Assembly (NCBI GenBank): GCA_045837725.1
Contig: JBEWZL010000246.1
Location: forward strand, 62,001-126,000
Reading direction: 5' to 3'
DNA: 64,000 bases
DNA from: Vermamoeba vermiformis
Lineage: Eukaryota
The position numbers and the translations under genes were made by a program. Position 1 is the stretch's first letter. Every line of letters starts with the position of its first letter. A model generated the notes under the pieces. It saw only the letters and a program-made list of their open reading frames with translations. It made no database searches and was not told where the DNA came from. Below, piece by piece: positions 1-64,000 of the stretch.

Positions 1-278
1 CTCGTACATCGAGCACTTTCGGCAGGGTTGTTGTTTTGCAAAGGTTCCTGAAAAAAAAATCAAAAAATTAATCAAAATTATTCTCGTCCACCAATCGTTC
101 GAGCAAATGCACAATAATATTCTCTGCCGTGGAGTGATAAATTTAAAATTAAAAATAATTACCTCCATTCAGAACAAACTTTTGACAAGAGTAAAACCCA
201 ATCCGCGAATCTCACGAACGAGAATACTTGTGTCTTGAGATCCGTGGGTAATAAATCGAATTTGAAGTAATCTCCCAT
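1..278 (-). CDS. F-box protein, 5' part (runs off window start)
   Basis: ATG at 278: MGDYFKFDLLPTDLKTQVFSFVRFADWVLLLSKVCSEWR matches the F-box pattern LP..L...VF...L..VC..WR; GT donor ~161, next exon at ~1-49. Confidence 0.7.
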
Positions 279-798
279 AGTCACTTGAGTGCTGTGGTGA
301 TAGAAGGTTGTTTCAAAAAGATTTTGATGTTCGTTCTGATCGGACGACAACAACAACAGCTACAATCTAATTAATGTTATTATACCTGATGATCTTTGCT
401 TCATATCATGTTACGTACTGGTGTCATAGTAGATTTGAAGCTTGCAAGGTTTACCGGTAATTCAAAATTAAATTAAATTAAATATAATCAATACTAACAG
501 CAAAATGTAATACATACATATTTATTTGTGCGAATGTAAGTTGTTTGTTCGATCTTTAATTATTATTATTGAAATATTTTCGAACAACCAACCCCTGCTC
601 TCACGCACAACTTAAATGGTCTTAATTAAGCTTTATTTTTGGTAGGCGAATACGGTTCCGCTGACAGAACGGGTCCCGAATAGGTGCGGAGCCGGTGATT
701 CACAACCGGCGATTTGCTTCGGAACCGTCCTATGGCTATAAAATACTCACAAAGTACATTCATTTTCAATTCGAAAGAAAATTAGGAAGACAAAAGAA

Positions 799-2390
799 AT
801 GCAAGCTTCAGAACTTCGCTTTGGAATCATTGGAGGTGGTCCCGGTGGCCTATTAACTGCTATCGCTCTTAAACGCAAAGGATTCAAGAATATATTTGTA
901 TTCGAGCGAGATGAACGTAAGTAATCATTATTAATTTAAAGTAGTGGTCTAATAAATTCTCGATCAGATGCAGATTCGCGAACGCAAGGTTACTCTTTTT
1001 CACTATTTAGGCCAGGAGGTCTTACACTCATCGAAGAGCTTGGATTAAGCGAAGAAATGGCAAAGTTCTCGTTTCAAACGAATGGAATGCGTTTTGCGGA
1101 TGCCTTCACTGGATCCGTGCGCCTGGAATTCCGAGAGACCTCAGAGATGGTACGTATTGAATTTAATGCATAACCCCGTAAGCTAACATGTATTTTAGCC
1201 CGGCAGTCGCTCTCCTCCTAAACGAGTCCTGCGTGCACCGTTCAGAAAGATGCTTGTTAATGTTTGCGAACGAGAGGGCATTTCAATCGCATGGAACAAA
1301 CGTGTGCTGAAATACGAAGAAAAGCAAGACTCAGTTGAAGTGATATTTGAGAACGGTGAAAGACGAGAATTTGACATTGTAATCGGAGGTAAGATTCTGA
1401 ATTCAGCAGATCTGATTTCTGGCTCATTCATATCGTAACGCTTATTATATTATAATTTACGTTGAAGGAAGGCTTTTTACTTATTTGTCATTTCTAGCTG
1501 ACGGAATACAATCACCGCTCCGAGCGCAACTTGTCGGTGATGAGTTGAACTACACAGGCTACACGTGCTTCACAGGAGTCACGAGAAGAAGTGAGGCACC
1601 AGAGGCGTTTGATCACCAATACTTTAACCGAAATGGTGTAATTGCCATGTCACCCGAACGTACCGCGTTCATGTTCCATCACAACGAAGACGAGCTGCTG
1701 TGGATTTTCACGGTCAAAGTACCAATGCATTATTTTGAAGACAGATGTGGCTTGGATCGCCAAAAATGGAAAGAAGAGATTGTTGCGCGCACAGGTGATA
1801 TCGCCCCGTTGTTCAAAACGTACAGATCAAGATCTTCAATACTAACCCTCGTGACTAATCGAAATTTATTATAGAATACTTCAAGGTGGCGAGCCTACAG
1901 GAATTATTCCATTTAGAGATCGAAAGCCGTTGACTATCAACAAGAAAACAGGTGCGCGTTCAACTCCAAATCAGGAAGAATTACCTTATTAGGAGATGCC
2001 GCTCATCCTATGGTACCATTCAAAGGTTCTGGCGGCAACAACGCGATGCTCGATGCACGTGAACTGGTGAATGATCTCGCGACTTTGCTCGACAAATCAT
2101 CGCTAGTTACACGTGATGATATTGCAACTGTTCTGCGCAAATTCGAGTCAGAAATGATTGCGCGCACCACACCTGAAGTCCTAAGCTCCAAATCAACCAT
2201 GAACATGATGCACTCGTCAAATCGAGTCATGATCAAGTTACGCAATGCTGGCATGGTGCTTGGCAATTTCGTTATCAACACGTACCCGAAATACAAATCT
2301 TTGCGGTTTATTGTGAATGGAATAAGGCTCTCAATTGCTACTGCTGTATTATACGTAGCATATAACAAGCTAAGGCCGTACATAAAATAA
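799..2390 (+). CDS. FAD-dependent monooxygenase (group A flavoprotein hydroxylase), multi-exon
   Basis: GxGxxG (IIGGGPGGL...VFERD), DG motif (IGADGIQS across an intron), GD motif (LLGDAAHPMVPFKGSGGNNAMLDA); TATAAAA at 737-743. Confidence 0.9.
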
Positions 2391-2851
2391 ATGCACGCTC
2401 CAAATTTTCAAAAAATAACAATTTTGCCTTGTTAACAACAACGGCTGTTGCTAGCCGTCTGTGATGATACAAAACAAAGGAAAGCATGGTTTCAAATTTC
2501 AGGAACTGTTGCCGGAATGACAGATGAACGATGGATGAGACTAAAATTACAATTGAAAAATTATGCGCTATTTATCGCCTAACGGTAATATATAGTTTAA
2601 TTAGTAACTTTGCGAATAATAACAATAACGATGTTGCTTGATTCATAAATTATTAATTTTTGGATTTGATCGAGTTTTAAACACGCACCGCGCCACCTGT
2701 GCCTTTTTTTGTAATTTGTAAAAAATTGGATATTTTCCTAACATTCTATCCGACAACAGGGACATTTATTTGGTTGCTTTAGTTCTGACATTTTTAGCAG
2801 GCTGCGCAGATCACACTTTAGTTTTCGATTTTGCACAACAGGTCTATAAAA

Positions 2852-5337
2852 ATGACGAGCAACAACAGTTTATTCTTATTACTTGACAATGTCAATTACA
2901 AGTATTTTGTACAGCGAAGAAAACTTTGACTCGCTTCCCAATGAAGGGCTGATCAAATCCCTCACGAGAACAGTCAAGGTAATATTGCCGCTGGTCAAAC
3001 CTGTTTATGGTCAACTAATAGCATGTAAGTATCACAATAACACCAAGGCATATCAATTCTGCAGCGGATCACAGATCGGATAATAATTTTCTTTTTTTAC
3101 AGCACTCGTACTACGATTTTTGCTTATTTTTCCCGCGTTATTTCAACCATACGTTATTAAGAGACTGATCGATAATGTGTTCATTCAAAGAGATCCGGAG
3201 GAATTATTTTGGTAATATTAATTTTTAACTGTGCTCAATAGATCATAATGAAATAATATTATATTATAGGTGTTTTATATACTTATCTGTATTACCGATT
3301 TTGCAACAGTTGCTCTATCAACTGCGTACCGTCAGCGATGCTCAAGTTGAAAAATTGATTGACGTTAACTTGGCGTTACAAGTCTACGAGCACGTTCAAG
3401 TAAGATATGATACTTAATATATTAATATATATTTAACTTTGACGACTAAATATTGTATTTAAAAGCGTCTTCAAGTGAGATTTTTTGTTGAAACCTCATC
3501 TGGCGAGCTATTGTCGCGTATCACGACCGATGTTTACGCTATTTATAGGCAAATTAATTAACATCGGCATTGTTATATCGTGCGCGCGTATTAATTTTTT
3601 TATAGGGCAAGCATGGAAATTTTGGCAATGATGTCAAACTTGATCCGCTTTGCCGTGGCTTTCGCAACCTTGTTGAGCTTAGAATGGCGATTAGCGTTGA
3701 TCTCATTCGCGTCTTTTCCGTTGTGGTATTATATTATATTGAAGCTGGCGATGTGGTCGAGAAACAAAACCAAAGATGCGTTTTGTTCCATGGATCAGGT
3801 AAACATTTTTTAGCTTAAAGTATTACTTTTTTCCTAATATGCGATTATTTAGGTCCATGAGCGAATTACAGAAAGTCTTGCTATTGAATCGATCATGTTA
3901 ACGAAAGTGTTTGGCCGTGAGAAACACGTGGCACGTAAGTTCGTGAGGTAAATTTGAAGAATACTTTATTAAACAGTTTTTAGAGAAACTTAAAGTTGAT
4001 ATGGAGAAAGAAAAGACTTTGGACGCAAAGGGCACTTACATAATGAATTTCGTTGAATTCGTGATCAATTACTCGGTCGAGTGTAAGTCCATAGATCTAA
4101 TGACTTTTTTATTATTTCTAACATATATTTCCGTGAAGTCAACAAGGCACTTATATATTATATTGGCGGTCAATTCTTATTTTCGGACTACTTGTCACTC
4201 GGAACATTGATTTTGTTCACGCAGTACTTGGACGAAGTTTATACGCCTATGACCGAGCTTTTAAACACTCGCGTCACTTTCGTGAAGGTAAGGCCGGCGA
4301 GTATAATATAAGTATAGTATTGCTAATGAATTTATAGAACACTGTTCAAGTGGAGAGAGTGCTCGAGTTGATGAACTTGCCGATCGAAATCAAGGACCCC
4401 GAGGAACCTGTCACTTTGACACGTGAGGATGGCTCATCAAGTATTAAAGGAGACGTCGAGCTTGATTCAGTATCGTTGGATTACTCCATTTTACCTCCAT
4501 TGAAGATCGAGGCTACGGATCGGATGTCGCAACCAACAATTTTGATCAAAGACCAGAGCGTCTCAAATAAGAAGCGAGATTGGGCCTTGAACAATCTTTC
4601 AATCAGATTCAAAGCAGGCACGATGAACGCTATTGTTGGCAAATCAGGTGCCGGCAAGTCAACAATGCTCAAGTTGATCCATCGACTCTACGATCCAACG
4701 CAAGGTCTCGTGAAACTCGATGGTATTGACATTAGAAAGTTCAAACTTGACGAATTAATCAGCTACATGGGCGTTGTGTCTCAAGAATCGTATTTGTTCA
4801 ACGACACAGTGAAGAACAACTTGCTCTTTGCAAAACCGGATGCAACCGACGAAGAAATTGAACGAGCTTGCAGAGCCGCTAATATTTGGGACTTAATTCA
4901 GTCGCTTGAAAATAAGCTCGAAGAAACTATTGGCGAAAGTGGATACAAACTTTCAGGTGGCGAAAGACAACGTAAGAAAACTGCCGAGAAATTTCATTTG
5001 AAGACGTTTTATTGCTTAAAATTGACACTCCTTACCTTATTTAGGTTTGTCTATTGCCCGAACAATCTTAAAGAACCCTAAGATTATTTTGTTGGATGAA
5101 GCCACAAGCCATCTTGACAGCGAGAACGAGAACTTGATTAAACAAGCCCTCGACTCGTTATTTGTAAATAGAACATCTATTGTCATCGCACATAGACTAT
5201 CCACTATTATTGATGCTGAGCAGATCATTGTGATGGATGAGGGAAAAGTTGTCGAATGTGGATCTCATCAAGAACTGCTAGCACTTAACGGGCATTATAA
5301 GAACTTGTATGATGCCCAATTTTCCAAAACTATATAA
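2852..5337 (+). CDS. ABC transporter B-family half transporter (TMD-NBD), multi-exon; start codon uncertain
   Basis: Walker A GKSGAGKST, Q-loop VVSQE, signature LSGGERQR, Walker B LLDEATSHLD, H-loop IAHRLST; hydrophobic N-terminal exons. Confidence 0.92.
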
Positions 5338-5465
5338 ATACTAAGCGTTTAGTACCCCTGTGAATCGACGGGCCCAACAAAGAAATAAAAAATTGAATTT
5401 TTGGTTTTTTCTCGTTATTGCTTCAAAGTTGCAAAGAGCACTATTAAGGGACTATCTTATTTAAT

Positions 5466-8400
5466 ATGCTGAGCGCGCAAATAATTGGCACGTCAGCTGA
5501 GGCTAACGTAGCGCCAAGTGTCCTGATCGCTTCTGACAAGTTTCGTCTTTTATTTAATGCAGGTAAATTTTTCAGCACGCATACGATTTATAAGTAATAT
5601 AAAGGGACTCGAGGCAAGCTCAACTAATTTTTTTGAGAATTTTAGCTGAATATTTTTGAAACATAATAATTTAATTTTAACAGGCGAAGGAACCGATAGA
5701 TTAGCCAAAGAATATGGTCACGATCATGGTACATATAATTTATAAATATATTAGAATCATTTTTGCTCACCTCTTACAATTTAGGCATCCGACTTGCCAA
5801 GTTGACACATTTTTTCATGTCTGAATTAAATTGGAATTGCTGGGGCGGGTTGCCAGGTACATTTAATAGTATATAACAATACCGTCATTAATTACTGAAC
5901 AGATATTGTATTTTACCTGGCCGATCTGGATGCACCCAATCCTGAATTGCATATTTACGGTCCTGAAAACACTATCGATTATACATTAGCAGCTAGATAT
6001 TATCTATGGCAGTAAGTACTCAGAAATATAATTACAATGCATAAAACTAATTTGTCGCAGACCACACTTTGCATTAAAAATTCGGGAGATCACGCACGAT
6101 TTGGAAGCCGTGGAAATTTCAGGATCGAACGAAACAATGCGAGTAGTGCCTATTATAATCAGCAAGGCCAGTCTAAATGAAAAGAAGGATGAAAGCGAGA
6201 AGTATATGATTAACACATCGTTTTTGAATTGCATGGACATGTACCGCGACTCACTTTCGATTGATCGAGAACAAGTCACATTAGACCAAATCGATCAATT
6301 TGTGAAAAAAGCAGAATCAGCGTTAGATCTATTGAACAATATGGACCATTCTAGCGATATTTTTGATAAGCCAATTGACTTTGTGAACAACGCTCAGGCC
6401 ATTGAAAAGGCGATAATGAAAGAAGGCTCTAATATCATCAAGTCACTAGACATCTTTCAAAACTTCGATAGACCGGCGTTTATAAGGAAACCAATCACTC
6501 CTCAAGGCCATTGTATTTGTTACGCCATTGAAACGCCAACGGTGATGCCGAAGTTCGATCCAACCAAAGCCAAGGCTTTGAAAATTCCACCAAAGTTCTA
6601 CAGTATGATCATTTATACGGCTAGTTATTACTATCCAATGCTAACTTCTGTCGCGTAGGTCATTTGGTCGCTGGAAACAACGTGACACTTGACGACGGCA
6701 CGGTCATTCAGCCCAAACAAGTGTTGCTTGGCGAACCTAAACCAGGCCCCGTAAGCTGTGCTCAATATGATAAGTATTATAGTGCTTACAAAATATATGT
6801 TAGGTGTTGATTCTATCGTACTGCCCTTCGTTAGAGTATTTGGACAGTTTACTCAACAACGAAACGTGGGACGCGTACATTAACGGCAGTAAAGGCGAAG
6901 TGCTTTGCGTGTTCCATACAGTGCCTATGGAGGTACTAAACGACGAACGATACGCTAATTGGATGGCTAGATTTGGCAAGGATGTCGATGTAAGTGACAT
7001 GTTGACACGTGTCAAAAACTGGATCTCATTCATCTTGTTTAATTTAACAGCATATCGTCATAAATAATGAAGTATGCGAGATGAGAGACGTTCACAAAGC
7101 ATCAAAACAATTGCTTGAAATTCTCAACAAGATCGACGGTGAAGTTTTTTCATTGCCATATGAAGGCACTAGAAAAGGTACGCAAAGAAAACAATTTCGA
7201 ACTGTAATTTAACTAATATTTATATATTATACCAGCTGGTATTCCCGAATCTTTAACGTTAAAAGGCTTGAAAGTTCGAGCGGCGGAATTTTTGATGAAG
7301 TATCAAGTCACGCCTATTGCCAAAAAAGGCATTGACCTGTCGGAATACGAAAGCTTTTGGAGTGAAAAAATGAAGTACACGACTCGTAGACAAGTAGCGC
7401 TTAGTGACTTGGGGTTCCTTAAATCGGAAAAATTCCAGTCGCTCTTGCACACGTACCACACGCACTTCGATGAAAAAATGCCAAAAGAATTGCAAAACTT
7501 GACTCGTGAAACTATGGAAATTGAGTTCTTGGGCACTGGCGCTGCTGACGCTTCGCACGTTAGAAACGGTAATGTTTCATGAATATGCATAATTGCAAAG
7601 ATATGCGCTAATGAAACTTTCCTTATTTAGTTACTGGAATCTACGTCCACCTGTTCGAGAAGGGCGGAATAATTCTTGATTGCGGCTCAGGAACGTATAC
7701 TCAAGTAAGTAACGGAAATCGGTCTTAGATCTGTATTAATTTTCAAACGCAACAGTTGTTCCGCCGGTTCGGACCAAAAGTTGATGAAATCTTGATGAAT
7801 ATTAAATGCATTTGGATCTCGCACAAACACGGAGATCATACGATGGGAATTGTGCCTGTTTTGGCAAGACGGAAAAAATTGCTTGAAGAAGCCGGTCGTG
7901 AAGACAAGCTCGTATTCATTGCACCTATTTTCATCGAAGGATACGTCAACGAAGTTTCACTGAATTCAGGACTCAATCTTACCTACAAATATTATCATAA
8001 CAACGTCATAGAACAGCCTGGCCACGAATTAACGTAAGTAATTTTTTCACGCGAAATTTCCCGAGCCAGAAAAATATCTTCGTACTTTGCGTGAAAAATA
8101 TCTAAAACGCGATACTTATTTAGGCAATTCTTCCAAGATGAGTTAGACATGAACGTCGTACTTGGCACTAAAGCGTTTCATTCGATGGATGCGTGGGGTG
8201 TATACTTACTGCACAAATCAGGTGTTGGCGTGTTGTTCACTGGCGACAGCAAACCTTGTCACAAATTCCCAGAATTGACGCAACTCGTGCTTGAAACTGC
8301 AAAGCAGAATAATTATCCGACACCCGAGAGCGGATGCACTCTGTTGATTCACGAAGTAAGGGTCCTTCGTTCATGAAACAATCGTTCAGTGAAAACTAAC

Positions 8401-9041
8401 CCTTATTTAGAGTACGATGTGCGATCATGACAGCGATCAAGCGCGAAAAAAACGGCACAGCACGACCACTCAAGCTTTAAGGTACAAAAAATCACATAGT
8501 AATTACTATTATCGTCCGTATTAATATGATAAAATTAATTTTTTGTAGGGTTGCAAAGGCTATTGATTGCTACCGCATGATTTTGACACATTTTTCACAA
8601 CGACAATCGGACATTCCAGTATTCGATTTTTGCAAAGATGAATTGAAGCCAGAATTGGAAAAGAAAAAACAAGAGAAAAATAACGGCAAAGACAATAATA
8701 ATAACAAAGACAAAAAGAATTCGCATCAAGAGCACGGCCAACAAAAAGAAAAAATATTCGATGACGACGAAGAAGGCAGTGATGAGGACAATAATAGTAA
8801 CAACAATAATAATAATATGATACCTACGGATATCGAAAGATACAGAACACGAGGAGATCCAACGAGTCAAGTTGATGAGCGATGGAAGACAGGTGAAACG
8901 TTGGATCTGACAAAAGTAATGGTCGCATTTGATCTCATGCGAGTTAATTTGGTCGATTTGCCTCGATTGCCGCACATCTTGCCCATGTTGAACTATTTGT
9001 ACATTTACTTCAAATTGTACGAGATTGAACGGTTGAAGTAA
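5466..9041 (+). CDS. tRNase Z long form (ELAC2/Trz1-like), many exons
   Basis: N-half LFNAGEGT.R and CWGGLPG pseudo-motif; flexible arm KFDPTKAKALKIP; C-half FLGTG, LDCGSGT, ISHKHGDH, FTGDSKP, LIHE, HST, LTHFSQR, AFDLM. Confidence 0.9.
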
Positions 9042-9190
9042 TAAACTACAAAATTTCCTTTTATGGTAATTTCAAATTCTTTCCAGTTTTGGCACCTCAC
9101 TTTCTACGACTAACTGTTTATTATCTTTATAAGCCGTGTCTTCAATGAGGCAATCAAAATTTTGCCTAAATTTGCAGATCGAAGTCAGAT

Positions 9191-10499
9191 CTAAAACTGC
9201 AAAAAAATCATTGATACGACTAGCAACACTAGTATCTCAATGCTGAAGTTCATAACTTGCGCATTTGAAGTCTTTGGTTTAGGACCAGACACTGGCGCTG
9301 ACATTGAAGGCGTGTTGCTACTGCTTGGGGCACTAGCTGGCTCGACAGGACTCGGACCGCTGATCGGAGTACGAGACTGGCCAAAAATTTCTGGAACGAC
9401 GGCCCACTTGAGACTAGCAACTATTGCGATATAAGACTATTAGCGGAGCTCACAACATAATGCTGGATCCAACGATTGAACTTACTGCTGACATTGGAAA
9501 CTTGATTTATCTGCAAAATGATCTGCGCAAGTGAATTGACTTGATTCAAATAAAAGTCGGTTATCGCATCCGCCGCCGTTGGTTCGGTAAGATTTCCTTT
9601 TATGGTAAAGAAAGTTTTAGTACAAACTGATATAAAGGGCCATTAAGGCATTTAATATATATATATTACCATCGATAACCTGGATATCTAACGTATTTTT
9701 CATCCATTTGTCCGCATCCGGTCCCTCAGATGTGGATGCTAAAACCAAGATCTGTTCTGGCGAAATTCCAACCAAGTTCGCGATCGTTCCAGTGATATTT
9801 TCAGGAATAGGAAAAGGCCAAGCAACTTGATAAAAGAATACCAAGCTCATATTAAACACTGAAAATTGAATTTTCGGTTTAGCTGGATGTGGTTTTTGGT
9901 TTTTCGACTTACCAGTAGGACAAGCTACTTCAGGAGTAATAGTAAATGATACGTCGTAATTTCCTAGCGTCCAAGTAAAATTGCTGGTCTCATACCCCGA
10001 CAAAGAGAGTTTAACTGAAAAAGGAAATCCAGGAGCGGATCCTAGTACTGGGAAGTCTGTATACGGCGTAGTATTCTAAAGATATTATTTAGTATTAATT
10101 ACAATGATTTACAACGGAATCAGATTTGCTGGTTCCGACGCTTACCAACGGAGTCAATCTGTTTTGATCTGACAAAGGAATGTTTGCGTCACGACTGTCG
10201 TAATTAATGTATGAAAAATAGGCTCTATTTCTTGAGTCAACGCATTCTACAACCGGTCTAATGCCGGTCGGATTCTGCGCAGTTGATCTTCGAAGATTTT
10301 CTTGAAGGCCCTGAACATAAATCTATTAGTGGCGCAGGACAAAAAGACAGTAAATTCAGCATACAAAATTAAAGGCAAAAGAAATGAATAGAAATATTTC
10401 GGTAAAAGATTGAAAAGGCCGTTAAACACTTACGGATCCGATGGCAAACGCCTGTGCCACTATAGCGATGGATACTAAGCTAAATAATACGCTTCGCAT
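9191..10499 (-). CDS. Predicted GPI-anchored surface protein, paralog A
   Basis: Signal peptide MRSVLFSLVSIAIVAQAFA; shared domain (AYFSY..NRLTP..GFPFS..FTWTLGNY..ITPEVACP); Pro/Ser stalk; hydrophobic tail ending FLQF*. Confidence 0.75.
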
Positions 10500-10726
10500 A
10501 TCTCTATTGTGGTCCTTCTTTTTGATGACATTAAACGAAGATTCGCTCGGCAAAATGACAGCCGTTGATTTGAGCTATTTTTAACCTTTTGAAGAAGACT
10601 AAAATTAGATCATTTTAAGGCCGTATATTCATTGTGACTATAATAAACATAATTAACGTTCTTTCAACTTATGTAACCGAGTTTACGTAACCTTTTTCGA
10701 ATATTTTGAAAAATGGAAAAGTTTAA

Positions 10727-12193
10727 TTAGAATAATTCTCGGAAGCAAATTGCTATTAAAGATGCCGCGAAGATGACAAAGGTATTGAGACTGTATACAG
10801 AAGCGGACGATAAAGTCGTCTTCGGTTTTGGACTCGATCCAGGCGCCGGAGCACTGATTGGCCCGTTATCTGCCACTGGCTCAGCGCTAGGAACACTTGG
10901 CTTCACTTGACCTTGCACTGAGGGCGTTGGATCACTTTTAGGCGTGAACTCTGCATTCATGAAAAGACGGTCAGATTTGAAATTGAACTCAGGTAAATTA
11001 ATTCAGCACGAAATCTAATTTGTTTGTTCTGGCCGAATTTTAAAATTAAATAGCTAAAATGACGCAATAACATTATTCTCCTCGCGTGAACAGCGTACCT
11101 GTTAAATTTGAGTATTTAGGACTGAATTGAGATTGGAGCTGTTGGTTAAATTCTTCGGTCTTTTGATTAGTAACGAACTGATTGACAACTTCGGCTGCGG
11201 TCGGATCGGTGGCATTCGAATTCGTCGAATTTCCTATTTAGGAAAATTTAATAAAGTTGATAAAATTTCAAAAATGAATTTACAGTTTAAAAGTGGAAAA
11301 ATAAATATATTACCGTCAGTCAATTGAATTTCAAGGGTCAAGTCGGCCGTAGAAAGCTGCATTGTTGCACGTTTAGCTGTTGGTCCAGTGTCCGTCCAGC
11401 CGATCACAGTAAGCCTCGAAACAGAAATTCCGGCAACTTGAGCAAAAGTATTGAGAATGGTTACCTGCGCAAGAAATCCAGTGGCACCTTCAATTTCATA
11501 TTTGAAATTCATGGTAATATTGAACGCTGTCGGAAAATATGTTAGATCTCATTTTTTGTTGTTTTTTCTTACTCGTAGGGCAAGCCAATTCCGGCGTAAT
11601 ATTAAATGTTAAGAAATAATTTAATAGGTTCCAATTAAATGTGCTATTTTCATAGCCAGCCAACGACACTTCAGCCGAGTATGGGAACGCTGGTCCCGAT
11701 CCGTTCACAAAATTTGTGACTGGGGCTATACCCTATTAGTGTCACGTTAGTATACTTATGAGGTACCTTCCATTGTAATTATTTTCCTTAGTATAATGCC
11801 TTTTAACGTACAAGTGGTGTTAATCTGTTGAAATCGGATGTAGCAAGATTGACAACATCACCGACATTGTTTTGATACGAGAAATAAGCCTTGTTATGCT
11901 TATCGATGCACTGTAATATGGGTATGATGTCGGTTGAGCCTGTTTGAGCGGCGGATCGACGAAGATTCTGTATTGATTAAAAATTGTTGTTAAAAACTTG
12001 AATAATTAATAAATTAAACAACTAAAATGATCGAATGAAATTCATTCTATATAATTATTATTAATTGGTCAAATATCGCAACAGCCTGATACAAAAAGAT
12101 TTGCGCGTATTCGCTTATCCTTACAGTTCGATCTGCTACGGCTAAGGTAAGCGTCAAGCATACTAATACTAAAACTACATAAATCTTGATCAT
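10727..12193 (-). CDS. Predicted GPI-anchored surface protein, paralog B
   Basis: Signal MIKIYVVLVLVCLTLTLAVA; PILQCIDKHNKAYFSYQN..NRLTP; NGSGPAFP..FNWNL..ITPELACP; stalk and SSAS followed by a hydrophobic tail. Confidence 0.78.
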
Positions 12194-12548
12194 TTTCACG
12201 TATACTGTTGCTTGTTCTAGAAGCTGTTAAATAATCGAACGATTTTTTCTGCTCATTTAGACCTGTCACTTTTTTTCCGACGTGTTGTCAGTAGAAAAAT
12301 CGTGTAGGATTATGCGAAGATCACCGATCGATTCGAATATCCAAACAACGTTGATGGTACGGCCCACCGTTTTCGAGCTACTGCGAAGTGTCTTAATACT
12401 CTTCCAACTCCGTTTTTGGTCCGCCTCTATAATAGAAGAATCTCTTTAATCAAGGGGTTCCTTCATAATACGCAAAAAACATCGCCCGAAATAAAAAGAA
12501 ACGGAAACGATGCAAATAGGAAGTTTAACGTAGCGAGAGATTTATGTA

Positions 12549-13994
12549 TTACAAGACCGTTATAGAGCTCAGAAGCAAGAATGTAGCGCCAACAATAGAA
12601 TTGACGCTAAATATAGAAGCAGAGGAAAGCGTCGACTTCGGTTTGGGACTCGAAACTGGCGCCGAAGCAGGAACGATGCTGATTGGCTCCTCGACTGGAA
12701 CACTCGTTGGTGGTCGTACTTGACCATTTATAGAAGGTGTTGGATCGCTCTTGGGCGTCAATCCTGTTCGACGAATTAAATAATTGAAAATAGGCAAAGA
12801 AATTCATCGATGGAGAAATTCACAAATTAAATGATTAAAAACTATGTGGATACATTTAAAGCTATTTCATGTTCAAATGCGATCATTTTTCTCGTCGCTA
12901 ATGTTTTTCAGACTTACCGGTCAACTGCGAATTGCCCAGATTATACTGCTGTTGCAGCGTTTGGTTCAATTCTTGCTGTTGATTTTCTACTACTTTTTGG
13001 ACGACTTCAGCTGCTGTTGGCTCCGCAGGATTCGTTGAGTTTCCTTTTTAGGAAAAAAAACGTGTCAGATCTTGATATACATAATATTCCTTTTGTTTAA
13101 CTTTAAAGTTTTTCAAATCATATGTACCATCATCTAATTCCATTTCTAATATGACTGTACTACCCAAGCCGCTTCTTTTAGCTGGAACAAGATATTGGAC
13201 ATTTTGAACGTTAATTCTAGTCGGCGAGATCTGGGTCACATTCGCAAAGGCATTCACTATCGCAGTCTGCCAATCAAAATAACTAACCGTATCGTATATA
13301 ACCGTAATAGTGAGATTAAACTCTGCAAAATTAATTAATAATTAAACAATTATTGAAAAAAATGTTCCGTACTCTTGGGGCAGGCCAATTCCGGCGTGAT
13401 ATTGAACATTAGATAATAATATTCAAGATCCCAATTAAAAGTACTATTTTCGAAGGCTGCCAACGCGATTTGAGGAGAAAATGGGAAGGCTGGTCCAGAT
13501 CCGTTTACGAAAAAAGTGATCGGCGCAATATCCTGCAGTCGAAATATCAGTATCAAGATACAAGGACTATTGTAATTATAGTATCAGGCTTTATTTTGTA
13601 ATGGAGCTTACCAGCGGAGTTAATCTGTTCAGATCTGATAAGCCAAGCGTTACATTACCACCAGCGTTGTTTTGATACGAGAAATAAGCCTTATTGTTCT
13701 TATCGATGCATTGTAATATTGGTACAATGTCGTTTAAAGGCATTTGAGTCACTTGCGAAGCAGCACGACGAAGATTCTTTTGAATGGTTAAAAATTATCC
13801 GATTAGCAGTTAAAATCAAAAAAATTATACTAGTACCTATTACGTTGTATCAAATAATTATAATTTAAACGTAAAAGCGCAACGGTAAAAGAGCATCATC
13901 TGAAAATTTACATTGTTTTCTAACTTACCGCTGGATTAGCTTCGACGAAGGAAGCGACGAAGCAAACCACCGTTAAAAATAGAGGTACTTTCAT
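12549..13994 (-). CDS. Predicted GPI-anchored surface protein, paralog C
   Basis: Signal MKVPLFLTVVCFVASFVEA; exons closely parallel paralog B; tail PKPKSTLSSASIFSVNSIVGATFLLLSSITVL*. Confidence 0.78.
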
Positions 13995-14212
13995 TATTTC
14001 AAACTGTGGTGGCTTCCTCTCGCGATTTAATTGAAATATTTAACCAAAAATTATGAACTTGTCACATTTGACACGTGTCATTTTAGGCACTCCCGGTAAA
14101 TGCCTTGTAAATACTCGTATAGCGTTCTACTTATGAGTAAAGTAGGAAAGCTCCTTATCAATAATAAATTTGTTCGTCAAGAGTTTAACTAAAGTCAAAT
14201 TTTATTCAAGAA

Positions 14213-16490
14213 TTAAAACAACAAACACAAGGCAATCGCTAGCGCGTAAATAATGCCAGAGAACATCGTGAGATTGGCACTCGACGTGACAGGCACAGAA
14301 GAAGGCTTACTCGGAGTAGTTGTTGGATTCGTTTGAGGTTCATTTGATGGGGCCAAAGGACTGTCAGGAGGTGTGACTGGCGCAACAGGTGCAGGCAACA
14401 ATTGACCTAGTGTCTCGGTGCCTGAACCCATTGTTTTGAGCTCGTAGAACGATCGATCCGGATCCGGATTATTAACATCAGGATTAACGATTTCGTCCAT
14501 TAACGTCGTATTAGATGATGCGCTAATGAAGTGTCGAACAGCTTCCACCGCTCGTGGTTCATTTTGCGTGGTCGAGTTTGTGCCTGAAATTTCAATTTCA
14601 AGTTCTGCGAATTCTGGGAATGATTGTCGCTTGGTAAACTGAATATAAGTAATATTAAGTACGGTGAGTCGTCCGTATGAAATTCCGAGCAGGTTGTAAA
14701 TCTGATCCAAGATCAAGGCAGTTTCGTTCGCATCCAGTTGTCGGCCAGTTACGAATTGCAACGATATGGTTAAATCTTGCGAGCATAATTTACTAGTGTC
14801 ACTAGTATTGAAACTGACTTCGTAATTGCCCAAGCGCCACGTGAGTGTCAACGGATCAGCGGATTCAAATCCGACGGAAAAAGCACTTGCCGGATAGAAC
14901 CCTTAAAATAAATGAATATTAACAACACGTTTATGGATCCATATTATAGTAATTTCATCGATAATGTCAAAAGAAAACTTTGTTGGGTGGGATCTAGATC
15001 CAAAAATGACAGGTGTCAAAAATTCTGAGAATATTTTACGCACCAGTACGACCAGGCTGGAAAGTTTCCGGCAAATCTACGGGACTATAACCATAAAAGG
15101 CATTATCAACTCCTAGTGGGATAGCTACCAGTTCATTTTCATTACTTTGATAGCCGTAGTACGCTTCGTACATTCCGGGTCCGGTTTGTTCGTAACATTC
15201 CAAAATAGGAATAACATTGTTCGTGCGGACTATATATAAAAACCGTTAATAATGATTAAAAATAAGTTTTAAAATTTCTTACTCGGGATGCAAGGAGTAG
15301 TTCCATCGCCAAAATATCCTGCTGGACACGAACAAGCTACTGTATTATTGTTTGAAAATACGTCGCATTGTGCTCCAGGATCGCACGTGGCAAGGCAACC
15401 TAAAAATAGCAATTAAATAAATAAATAACGGCAAAATTATTGGCAAAGCGAATTAATTCAGGAAATGATTTGAAATCTGATAGATTTACCTGCAGTAGTA
15501 GTAAAAGACCAATCAGTAATTTGTTGATTCATATAGCCTGCTGCTACACCGCCAGAAAAGCCAACGTAGCCAGTGTAACCGGGCCAATTTAAGACCTGGC
15601 CGATATCTTTTGTAAAAGTATAGGAGGCGTTTCCATCAATAACAATCTATAATATAATAATGAGTCAGCTCGGGTTGATTAGAATCAAGATTCGTATCGG
15701 GTGGCTTCCGATGTTTGGTTTTGGTAGATTTACCTCCCAAGTGGCAGGACTCGTGAATGTAATGCCAATAGTATGCGGACCACTGCACCGAAGATTCTTC
15801 ATGGCATTATCGACACTAGTGCTGTTTTGAACGCAGTGTGTCGTGTCGTCTTTGAGAGATCCGTGGCCAAGATTGGATGCCGAATTTCTAATTCACAAAA
15901 TTAATAATATCCTTAATATATAGAGAATACGTTTAACGTGACTCCAGAATAATCATGATTTGGTATATTATGCCCAAGGCGTTGAAACTTACACCGCGCA
16001 AACGGTCAGAATGTCGCTGACCAGAATAAATCCAACTGCCGCTAAGTTCGAGGAGTCGGTTATGCCAATAGAACTGCCAACAGGTGGAGTAAACGGCGCA
16101 GGTAGTTGAGGGAACAAAACAAAAGCGAATCTGAGTTAAAATTAGATCCGATTAATCGGAAAAAAATCCCGACTAGAAAAAAATTGCTAAACAGCATATT
16201 AATACATACCCGTCAGCACCAAGATAACTGGGATCGCAATTAGTAATATCTATCGTAAATTGGGTGGTAAATCCGTTGCCGAGCAGTAAGGGCTGTTTAT
16301 AAAAGACAATAGCGCCCGCAAGATCACCTTCTTGACTAACAGCTAAGCCACTGCCATTAATTACACCAGATCCGTATGCAACGAAGTCAGTAGCATTGAA
16401 GTTCGGACTCGAGTAACTGAAAGACGCGGCTCTAGCTTCGTGAAGGAGCAATAAAATAGCCGCAATAAATAAAGCAGCTTTAAGCATCAT
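14213..16490 (-). CDS. Surface protein D: signal - L-type lectin-like - EGF-like - shared domain - stalk - GPI signal
   Basis: GFTTQFTI..GADGFAFV and GYVGFSGG (legume-lectin motifs); CSCPAGYFGDG.TPC (EGF); PILECYEQ..YEAYYGY..FQPGRT..LTWRLG; TSSA followed by a hydrophobic tail. Confidence 0.82.
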
Positions 16491-16933
16491 ATTGCGTGCT
16501 GTTTTCTTGTTAGAGAAAGGTAAAAAAATGACCCGAAATTCTCGTGTCAAATCTTTTTTCGATTCGTTCCCAGGGTAACTATTTCCTGCGAATAGAATAT
16601 GAGTGTTGAAACGTAAACCGCAGAGGCACGAATATAGGTATACTTCAATCGGTCTATGAGGTTATACCGAAACAAATACTTGATGACACGTGTCACTTTT
16701 CAGATCGCGTATCTTTGAAGGTCCAAAAATAGAACAAAAAGTACATACCCCGTCCCAATCACTTTCTTTGCTTCGAAATGACCCATTAGTTGCTGTCATA
16801 GTCGAAACGTAGAACAAGATCTATTTCACTCGGATCGAAAATGATTAGGGTTCGCTACCCTGGTAATATCTCGGAATATTATAAGAAGGAAAAACCTGAT
16901 GATTAATTCAATAATTTAATTTATTGAATAATC

Positions 16934-19115
16934 TTAAGAAGTAGCGATCACGAGAATTAGAACGTTACCGAGGGTAACTGCCACGACGGATGTGGCACTC
17001 GAAGTGACAGTTATGGTAGGAGCTGCTGAATTTGTTGGCGCCACTGGCTGAGGAACTACTTGACCAACTGTCTCTGTGCCTGAGCTCGTTGTTTTGACCC
17101 CAAGAAAATTTCGATCTGGATCTTGGTTGTTCGGATCTGGATTAATCACTTCATTCATCCGCGTGGTATTAGTTGACGCATCAATTAAATTTTGAACAGC
17201 TTGTGCTGCTCGTGGTTCATTTTGCGTGGTCGAGTTTGTGCCTGAAATTTCGAGTTCAAGATCTGCTAGTTCTGTTGATGATTGTCGCTTCATATAAGCA
17301 CTATATGCAATACCGCGTATTGATATGCGTCCATATGATACTCCGATCAAGGTGTAAAGCTGATCCAAGATCAAAGATGTTTCGTTCGCATCCAGTTGTC
17401 GACCAGTTGTGAAGCGCAATAAGACCAATAAATCTTGCGAACATCTCTTAGTAAGGTCGTCAGTACGAAAACTGACTTCGTAGTCGCCCAAACGCCATGT
17501 CAGCGTGATTGGATCGGATGTGGGCAAGGTCAGTTCGGCCACGAAAGCATTAGCAGGATAAAAAGCTATTTCAAAGTAAAATTAATAAATTAGATTAAAT
17601 TATTCTCGCTTATTTAAGGCTAAATAATCATTAAAAGAAACAATTTTTAATCGTCGGATACTTTTTCCGATTTTGCTTAAAACCTACGTGTACGTCCAGG
17701 CAGAAAATATTCAGTCGGATCAATAGTGCCATTATATCCGTAGAATTCATTATTAACACCTCGTGGAATAATCACTGGTTGAATTTCCAAACTGTCGTAG
17801 CCGTAGTGAGCTTCGTATGAACCATCACCAAACTTTTCATAACATTCGAGAATAGGCACGATATTCGCACTCGAACGGACTAAACATTGCAATTGTATTA
17901 GATATCCAAATTAGGAAATCCAGAATTCTTACTCGGAATGCAAGGCGAATTTCCGTCGCCGACGTAACCCTCTGGACACGAGCAAAATGCAGTATTATTT
18001 ACAAAATTGCAAATTGCATTAGCAGCGCATGCGCCGGTGCATCCTATAATAAAATTATTATTTTACAGCAGGAGATCTCAGATGTGGCTACATCCAACTC
18101 GTTTTAGTGACGGAATACTTGTGTTCTATATTACCTGAATATGTAGCAAAAGACCAAGTTGCAATTTTTTGGTCCATCCAACCTGCTCCAACACCGCCAG
18201 AAAAACCAACGTAGCCCATGTAATTGCTATCGTTCCAGTTCAAGTTCTGAAGCAAGTCTTTTGAAAAAGGGTACGTATAGGTACTTTTGTGGTCAAATAC
18301 GATCTAATAATATAACGTATTAATTATTTGCGGCATAGAGAGTCAACTCTCGACTTTGATCTGGATTTACCTCCCAAAATCCGGGCTGCTGATAAGTAAT
18401 AGTAATAATATGCGATCCGTTGCAACGAAGATCCTTTAGCACGCTGTTCATATTAGTGTTCTGATAGCAGTGTGTCGTGTCGTCTTTCAGCGATCCACTT
18501 CCAAGATTAGCTGACGAGTTTCTACGGAAGAATTTTTAAAATAATAATCGTCAATAAATTGTAATAAGATTAAGTTATCATATAAGTTCAGTTTAAGCCC
18601 AGGCATTGAAACTTACACAGCGCAAACTGTCAAAATATCATTGACAAGGATGAAGCCGACCACAGCCAAGTTTGTCGATGTAGTAACACCAATATTACTA
18701 CCACCAGGTACGTAAAAAGGGGTCGCCGGAAGTTGCGGAAATAAAACAAACGCGAATCTGCAGAAACATTAATTAATTATTAAAATTAAATCAAATGTAT
18801 ATCGTACCCATCCGCTCCGCCATAATTGCTATCACAATTAGTGATTTGAATGACGAATTCGGTGGTAAATCCGTTGCCCAGTGGAACGGGCTGGTTGTAG
18901 AAAATAACCGTTCCAAATGGATCTCCTTTTTGCGTTAGTATTAATCCACTGCCATTAACAAAACCAGAGCCATAAGATGTGAAATTGCTAGGAGTAAAAG
19001 GATTGCTCTGTGGATCAAGCGCGTCGTAGTAAAATGAAGCGGATGGACTAGACGATCTAGTTTGCTGAAGCAACAATACAACGGCAGCGATAAATAACAC
19101 AACCCTTAATTGCAT
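16934..19115 (-). CDS. Surface protein E, paralog of D (L-lectin-like, EGF, shared domain, GPI signal)
   Basis: Same exon layout as D: GGADG/FAFV, GYVGFSGG, CSCPEGYVGDG.SPC, PILECYEK..FLPGRT..LTWRLG. Confidence 0.82.
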
Positions 19116-19561
19116 TGTGCTAATGTCCGTGCTAAAATATGTAAACTGATTCAGATTTTGTGTCCGTTTCGCTCACACCCGTTTGATCTGACACACTTTA
19201 AAAATCACTTGGTGTTTTTCGATGCAATTTATCAACAATTTGTGCTTTAAAACTTAAATTCATTATTTCACCAAAATATCTATTAAACTCCACAAAAGAA
19301 TTCGATCTAGTATTGTCGCAACTCCGTTCGTTAATCCCGAACGAACAACATCGCGATCCATTTAAGTATTATAGTGGAGCCCATAACGAAATATGATTTG
19401 ACAGTGCACGTCCTATCGTAAAGTTGCAGAAGCGGTAAATCCGGATTCCAAAGTCCAAAAATGGAAATTTCGTCAGCAGACAGTTTTCAAAGAATTGCCT
19501 GCCGTTATTTATCGTCAATTCTGGAGATAGATAGCGTCTAATGAAGCGAACTGCAAGCATA

Positions 19562-20746
19562 ATGGATGAGGACGTGGATTCAGTACTTAAGAAGAGACAT
19601 AAACCAGATTCGGGTAATAAAAACTAATTCAGTCTGCAACAAATATTTATCCGATAATAATAATAATTATTCTAGTAATATTAAGATCGATAAAAAAATT
19701 ATTTGAATGAAATCGAAAAATTAACTATTTTTTTCAGGATCGTGCGACGCTTTTCCTTCAGAGATTTGGCAAGATATAGCTAAGTTATTATTACATCGCC
19801 CTAAACATATGAATCGAGCGCTCCGTTGTCAGACATCGCTCAGCTTAACTTGCAAAAATTTGTACCAAATCATTGCTAAGATCCGGCACCAAAGAAGCTC
19901 GCAATTATGGCCTACATTCTACGAAAAAGTTTTGAAACCTATGGACGCCCTTAATTTCAATCAAATGTTCAATAAGTCCGTCCAGGTTATTTTTAAAAAA
20001 TAATTAGAGCTAATTATGTATTTTAAGGTTGAACGAATTTGGTGCCCGGAAATTAGAAGTATGGGATGGAGAATTTAATATGTTAATATGTCCTATAGAT
20101 GGCAGGATACTGCATCATTACGGAGAATTCGGAGAAATTTACACGTGCGACTCTTGCGTTAAAACAAACGGCGAAGATTGGCGAATAATATGGCACTTAG
20201 ATTATGACTCGTTTATATGCGGAGGTTGTCAGAAACAAACACCGTTCACGTCGTTCAAATGCGAGCTCTGTCAACAATCGTACTGCAAATCCTGCCAAAA
20301 AGACAAAAAATTTCCCGGCGTCGTGTATTGTGCCGAAGATTCAACTTACTGCAAGAACTGTGCGACATTTTGCGACCATTGCGCTGATTGGGGTGCTGTA
20401 AGTACGCTACTCAATTTAAAACATAAAAAAAATCTTATCAATAACTAGGGTTAAAACACCGATAATTTAAGTTTGTGATGGGGCTAAATAATTCAAAAAA
20501 TTGAAATTTCAATCTAAATCACGAATTTTTGTACGCAACAAGTGGCAAAGTTTTGACCTGTAATTGTTTCGTTAGCTTCAAGATGAAAAGTGTGAAAAAT
20601 GTGGTACTCACCAATGCGAACGATGTGCTGATCGAGGATGCTCGATGGGAGATAAAGACAGCGGTTCGTATTATTCAGGCGGCGATGATGATGAAGACGA
20701 AGAAAACGCGGAAGACGAAGATGATGATGAGAATGACGAACAATAA
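19562..20746 (+). CDS. F-box-like protein with Cys-rich (CxxC) region and acidic tail
   Basis: AFPSEIWQDIAKLL..LSLTCKNLY (F-box-like); repeated CxxC pairs (CDSC, CGGC, CELC, CKSC, CKNC, CDHC, CEKC, CERC); ends GGDDDEDEENAEDEDDDENDEQ*. Confidence 0.6.
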
Positions 20747-20832
20747 TGACAAGGACGATGAATAATATCAAAAAGAGTACTTTCAATGGTGATAAACGAA
20801 TCGAAAAATTAACCGTTGTTAAATTTCGTAGC

Positions 20833-21269
20833 TTAAAATAAGGGTTCGAGTATTTATAAATTTAGGGTACCCTAAATTCATTTGTATTAAATTTTGCAAT
20901 GAGCACCACAAGTCGTATGACAACTCCCAATATTAACGCACCAGCAATGTACAAACATACATACAGGCGTTGAGGCTGGTACCGGGATCGTCCATTAATT
21001 GTGGTGCTCGATTAGCAAAATTAGCACGAAATATGGTGATAAATATATGCATAAGTTACGTCGAAAATGCCTACTGTGCCGTTCGGCAGCGGACAATTAT
21101 TGGGTCCTTTGATAGCGTACAAAAACTAATTTCTTGATTTTTGCTTGTGGTGCTCGCAGCCAAATTACCGAAAAAAATTGAAATTTGTTCTTGGTTTTAG
21201 CGGTGGCGAGCCAAATTAGTAAGGAGACTCTATATTTGGGTATTATTTATATTCGAACCCTTATTTTAA
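20833..21269. mobile_element. Candidate MITE (17-bp perfect terminal inverted repeat)
   Basis: TTAAAATAAGGGTTCGA at 20833-20849 and its exact reverse complement at 21253-21269; no convincing ORF between; both ends read TTAA. Confidence 0.35.
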
Positions 21270-21454
21270 TGTTAGGCAGAGTAGATTTACGTACGCTATT
21301 CATGCTGGCAACTGCCCTCAGAGCATATTCTTCTTGCTAAAGCCGATGCAAATGACCAAACTGCGATCAAGTTAATTTATTACAAATGTAATACGAACCA
21401 TTGAATCATCATCGTTGCACACACGACGGCACTACTGATTGTCACATCTGAGTG

Positions 21455-21520
21455 GTGCCCTCGGCTTATTTTGCTGAGTTTATGCCTGAAATTTCTAGTT
21501 CTGTTGCTGTTGTCGCTTCA
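21455..21520 (-). pseudogene. Degenerate fragment of the D/E surface-protein family
   Basis: gagtttatgcctgaaattt and ctagttctgttgctgttgtcgcttca align to 17232-17292 of paralog E with small deletions. Confidence 0.5.
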
Positions 21521-21633
21521 AATTTGTAGCATTAAAATAAATAATCGCAAAGTAACCTTGAGTATATAAAATAAACCATAATCTTATATTCAAGAACTTA
21601 CGCTATAACTAATGAAGATTCATGCATTGCCAA

Positions 21634-22904
21634 CTATTCTTTGATCTGACGGACAGCAGATGTACGTCGAAACACTACCCAGCAAGTCAACAGGGCTACA
21701 AGAGCCAATACAATCGATGATTCGGGGCCAAATAGTACGTCTTGTGTTATAATATTATCTGAAAGAATAGAGAACGAGTTAGAAGAGTGATTGGTGGTAA
21801 ACACATCCGAATTTTTTTTTACGTACTGTAAGTCACGCGCCAAATCGACGATTTGAATTTAACTCCGCTCACTGAATCTCCGAATACATTTCCAATGGTA
21901 AAATTCCAAGCTGCATGCAAACCAATTGAGATCCAGAGACCATCGTTGCGAGATCTCGGAATAGTGAACATGATCCCACATATCATAAGCGAGATAAAGC
22001 TTCGCCAAGTTACGTTAGGATTTATCAAATGAAGACTTGAGAAAAAGATGTTGACAATGGCCACCGAGGTCAAATCTAGTAAGGATCTGGTTAGTGATGC
22101 AGCCAAGCGGTCTGAGAGGCTTACCGCTAAAATTTTCTCGTAAATTAGTGAACCAATATCCTCGACAAATAATTTCTTCGCTAATTGAGTGCATTATTGT
22201 GCCGATAAAGTACACGAAGATCTGTCATAGAAAATTAATTATGGTTAGCATCGTCTAATACACTTACCGTTACGATAGATATACCCTCAAAGTGTACGTT
22301 TATCAGATCAAATCCATAATTTAATAAATAATAGCCTGCTGTCTGAGAAAAAAATTGTCAGTCCAAAGATCTCGCTAATGCTTTCAAGTTTCTTACAATT
22401 ATGCTAGCCATAATGTAGCCACTAAATAGCAATACAATATGGCGTTTCATATTCGCAAGAATATTTCGTCGATTTTGCCCGCCAAAACTGATCGCGTAAA
22501 ACTCTGATTTTGTTCGCATGTCAAGCAATAAAAACGACCAATAAGTCGATAATATGCCTATAATCATAGCGATAAATCGCATCATAAGGAAGTGCCAAGC
22601 ATCAAACCGGTAATAATAGTCTTGCAGTTGATTCGAATCCGCATCTCCAGATGTCACGGGAATACTCTCGAATTGTGATGGCCCCGAGCTATGCAATATT
22701 AGTCGATGCTACCATAAAGCCCATAGTTGATGCCAAAGAAAAACAGTAAGCGCCATCCTAAAAACAATATTTAAAATTATTTTAAAAGGCCCGCAACATT
22801 ATTATTGCGATTAATTTATATAATACAATATATTCATAGCTTTATTTTGCTTTGCAATAATTAATTTCTAAACTTACCAAGACGCAAACGAAAATCTTTG
22901 CCAT
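21634..22904 (-). CDS. CPBP (CAAX protease type II/Abi) intramembrane metalloprotease
   Basis: EEIICRG, FSSLH, HAAWN motifs and FGPESS; the overlapping ORFs join through GT-AG introns. Confidence 0.88.
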
Positions 22905-23028
22905 CCTTTTCCTCCCAATACAATTTATTCAATAAGTCGTGATTTATTATTGTCATAATGAATATAATATTATTACATTTGCATCTTTTGTTCGACGCTG
23001 GTGCTCTGATAAATTAAATTACAAAAAA

Positions 23029-23268
23029 TTAACAGCCGCGGAACCTTCTGGCCATAAATACAAAATCAGGTTCATTTGCATTAATTTTAGCTTCAGCCAC
23101 AGTTTGATCATCGTTCTTAAGCATCTGGCCTTTGTACACCAAAAACAAATCTATGTCGCCGATCGGATTGGCTTCTTTGACAATCGTCTTCAGCTCTCCA
23201 ATTGTCGTGGTAGGTTCAACCTTTACAGTGAAAACTTTACCATCAAAATTCTTTACTTTAATCTCCAT
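23029..23268 (-). CDS. Ubiquitin-like protein (single exon, ends RFRGC)
   Basis: MEIKVKNFDGKVFTVKVEPTTTIGELK..LVYKGQMLKNDDQTV parallels ubiquitin [33 protein letters not shown]. Confidence 0.85.
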   Translation of the reverse strand: MEIKVKNFDGKVFTVKVEPTTTIGELKTIVKEANPIGDIDLFLVYKGQMLKNDDQTVAEAKINANEPDFVFMARRFRGC

Positions 23269-23488
23269 CGCTGACCTTTTCACGAATGAAATTGAAGGTC
23301 TTTGGATTCAGTTTCAAATGGAATGGATTCCGTCTGATTGATTTCGATCAAAGACCTGTTTTTAAAATAACCTTACGAAATGTACCATCCTAAAAATTTA
23401 CGAACAGGTTCATCACGTGGTTCCAAGACAAAAAAGTTCGTTGCGAATCCGTTGTAAAATCACAACAACAAAGAACAACACATTCATC

Positions 23489-26048
23489 ATGGAGAGCAAA
23501 AATAGCTCATCATTAAGCCTCAACGTTCCTGATCGCAAAGACAAGGACAAGAAGCATAAGGACAAAGACAAGAGCGGCCACAGATCTCACCGGGAATCCA
23601 CTAGCGGTACTAGCCCTCGCCCCGATATTACCGAAGACATTTTATCGAAGCAAACTGGTATTGTCCATAATAAGGGTGCTAACGAGTGCCCCATTGAATT
23701 TGTAACGGTCTACTCCGATCGAGCGGAAGTTACCCGCCGAGTTAATGCTGTTATCGAAAAAGAAGGTACGCCTATTCTAACCTAATTATTTGCACGTTGA
23801 AAATAATTTATCAGAATTATTTAAGATTTTACAACCGAAATTTAATTCCGTGCGTAAATCCAAAAAGGTCTTTAATGATTATTGTGGGCTTGTTCGGTAA
23901 TATTTTACTAATTCGATTGCGATAGGTGTTCAGCAAATCGTAATTAGTGGTCTTTCAGAAAAAGGTACGTTATTAGCCTCGATATTTTGCTTCTAAAAAT
24001 AGTCGCAATTTAGATGTGGCTAATAAGATTCATTTTAGTTGATCCCAACAGTGTCCGCGTGTCAGGTGGTGCCGGTAAGGCTACTATCCTCGAAGTTTCC
24101 TACGAGAACAAGCACCACTCTATTCCCGGCGAAACTCCGTCTCAACAGCTTTTGGATGAGCAAAAGAAACTCGACCGAGAGCTTCAAAAATTGCAAAACC
24201 TTAGATCTAGAATCGATGTAAGCTTACCTATATTATTATTACCGCATTTCAAATTATTTAACCTGAATTTTTTGTCGCGTGTACTGGATTTGAATCTGAT
24301 TTTTTTTCGCCTTAGGAACAACGCAACTGGCTCAAGAATTTCTCTGATGGCAAGCAAAAGATCAACGAGCACAACAAGATGAGCTTGGAAGATGTTGCTC
24401 AGTTCATGAAGTTCTATTTGGACAACTTGAACAACATCGACGCTGAGACCGAAAAACTCGATCTGGCCATGGAAGGTAAATATTAATCTATAATATTACT
24501 AAATTATCATTCGCTTTCTATTATAATCACGTTAATAGAGCTATGATAATGTTTTGAACTAATTTAAATCCTTTTTAGAGCTCCGCGAAAAGAGAAACAA
24601 ATTGAACACGGAAATTTCCACGAAACAAATCAGCCGCAGCGAGTACCGCCGTGAAATTACCATCACGGTCTACGCTCCTGGACCAACAGATCTGGTCTTG
24701 CAAGTGAGCTACATTGTGCACGGTGCCTCGTTCAACAGTTCTTATGACGTGCGTGTCTCGACCAAGAGCGGCACTCCCACGTGTCAATTGCACTATTATG
24801 GTGTCATTACCAACACGACTGGCGAGGACTGGAAAGACGTCAACATGTCACTTTCCACTGCCAAGCCCTCGTTGGGCGGTCACCCTCCTGACTTGCCAAC
24901 TGCTTACGTCAAGTACCGCGAGGAGGTCCCTGGTAAGTACTTAAGATAGACTATCTTTGCATAAATTTACTAACGAATTCTGGCAATCTTTTCCAGTCCC
25001 CATGTACTCGCCTGCTTTGGAACGACAATACTCCACCGAAGAATTGTTCTACGAGAAAGAGATGAAAGCTCCTCCTCGAAGAAAGAACTATTCGCTGAAA
25101 AGGAAAGAAGCGTCTTATGACGACGAAGAGGAGGATTACGACTCGGGTAGCGATGAATACAGGGCCCCTAGCATTAATGTCATGACTACACGTGTTGAGA
25201 CTGCTATGGGTAGCGCGACTTACCATATCCCTCGTGCTTGCTCTGTAGCTGCTGATAACAAGCCTCACAAGGTAAGTCACATCCGCCAGATTCAGATCCG
25301 ATCCTCTGAACCATTTTTATTACGAAATATTTTATTATTACTATGATGGATATCTTCGTGCATCATATTAATAGTTAATGGTTAGGTCTCCGTCATCTTG
25401 TTGGACTTGACCGTTGACATTTCGTACGTGTCAGTTCCAGCCCTGGCCGCACGTGCCTACATGAAAGCCATGGCCAAAAACACTTCGCAGTACCAACTCT
25501 TGCCGGGCTCTATCAACGTGTTCTTAGACAACATCTTCTTGACGCAATCGAGCTTGAAGTTCACTAACCCCGGTGAAGAGTTCGAGTTGTACTTGGGCGT
25601 GGACGAGTCGATTAAGGTCGAATTGAAGCCCGCTGAATTGGTCAAGGGCAAGACTGGTATCATCAAGAAGACTCGCACTCACGATATGAAGAACTGGATC
25701 GTCATTAAGAACACTAAGACTACTCCTGTAAGTATCACAAATCGATCAGATCCGCGGATCCAGATCAACCATCAACATTGCTCAAATTCTCTAACATAGT
25801 CCTGTATTAACATACCTTTCTTATATTAGGTCAAAATTACCGTCAAGGATCAATTGCCTTTGTCCAACAACGAGCAGATCAAGGTCAAGTTGAACGAGCC
25901 CCAAGTCGTTAAAGGCAACAACGCCTTCTTGATTGACGAGAACAACCATTTGGTCTGGAACATTACTATTGAGGGTGGCAAGGACACTAGACTCGCATAC
26001 CACTACACTATCGAGTACCCTGCTGAGAAGGAAATTGCTATTGTCTAA
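23489..26048 (+). CDS. DUF4140/DUF4139 (mucoidy inhibitor MuiA/F37C4.5-like) protein
   Basis: VTVYSDRAEVTR, NSVRVSG, coiled coil, SYIV..SYDVRV, NTTGEDWKDVNMSLSTA, LLPGSINVFLD, PGEEFELYLGVD, VKDQLPLS. Confidence 0.88.
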
Positions 26049-26162
26049 AAACGAACCAGATCCGTTCGTGAAACAAATGCTAAATTATTTATTATCACTG
26101 TAGTTTATTAGTAAAACGGTTTTATTTATATACTTTCAATGGGTCCTTTTAACACTGAAAAG

Positions 26163-28382
26163 TTAGCCTCGCAACGATGGATCCAACGTGCGGTACATTT
26201 GCAGGATTTTTTCGTTGTCGGAGAATGCAAGGCCATGGGGCAACAGTACCTCTTCGTTCGTGAACGATCTGTTTTTCCAGGTCAAATTTTGTCAAGATTA
26301 GAATTTATGGATCTTACTTGGCGACAACGAATAAATGTGTAATGGGATCTATGCATTCTTTGTGAGTTCTGTAGCCGTAGCTCCCGTAATAGCCACCAAC
26401 TCTTTTCGACGTAAGCACAATTCTCAGAATTCCATCGGCGATGTGACTCCATTTGCCGTACACTAATTAATCATATTGTTAGGAAACTTCCTGGAAATTT
26501 AGTATTAATACTTACTCTCATGCTCCGAGGTATGAAAAACTACTTCAGATTTGGGTTTCAATTCGAAAACGCTTCCGGTCCAATTTCTAAAAGTTAATGA
26601 CGAATTTTCGGGCAAGATTCTGTTCAAACCAAGTACATTAACAAGGGATACTAGGGAATTGATTTCAGAACCTTACGTTGGATTTTGCTTCAGCAAGTCG
26701 TAACCTGAAATTTGAGCTTGTAACGCTAACGTCGGACGATGTTTCAAATAATAGTCATTGTTAAGCAAGAGGTCCATCTCTTGGTCTGTTACAACGGAAC
26801 GCGCACCTTTTGCAAGTAAGAATTCGGTGTACCTGTAAAAACGAAGGATTTTAGTTCTAACAACAAAAAAAATAAATTATAATTTATTCTGAGAATTTTT
26901 CGACCGGGGCGGATACTATGGTAATACTCACCATATTGAAGGGTTGATAAAAGAATATCTTAAGATATTAAATTGGTAATTGTCCAAGTAAGAAGGCAGT
27001 GGCAGATTGATGTCTAAAGCAAGAAGTTAATATTCGCTCATCAAATAACGTTAAATTATGTCACCTGCGCCTAATTCTATCAAATAATCAATTAATGATA
27101 GTTTTTGCCGGATATTGTCCTTGTTGAACAACGCGATTGGCAAATAAGGCTTTTTTACGTCAAATATAGCTCCGCATTCGATCAATACAGAAAAAACCTC
27201 TCGCGTTTCTAAAAATGCTGCATATTCTAACGGCGATACCTAAATCATAGCTGTTAGATCCCTATTTAGCTCATTCTTAAATTAATAAACCAACAGAATC
27301 CGGATCTTACTTGTGCCTCGAATTCTGCAGCATGAGGAGGCAATCTGCGCAGAGTGGAGCTACTAATTGTCTTATTTAAATCGTATTGAAATTCTGGGAA
27401 CGATTTTTGGAGTCGGCTGAGTTGGCCAAACAGATCGGTAGCAGGAACGTCCTAATACGTCTTAATATATTGTTAAAAGTTGCGATTATTTCTTACTGAT
27501 ATTCCCCAGCATGCATTTGGCAACGATGATACGTAGAGAAGGCTAAATAGCAAACCTTCTTCAAATTTTTTGAATACGGACATTACAAATTTGACGGTTT
27601 TCTTGCTGGTGATGTTGTCTTTTAAGCAATACTCCGCCAATAATGATAGTAATGCAACTAAGTGCTCGAACTTTGCGGGAAGCTCGATCTCGGCCAAGCA
27701 GATCTATTTGTTTTATGGATGCGGAATTTAGTTCGCTGACTAAGCAGTTTAAACGAATAATTTAATACTTACGTCAACGATATATGTTAACACGTTATGA
27801 GCATCGTGTTCAAAGATCTTTGCGAGCAGATCTTGGCGTTCCACCGGCCCTCTTTGTCTTTGGAGCAGTCCATTCTTCGCGCGCATCGGTTTTATCCGAG
27901 CCAAAACAGTATTATAAGAAGGATTAATCAAAGCAAACGCCAGAAGCTCGGAATTATCTTCTTTGATGGCGCGCTAAAAGAAATTAGTATCTTTCCGAAT
28001 CTGATCTCAAAATAATGATCATATCTACGTACCAAAAATACATGTTCTAGATATACCGTTCGTAGTGGTATTTTTGCACGAGAATGTAACGTCTTACGAC
28101 TGCAGCAATCAAAAATAATTATTCAAAAAATCTATATCTTTGTTAGACAAATAGCTTAATTATAAATACAAACGTGAATGGTATTTAAAACGATCGTCAA
28201 ATTTAGTCTTACGAGGTATTTTCAAGAAACAGGTGTTGTAGCTTCAGATCGTGTGCTAGATTCCCATACATCGATCTGTTGGTTAGCAGCATCGCTGAAA
28301 AATCCAGCAAATCGAAATATTTAGCCACATAATAGAATATATCTTGTGGGAGGTCTGAAAGGTTGGTTTGGTGGTGCTCCAT
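26163..28382 (-). CDS. F-box protein with ankyrin-like repeats, many exons
   Basis: MEHHQTNLSDLPQDIFYYVAKY..LLTNRSMY; SPLEYAAF..VLIECGA, YLIELGA, FLLAKGA ankyrin-like ends; last exon ..DPSLRG*. Confidence 0.6.
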
Positions 28383-28544
28383 TTTGTGATCAAAAGGCGT
28401 AACTTTTCAATACCCTGTACGTCCTTTCGGATGGCTATTAATACAAAAAACGAAACACTGTTTGTGCCTCAAAACGGGACTAAAGAATATTGCTGGCTAA
28501 AAACGTTTTTTTGTGAGCTATGGATTTTTTATTTGGCAGCGAAA

Positions 28545-30645
28545 ATGGAGCACTACCAAATCAGCTTGCTATTTGAATTGCCGACCGAATTATTATTCGA
28601 GCAACTTAAATATTTATCCGTCGATAGCATACGTCGGTTGTATTCTACATCGAAGGCGTGTTCCCATCTCGTGAGCAGTTTTTTTGAATCTCAAAGAAGA
28701 ACCATTAAATATTGTTTAGTGGATGCGGATATTAATATAAAAGCTGATAAGAATCCTCACTATAGTCCACTTGAAGTTATTTCAGAGAGTAAGAAAAACA
28801 AATTAATTATTATTCTCGATTTCAGTTATAGCGCACAGCCTAAATTAATTTTACTTAAATTAGCTAATTTTTTTCAAATTTAACTGTCCTACAATGCGTA
28901 ATGTTAAGTTATTACATTAATAGTAAAAATTAAAAAAAAATTTGGTGCTGCCTGAAATCGGGAAAAAAATATCAAGTCCATTTAATATTAATATGTGACA
29001 TCAGATGCAATTGATCTTGGCTTAAATACGTTTGGAACACAGTTTGCACGATCAAAGAACCTGCGATGCAATCATCGAGCTTTAGCTGCGGTAAATTAAC
29101 TTCGTGATCTCTTGTAATTGGATCCGAATCAACGTTATTCTGACTTATTAATAGTAACTTTCCTTATATAGAGTGATATAGTCTTAATTCCGTTCAGTTG
29201 GTCGACGATCCTTTTTCATGGACCCAAGAAAATTGGTTCTTTGCTCTTCGATTCGTTGCTGAGTGTCTACGTCCTATTAGGCAGCCCTAATATCCATCTT
29301 ATAATTGATGGGACCATGAATAATGATATGCACAAAGAAGGTACGAATTTTTTGGCGACATCCAAGTCAGTTTTAGATCTCAAAATTTAATCGCTGATGA
29401 ATAACCTCTTTTTAACTTCTTATAATTTTTAGCGTATTTATCATGGGTGCCAGAATTATTAGCAGCATTTAGAGCAGTATTGGGCGATAAGGCGTCGCAT
29501 ACAAAAATTATTCCGATCAACAGTCACCAAAAATTCCAATTCAACATTACTGAAAAGGTAAATTTTACATCCTTATATGCATAATATTGGTATGGTAATA
29601 TTAATATCCAATCGTATAACTTATAAAGTTGAAAGTCAGACAAATCCGCAAAAAATTCTGATCCACATCATTTTTAGAGTTACGATTGGTACGATGGCCC
29701 AACTCTTCGCGAATTATTAGAAAATTCAACGAAATTTCGTGCTCCGTACGGTTTAAAAGACATTCTAAGCCCTGCTTCAATGATCCTAATGAATCCTTTT
29801 TTAACAAAACCGTTGGTTTTTAACTTACGTAAGTATACGTTCAATGTTATAAATATACTTATATTATATACAGGTGGTATTAGCGAGAATATAAGACCAT
29901 TACATGGTGCTCTTGGAATCGTTCCGCCGGGTGAATTTGGAGAGTATTTATACGGACCAAAACGACTTCCATATGCTCCCCCAAAAATCATATCAAATGA
30001 TAAAATATCAACTGCTAAGTATGGAAATTGCTATTGCTCATTGACAGTGATCAAAAATCAGTTGCGGCCAAGGTTTTTTAATGAGATCTACATCGCCGGA
30101 TATCGATTTATAATTAGAGTCAATTTAATAGCAAAAGTTAAGGACGGAGAACGTACTCTAGTACTTAGCGCTAATGCAGGTAATATAATAATAAGATATT
30201 ATGGAATTTTAGTGCCTAATTACAAATTTTTTTAGGCGATCAAGTCGAAGCCATCGTTACGTTCATGAAAATTCCCACGATTTGGTCGGTAGAATACCGC
30301 GATACAAATATTCTGCACGAATGTATTCCAAATGAAGGTAACTTAAACATTTTTTAGTCGATCTGCCGGATTTAACTAAGGTATTTTTTGACAGATCCGC
30401 TACACAAGAATATTTTTGGAAAATTCGTGGTTAGAGATCACTGGGAGGTCGTATTAGTAGGAACTATTAAGAAGCGATGCGAGTTAACTCAAACTGAGCG
30501 AGATAAATTCTTCGAGGAAGACACCGTTGAAAATCATGAAAAATTTGGCCGCAATTACCACCGCGACGAAAAATCAAACCGAAAATTGCAGAAAAAACTT
30601 GAGGCAAAAGCGAAAAGATCTACCAATCATCATAAGTTTGTTTAA
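28545..30645 (+). CDS. F-box + degenerate eEF1A-like fold, copy 1
   Basis: F-box LFELPTELLFEQLKYL..LYSTSK; SDIVLIP; KIIPIN..SYDWYDGPTLRELL; GDQVEAIV; FGKFVVRDHWEVVLVGTIKK (eEF1A: WYKGPTLLEAL; LGRFAVRDMRQTVAVGVIK). Confidence 0.72.
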
Positions 30646-31003
30646 TTTTGTCTTTTTATTGCCGTCAAGTTACGAAATAAAATGCATCGAGCGAGATTCC
30701 ATGCTTCATTATCTAACATTACTTTTGCATCCGCACATCGGCATAATTATATTAGGGCTACCGTTATGGCTGAAATTCCCCGAGATAAATAATCTCTGTG
30801 CCACAGTATCCGTTCTTTATGGAATTATTTATTAATTTTGCCGCAAGCAAAGAAGAGAAACAAAGTCAGGATGTGAACTATCTTATTATTTGGCTATTAG
30901 AATTTTCGTCGTATTTATGTTCCTAAAGATTGAAGAATGTGAATCATAGATAGAGAAAATATCAAGGGTTTGCTTGCGATATTTAGTGCTGTGTAACGCA
31001 ACA

Positions 31004-33859
31004 ATGAATAGAGTGGTCTATATATTTATTATCTACGGGCTATTGAGCCATTTGGGACACGCAGGTAATAATTTTAAACAATCGATCGAAAATTTTTACG
31101 TTTAAAAATTACCAATAATTAGTGCATTATGTTTAAATATTACATTTACTATTATACAATTAGTAATTAAAACGGCCAAGATTAATTTATTTTGATTTAA
31201 TTTAATAGGAAGTATCGAATGGCAACAAGTCACCCCAAAGCCCACAAACTTCAATTTTATTGCGTCCTATACATTCAATGGCACCGAAATATTCACTACA
31301 GGACACTCGGCAATCAGTAGCTCGGATTATACAGGTGGAATATTGGTTCGCAACGGTTACAAGTACGAATCTGACGTATCGTGTTTCATAAATTCAAATT
31401 TAACGCTTTAAATAGCTGGGAATATACAGCGTGCTATCCGTATCCAGTTATAACCATCGAGTCTCTCACCTACGTCCCGCATCTGAATAAGATTTTGGGT
31501 GTTGGCGGTGAAAGTGTCGTTACATTTGACCCAAAAAACATTAGCAGCGGTTGCGTGGTTAGCACTATTGATAAAGCGTATCGATTATACGGTATGAATT
31601 CATAACGATCTAAATAAGACTTTTTTTTCAAAAGTTCGTTTTGGATTTGATCCGAACACGATTTTACCCGTCAATTTTTTTAAGGTTATATTGCCCTTTA
31701 ATAAGAATAAGTACCTAATTATTTATTTTCCAGCGATTGCTTCCGGAAACGGCGTTATTCTCGCAGCCAATAGCGATTCGTCTTTATTGTTCAAGTCTAC
31801 TACCGGAACTTATTGGAAGTAAGAAAATCCGCTTATATTATAATAGAAGCATTATATCATAATATAATATATCTATTACTCCAATTTATATTAATGAGTG
31901 ACCTAATTGTTGTTGTAGACAAATTGACAAGTTGCCGTTCAAAGATTTCCGTGGCTTGGTATTCGACGCCACGTACAACAAGTTTATGCTCGGTTCAGTG
32001 AACGGCACATTTGCTTCAGTGAACGGTGAAAACTGGTGGAAACTCGATTCGAACAACAACAATCTGACGTTTACTCAGCTGAAAATTTATGCCAATAAGA
32101 TTATAGGAACTGCGTAAGTAATATTATTATCTTTATAGCTAAGAAATTGTTAGCGCCAAGCGCATCCGCCAAACGTATTTTAATTTTTTTTTTTAGGTAC
32201 TTAAATTCCGACAAGATTTACACTCGCCGAGTATACATTAGTGATAACTCAAATACGACTTTGCATTGGACGGATATTACGCCGATGAATATTAGTAGTT
32301 CCTCCTATTTCAACTTCCCTATGACAACCGAATCCGGATCGACTATTTTTACTTCCTTGCGAACAGATTCATGGTTTGGACCCGGCTTTAATACGTCAAT
32401 TTGGAGAACCGAGGACTTTGGCAATACTTGGCAGCTTGTTTTCAATCAAAACAACAGTTTTGTTCCTGGTACCATTCTGCGATCTGGGTAAGTCAATCAG
32501 ATCTTCGAAATTTCGTGCCGGAAAATATCGCAATATGGTTTATTAGCATGAAGGGAACCACACATTTTTTGTATAGGGTTTTATTAATTAATTTTTAGTT
32601 TTTAATCGAGTTTTTTTTTCCAGTACAAATTTCTAATTTTATCGTTTTACTCAGAAATGAATGGCTGATTGGCGGTCAAAACGGCCGATTAGTCTCAACA
32701 ACTGATTGGACGACATTTACGCCAATATTTCCAACCTACTCGCTGTCAACTGAAACTTTTAACCACGTCGCATTCATTAACGGTCAATTCATTCTTTCTG
32801 GTGCGTATTCAGTGTACCGAAGTGTCGATGGATATTCGTGGGATAAGCTCGTAGATTATGGATTTTATTCGATCACTTATTCATCGATCTCCAAGTTGTA
32901 CATTGGTATTCCTTCTACGGGTATTTATACAAGGTAAAGAATTTATTATAATTCCTAGAAATTAAAAAACCTTTATTTTAACTTTATAGTTATAGCTAAC
33001 TTGAAGTTTACCGGTCTAACAGCGCTATATTTTTTAGCCCGGATCTGAAAAACTGGACAAAAGCAACAATAGAGCAAGATATTCCCAATCGACTATACTT
33101 CACTCGTACACCTCTTCAGACCAAAGAAGGTTATCTTCTCGTCTCAGGTCAAATAGGCGATGTGTTCTATCCAACGGGACTTTGGTTGTCGCAAGACGGT
33201 GGTCAAACTTGGTCAAAACTCCCGCTGAAATTCAGCACGGCTACTTGTGGACAATTTTTAGCTATATTAGGCTATGCTAATAGCACAGTGTACTTATCGT
33301 GCCCAAGTAAGTTTTCGGTTTCGTGGATCCGGCGAAAAAAAAAAAACAAATTTTAAACATTTTCTATTACTGAATAGGCGGCTATTCTGTTACGATGTCA
33401 ACCACGAACATCACTTCAAATAGCTGGCGTCGAGAAAACGACAATTACTACATGTTCTTGACTGGTGGTGCCGGATCCGTTCAAGACACTCTTGTCGCTC
33501 TAACTGACGTAAGAACAGTGCCAACAGATATATATAGCTTTAATACTAAAATTTTATTATTATTGCAGATCTATAGTACAGGCAAACTCTATCAAATTAA
33601 GAATCACAATTGGATCACGACCCAGAAGTTTTACGATCCGAACTGGGACTATAACCTCCTGCCTCGCAACCAATTGTTCGTGAACGGCAAGTTTTGGACA
33701 TTATTCCGCTCAGGACTAGCGTACTCGAGCAGCGATGGCTTGACTTGGACCACAGAAACAGTGAACATGTACGGCATCCGTCACATGACATTCGGCAATG
33801 GTCGTTACGTTGCTGTTGGAGATCTAGGCACGATTTTAGTTGGAAAAGATAATAATTGA
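31004..33859 (+). CDS. Secreted BNR/Asp-box repeat beta-propeller protein
   Basis: Signal MNRVVYIFIIYGLLSHLGHA; repeats TEDFGNTW, SVDGYSW, SQDGGQTW, SSDGLTW; FGNGRYVAVGDLGTIL. Confidence 0.78.
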
Positions 33860-34001
33860 TGTTATAAATAAAAATTGGAGGAAAAGAATTGACTTTACTG
33901 TTTCACTGAACCGTTTGTTCACAGAAAGGCGCCGAATATTTTTTGACCGTTATAAACTACGTATTATTTAGTTTATCTGTAGTGTTAGCACAAAAGTAAT
34001 A

Positions 34002-35061
34002 ATGAACTTATTTGGCTTTTTGTTAATTTGTGCAGCGGATATTTCCGAAAAACTTAAGCTGGCCATGTTGGCGCTTAAGACTTGCACGATCCCTGCCAAC
34101 CGACTTAAAATATTGTTGCAGACGCAAGTAAGTAGTATTATATCATTACTACATGGATCGTTTTATTGGTGCCCATTGTAACAAGAAGGTACAATTGATT
34201 ACTTTGGTGCGGCTTTTATTGACACTGTTGCAGATTTGAATTCCAAATTTAATTTTTTTTAAAGTAACTTGACCATGTTTATATATACGATACTAATAAT
34301 GATTTTAGGGATTCAAAGAAAATTTTGGAATTTTTGGTGCAGTTCAAAGTCTTTACACGGCTGGATTTGGTTCAATTTGGACTGGCGGTTTATTTACTAT
34401 ATCGAAATACTATATGGGAGTATTAATTGCTGCGGTACAAGAGAAAGTAAGAAGGAACCGGATCCATAGTTATTACACGGATGGAGGTGTGCGGCCTTCG
34501 CAACAGTTTTGGCTCTCTTGGCAGTTCCAACTCGTGCTGTCAACATTATTAATGGCACCTATTGACACCTTAATGGCAAGATCGATGTCTTCGTTGCCGA
34601 GTTCTGAATTTTCAAGTTGGAATCTGATTCGCAAGTCTTTTGGATCCGCTGAACAGATTCTATCGCTCTTTAATGGTGTGCCAATTACTCTATTAATGGT
34701 ATATATATATCGCAGCATCCGAAATTCTTGGATCCCGCAGCTCCAACGAAGCGCTAAAGTCACACCCGAAGAGGCTCGTTTATTCGATTATTTGTTAGCC
34801 ATAATTATAAGCGTAATTATATATCCATTGGACACCATCAGACAAAATATGATGCTATCAACGACTATGGATATGAATCCTATGACAGTAACTGCTGATC
34901 TGTTCCTGAAAGGTGGATTTGGTGCATTTTTCGCGGGAATGGGCGTTAAGATTTTCAGCTCATTGCTGTTCTCTTTCATTGAAGGTGGTGCGAGATACTC
35001 TAATGACAGTGGCCGCAAATCTATGGTTGAATACATGAGCTACAATACTTATGGCATTTAA
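34002..35061 (+). CDS. Divergent mitochondrial carrier (SLC25) protein; start uncertain
   Basis: Three carrier repeats with PANRLK, PIDTLM, PLDTIR, each followed by hydrophobic-G segments (SIWTG, SLFNG, AFFAG). Confidence 0.75.
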
Positions 35062-35271
35062 AGGTTGTACCCTGATCCTGAACTAAGTACCGGAAAGAGT
35101 TATGTACTAATATAAGTAAAACATAATATTATCTAGTATTGCCTTAGTATTATAAGACAATCCAAGCTTTTCTCTTCTACAACATAAGACCCCGAAATAT
35201 TTTAACCGAGCGACTAAATTAAAACCGCTCCAATAAACTACACTATCTATCTTTTATACATATTATGTACA

Positions 35272-37210
35272 CTAAGCTGCCATATTTTTGTCTTTGTTTC
35301 CTGGTCTCGTTTCGTTGACTTTTGTTTGACCAAGATCGTTGTCTTTGCTCTCGTTCAGGACGATTACAATATAGATTAAGCAACAAATGCCGATGCCTGC
35401 GAATATCCAAAACGTATTTGAGACTCCAATAGCGTCAACGAGCGATTGAAAAGCCAAAGACAAGGCAATGTTGAGCAGCCATTGAAGCATGTTAATGAAG
35501 CTATTAGCGCCGGCACGCACTTCGTTCGGAAACACTTCATTGACGAGCACCCAGAAATTCGTTCTAAATAATGAACAATCAATAAGATTTAGAAATGGTA
35601 TCGAAGCGCATCCGGATTCAGATCTTACCCAGGACCAGTTTCGAAGCCAAATAAGAACATGCCTATGCCTACAATAGCCACAATACCGTTTGTGAATGGT
35701 TCGGTCGCAAAAAATGAACAAGCAACGATAATCAAGCTGCCGCACATGATGGAGAGGCCTGCAATCATGAGAGGTTTGCGACCAGCACGATCAATCAACA
35801 GCAGTGGGAAGAAGGTCACGAAGAAGTTCCATGCACCTACTACCTATAAACAAAATGTATAAGAAACACCGTAATAAGTAAGAGTAGTATTTTCGTGCGA
35901 ACAGCGGATCTTGCAACGAGAATTTAATTTGGTTTGAGAACGTAAAATCACAATTTGAGTACTAAAATATCGTTGTGTATAATATTGGCTTACTATAGTC
36001 AAAATATCTTCAATATTGAAGCCAGCTCCGGTCAGAATTTTAGGCGCGAAGTAGATGATCGCGTTAACACCTATGATATTAGCGTTAGAATTGCTTGATC
36101 GATATAAACTATGGGATAAAATAAGTACCTGTAAGTTGCAGGGTAATAGCAAGCATAAATCCAAGACCGACAAATTGACGGAACTTTGGTTGAAAGAAGA
36201 TCGCCCAAGATCCGGAATCTTGTTTCGTTTCGTTCAATGAGGCCTCTTCCTTGGCTTTAATCCAAAATGCAGACTCAGGAATGATGCACGATAGTATAAG
36301 AGAGGCGATTCCAAAGACGGCACCAAGACCAAATCCAGTTCTCCAATTCCAGTACCAATCTAAGTCCATTATAAGTCTTTTTATTTGTTAAAATAGGCTG
36401 TAATTGCATACCTCCTGCCATATTTCCTTGATTCAAGCCATATTGAATGACATAGCCAAGGAAGATCCCGAGTGTAACGGCGAGTTGAAATAAAATGCCA
36501 AGTCGACCACGATACTCGAGCTTTGCCATCTCAGATACATACATAGGACATGCTACTGACGCTAGGCCAACAGCTATACGTGTTCAGGTTAGCTATGTTA
36601 TTCCGTTGAACAAATTGACAGATCGGATTTGAAATTGCAACGCGAAGAAATTTTAATTACCGTATCCAAGTATTGCTCTAGCGACGCATAGGACAGCATA
36701 GTGTGGTGAGAACATGGTAAAGATAGACGCACCAATGGTTATTGCGCTCATAATAATCAACGTCTTTTTGCGTCCGATCTTGTCGCAGATAATGCCTAAA
36801 CAAAGATCAGTAAATTCCACTGCCAAATGTATACCAACGATGGAGTATTTAAAAAGAAAGATAATTCCAGGTTTTACCTCCAGTAGCGGATCCAATCGCT
36901 GCACCAACAAGAATACTCGCGGTTAATACTCCCTGGAGAATCGAAGACAGCGAAAATTCTTCTGCTATCGATCCAAGTGCAAGGGCAATGACACCTTATA
37001 TACATATAAATATTGTTAATTTTGTTACAATCTTTTCAAGGCTTGCGATGGATTCGTACCTGTCGTGTAGCCAAAAATCAGGCCGCCGAACGAGTTAACC
37101 AATATAAGTTGCGGTAGATTACTTTTAATAGGCCTAAAAAGTATATCATATTAATACGAGGGGTACTACGACAAAAACAAATCCGCATCTGATCATGGAT
37201 CTACTCACAT
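35272..37210 (-). CDS. MFS sugar porter
   Basis: GGLIFGY, DKIGRK, YVSEMA..RGRLG, WR..PES, LQLTGVNAIIYFAP, DRAGRK, EVFP..R; start codon split by intron 1. Confidence 0.92.
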
Positions 37211-38011
37211 TTTGTTTGATTATCGAAGCGATGCGACTGTTCAGTTATCAAGGTAATTAATTAATGAGAAGGTGAAACGGAGAGCTTTTTACGTGTTTTT
37301 GGATGAAATTCAGGCCCAAACGTTCGTGCACTGAACGTGCTTCTCAACTTTCCTTTTTAGGCAGTTGCAATCTAACAAGGGCCGTTCTGGATCCACCGTC
37401 ACATATTAATTGGTCCCAATATCACTTAGTTTTCTAAAATATATATACGCGTTTGAAACCGAGGAATGCTGCGAGTCAGCTTGATGATTTCGCCGTGCTA
37501 GAAATTTCGTTTCATAAATTTGGAGCTTGACTGAACGATCGCAAAGTGGTTCTAGAAGAAATATCGGAAAGTAATATGCCTGCATTTCTGCAGTTATCCA
37601 AATTTAATTTAATTTGATAGGTGAGTAAATAAAATAAATACTGCCTTAATCTCGTCAGTATCGTATTCCAAAAGCAAAATAATTTACTCACGAAATTATT
37701 AATAATAAATATAAATAATTAACCGAACAGCAGTTTTTAGTCAGATCAAATCTGTATTTAAAAATTTATAAAACCGCTGCAGTGTAGCGACCGACTCTAA
37801 CCATTAAATAATATTTTTAATAATCCTTATACTAACGATATGTATATAGTTACCAGTGCGTGTTTTGCCAGCCGCGGTAGGAGATCTTTGGTAGGTTCTC
37901 GTGCTAGTAGAAATGAAAAGTCATGGATTGGCAAGTATCTACAGTCTAGTTGCCATCGTGTGCATGTTAAGTTTTTTTGGCAATTTAGTTTTCAGACCTC
38001 GCAGGTGCGTC

Positions 38012-40488
38012 TTAATTCTTCCTTCCTTTAAAGCGTTGAATACTCTTCTTAGCGTGCTCATTAGTCGTTACGTGATCTAAGAACAATTCAAGTTGCTTTT
38101 GCTCCGTTGGAAGATTGAATAGGGACGATGCTTGATCCACAACCGTTGCGAACTGATTTAGATCATCTACAGAATGTAGACCGAAATTAATAACGATATC
38201 ATTTTATAAGTTGAAAATTGAGTAATTACCTTTGTAGATATCGAGATTAAATGTTGGAGCGGTAACACTGATGACGCGATCCACTCGTCCAACACCAACA
38301 ATCGAGGTCTTTTCCATCATCATCACTTTGCCTCGATAATTCTTCTCGAATACACTTGGCTTGTAGGTCTCAATTTCGTAGTGAATCAGTGGAAGAAAGA
38401 TTGCTGTCGCTTTTTTGAAGGTCTGTTTCGGCGGTCGAACATAGTTGACTCCACTCTCCGCTTGCAACTTGGCATGAACTTCTTTTCCTTTTTTAACTTG
38501 AACCTCGTGTTCTTTGAGCTGTTTAAAATATTCGCTGGTACGAGGCACGTTGGCTTCTGGTTTTGAAGGCAAAGTAATGTCCAATTTGAGTTTTCTTTCG
38601 GCTCTATCGTGATTTTTTCCGTCAGTCGGGAAGATCCACCACAACAAGCACGGAATACGAGCTGCACCGTAGAATACGTTGTAGATTTGATGTTGTGTGA
38701 ATCGATCTGATTTCATGACGGCAATTTGGGCTCGAAAAGCCATTGTGCAGTTGACCGCCGGAGTCTCTTTATAGTTCACCATGTAGCTGTATCTATTATC
38801 CAAATCAGATGTACTAATGCCTCTTACGTTGAGACCAACAATATCGCCTACCAATCACAAAATCAGATTTCGTTCAAGAGCGCAAAAATTGAAATTTCAA
38901 GTTGGTACCTGGCGTTGCATCTTCTTTTATCTCGTAATATGATTCAATGCTTCTAACTTGAGTAGCAAGTTTTTTCGGATGAATTACGACTGTACTATCA
39001 GGCTTAATAACACCACCTATTGGTTTTAACGTTAGTCAACGGATCTTACTTTGCAGTCAGATTCTGGCTTACTCATGACACGGCCTTCGAGCACTGTACC
39101 AATACCACGGATTTTATGCTTGAATAACATTTGGAACCGTACTGGCGCGTCACAGAGCTTTTTGAATTCTGATTCGTCGAAATTGGTTCGCAGCTGATCT
39201 GCGAGGAGTAATTCGTTCAGTGAAGGACCGCTCCACCACTTGAATGTAGGCACAGATACACCCGGAACGATGTTATTTCCGGTTAATATATCTATTGGCA
39301 CGATTTTGTAGCACAAGCCAACAGTACGATTGAGCAACTTGGCCATCTTAGTCTTGGCTTCGTTGTACACTAAAGCCTCACATTAGTAATCTTTGCAATT
39401 CTCGCGTAACGGACAACGACATACCCTTTTGCAAGCCAAGAGGTTGATACGAAGGATAGTTGTGCAAGTCAATGGCAACAATGACATTGCGGGCACTCAT
39501 CATGAAACAACAACCGAAGATCGTGTCTTTGATGTACTCCGTGTATTCATCGATCTCTTGGGGATCTACAATTAACAAGCACAAGTCCGCCTAAACATAA
39601 AACATGCGTTAAAGAAGATATTGGATCAGCAGAAGTACATCGACCTATACATCTACGCTTATTCGTAAAGCTTAATAGAGGTCCGTAAATTGAATCCGAT
39701 CTGAAAATAATAATATTTCTTGTAATTGTGGGTTAAGGCGGATCAGCCCTACGGATGCTTTTAGACTTACGGTCACAGCGTCGACAAACAACTTTCTTCT
39801 ATATCGGACTTCATTTGGGGATTCAATAAGTATTATTTTTGATGAAGTACGAGGCCCACGCCCAACGATTTTTGTTTGTTTACAAGTGTTACCATCAACT
39901 CTTCGCCAAGTACGAGTCTTTTTGGCAGGAGCTTCATAGGTTATGTTGTACGATAGTAAATGTGACCCTAATATTTTAGTCTTTAACTGCGTGGAAAAAA
40001 GAAACGTACGAGAAACTTCGTTGACCTCATCTGGAAGTTAGAAAGGATAATAATTAGTGCCGTGCCAGTTGAAAAATAACTAATTTTAAATATTTAAAAT
40101 AACTAATTTAAATATTTTAAAACTTACCACATATTGAAGGAGGAGATAAGACCAAAACCTGCATGATGTTGCCACATAGTCGGATCTTCTTTCGATGCTC
40201 AAGAAGGTACTGAGCAAGTGGCCGAATTCGTTGACTAACGCGTACTAAATTTAATAACTGATACCTGCCCAAGTTGTCCATGATTTCGAGCAAGATCTAA
40301 ACGAACGACAAAAAATTAAAATAAAATAAAATCAAAATATTTGTTTAATATTCTGAATATTAGCAACCGTGCTTAAGCCTAAAACGAGCACAGGATATTT
40401 TTGATTCAAAATTAAAGAGCTTCTTAATCAAAAATAAAATACTTACCTCGTTGGGCAATTCATTAAACAACGACGAGTTCTTCTCCAT
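38012..40488 (-). CDS. F-box + degenerate eEF1A-like fold, copy 2 (intact)
   Basis: F-box LFNELPNEILLEIMDNL..LVRVSQRIR; ADLCLLIV; IVPIDILTGNNI..WWSGPSL; domain II KIRGIGTVLEGRVMSGVIKP..VRSIESYYE..ATPGDIVGLNVRGIS; domain III FRAQIAV..IVGVGRV. Confidence 0.85.
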
Positions 40489-40586
40489 TTAATCTTTACT
40501 TCGCTTAATAATAATATTTATCTATTTCTGCACCAAGTTGTGGTCATAACGGCCAAATACAAAATTCAACAAAATTTCGCAGGTAG

Positions 40587-42932
40587 TTAATTAATTTTGA
40601 CCCGCAGAATACTCTTCTTAGCGTGCTCATTAGTCGTTACATGATCTAAGAACAATTCAAGTTGCTTTTGCTCCGTTGGAAGATTGAATAGGGACGAGGC
40701 TTGATCCACAACCGTTGTGTATTGCTGCTGGTAATCTGCGATGAATTATACACGATTAGATTACCGAAAATAAAATGTAGCATATAATAACGATGCATAC
40801 CAGCACTGGTGGGAAGATTAATTGTTGGAGCGGAAACACTGATGACGCGATCCACTCGTCCAACACCAACAATCGAGGTCTTTTCCATCATCATCACTTT
40901 GCCTCGATAGTTCTTCTCGAATGCACTTGGCTTGTAGGTCTCAATTTCGTAGTGAATAAGTGGAAGAAAGATTGCTGTCGCTTTTTTGAAGGTCTGTTTC
41001 GGTGGTCGAAGTTGCCCCTTCGCTTTGAGTTTTCTTTCGGCTCTATCATGATTTTTTCCATCACTCGGAAAGATCCACCACAACAAACACTTAATGTGTG
41101 CTCTACCATAGAATACGTGGTAGATTTGATGTTGCGTGAATCGATCTGACTTCATAACCGCGATCTGCGCTCGAAAAGCCAAAGTACAGTTCACATCTTG
41201 AGTCTCGTTGCTTTTAACCACGTAAGTGAATCTCCGCTGGAGATCTCGCATGGCAACATTACTCACGTGGAACGCGACAATATCACCTGTGCACAAAAAA
41301 TTAGACCTAGATTACATCCAGTACTGAGTTAACTACCTGGCTTTGCCTCGCTTTTAACACTGTAATATGATTCCATGTTATTCCGCACATCAGAAACAAT
41401 ACCACCAGGATGGATGCAAACTTGATCAAAAGGTTTAAGCGTACCACCTATAGGCCGTTGTTAGTTATAAACTGCAGCAAAAAAAAGTCACGTGGTGTGC
41501 AATAAAGTTAATAATATGATAAAAATTAACCAACCAATCAGAATGTTGTAAATTGATGTACAACGACTGATAATCAACGTTTGGCTGTAAGGAAGTCATT
41601 TACTTACTCATAACGCGCCCTTCTAACACGGTGCCAACGCGAAATATATCGTGATGAATGATCATCTGGAATCTAAATGGCACCTCACAGAGCTCTTTAT
41701 ACGCGGTTTCATCGAAATTTGTTCGCAGTTGATCTGCTACCAACAACTTTTGCACGGAAGGACCGTTGAACCACGTGAACTTGTGAGCGATGCCCGAGGC
41801 AATGTTGCCACCTGTACGCACATCTATTGGCACGATTGCGTAGCACATGCCAACGGTACGATTGAGCAACTTGACCATCTTAGTCTTGGCTTCGTTGTAC
41901 ACTAAAGGCCCTCACATTAGTAATCTTTGTAGTTCTCGTGTCTCGTACAACAACATACTCTTTTGCAAGCCAAGAGGTTGATACGAAGGATATTTGTGCA
42001 AGTCAATGGCAACAATGACATTGCGGGCACTCATCATGAAACAACAACCAAAGATCGTGTCTTTGATGTACTCCGTGTAGTCATCGATCTCTTGGGGGTC
42101 TACATTAACAAGCACAAATCCGCCTAAACATAAAATATACGTTAAAAGAGAGAAATCAGCAGAATCACGTCGGCCTATACATTAATGCCATTAGTAAAGT
42201 TTAGTAGAGGCGCCGCAACATCGGATCTGAACCACATCTCGTATATGACTTACAGCAATAGCGTTAATAAATAATATTCGACGCAAGTGCTCCTGCACAG
42301 GTGCTTCGATCATAGTAATCTTCTTGTTATTGTTCAAGGTCTTGACGGTCGTCCTAGCTCGCGCTTTGACTCGATTCCAAGAACGAACAAACTTCTTAGT
42401 AGGAGCTTCATCTATCAGGGTATTTATCAAAAGCGACGCTCCTATTGTAATCAATTAGTAATGCACAGAATTGAAAAATTTTAAGCAAAAACGTACGAGA
42501 TGCGTCTTCGTTGTTCTCTAGTGCCAGATAATCTATTATGGAGAATATAAACTAACAGTATAATGCTAAAAATAATAGCTTACCAAGCATAGAAGGTGGA
42601 GATAAGACCAGTACGCTTAAGTTCTCACCGCATAGTCGGATCTTCTTCCGATTTTCAAGTACGTATTGAGCAATACCATGAATGCGTTTATTAACGCGCA
42701 TCAAATATATTAACGGAAATCTATCCAAAAAATCTAGGATGGTAATCAAGATCTGAAAACAATTTTAGAATATTTTTGCTAGTGAAATCAAATATGCAAA
42801 AATATATATTTAAAATATTGACAATAATATAATGCACAATTCTAATTATTCTTATCATTAGCCTGCGCACAAGCCAAATCTGACCTCGGTAGGCAATTCA
42901 GCGAACCATGAATACTTTTCAGTGTCTGCCAT
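40587..42932 (-). pseudogene. F-box + degenerate eEF1A-like fold, copy 3 (1-nt frameshift: pseudogene or sequencing error)
   Basis: F-box WFAELPTEILITILDFL..LMRVNKRI; same exons as copy 2; TTA ATG TAG versus TTA ATT GTA in copy 2 at ~42104. Confidence 0.7.
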
Positions 42933-43073
42933 TGAGAGTACTGTTATTAAAATGCACCAATTAATAATTACAGCTCGTTGCGCCCGAGGAGTTCACTTGG
43001 TGGTGTTTAAAACAAAATGTTGCGTTCTATTCTCACTGTCTTTTCAATTGCATAAGCACTACTCCCACTGACA

Positions 43074-43683
43074 ATGGAAAAACACAAACAAAGCTTAAAA
43101 TCAAAAAAGCGAAAGTTTGATCGCGTTGATCGTCACGAGGGGCCGCCCTCCGCAGAGAGACGACAGGAGAAGGGAGGACACAGCGAAGACGAAAGAAGGA
43201 AGGAGAAGGAGGAAGGGGCGGGGAATAGAGGGGGAAGCCCAGGGCCGAAGGAGGGGAGGGACGAGGGGGAGACGAGGAGAGGGGGGGGGCGGGCGGGGGG
43301 GGCGGGGGGGATTAGGTCAATACTTACACTCGCACTTTATCGATCCACATGACGATCGAGCGTACAAAACTATTGGAGGCAAGCAACACTCGAGATCTAT
43401 AGCTGTTATCTACTACTTGACACCACATTGGACAGAGGAAGAAGGTATATTTTTCATTGAATCCACGATCCGACGCAAGTTTAATTCCTGATTTTCTTAA
43501 TTAGGAGGTGCCTTAATTGACATCGATGGTGACTCCAAGAAGTATGTTCCGGAGTTTAACTCGCTAATTGCATTCACTGTTCCTCGCTGGCATCAAGTCG
43601 AGGTTATGCAAACAGATCGCCCTCGGTACTCGATCTTCGGTTGGTTTTTGGAACCAGGACAATTGTATGATCTAGCTACATAA
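43074..43683 (+). CDS. 2OG-Fe(II) oxygenase (prolyl-hydroxylase-like); middle part looks corrupted
   Basis: FIDPHDD, IAVIYYLT..W..EGGAL, PEFNSLIAF, WHQV, RYSIFGWF; the 5' ORF and catalytic exons are out of frame across the G-rich stretch. Confidence 0.75.
43130..43310 (+). repeat. Purine/G-rich low-complexity tract
   Basis: Almost no T; ends in G runs (GGGGGGGGGCGGGCGGGGGGGGCGGGGGGG). Confidence 0.9.
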
Positions 43684-44612
43684 ATTATGGCATCATACAT
43701 CAAAAAACAGTTCTTGAACTGCGGATCGAACGCGTGCACAAGATCGGATGCGACCCGGTACCATGAAGTAAGAAAACGGAAAGTAACGATTCTAGTAAAA
43801 AAAGTTACTGGCCGCCATTCATTGCAAGATTTACGGAATGAATGAGCTCAAATCGCGAGCCCACATCAATAAATCCTTTTTGAGTAAAATGGCAAATTGC
43901 GGCAATGTTTCGGATAAACAGAGAATCAATAATTGATTATGACAAACAAGGTGAATATACTTCACTTTGCCAAGTCTAATCTCGCGATTGACAAGATTGA
44001 GATTTGTGGATTGGAATTCAGTCGGACGTAATCTGATTGAATCACCCCTATTCGCGAGCGCCTATCAATAGTAGCTCTCCGAGCTATTGAAGCTCTGTTT
44101 TGTTGGTCCGCGCGATTTGTGCTATTTAATAAATTTACTTTTTTTGGATTTGGGTTTGTTTTGTGCGAACTACTCAGGGTTCAAGTAAAGATTTTGTGAC
44201 CTTGTAAATAAGAACACTACTAGTGGATAGATCCGAGTGTTTATATTATCGCGCTCGAGGAATATTTCGTAGTTAGTATCACTTTTTTTGATCACCAAGA
44301 CACACAAAAACAAATCTAACCCAAGTAAGCATCGTAATATATTTAAATAATTATAAATGCTATGAAAATAATTTTATGCTTTCTGTAAATGCTTTCACAT
44401 GCTTTTCAATTCCAGATTTAATTTCTCCCACCAACTAAAACGCAAATCAATTGCATAATTTATGCGCGAATAAATACTATCTAATATCGTAATTATATAT
44501 TTGAAATAATCATACTATTTAAGAGTCACCAACGGCTACTATGGAATTTTCATTAATTTAGAAATTTGTCTGTATTGACTGATTTTCGCAGCATTACAGA
44601 GCCAAAATCAAT

Positions 44613-47061
44613 ATGGCTTCGTTGAATAATACACCAGGTGGTCAGAATCCAAATCAAGTCCAGTGTTGGATTGATCGATTTTTCATCGGCACCAAGTGGA
44701 CGAATCTTCGACCAAGAATCAATATTAGAGGAGCAAATGGCACAAAAATATTGTTAGAAGCTACTCATATCGAAAAGAAAATATACAAAGTCTCTGAAGC
44801 GACTGTAGACGCCGATCCGTATTCGATGGATCTTCCCTTTGAATGCGAAAAGAGTGGACTTTGGAAGGTACTTAATATATTTTATATAGATCATATTATC
44901 CCGCTTTAGACCATTTCTTATAATTTAGAAAAACTTTTTGAAATTGCTTTGGCAGACAAACGAGGATGCGCTCGTCATTTAATTTTTGTATTTTTATTTA
45001 TGCTCCGCGAGAGTATCAAATAGATTACGTAAATATTTTCATACATTTTTGTTATTCTCGTTAAATCAAAACGAGAAAGGCTGGACTTATGTAGGTCCGG
45101 ATGGAGAATCTTTCAAGGAATAACTCAATCTGAAACACTTTATTTATAATATTTGATACCACGGCGCGTTTAATTGCCACAAGCGATCGCAATCTAAAGT
45201 TAATTGTAATTTCAATGTGTTTTCTAAGATTGACTTAGCCGAACCAAAATAATATAATTGCCTTTATTTACCTTTAAAAATTTTAATTATTATAATAAGG
45301 CGGACAAACTACGTTATTTACGGCTTACATCATATTACCTATACCGATCTTTTTATTAATATTTTTTGCCACTTAGATCACGGTCTCGATCCCCTCACGT
45401 GGCATGGCCTCAACCAAGTTCGAGTTCCCTATTGCCGCCGTATCAAACACGCGCACTCAGATCATCGACTCGATGAAGAAGCTCGAGGCCTACCCGCTGC
45501 AGCTCACCTCGCAGACTTTGTCCACAATCTTGCAAGACTTCACTGAACGCGAAGAGTTGCGATCATTCAACACTTTGGAAATTTCATTCCTTTCGCAGCA
45601 CTATGAATCAAATCCTACATTTTTCTGGCGCTGGTTAATCCCGCGCATCAAAGCGATTTCTAGATCTCAAGATGTGGGCAAAAACGTCAATTATTTCCGC
45701 GAGCTGTTTTCAGAGACATACTGGCTGCTAATCGATAAAGAAACCGCGGCTGATTTGATCAGCGACATGGGCTCCGGAACAGTTTTGTTCAGCACATCCC
45801 GAAGTGACAAGGATGCGATCTTGGTCTCGTCAATCGTCGAAGAAGATCGCGTGCAGCACTGGAAACATCTTATGACGCCGTTAATTACTCCGATCACAGC
45901 ACTTTTGGACCATTTGAAAGACAGGTGGACCATGGACCAAATCAGACTTGTAAGTTATGACTCACACGGGACAAATTTGACGCGCTGATTTAATTCCGTT
46001 TTTATATACTTTTGCGTTTAATTATAATAGTATACCACTTAAATACGATATTACCCAATTTGTCCGACAAAGCGATTCGAAAAATTCACTCGAAAAATCT
46101 ATTAACGGATCTTGCGTGCGTATCGGATAAATTAATATTTTATTACGTTTACTATGATTATATCGCTTGAATATTTATTATACATCATTTAAACTGCTTA
46201 GATTCATTAATAATAATCATTTGTCTAACATTTTATCATCATCGTTAGTTCCAATACAAAACATCAGCCACACATTCAATCGCCGACATAATTTCAGCCA
46301 TTAATAAGAGGAAAGCTTACGGAGAATCAACACTACACCCTGTTAAAGTTCGAAGAGTATCTGGCCGCGATGACGTTTCGCGATCTAGCGCTGGTGACTC
46401 AGAATCACGTCGATTGAGCGCTGATTATTCAGGCCAATTGAGTCCTAATTCATCGTGGAGCGAATCTCCGAGCCCATTTTACGACCCTCACGGCTCGATC
46501 TCGGGCGAGTCTCACATGGTTGAAGCCAACTCGCCGAACCCTATGGCCTTCGTAGAGCAACAACAAAACATGAATAATTCACAGACCTTCCCTGCGCAAA
46601 TGTACAATCCGTCCAATCAGCAACAAGGCATGATGCAACAGAATTCGTTCCAGGGCAACAACCAGTTTCAGCCGGGCAACGCCAAACAAGCGCCGCACTT
46701 GCAAGGCAACCCGAGATTGCAACAACAACGAGCCTTCCAAGAACAGTTACACCAGCAACCTCAAATGCACAATCCGTTCCAACAACAGCCGCCACATCTG
46801 CAACAACCTGGCCAACATCCGGGTCAACAACAGTACTTCCAGCCAATCAAGGAAGAAAACCCGTTCGATTATCACCAATATCAGATGTCCAATGACATGA
46901 ACGCGCCGTTCTGGGGTACGAATAGTGCGAACAATAGCAGCGAGACTTTGAATATGAACGCTGTCAACCAACAACAGATGCAGCAACAAAACAACCAAAA
47001 TCCTCAGATGAATCCGAATATGCCTGGGTATCCTTGGTCGATCGACATTTTGAAGCAATAA
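44613..47061 (+). CDS. STAT-like protein: linker + degenerate SH2 + Q/N-rich tail
   Basis: PIAAVSN..Q, FFWRW, LIDKETAADLI..GTVLFSTSRS..AILVS..VQHW follow the STAT linker-SH2 pattern; Q/N/P-rich C-terminus; probable 5'UTR intron 44324-44591. Confidence 0.6.
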
Positions 47062-47349
47062 TTGCGATTTTTATCAAACATAGTGCTTATCGAACGTCAG
47101 AAATTTAGATGGATGTGCGACATCTGACAATTTGTTGTAATTAATAAGCAAAATAACGTATGTATCTCAAGTTGTAAAAAATAAAGTTTAGTCATTATAT
47201 AACGCATTTTCTTGAATTCCAGACAAAGAGTAAGACTTTGTTCCGCGCTTTTTCGCAGATGCACAATTTAAAGTGCGTGCGACCGTTATTTCGTAATTAT
47301 TCATTTTCCAACAACAAGAAACACATAAGTGTTCGTGTAAATAAGACTC

Positions 47350-48170
47350 ATGGAATTGTTACCTTTAGCGGAAGCAAAAGTTTATTACAAATCCGATTTT
47401 ATATCGGAAGACGAGGCAACACGATACTACAAAGCATTATTATCCTTGCCTTTCGCAGAAAAAGGCCTAGTATCGAAGAATTACGACCCTGTTACCAATA
47501 CAGAGATGGCCGAAGCAAAGACTAACGCGAACAAGCAATCCAGTAAAGCTCCAACCGGATATTATCGATTAAATAGACGCACCTGCGCATTGGGTGATCA
47601 AGAAGTAATTAATAAGGCTCCTCCTGGTAATTACTAATTTCTACAATTTAAAAATAATTATCGAACGAAATTGAATTATTAATCGAGCCTTCTTATTCAG
47701 CCATTTGGGGAACCGACATAATAAATCCTTGGACTACTGAGGCTAAAGAAATTAAGGACGCTGTAGAAAAAATTACAGGTAAGAAGTATATCAAGCACGA
47801 ACGGGACCTTTCTAACTCGTCTTAATTGGTAGGCGATACATATAACGTTTGCTTGGTCAATTTCTACAAAGATGGAAGCGATACCATTGGTACTCACTCC
47901 GATAATGAAGAGTTGGGCGACACACGGTCGATCGCATCCATTAGTTTAGGCGCAGAACGATTATTTTTCTTGCGAGCGAAGAACTCAAAGGAACGATATG
48001 AGGTCCGCTTAGCTAACGGGTCCTTATTGGTCATGAAGGACAAGTGCCAAGAGAACTACTTGCACGGAGTTCCTGCCGAGAAGTCGATCACGCAAGGTCG
48101 AATCAACTTGACCTTCCGAAAGTTTTTGTACCCTAACGTAGTCTCTAAAGATCAATCTGAGACAAAATAA
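47350..48170 (+). CDS. AlkB-family (ALKBH2/3-like) dioxygenase
   Basis: LVNFYKDGSDTIGTHSD, IASISLGAER, NGSLLVM, YLHGVP, RINLTFR. Confidence 0.92.
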
Positions 48171-48646
48171 GGGCTAAATATTGTAAATACAACCGCGAAA
48201 CTGATGTAAAATAAAATTAATTGGTCCAATCTCGTTTTAATCTCGAACCCTTTTCGGCAATTGTATACATTCAAATACTTCACTTCACCTGGCCATCGTT
48301 ATAGTCCTTTTTGTCGTTGTACTGACATGTTGAAGTTTTGACTGTCAAATTTTTTGCTAGGTTTTGGCGGTCAAAATTTCCTTGTTTGGCGTCGTGCAAC
48401 GGAACTCTAATAATTTTATTTTAAAACAAATCATAGGAATAAACGACGGAGAGTCGATTAGATCATCTTGTTAAAATCAACGTGGTTGATAAACCAAGTT
48501 CCGAAGTTCACTTCACGAACCAGATTTCCGCTGGGTAAGCGATGAATAAGGCCGCTTCGAGCTAATAACGCTCTAATATATTGTGATATTAATATTTATG
48601 TAGTATTTGAAAGACGGCTTGGTTTTGAATCGATATTCAGCCCACC

Positions 48647-51600
48647 ATGTTGAACTCTCCGAAAAGTGCTATTCCTACGAACAGTCTTATCAAAGGAAAA
48701 TATAAATTAGTTAAGAAAATTGGCCAAGGTGCCTTTGGTAAGTCAATTTTAAAATCTGGCTTGAAATTATGACGCGAGCAATTGCATCAGATCTTTCCGT
48801 TCGTTAAATAATTTAACCACACTATTTATGTTGTAATAATACAAAATAGTGATTATGTAAATTCTTAATAACTGTATGGCGCTGTAGAATTGCCCCCAAA
48901 CATTTCGCAATTTGTGTAACGAACTTTCGAAATCCGATTATTATCCATAATTTGGATTATCAACATATTGATATCATATTATTCACATCAAAATTAACAA
49001 TGCTAAAATACGCTTCTTTTTTTTACTCGATCTTGACACGATCTCGCATCACGTTTTGTATAAACGAATTATTATGAATTTTCGTTCCCTAGAACAATCT
49101 AGAATTCTTCTAATTCGCATAATTAGGCGAGATCTATTCGGGAAAGGCTATTGGCACGACAGGCAATGAACTTGTCGCGATTAAATTTGAAAAAGTAGAT
49201 GTAAAGAAGCAAGTACTCAAACTCGAAGTTGCTATATTAAGGAAACTACAAGAGAGTAAGTATATTAATTTATATGCATATTTATCTCGTTTAAAATCGA
49301 GGGAGAAAAAAATACAACTTTCTTTCGTTACACAACTGAACTTGACTCGCTGAAACTATTGCAAAGATTAATTATGATCAATTATATTACGTAATATAAC
49401 ATCTTTAGCGTATATTGGCGATTTATAGCAAAATTAATTGGTCTCTAGAGTCATTTTTTAGCCCGTGTTGTCGGTTAGTTTATTAACCTTTGATTTTAAG
49501 GCTGTCCCTATGTAGCGAGATTTATCACGTGCGGTCGTATTAACGACTACAACTACATGGTTATGGAGCTATTAGGCGAAAATATTTCAGAACTCAGACG
49601 ACGACAGCCTCTCGGAAAGTACGTGGTTCACATCGGTCCTTAAAATTAATTACTAGGCGTCAGATTGTGCTAGTATTTAGCTACAGTACTATGATCGGCA
49701 TTATATAGAATAACTTACTTAACGTGCCAATGCCTTAAAAAATTTAAATTTGTTCCGGCCGAAAATCTTTGCCTCATTGGCATCTCGGCATTGTTCTCCG
49801 ACAACTAGGCAATATTTATTACGCAGTATTAACATGACATTTTTTTTCTCATTTAGATTTTCAATGCCGACGACACTACGGCTAGGCATACAAATGATCA
49901 CAATATTAGAATCAATACATGACATGGGCTACGTGCACCGTGACGTCAAACCAGTACGTAATATTCATCATACTATTAATAGATATACCTAGGCATATTA
50001 TAATATACTGAGATGCGTGGTAATAGTTGCTAATTACATTATTTTTAGTCAAATTTTGTGCTCGGACTTGGATCCAAAAAGTCTAATATATACGTCATTG
50101 ATTTTGGTCTAGCAAGGCGATTTGTTGGACCAGATGGCGAGGTTCGACCCGTATCCTTATACTACTATATAATGATTATTACCAATCTCAAAAATGGGCT
50201 CGAGATCTAGCACTTTACAACGGAATTTTTTCCTTGACCTTAACTACTTTATAGGCACGTGATCAAACAGGATTTCGTGGCACAGCACGATATGCGTCGA
50301 TAAACTCACATTTATGTCGAGTAAGTTCACGATAAAGTTTGAATATTTTTGTGCAGATGCTGATCCAAAATAACTTACGCGCTTATTTATTCCAAATATT
50401 TAATATCAATTATTAATTAATTTTTATTTAGGATCTGGGTCGACGAGATGACCTATGGTCAGTGTTTTATATTTTAATAGAATCAGTGAAGGGTTATTTG
50501 CCGTGGCGCAAATTGAAGGACAAAGACAAGATTGGCGAATTAAAAATTAAATTGAACACGCCAGAACTGGTCCGAGACTTACCAAATGAATTTTTGGTGT
50601 TCATGGATCACTTGCAAGCACTCGAGTTCACTGACAGACCCGATTATACTATGTTGATAAGCCTATTAGAGGTGCGTAATATTTGGATATTTTCTTTTAT
50701 CAAATTACCAACGCTGATATCGCGTGACAGTGGAAAAATATTTTATTTCCTTTTAAGTATCTACTAGGACGTGTTACTTATATGTCTATCGTAATACTAT
50801 ATGAGATTGTACACAATAATTAATTTAATATTTCATATTATAGGACCTCTACACTAAAGTTGGAGGCAAGCCTGACACCCCGTTTGACTGGGAAATTAAT
50901 CACACAAATATATTGGAAGCATCGATCAATTTATCAGATATTGGGTATGTTGTGATTATACTAGGCATCTATAATAGATACCACGTTTTGATTTATCAAT
51001 TTTATTCCTTGACGGCAAGAAAATTGACCCGTTTTGGCACGATCCACACGTACTTTTCGTCGATATTTATACCTTGTATTTAGTCGAATCAACCAAGATC
51101 TGGCAGCTGAAGCTAGACAGCTCCGTCTACTGTCAAATAAGAGGTCGGGATCAATAGAGCCCGAAGGTCCAGATCCACCAGCGTGGTTCTCATCTGGCGA
51201 GCCGATCGGATCTCCAGCGAACAATTCTCGCGAAGAGATTAAAGGAGGCGATGAATCTTCGTAAGTACATAATGCATTAATTAAATATAATACAAGAAGT
51301 ATTGCTCCAACAATTTTTTTGAACTGGATCGAGCTTTCGAAAAATAAGACTAACTTCTATATTGCTGTAGTGAGTCTAACGATGGTGCCTTTAATGGAGG
51401 CAGCTCGAAAGACAAGTCGCATGAAGACGCTGGACCTGCTAATAACAGAGCCGCAAGTATTCCACAGGATTCGAAGAGATCCAGTAACGAACCCGCATCT
51501 CAACACGAAGCAAACAAAAACTCTGCGCGACAAGCTAGCGAACGTTCTAATAATAAGGATCATAACTACGAGATGAAAGTTGTTCCTTCAAGCAAGTCTA

Positions 51601-51698
51601 CCACAACGCCTAGGCCGACAAATCCGACTCGTCAGCCGGAACCCTCAAAAGAAAAAAGTCAAGGCTGCGCGTGCGTAAAAACGTGCGTAATCATGTAA
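48647..51698 (+). CDS. Tau-tubulin kinase-like (CK1 group) kinase with C-terminal CaaX
   Basis: IGQGAFGEIY, VAIKFE, KQVLKLEVAILRKLQ, TTLRLGIQM, HRDVKPSNF, IDFGLAR, GFRGTARYASINSH, GRRDDLWS; ends CACVKTCVIM*. Confidence 0.93.
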
Positions 51699-51845
51699 TA
51701 TTTATAATTTGGAACGCGTTGTTGGTCTTTATTGACGGATCAGCAACTCGTTCGTAGATTTCATTTTTTCGAACGTCGTATTTATTTGCTTTTTGTTGCT
51801 GTAAATAAATTTTGCAACAATTTACGCCCAAATAATCTTTATTCT

Positions 51846-52490
51846 TTAATGCTCGACAGTCATTTCATGCGATTTTAGGCCATTTTTCAAATGCCGCGAA
51901 TGTTCCTTGACTTCTTTTTCAACTTCATCTGCTTCGAACATCATTTCATGCAACAGTTCAAGTGTAGCTGAGAAATATGCTACGAAAGCTATGTTGTCGA
52001 ACGTCTCACCGACGGATTCTTGAACGATGAAGAAAATAATATGGAAAAAGCGCACCAGCTTGTAGCAGTAGAAAGATACGCGTGTCCAAGGGAACCATTT
52101 AAGCATTGTTCTATAATGGCCAACTAAGACGAAGATCATCAAGCCGTAGGCCACCATTGCGTGGATTTGATCGCTGTTCATCGCATCCCACGCGTTTCCG
52201 TGACCTTTGACTAAGAATAAATATGCGACGATTGAACTAGCTCCGGCGGCAGTGAGTGCGTTAATCTTGATGTAGCGTTGCCAAAACTTTTTGCGGTGAA
52301 TCAAAACTGAGCAAGCGATCAAGATCGCCAAGCGAGGATACGTTGTGTAAGCAAAAATCTTGAAGTCCAAGTCTTCAGGCAGAAAGTCCAATAAGATAGG
52401 ATTGATTGCAGTGTACAGCTCGATAATAATTGTCAAAGCGTAGACAATCCAAGCGACTTTGCCTCTTTGAAGTGGAATCCGTAAAGTCAT
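51846..52490 (-). CDS. Uncharacterised multi-pass membrane protein (intronless)
   Basis: ~214-aa ORF with about six hydrophobic segments; paralog of 52734-53390. Confidence 0.75.
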   Translation of the reverse strand: MTLRIPLQRGKVAWIVYALTIIIELYTAINPILLDFLPEDLDFKIFAYTTYPRLAILIACSVLIHRKKFWQRYIKINALTAAGASSIVAYLFLVKGHGNAWDAMNSDQIHAMVAYGLMIFVLVGHYRTMLKWFPWTRVSFYCYKLVRFFHIIFFIVQESVGETFDNIAFVAYFSATLELLHEMMFEADEVEKEVKEHSRHLKNGLKSHEMTVEH

Positions 52491-52614
52491 GGTGCTAAAG
52501 CAACAATTTAAATACAAAATAACAATGTACAGTACTAAATAAGACTTACATTATATCCAACGTCTATTGAATAAACAATTGTTTCAAAATCGGGTTTTTA
52601 ACTTTGCGCTTACA

Positions 52615-52637
52615 TTCATGTGAGTCGTTCACATGAA
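52615..52637. promoter_or_regulatory. Palindrome TTCATGTGA-N5-TCACATGAA in the divergent intergenic region
   Basis: Perfect 9-bp inverted repeat close to the midpoint between two divergent ATGs. Confidence 0.4.
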
Positions 52638-52733
52638 CGTGGACGTGTCGAATGTCGTTAAATTTGGGAACTTGTAACTTTTCAAGCAGATTCATGCAAT
52701 ATTCGAGCAAAGCAAGTTTTTAATAGGAAGAAA

Positions 52734-53390
52734 ATGGCAGCGCCAATTGACAACAGATCAGCTCTACAATGGATAACTCTGTGGCTTGTTATTCTGGTAG
52801 AGTTATTCACTGCTACTATAGGAATCATGTTAGTGCTGAAGATGGATGACAAATTGCTGCCATACGAAGTATTTTGTTACACAACTTACCCTCGGATCGC
52901 GATCTTCCTTGTTTGTTCAGGCTTGATCGCTGGCAAAGATTTTTGGAAATACTACCTAAAAATAGACGTAATTTTGGTAGGCGGAATCGGCTCAGCAATC
53001 TCGTTCATCTTTATGTTGCGCGAGAATCCGGATGTGCCACGAGACGACCCATCAGGCATTTCAATACACGCCTCAGTTATGTATTGCGCCATAGTATTCT
53101 GTCTGATAGGCAATTACCGCATCCTAATGCGCTGGTATCCATGGACGGTGTCAAAACTTTGGATTTACAAGCTGGTCCGATTCTATCACTGCGTCTTCTT
53201 CTTGGTTCAACAAGTCGTAGCCCGTCAAGTTAGTCTTTCAGCAGCCATTGCTTATTTTGCAGCAACTATCGGACTTTTAAGCGGTATGATGGCAGCTGTT
53301 GTGGTCAAAGAACGAGAAGTTCAGAAAATAGCGTTGGATCGCAAAAAGCAGAACGAGTCGAAACTAGAAACATTAAGCCTTAAAGTGTAA
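52734..53390 (+). CDS. Uncharacterised multi-pass membrane protein (intronless)
   Basis: 218-aa ORF sharing EL.TA, YTTYPR.A, IHA.V.Y, G.YR, W.PWT, YKLVRF.H and AYF.AT with the upstream ORF. Confidence 0.8.
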   Translation: MAAPIDNRSALQWITLWLVILVELFTATIGIMLVLKMDDKLLPYEVFCYTTYPRIAIFLVCSGLIAGKDFWKYYLKIDVILVGGIGSAISFIFMLRENPDVPRDDPSGISIHASVMYCAIVFCLIGNYRILMRWYPWTVSKLWIYKLVRFYHCVFFLVQQVVARQVSLSAAIAYFAATIGLLSGMMAAVVVKEREVQKIALDRKKQNESKLETLSLKV

Positions 53391-53546
53391 TAAAATAATA
53401 ACATACATTGTATTTGTTTCGTGTGCATAAGATCGTGCAATGTCAATAAATTTCGGATCTTTCACATGTCCTTAAAGACCAAATTCCGACCTCATACTTA
53501 ATCATCGTATACAAGTTTTTATATCGGGTTTACTAATGCGCAAAAA

Positions 53547-56257
53547 TTACTTCTTGTTGTACGTTGTTGTCACATTCTTCTTGCCATTAACAACAGCGAC
53601 TAAGCCACAAAATAAACTTGCCGCCTCACTGCTGTATTCAAACGCGTACTTCTCTAATTATCGATCGAAATTAGATATTACCTTATTTGGCAAAATAACA
53701 ATGTGATGCTTACTTGTCGCGCTGGCTTTGACAGTAAAACTGATATTGCTTTTTACTACGGCGTTCAGTCTAGTAATGTACTTCGTTCCCTCAATATTGA
53801 TTTTTAGACCCTTCAACTTCAAGCTATGCTGTTCATATTTACGAGGGTTAGGGTTTGAATTCAAAAGCTTTTTTTTGTGCTTACGCTTCCGATGAAGATT
53901 TCGGTTAGATTTTTAGCCTTTAACGTAACTTCCTTATCGTCCAATTGCTTTGCTTTGGTAGTATACGACACTCCTAGTATTTCAAAGAAGAATCTTATTG
54001 GGTATTTGAACTGCTCTTGCAAGAACAAATTGATGTATTCTCGGTCTAAGGCTCGGAATAGTCGGTCTTTTGGAACCGTCATTAACATCTCCGTTACTTT
54101 CTTCCAACATTCATTTGACCTCGTATTATCATAGCTACTAGCAAAACACAACATATTCGTCAAGTTTTCGGTGTTTGTTAAGTCAACCTGAAGCCAAAAA
54201 TTAAGTTGCAAAATTTTTTTGACGAGGGTTAGGGTTTGAGCCAAAAAAAATCGTTACGTACTGTGGCTCCAGTCATAATTAACTCATCAACACAAGTCAA
54301 CTTGACGTATTTTGACTCTTTTTCTTCTCCCTCGCTGTCAGAATCCGAGTCAAGAATCAGCTCGGCGAACCGCTCCTTATTCCGAGCTTCTCGTCTATGT
54401 GTGGCACTTTCATACGATGTTTTGACCCAAGATTGCAATGCAATCTACAATAACGAGTTAATGAACAATGAAATTTCACGAGGCTTTTTTTTCGAAGCTC
54501 TTACCCCCAACGGCTGTTCCTTCGCATTATTAAAGGCATTAACGTCGAGTTTTTGTGCAATCAAATATTTGATCAAGTCTTTGTTATTCTCGGCGTCACG
54601 GCATGCATAGTGAAGACCACTGTTGTTGTTGTCGTCCAGATCCGTAACTCGGATCTGAGCAGCAGTTCCCAACTAAAAATATCCAATATAGTTAGCCTTA
54701 TGATTGGATTAATAACAAATTATTGCTTACGTGGGCTTGTAATGCGTTAATTTGGCGCAATCTTGGTTCAGATCCAGGCTGGAATTGGTTCTCCACGATC
54801 GCGTGAAACAAATTTTGATTGTCCGTGTAGCGCACGACATTCAAGTAGTCCACGGGCAATGTCGTCAACTATAATCAATAATCCGTATTAATATTATTGG
54901 AGGGTTAAGGAGGACCTACATCAATGCTCAAAGTGATTTCAATCAGGGCCTTAGTAGCGCTCATCAAGGCAGTCTGATTGTCGTACTGGAGTGCAGGTTC
55001 GACCAGATTCATGCTGGGATACGAATTGATGTAATATTCCGTGTTGGATCTGATCTCCTCGAAGAAGTATTTGTGCGCCAATGTATTCATTCCCACAATT
55101 TGATCGACTGGGTAGTCGATAAACATAAACAGCGTGAATTTTTTGCCTAAAAGATTAATTTGCGTAAAAATTTTTTGCATGATCCGGATGTACTTACTTC
55201 CATATAAAAGTAACATTAGTTTTTCCATAACTGCAGCCACTACTTCTGGTTTAATATTGCCTTCAAGCGTAATTATCGATTCATGAGTGTTGCTGTCTTT
55301 CATTCCGGACATGAACAAACCCTTGAAGTACGACGAGTCTAGCAAAGTATGAATATCAATAGTACGTACGATAGTGGTGGATTATACTTACAATTGGCAA
55401 GCATTATACGATGTGCCTTCAAAAATATCGATTTTTCTTTGTTGAAGTACAAAGTTATGTCGCTAAGTGGGGTGTCGTGACCCAACTTTGGCGTAAACTT
55501 TTCAATATGAGGTGCAAAGGCACTGCCTATTCGACCCTCCCTTTCTTCAACAGCCACCGCCAAGTCACTTGCACCGTAATTCTAAAGAATAAGGATCATT
55601 AGTAAGACGTAAAAATTAGTCGCAAGTAGCGGATCCGCTTTACCTTGTAAACTTCGGCCAAGTAGTCCAATTGAGGCTTTATCGTCTCGTCCTTCATTAA
55701 ACTGCTGTTATATAATACTTGGAAAAACGAAGAAACCATTTTCTCGTCTTTGTCTTTGAGTGGATCTACGAGCAAAACGTGATCCCGATCTTGTTCAGTT
55801 TCGCTTTCAAATTTCGTCTCCATTAATTTTTCGTATAGCTTAGGGCACGAGCAGCTAATAATAAATTTGTGGCAATAATATTTCTTTGCATCAGAGTCTT
55901 TAGAGGTGTGAATGACGAGATCACTTAAGACTCGTTCGTTGAACCAATCTTTGAAGAATAATGTGCGCAAATTTTCAGCTTCGGGCTTACTCTTCTTATT
56001 TGCCTCTTTTTCTTTCTCTCCCGCGAGAGGGATCCATTTTCTCTTCGCTGTAAAATTCAAAATTAAAATTTCAAACCGTAAAAATTAAAATAAATGCTCT
56101 TCATCGTAACGATTACATAGGAATCGGGTTCTTTGTTTCTATAGATTAGAAGAATATATAAATTTATAAATTTATAAATTTTTAAAAATAAAGATCTCAA
56201 CGGCCGAAAATTTAAATTTCGGTGTCGAGTGTTTTCAAACTTACGTGGAGCGTCCAT
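53547..56257 (-). CDS. Tandem BTB/POZ + ankyrin repeat protein
   Basis: LSDLVI..YCHKFIISCSCPKL; LSDITL..KAHRIMLANSSYFKGLFMSGMKDS; DNNNSGLHYAC..IKYLIAQKLDVNAFN..PL; 3' end approximate. Confidence 0.78.
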
Positions 56258-56635
56258 ATGTTTGTCAACGTACTATATAGTTACTTGTGGTGGAATATAT
56301 GTGAATTACTGATACAAATGGTTTTGAGAGAACCAGAAAAAAATGGATCGAGTTTTTAGCGCGGCCTGAAAATTTCGTTACGCGACGGTGCTCAAGTTTC
56401 ATCTACTCAAACATAATCTCAAGTACTCAATGATTTTCAGTGGACCTAGCCTTAGAAATCTTCGGACTTTAAATAACCTAAAAAAGGATCTGTCGCGAGA
56501 CAAAGATGTGCTGGACCAATCAGTAATGAGCAATTACATGTCAACACCTGTCACTAGGTGACGAGAAAACATATTTTAAGTTTAGAACCATTCGAGTCAT
56601 TGCTCTACCACATTTTGTTTCAGTTGCAACACGTC

Positions 56636-57660
56636 ATGAACAAATCCGTTTACTTTTTCTTATTCTTGGCTCTGTCAACGGCTGTTATTGACTGCCGCAA
56701 ATGCCCTAACCCTCCTGTCGTTAAAAATTTTAACGTTAAGGCTTATATGGGCGTTTGGTATGAAATCGGTAAGTGTCAGCATCTGCCATAAAAATTTATA
56801 TCGGCACTAACCTAATCAAATGTAGCTTCGAGTGCTTTGCAACACGGTATTTTCGAAAGAAATTGCTACTGCAGCACCGCTCAATATGAAATTGTCAATG
56901 CATGTAAGTACACGTCCCATTTTATGTCCGATCAAGAACCAAAACTCCGAAGTTCGGAATATTAAATAACTTTATATAGCAACTGTTAGTGTAGTTAATA
57001 GTTGTGCTTATGGAGGCCCGACCAACACTCGCGTCGAAGTTATTGGGTAAGTTAAATGTCCGAAATTATGGATGTCGTTAAGAGATCTCACAAAAATCTT
57101 ATTATGAAACAGAAACGCTTACGTTAGCAACCCCTCGCAGCCAGCTAAGCTCTATGTAAGCATAATCTTGACATAATACGCGAGATTAGATTTTGACTGA
57201 TGGATGTAGGTGGAATTCAACAGCTCGTTCATTCCTTCGTACGCCAAGTCACCCTATTGGGTATTAGATGCCGTAAGTATCATACTGTATATCCATAAAA
57301 TACATCGTCAATAATTTCCATGGCTTCGGTAGACAACGAAAAGTCCTTTAAATGACATCCGATCCCAAATCTTTCCTGGGATCTTTCTTTAGCTATTGAA
57401 CCAATATTAACTTACATACTTAGGCTACCGACTATTCATATGCCTTGGTTTGGAGTTGCATTGATTTGTTCGATGATTGGGATTTAGAAAACGCTTTCAT
57501 CCTCTCGCGCAATCCTACGCTCGACAGCTATACTTACACTAAATTGCTCAACAAATTGCAAGTCTTAACTGGTCATAATCCCGATGATATGGTGCAGCAG
57601 GTTCAAGGTGGAAATTGCAACTATCAAAATCCGAGTTCAGAAAAATCCGCGAGGCTCTAA
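56636..57660 (+). CDS. Secreted lipocalin (ApoD/Blc-like)
   Basis: Signal peptide; CPNPPVVKNFNVKAYMGVWYEI (GxW), YWVL..TDY.YALVWSC, FILSRNPTL. Confidence 0.9.
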
Positions 57661-57952
57661 AGATATGTTTAGTTTATAATAGTGCATATGAGTATTATTA
57701 GTGCTTGAGATACGATTAAATAATAATAAAAATTTGAACAAGAGAACCAGATCGGATCTTGATACCTGCTAGCATAAAAGACCGGGAGAGGGCGATACGA
57801 ACACACAATAGTCGTTTAATGATCTACCTACGACATTTGGTGTCAAAAATGTATTTGATATGTTGCGTAGGTAAACAGATGCAGCAAAAAAAGAAAAATC
57901 AGAATTTGAATTTCAATTTTCTAACCAACAAACTGGAGCACAATCAACACTG

Positions 57953-60448
57953 ATGTCTGTAGTCAAAGAAGGAAAATTAAAAATCTTCAAGCCCAGTGCT
58001 GAAAAATACGTGCCGATGGGCACTGGCGGTTGGGTTGAAGTAAATGCGCGATTGCTGTCGAACGCTGTATTTGAATATGACGATAAGGTAAATTACACAT
58101 TATTATAATACATTAAGTCGTATTTTACAAGGTGATATTTATTTGAAGACTTTTCGGGATTTTAATTTTCTATACGTTGCATTTACTTTACAAAATATAA
58201 CAATACAATAGAATTTGTTTCATATTTTACACATTCATAATGGCAAATTTTCATATTGATGCATTATCCAGAAAATCGAAATCGGACCCTTCATGACCGT
58301 TACACCCTCAACAAGACGAGCAAACTTCACAGGTGTATTTGTTTTCAATACCAAAGAAGAATCTAGCTATGATTCTGGACCAATATTCGCTGGCAATGGC
58401 GAGGTAGAATTTCTGAATATTTGATCTAATTGCCTTAACTTTACTTAACGTGCTTTTCTTCGTATTAAGGAAGGAGTTCAATGGATGCGAATGATTAATT
58501 ATATTCGCCTGGAAAATACTGCTAAAGCAGTCCATGATCACCCATTAACGCAGATGTCGGCCTTTCCTCCAAACAGCAAACGCATCGGCCCTTCAGTCCT
58601 CACTATAGAGTCTAAGGATTTTAAAAGCTGCTCAGTATGCAAAAAATCGGTTAATCCTAAAGAAGGTAAACGATCGTAAATTTCGGCCGTTGCATCTGAT
58701 CTTAAAATTTTCAAAGGTTACTGCTGCGAGTTCTGCAATGTTCCTACAAATAAGGAGCACCACTATCAGTGTAGCGATTGCTACAAAGGATTCAAGGCCT
58801 TTGAGGCGCCATTCATCAGCACTCCTTATCACAATCATCAGCTCATGAAAATTCCTTCAGATCGAGATCTACGCTGGTGCTATATGGACCGCAAATTTGA
58901 CTGCTCAAAGTGTTCGAAAAAAGTCAATAAGACCAATGGATATCATTGCGTTGAATGTGATCAATGGACCGAATGTGGTGCTTGTGCTACTGCTTCCGAA
59001 GCGACAAACGCTGCAAATGCTCAAAACACTGACGCAATTGAAAATAATGCTGCTACGATGAAACTTGCACTTAATTTATTAGAACCAGCAATGAAAGTTG
59101 AAGGCAACAAGTACTCGCTGAACAATGTCAAAGCCTACCGATGTCCTCAAGCAGCGAGCATTATCACGAATAATTACTGGAACTTGTCAAAAATTGACAG
59201 CAAGCCAGCTGACAACGCGTACTTTGAAGTAACGTTCAACAAAATCAACAAAGACGGGCACGTCAGCGTTGGTATTGGAAACCATATCTTCGTTCAGAAT
59301 CAAATGCTCGGATACCAGCAGAACAGCTTCGGTTATATGAACAACGGCGATGCATTGCAAAATATTGGTACTAATGGGCAGCGCTTGGAAGAGTATACTG
59401 CAGGTAAGTGAAGCACATCCGTAAATTTTGCAAAATTTTCTGACCGCGTAGGCGACACTATCGGATGTGGTATATTATTGGACAGTTACAATCAGCGTCA
59501 TGTATTCTATACAAAGAACGGTCAAATCGTTGGTAAGCACAAAAAATCGATATTTCATCACGTGACATTCGGTGACTGAAGGCCACTTTAGGCGTATTCA
59601 AAGGAACCCTTCATCGAGGCATGGACTGCTTTCCCGGCGTCTCCTTTACCCGCACATCGATGGTTGAATTCGTTGCAAATTTAGAAGGCCCATTCAAGTT
59701 CGATTTATCGAGTGTCCCGAACTATCGAAACGACCGACAAAATCGATTGGAGGCTTTGCCTACGGAAATTTTATCAATGTGCCTGGCATTCGCTGTTAAA
59801 TCTAAGCTTGAAGCGGCCCAGCTGACTTACGTACGTTCATGAAAATGAATTTTCAGGTTTACTAACCCCATCAGATCTCGAAACAATGTCGTGACGCTGC
59901 AAGATCTAACGAGGTCTGGAAACGCTTATTCTTGCAGACATGGCCTTTGCAAAGTGCAAAATTAAAGATTAAGTCTTGGTACACATTATACAAGCGACGA
60001 CATGCCGTAGAAAATCCGCGAGTCCCGAAGCCAATCTCAACACAAGTACCGCCAAAGAACCATTTTATAGGTCTTTCCATAATTAAATATTAAATATGCT
60101 TATTAATGCAATACTAAAGAGAATTGTGAGCTGGAGTTTGAATGCCCGTTGGTCTATGAGAAGTTGACCAAAACAGATGCTGGATCCAGACATTGCGATA
60201 AATGTCAGAAGACAGTGTACGAAGGTAAGTCTTAATTTGAATACGGTACCATAATTTGATCTTCTCTTTACTAATACATAAACTCAGTTTCGGATGAAGA
60301 TCAATTGCGCGAGTTTAGTGAAATGGGCCGCTGCGTGGCATTCGTAGAAAAAATTAAAACGCAGGGTGACCCAGGCTTGAGGCGAAGACCTTTAATGGGT
60401 TCTATAAGAGCACCTCCTCCGAAAATTCCTCCTCCATTCCAAAACTAA
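57953..60448 (+). CDS. PH - Cys-rich zinc fingers - SPRY - F-box - Cys-rich C-terminal domain protein
   Basis: PH (VKEGKLKI..EFNGWMRMI); CSVC..YCCEFC, CSKC..YHCVEC; SPRY (AYFEV, VSVGIG, SFGYMNNG, GDTIGCG, FYTKNG, FPGVS); F-box LEALPTEILSMCL..ISKQCR..NEVWKRL. Confidence 0.8.
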
Positions 60449-60843
60449 TGTTCCCTGTAATTGATTAGCTTTAGATATGAATGATTTCATTATAAAAATG
60501 CAATACTGTTGAAATAGTTTGATTTTCACGTTGAGAAAGGACACAGCGACTTTATAAAGATTCATGAAACACATCAAAAGCAATTTCCAATTTTGGCAGG
60601 TCGCGCGACACCTTGTTATCAATAATTTGTTTTTGTAAGACCTTTTTCATTACCGCTTACGAAAGCACGACTACTGCACAATATCTGGTCATTTTTTGAA
60701 TCGAGGTTGGTAAATTTGTCGACTTTCGTTTGACGTTCCTTCCGCAACTCTTATTTAAGCGCAGCAAATAATTTTAAAATATTTTATAAATAAATTGCAT
60801 CGTATTTGTGGCCAAGAATATTACCTAATTACAGTTTAACCAG

Positions 60844-63286
60844 ATGTCAGAAAAGCAAAAATTATTTGAACAGCTCAAAAAAGAGCAAATCACACAGGAC
60901 GAATTCGAACGTAAATTAGAGGAACTTAAGCAGAAGGAGAATAATTCAAAGTAAGATTTAATTCATTATGTTGATTTTTCATGAAGCAGTTACTTTTTTC
61001 AATTTCCCGATCGACCGTCGCTTGATACCAAGGTTAAGAATAGTCACATAATACTATTATAGGTCTCCTAAGAAGGGCAAAAAAGGTGCAAAGGCTGACA
61101 AAAAAGACACGGGGTAATTACTTGATCGATACTAATTTGTCTAATATTTACTGACATTATTTGTGAACGCAGATCCGCTACAAATGAAGAAAATGCATCT
61201 AAGGGAGCTAATTTATTGAATTACTGGTATCCTTTGTGCTTCGTCACTGATCTGCCAAAACAAAAGTACGTACTTGATCCGATCCCGTTCTCTTTGCTTT
61301 AAATTTCCTTCTTTGTATGCAATTATAAATATTATAATATAACCACCACTTTATTATTATTATCGAAAGCATCGGTCGTCTAATTATATTCTGTACAGGC
61401 CTTATCCCTGTATGCTGTACGGTCAGCCGCTCGTCTTATTCTACGACAAAAAAGGCGATATCGTCTGCTTGCAGGACAGATGTTCTCATCGCAGCACGCC
61501 ACTTTCGATTGGTGTGTGGGTGGACGGTGCAGTTGAGTGTCGTTATCACGGATGGACTTTTGGAACTGGTATGTCAGACTCATATAGTAATTAGCGATAT
61601 TACAATAATGTATATAACGAGTAATATTTAATTTAAGTGTGGTGTGCGTGTCGGATCTGATCAAGTTTTTTTTAGACGGTGAATGTGTTCGTATTCCATC
61701 ATTTGCTCCTGACGAGAAAATCCCCGCTTATGCGCGTGTGCCTCATTATCCAACGAAAGTTCGCGAAGGAATGGTAAGTCTGTCATTTTATCTTGATTCA
61801 GTCTCAGTAGCACTTTGACCGAGGTGTTTGGGAGGACAAGATTTTCAGCGAATATTGTTCTAATGGGTTGATTTTTTAGGTGTGGGTTTGGCCCGGCGAC
61901 AAGAACTTAATGAGCGACAAGGGATTTCCAAAGCCAGTGCCAGAACTTAATGAACGTGACATGAAGTTGCTTGATGGCACGTACCTTGGCGACTACAGTT
62001 TCGTATGTATAAGCTGTTAGACGCAATTTATTCGCATATAGATGTCTTATAATATTCATTGTATAGGAATCCGCGATTGAAAATTTGTTGGATCCGACAC
62101 ACCTTCAATTCGTTCATGAAGGCCAACAAGGTGACGTCATCGGACCTCGTAATGTGAACTATCCTGAAGGTACGTAGCACGCGCCTTTTTTCGATTTCGA
62201 ACGAATAATCAATTTAATGTAGCGTCTGTGGCTAAGATCGAAGAGACTGGCATTGAGGGTGGATTTTTGGGCCGAATTACATCGGACAAAACTGTCAAAA
62301 AGACGAACTATTTGTTAGAGTTTGAACCTCCCTGCACCGTTAGATTAGAGGTACAGTCTATATTGTTTCAAAGACTAAGCTAATTGTTGTGGCATTAGGT
62401 CAAGTTCCCTAACGGCACGTGGAAATTTCACCAGATGCATTACTTGATTCCCGTTCAGCACAACAAAGTTAAAATGTTGTTGCGCAGTTTCAGAAATTGG
62501 CTCAAATTTATTCCTGCTTCAACATTTGCTGCGAATAACTACGCTGTGTTATTGCAAGACATCGGAGGTAATGACGGTATATTAAAGGGTGTTAAAATTT
62601 TGTCATTTTCAAGCTCGCACCAATTGTAATGTATTTTTCTCAGTGCTATTATCGCAAAAGAAAAGACTCGACCAAGGCTCCTCGCGTTGGAATTTGCCTG
62701 TGCCAACTGATAACATGGCAGTGCGATTTAAGAAGTGGATTGACGAGGCTCAAAAGGCACACCCCGTTTGGTTCAAGTACGGGCTTATTGTTATTTTAAT
62801 AGTACCCCTCGCTGATAGTATTCCCTAGGAACTTTAACTCAACAATGAAAAATCCGAGCGTTGAATTGACGCACGACATCGAAGGTTCGTGAAAAAAAAA
62901 TGTGTTCGAGGTGAAGACTTTTGTTACTTATTGTTCTAATTATAGATCTTGGGGATTCAAACAAATGTTGTGGTTGTGCTAGCAGTGACATGTACGCATG
63001 TGATGACACCAAGACTCTTCAAAATGTCATCGACAAAGAGAAGAAAATTTGGCCAAAGTCGACACAAGACCCGCCTGGCGCATTGGGATTCAAGTTCTTG
63101 GCCGCGATGAACTTTGTGAAAAATATTGCAATTCTATTGGTCATTAGTTTTGCACTGTATTTCTTGGCCGTGAAGATGACGTGGATGCCGGCCAAGTCTA
63201 ATTCAGAGTTGATCATTTACAGCTTCGTCATTGCATTTGTCAGCGTTGCTTCGTCAAAGATATCCAACGGAAATGGTAAACATTAG
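60844..63286 (+). CDS. Rieske non-heme iron oxygenase (PAO/CAO/VanA-like) with C-terminal TM helices
   Basis: WYPL, DRCSHR..ECRYHGW (Rieske), ENLLDPTHLQFVH (mononuclear Fe), QD, two hydrophobic C-terminal helices. Confidence 0.9.
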
Positions 63287-63471
63287 ATTAAAAGCCACTA
63301 AACTTGTACGAACTGTAAATGTTATTTTTTCTCGCTCGTTGTCTTTGCAGCGGCTTTTGCAGCATTTTTAGCCAGAATGAAATTTCGCGTCACGTGATCG
63401 AACCACAGGACAGGACTGAATAAAACAATTAATATTTCTTCAATCACCGCAGCACCACCTTGCATTTAATC

Positions 63472-64000
63472 ATGGAACATGACGTCGTAATGACGGATTT
63501 GGCTGACTTCGTGTCTTATTTTCAGGTAAGATTTGGATATAGAGGACGTTAGCATATTATCTAGTAAATTTAATAAATTAACGAAATAATTAGTCGCAAA
63601 TTTTATTTAATTATCGCACAGGATTGGGTTGACGTCCAGAATTTTCTATAATTTTTCTGCTCCAGAAAATCTACATTTCTGACTACTTTTAATATCAAAA
63701 ATATGGAATAATAATTTATTAAGCTATTTGCCACTAGGAACTACTGGATCCGCTTCTCGAACAAATATTTCGAGATTTTGACGAGTCTTTCAATGGCAGA
63801 AGCGATACAGCGATATTAAGAACTGTTTGCAAAAATTTTCGAAGAATTATAGACACTTCAATACCGTATTTTTGCCTCTACAGAACTTTAACGGATGCGA
63901 TCAAACAGCACAACGAAAAACCGTTTTCGTCACCATGGCTCACATCATATCAATCCAATATTCATTCAGTATTATTTCAGCCAAAGCCTGTGCTTAAAAA
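63472..64000 (+). CDS. Possible F-box-like protein, 5' part
   Basis: ATG 63472, intron 63526-63737, ELLDPLLEQIF..ILRTVCKNFRRII; open to the window end. Confidence 0.4.

What the first reader, a model, noticed from the sequence alone, without database searches (positions are those of the whole stretch)
28545..42932. Family of F-box / eEF1A-like pseudo-GTPase fusion proteins (3 genes)
Seen: 28545-30645(+), 38012-40488(-) and 40587-42932(-) each start with an F-box followed by an eEF1A-like body. Examples are ADxxLLI, IVPI..W[YWF].GP[TS], GTVLEGRV.SG..KP and PGDIV..V in copies 2/3, and FGKFVVRD..VLVGTIKK in copy 1. Established: F-boxes bind Skp1 in SCF ligases and the C-terminal part selects substrates; eEF1A binds aa-tRNA, ribosomes and actin. 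Inference: these are SCF adaptors that use a translation-factor fold for recognition. They could target eEF1A partners or stalled ribosomes, or act as decoys that capture pathogen proteins attacking eEF1A (Legionella Lgt glucosyltransferases modify eEF1A). I do not know this architecture as a described family.
Basis: partly seen in the sequence, partly recalled or inferred. Interest (0 to 1): 0.92.

Follow-up and report, generated by a model that had tools for sequence, protein, structure and literature searches.

The report
F-box proteins built on dead eEF1A
Three intron-bearing genes of an amoeba-like eukaryote join an F-box (the handle that plugs a protein into a ubiquitin ligase) to a copy of translation factor eEF1A that has lost its GTP-binding motifs; this domain combination is rare, undescribed in the papers searched, and probably marks unknown targets for degradation.

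Summary
Hand-spliced models with GT-AG introns give a 604-aa protein for copy 2 (38012-40488, -) and a 477-aa protein for copy 1 (28545-30645, +). Copy 3 (40587-42932, -) is open except for one missing base near 42104.

Copies 2 and 3 are about 50% identical to a 618-aa Vermamoeba vermiformis transcript protein. That protein passes Pfam's F-box thresholds and matches solved EF-1alpha structures (E 1.7e-25). Its AlphaFold model superposes on aEF1A/eEF1A (TM 0.74).

The GTPase motifs G1, G3, G4 and G5 are all replaced, so the body is a pseudo-GTPase. Copy 1 is a very divergent relative, supported only by weak profile matches and two shared intron positions.

The family is narrow: 5 clusters in 5.8 billion proteins, and 37 mostly fragmentary representatives of the 150 listed from 1.84 billion. 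No viral counterpart was found. A Balamuthia protein has an F-box fused to a much less degraded eEF1A.

The most likely role is SCF substrate receptor, with the eEF1A-derived body as the recognition module. The target is unknown. The decoy and ribosome ideas are untested. Six literature searches found no description. Verdict: a new variant of a known kind.

The parts
38012..40488 (-). Copy 2: intact F-box / eEF1A-like pseudo-GTPase gene, 604 aa. Exons 40488-40447, 40296-40128, 40030-39771, 39590-39425, 39369-39073, 39016-38909, 38847-38230, 38166-38012.
   Evidence: Spliced model has no stop and 7 GT-AG introns. It is 51% identical over about 610 aa to P0002, P0123 and P0131. Family HMM hits on every exon.
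40128..40488 (-). Copy 2 F-box coding part: exon 1 ends at LPNE, exon 2 starts at ILLEIMDNL..., with a 150-nt intron between them.
   Evidence: Exon 2 alone: Pfam F-box E 0.0091, 16.3 bits, below the 20.5 cut-off. It is 60% identical to the F-box of P0002 (tblastn E 7e-14), and P0002 passes Pfam's cut-offs.
38438..38583 (-). Lys/Glu-rich insert of about 48 aa inside domain III of copy 2. It is absent from copy 3 and P0004. Coordinates are approximate.
   Evidence: Alignments. The corresponding part of the P0002 model is a long helix (460-491) flanked by low-confidence segments.
40587..42932 (-). Copy 3: same architecture, frameshifted as assembled. Exons 42932-42885, 42752-42584, 42532-42497, 42441-42254, then the frameshift, then 42123-41959, 41901-41608, 41447-41337, 41286-40801, 40735-40587.
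   Evidence: Upstream part gives 147 aa in phase 0. The downstream part is open only in frame +2. It is 60% identical to copy 2 over 602 columns. dN/dS against copy 2 is 0.33.
42101..42107 (-). Site of the single missing base in copy 3 (TTAA-TGTA against TTAATTGTA in copy 2).
   Evidence: Nucleotide alignment.
28545..30645 (+). Copy 1: very divergent member, 477 aa, intact. Exons 28545-28788, 29005-29090, 29172-29340, 29433-29557, 29678-29828, 29874-30179, 30236-30337, 30395-30645. The F-box lies in exon 1.
   Evidence: Spliced model has no stop and 7 GT-AG introns. Pfam F-box-like E 0.0041, 17.3 bits, below cut-off. Family HMM 18.8 bits. hhalign results. Introns shared with copies 2 and 3 at alignment column 220 phase 0 and column 287/288 phase 1. 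No database relative of 325-2000 aa found with its largest ORF.
39591..39644 (-). Decoy copy of the exon-4 start inside intron 3 of copy 2 (reads VDVLLLI... then a stop), preceded by an AG.
   Evidence: Read. Conserved in copy 3 at 42124-42174 (alignment). Its function was not tested.

Best explanation
The three genes belong to a small amoebozoan family. In it, an N-terminal F-box is fused directly onto the first beta-strand of a duplicated translation elongation factor eEF1A. That eEF1A copy has since lost nucleotide binding. It keeps the three-domain eEF1A fold, carries a variable helical insert in domain III, and has a conserved helical tail of about 60 residues.

Shown here: the architecture, the fold, the loss of the G motifs, purifying selection, and one-piece transcripts in relatives.

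Inferred: the F-box docks the protein on Skp1 of a cullin-RING (SCF) ubiquitin ligase, and the dead eEF1A body is the substrate-recognition module. It would present a bound protein for ubiquitylation.

The target is unknown. The acidic residue of the aminoacyl pocket (eEF1A 'QD') is not kept, and GTP cannot be bound, so classical aminoacyl-tRNA delivery is unlikely. A protein partner of the domain II/III surface is the more likely ligand.
For: - **F-box:** P0002 scores 25.6 bits on PF12937 (cut-off 24.3) and 24.1 bits on PF00646 (cut-off 20.5). The model shows helices at residues 15-23, 27-36 and 38-50.
- **eEF1A body by sequence:** PDB phmmer gives aEF1A 3wy9 at E 1.7e-25, and 13 a/eEF1A sequences at E <= 5e-13 before any other factor. 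NCBIfam EF-1-alpha models are the best hits.
- **eEF1A body by fold:** AF2 pLDDT is 72.7 and pTM 0.69. Foldseek's top hit is 3wxm_E at E 6.9e-24 and TM 0.74, followed by ribosome-bound eEF1A.
- **Pseudo-GTPase:** in the alignment, GHVDSGKS, DAPGH, NKxD and SGW correspond in the family to SLPSxxD, xPPNx, A[IV]D[LM] and I[DN][IV]. In copy 1, G1 falls in a gap and G3 is unalignable. Pfam GTP_EFTU was not reported for any of P0001-P0005.
- **Selection:** 150+ invariant columns among 5 proteins about 55% identical. dN/dS for copy 2 against copy 3 is 0.33.
- **One transcript:** P0002 is a complete Trinity ORF. Uninterrupted ORFs of 611-626 aa sit on contigs of 2.0-2.3 kb, although the window's genes have 7-8 introns.
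- **Second amoebozoan:** a Balamuthia protein combines an F-box with a recognisable GTP_EFTU domain plus D2 and D3.
Against: - No binding to Skp1 or to any substrate was tested.
- The window's own F-box exons are each below Pfam's cut-offs.
- Copy 3 is frameshifted as assembled.
- Copy 1 is only weakly tied to the family.
- Some F-box proteins act outside SCF complexes (recalled knowledge).
- The AF2 alignment included eEF1A rows, so the fold match partly restates the sequence homology.
Confidence: 0.6

Rival explanations
1. Immune decoy or guard. The dead eEF1A body mimics eEF1A so that pathogen effectors or giant-virus factors aimed at eEF1A bind it instead, and the SCF ligase then ubiquitylates them.
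For: - The family is confined to free-living amoebae in what I could see: Vermamoeba transcripts and a Balamuthia protein.
- There are several paralogues about 50% identical. The N-terminal G-half and domain II diverge fastest (37-52% identity between copies 2 and 3), while the rest is 77-90% identical and shows signs of gene conversion.
- That pattern is typical of conflict-driven F-box families (recalled knowledge).
Against: - Nothing links it to infection. There are no expression data.
- dN/dS is below 1 in every segment where it could be computed (0.08-0.39).
- The surfaces that known effectors modify were not examined.
- No viral relatives were found.
Confidence: 0.12
2. Ribosome- or translation-factor-directed ligase. 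The eEF1A-shaped body docks where eEF1A-family proteins dock (the ribosomal factor site, eEF1B, or tRNA-shaped proteins such as eRF1 or Pelota) and brings SCF to them.
For: - The best structural matches are the compact GTP-type conformations: aEF1A-GTP with Pelota, and eEF1A on the ribosome (TM 0.67-0.74). GDP forms score 0.36-0.42.
- Domains II and III keep eEF1A landmarks such as GIGTVxxGRV and GxxxxxxxxxxVGVGxV.
Against: - AlphaFold's choice of conformation is not evidence.
- The switch regions and the catalytic His are gone.
- The domain III insert and the C-terminal tail have no eEF1A counterpart.
- No partner was tested.
Confidence: 0.15
3. Non-SCF pseudoenzyme scaffold, or decaying eEF1A duplicates. 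The N-terminal helices are not a working F-box, and the proteins have another role or none.
For: - The window exons are sub-threshold for the F-box.
- Copy 3 is frameshifted.
- P0149, a second Vermamoeba transcript, has no F-box in its 400-aa ORF.
Against: - The F-box passes Pfam in P0002, and P0198 scores 29.4 bits.
- LPNEIL and 30 further N-terminal columns are invariant in 5 of 5 full-length proteins.
- dN/dS is 0.33, and 0.29 for the F-box segment.
- Full-length transcripts exist.
Confidence: 0.1

Closest known systems
eEF1A / archaeal EF-1alpha (translational GTPase; PDB 3wy9, 3wxm, 1f60, 8g60)
   Same: Three-domain fold. Recognisable sequence homology from the G3 strand to domain III (E 1.7e-25; TM 0.74). 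Pfam GTP_EFTU_D2 is matched.
   Different: G1, G3, G4 and G5 are replaced. Pfam GTP_EFTU gives no hit. The score is 95-100 bits against NCBIfam cut-offs of 502-540. It lacks the 12-residue eukaryote-type insert after the W(Y/F)xG motif. It adds an N-terminal F-box, a domain III insert and a C-terminal tail.
Balamuthia mandrillaris KAL6049269.1 (P0198), annotated 'hypothetical protein'
   Same: An F-box (PF00646 E 7e-7) sits directly in front of the first strand of an eEF1A-type body. It is colinear with the family profile over positions 7-376. A tree that holds it together with the family is not rejected and is 16.6 lnL units better than the free quick tree (p-AU 0.67).
   Different: It still has a recognisable GTP_EFTU domain (E 1.9e-24), a P-loop GPYSTGKT, and Pfam-detectable domain III. 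G3 is NVPGH and G4 is NQME. It scores higher on the eEF1A HMM than on the family HMM (255 against 80 bits). The free tree leaves it unresolved.
Hbs1 / eRF3 / Ski7: eEF1A paralogues with N-terminal adaptor extensions
   Same: The design principle: an eEF1A-like body reused as a binding module behind an N-terminal adaptor region. This comparison is recalled knowledge. Hbs1 and eRF3 structures appear among the fold matches.
   Different: The sequence is nearer a/eEF1A than Hbs1 or eRF3. For P0002 there is no Hbs1 or eRF3 hit at E <= 1. For P0198 the order is eEF1A 7e-64, Hbs1L 5e-50, eRF3 5e-35. Those factors keep GTPase motifs (recalled) and have no F-box.
F-box proteins (FBXW, FBXL, FBXO classes) as SCF substrate receptors
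   Same: An N-terminal F-box followed by a separate recognition domain.
   Different: The recognition domain here is an eEF1A-derived pseudo-GTPase. I found no paper describing that combination. InterPro could not be queried.

Membership tests
F-box protein (SCF substrate receptor) | F-box motif recognised by Pfam PF00646 or PF12937 at or above the gathering score | tested here: inconclusive
   The window exons are below cut-off: copy 2 scores 16.3 bits, copy 3 scores 14.1-15.5, and copy 1 scores 17.3. In copies 2 and 3 the motif is split by an intron, and spliced proteins could not be sent to the tool. The homologue P0002 passes both models (25.6 and 24.1 bits). P0198 scores 29.4 bits. P0003 and P0004 are below cut-off.
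F-box protein (SCF substrate receptor) | Binds Skp1 and assembles with a cullin | not testable with these tools
F-box protein (SCF substrate receptor) | Separate C-terminal domain able to recognise a substrate | tested here: met
   An eEF1A-like body of about 400-540 residues follows the F-box. Binding of a substrate was not tested.
eEF1A / EF-1alpha translational GTPase | G1 (GxxxxGK[ST]), G3 (DxxG), G4 (NKxD) and G5 motifs | tested here: not met
   In the alignment all four are replaced in P0002, P0131, P0123, P0004, P0138 and copies 2 and 3. In copy 1, G4 and G5 are replaced, G1 falls in a gap and G3 is unalignable.
eEF1A / EF-1alpha translational GTPase | Pfam GTP_EFTU (PF00009) and the NCBIfam EF-1_alpha equivalog at cut-off | tested here: not met
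   PF00009 was not reported for 0 of 5 family proteins at E <= 0.1-1. TIGR00483 scores 95 and 88 bits against a cut-off of 540.
eEF1A / EF-1alpha translational GTPase | Domain II beta-barrel (PF03144) | tested here: met
   P0002 scores 35.7, P0001 31.9 and P0005 35.7 bits, all at or above 30.3. P0003 (27.0) and P0004 (28.6) are just below. The window exon alone gives only E 0.12.
eEF1A / EF-1alpha translational GTPase | Overall three-domain fold including domain III | tested here: met
   Foldseek gives E 6.9e-24, TM (target) 0.74 and 448-546 aligned columns to a/eEF1A chains. The Pfam domain III models gave no hit.
Hbs1 / eRF3 subfamily | Closer in sequence to Hbs1 or eRF3 than to eEF1A | tested here: not met
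   a/eEF1A sequences rank first in both. For P0002 no Hbs1 or eRF3 chain reached E <= 1.

The most novel reading that the evidence does not exclude
An amoebozoan invention in which a nucleotide-dead mimic of eEF1A is wired to a ubiquitin ligase. It would act either as a bait that captures and destroys pathogen or giant-virus factors aimed at the host's most abundant translation factor, or as a device that brings SCF to the ribosomal factor-binding site. The Balamuthia protein would preserve an early stage of the fusion, with the P-loop still present.
Probability: 0.2. Interest if true: 0.85.

Novelty: new variant of a known kind. Interest (0 to 1): 0.62.

Why it matters
F-box proteins are defined by what their second domain recognises. 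A translation-factor fold in that position is not among the classes I know (recalled). It was also not found in six full-text searches.

If the body still engages partners of eEF1A-family proteins, the family would link the ubiquitin system to the translation machinery in a new way. This would be in amoebae that host Legionella-like bacteria and giant viruses.

It is also a clean natural example of a GTPase turned pseudo-GTPase. A less degraded relative in Balamuthia may show the path. The family is small and easy to test: tagging and pull-down in Vermamoeba would name the target.

Tried and rejected
- **Whole genome:** none is held for the window, so genome-wide copy number could not be counted.
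- **RNA and DNA reads:** There is therefore no read evidence on splicing, expression or the copy 3 frameshift.
- **Exon-wise Pfam:** scans of the window gave nothing significant for the body.
- **Copy 1's largest ORF:**
  - It found no relative among proteins of 325-2000 aa.
  - Against PDB it gave only chance-level GFP hits.
  - hhalign of its putative domain II found nothing (probability <= 0.3%).
  - Its domain III end is only weakly like eEF1A (E 1.2e-3).
- **Viral origin:** two scans of viral contigs found no relative. BFVD fold matches are generic giant-virus translational GTPases at <= 16% identity.
- **Earlier scan notes:** none for this genome or sequence.
- **ESM Atlas:** only generic translational-GTPase clusters at 0.77-0.78, below the level that counts.
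- **Rescue of copy 3 by splicing:** no canonical acceptor restores the frame. One weak upstream donor (GTCGAA) would, at the cost of about 10 conserved residues. I rate that unlikely.
- **Phylogeny:** the free quick tree did not join Balamuthia to the family. Long branches make either placement unsafe.
- **Complex prediction:** not used, for lack of a Skp1 sequence.
Full report
**What the window is.** The DNA is eukaryotic. It has 34-44% G+C. Its genes are broken by short GT-AG introns, and nothing in the region reads as one long ORF. No whole genome is held.

The neighbouring genes are ordinary: a mitochondrial carrier, a sugar transporter, a 2OG-Fe(II) oxygenase and a DUF4139 protein.

**Gene models.** I spliced the three loci by hand from the sequence and checked them in scripts.

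- Copy 2 (38012-40488, minus strand) has 8 exons and 7 introns of 55-180 nt, all GT...AG. It gives 604 residues without a stop.
- Copy 1 (28545-30645, plus strand) has 8 exons and 7 GT-AG introns of 45-216 nt. It gives 477 residues.
- Copy 3 (40587-42932, minus strand) has 9 exons. Its first four give 147 residues in frame. The remaining five are open only in another frame.

The nucleotide alignment with copy 2 shows one base missing in copy 3 near 42104. No canonical acceptor repairs the frame. Everything else in copy 3 is open, and dN/dS against copy 2 is 0.33. The shift is therefore either very recent or an assembly error.

I could not check this against reads.

**Relatives.** The 216-residue exon of copy 2 found two longer proteins. 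One is P0002, a complete Trinity ORF of 618 residues from the EukProt transcriptome of Vermamoeba vermiformis.

Searching with P0002 over 5.8 billion proteins gave five family clusters at E <= 1e-122: P0002, P0003, P0001, P0004 and P0005. There is then a gap to ordinary eEF1A at E 1e-20 and worse.

Full-length members of those clusters are P0131, P0123, P0138 and P0004. All begin with LPNEIL....

Several are uninterrupted ORFs of 611-626 residues on contigs of only 2.0-2.3 kb. Given 7-8 introns in the window's genes, I take these contigs to be transcript-derived. That is an inference.

A profile of five full-length proteins was run against 1.84 billion representatives.

- It gave 3857 hits at E <= 1e-3 and 20 at E <= 1e-30.
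- Of the 150 listed, 37 score higher on the family HMM than on an eEF1A HMM.
- Most of those are fragments of 66-400 residues. I read them as exon-sized ORFs or partial transcripts.
- Two fragments are 98% and 95% identical to copy 2 exons.

Copies 2 and 3 are 60% identical to each other and 44-51% identical to the database members. A family HMM found no further copy in the 64-kb window.

**F-box.** P0002 passes Pfam's gathering scores for F-box-like (25.6 against 24.3) and F-box (24.1 against 20.5). P0003 and P0004 are just below.

In the window the motif is split by an intron after LPxE in copies 2 and 3. The exons alone are therefore sub-threshold, and so is copy 1's single-exon F-box.

LPNEIL and some 30 further N-terminal positions are invariant in 5 of 5 full-length proteins.

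**eEF1A-like body.**

- P0002 matches solved EF-1alpha sequences from the G3 strand into domain III. The best is 3wy9 at E 1.7e-25, residues 133-398 against 83-332.
- Thirteen a/eEF1A sequences come before any other factor. No Hbs1 or eRF3 chain reaches E <= 1.
- Pfam finds only domain II.
- NCBIfam's EF-1alpha models are the best hits but lie far below their cut-offs.
- An AlphaFold2 model of P0002, built on 83 rows that include eEF1A sequences, has pLDDT 72.7 and pTM 0.69.
- Foldseek places the model on aEF1A-GTP/Pelota (3wxm_E, E 6.9e-24, TM 0.74) and on ribosome-bound eEF1A.
- Because the alignment held eEF1A rows, the fold match is not independent of the sequence homology.

**Pseudo-GTPase.** In a joint alignment the eEF1A motifs are replaced as follows.

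| Motif | eEF1A | Family, including copies 2 and 3 | Copy 1 |
|---|---|---|---|
| G1 | GHVDSGKS | SLPSxxD | falls in a gap |
| G3 | DAPGH | RPPNK / ESPNE / EAPVQ | no confident counterpart |
| G4 | NKxD | AIDL / AVDL | IIDG |
| G5 | SGW | IDI / INI | INS |

The strand that follows the F-box (RVLVLS) occupies the place of the first G-domain strand.

The family also shows these differences from eEF1A:

- It lacks the 12-residue eukaryote-type insert after W(Y/F)xG.
- It has a conserved DQLRTNFD linker.
- It has a variable Lys/Glu-rich helical insert in domain III. The insert is present in copy 2 and absent in copy 3 and P0004.
- It has a conserved C-terminal helical tail.

The 'QD' of eEF1A ahead of the GIGTV strand lines the aminoacyl pocket (recalled knowledge). 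It is not conserved in the family.

**Copy 1.** Evidence is thin but consistent.

- Its exons alone are not significant.
- The spliced protein scores 18.8 bits on the family HMM, in two colinear pieces: the F-box and KIIPIN...YDWYDGPTLRELL.
- hhalign of residues 111-227 gives 83% probability and E 8.5e-6 against the family, and 66% and E 5.4e-5 against eEF1A positions 110-225.
- The putative domain II gives nothing. The C-terminal strand pair gives E 1.2e-3 against eEF1A.
- Two introns coincide with those of copies 2 and 3 in position and phase: before (A/S)DxxLxI in phase 0, and 55-56 codons later in phase 1.
- No database relative was found among longer proteins.

I treat copy 1 as a probable, highly diverged member with a further reduced G domain.

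**Balamuthia.** The profile search also found P0198, an NCBI 'hypothetical protein' of Balamuthia mandrillaris.

It has an F-box (E 7e-7), a recognisable GTP_EFTU domain (E 1.9e-24), and domains II and III. Its P-loop GPYSTGKT is intact, but G3 reads NVPGH and G4 reads NQME. It is nearest a/eEF1A (7e-64), then Hbs1L and eRF3.

In a quick tree the family is a clade with 100% support on a long stem, and Balamuthia is unresolved. A tree that holds them together is 16.6 log-likelihood units better than the free search, and is not rejected (p-AU 0.67).

One origin of the fusion in Amoebozoa is therefore possible. Long branches make this unsafe.

**Evolution of the tandem pair.** dS between copies 2 and 3 is 0.2-0.4 in the G-core and the 3' end, but above 1 in the F-box and domain II. 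dN/dS is 0.08-0.39 wherever it could be computed. I read this as purifying selection with partial gene conversion.

**Function.** Shown: architecture, fold, loss of GTPase motifs, constraint, and fused transcripts in relatives.

Inferred from the general role of F-boxes: the proteins are SCF substrate receptors whose recognition module is a dead eEF1A.

The decoy and ribosome-directed variants are open. No call bears on them beyond the fast divergence of some surfaces and AlphaFold's choice of the compact conformation.

There is no viral counterpart. No earlier scan notes exist.

**Novelty.** Six full-text searches returned no paper describing the combination. For all of them I saw search listings and abstract openings only.

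| Search terms |
|---|
| F-box / elongation factor 1-alpha / Vermamoeba |
| F-box / GTP_EFTU_D2 |
| Vermamoeba / genome / F-box |
| Balamuthia / F-box / elongation factor |
| F-box / eEF1A-like |
| pseudoGTPase / eEF1A |

InterPro could not be queried, and supplements were closed. The sequences themselves are public under automatic names.

I rate the finding a new variant of a known kind.

Noticed in passing
window 27051-28406 (-): A further gene with an F-box-like start (MEHHQTNLSDLPQDIFYYV...) lies head to head with copy 1. A downstream ORF in it has a faint ankyrin hit. Pfam support is weak: F-box E 0.19 and Ank_3 E 0.048. It shows no eEF1A likeness in the family HMM scan.
   Followed up: partly
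window 39591-39644 (-) and 42124-42174 (-): The intron before the 'ADLCLLIV' exon holds a second, decoy copy of the exon start behind its own AG (VDVLLLI... in copy 2, ADVILLI... in copy 3), running into a stop. It is conserved between copies 2 and 3. It may be an alternative, unproductive 3' splice site.
   Followed up: no
window 38012-42932 (-): Synonymous divergence between the tandem copies is uneven. dS is 0.2-0.4 in the G-core and the 3' end, against more than 1 in the F-box and domain II. This suggests partial gene conversion. P0004 and P0138 likewise share a near-identical C-terminal third.
   Followed up: partly
window 40010-39987 (-) versus 42496-42442 (-): Copy 3 has a 55-nt intron (GTACGT...AATAG) where copy 2 reads straight through in frame. 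Only about 23 nt of similar sequence remain in copy 2, which points to intron loss or gain between the tandem copies.
   Followed up: no
window 31196-33859 (+): A multi-exon gene carries repeated S-x-D-x-G-x-T-W-like motifs (SQDGGQTW, SSSDGLTW, TEDFGNTW), reminiscent of BNR/Asp-box repeats (recalled). Four of its ORFs gave no Pfam hit at E <= 0.001.
   Followed up: partly
window 43033-43352, both strands: A low-complexity stretch reads as Pro/Ser-rich on one strand and Arg/Gly/Glu-rich on the other. It lies just upstream of a 2OG-Fe(II) oxygenase exon.
   Followed up: no
P0149 (database protein, not in the window): A second Vermamoeba vermiformis transcript protein of 400 aa belongs to the family clade. 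It starts at the 'ADxxLLIV' position, without the F-box or the N-terminal G-half. It may be a truncated paralogue or a partial transcript.
   Followed up: no
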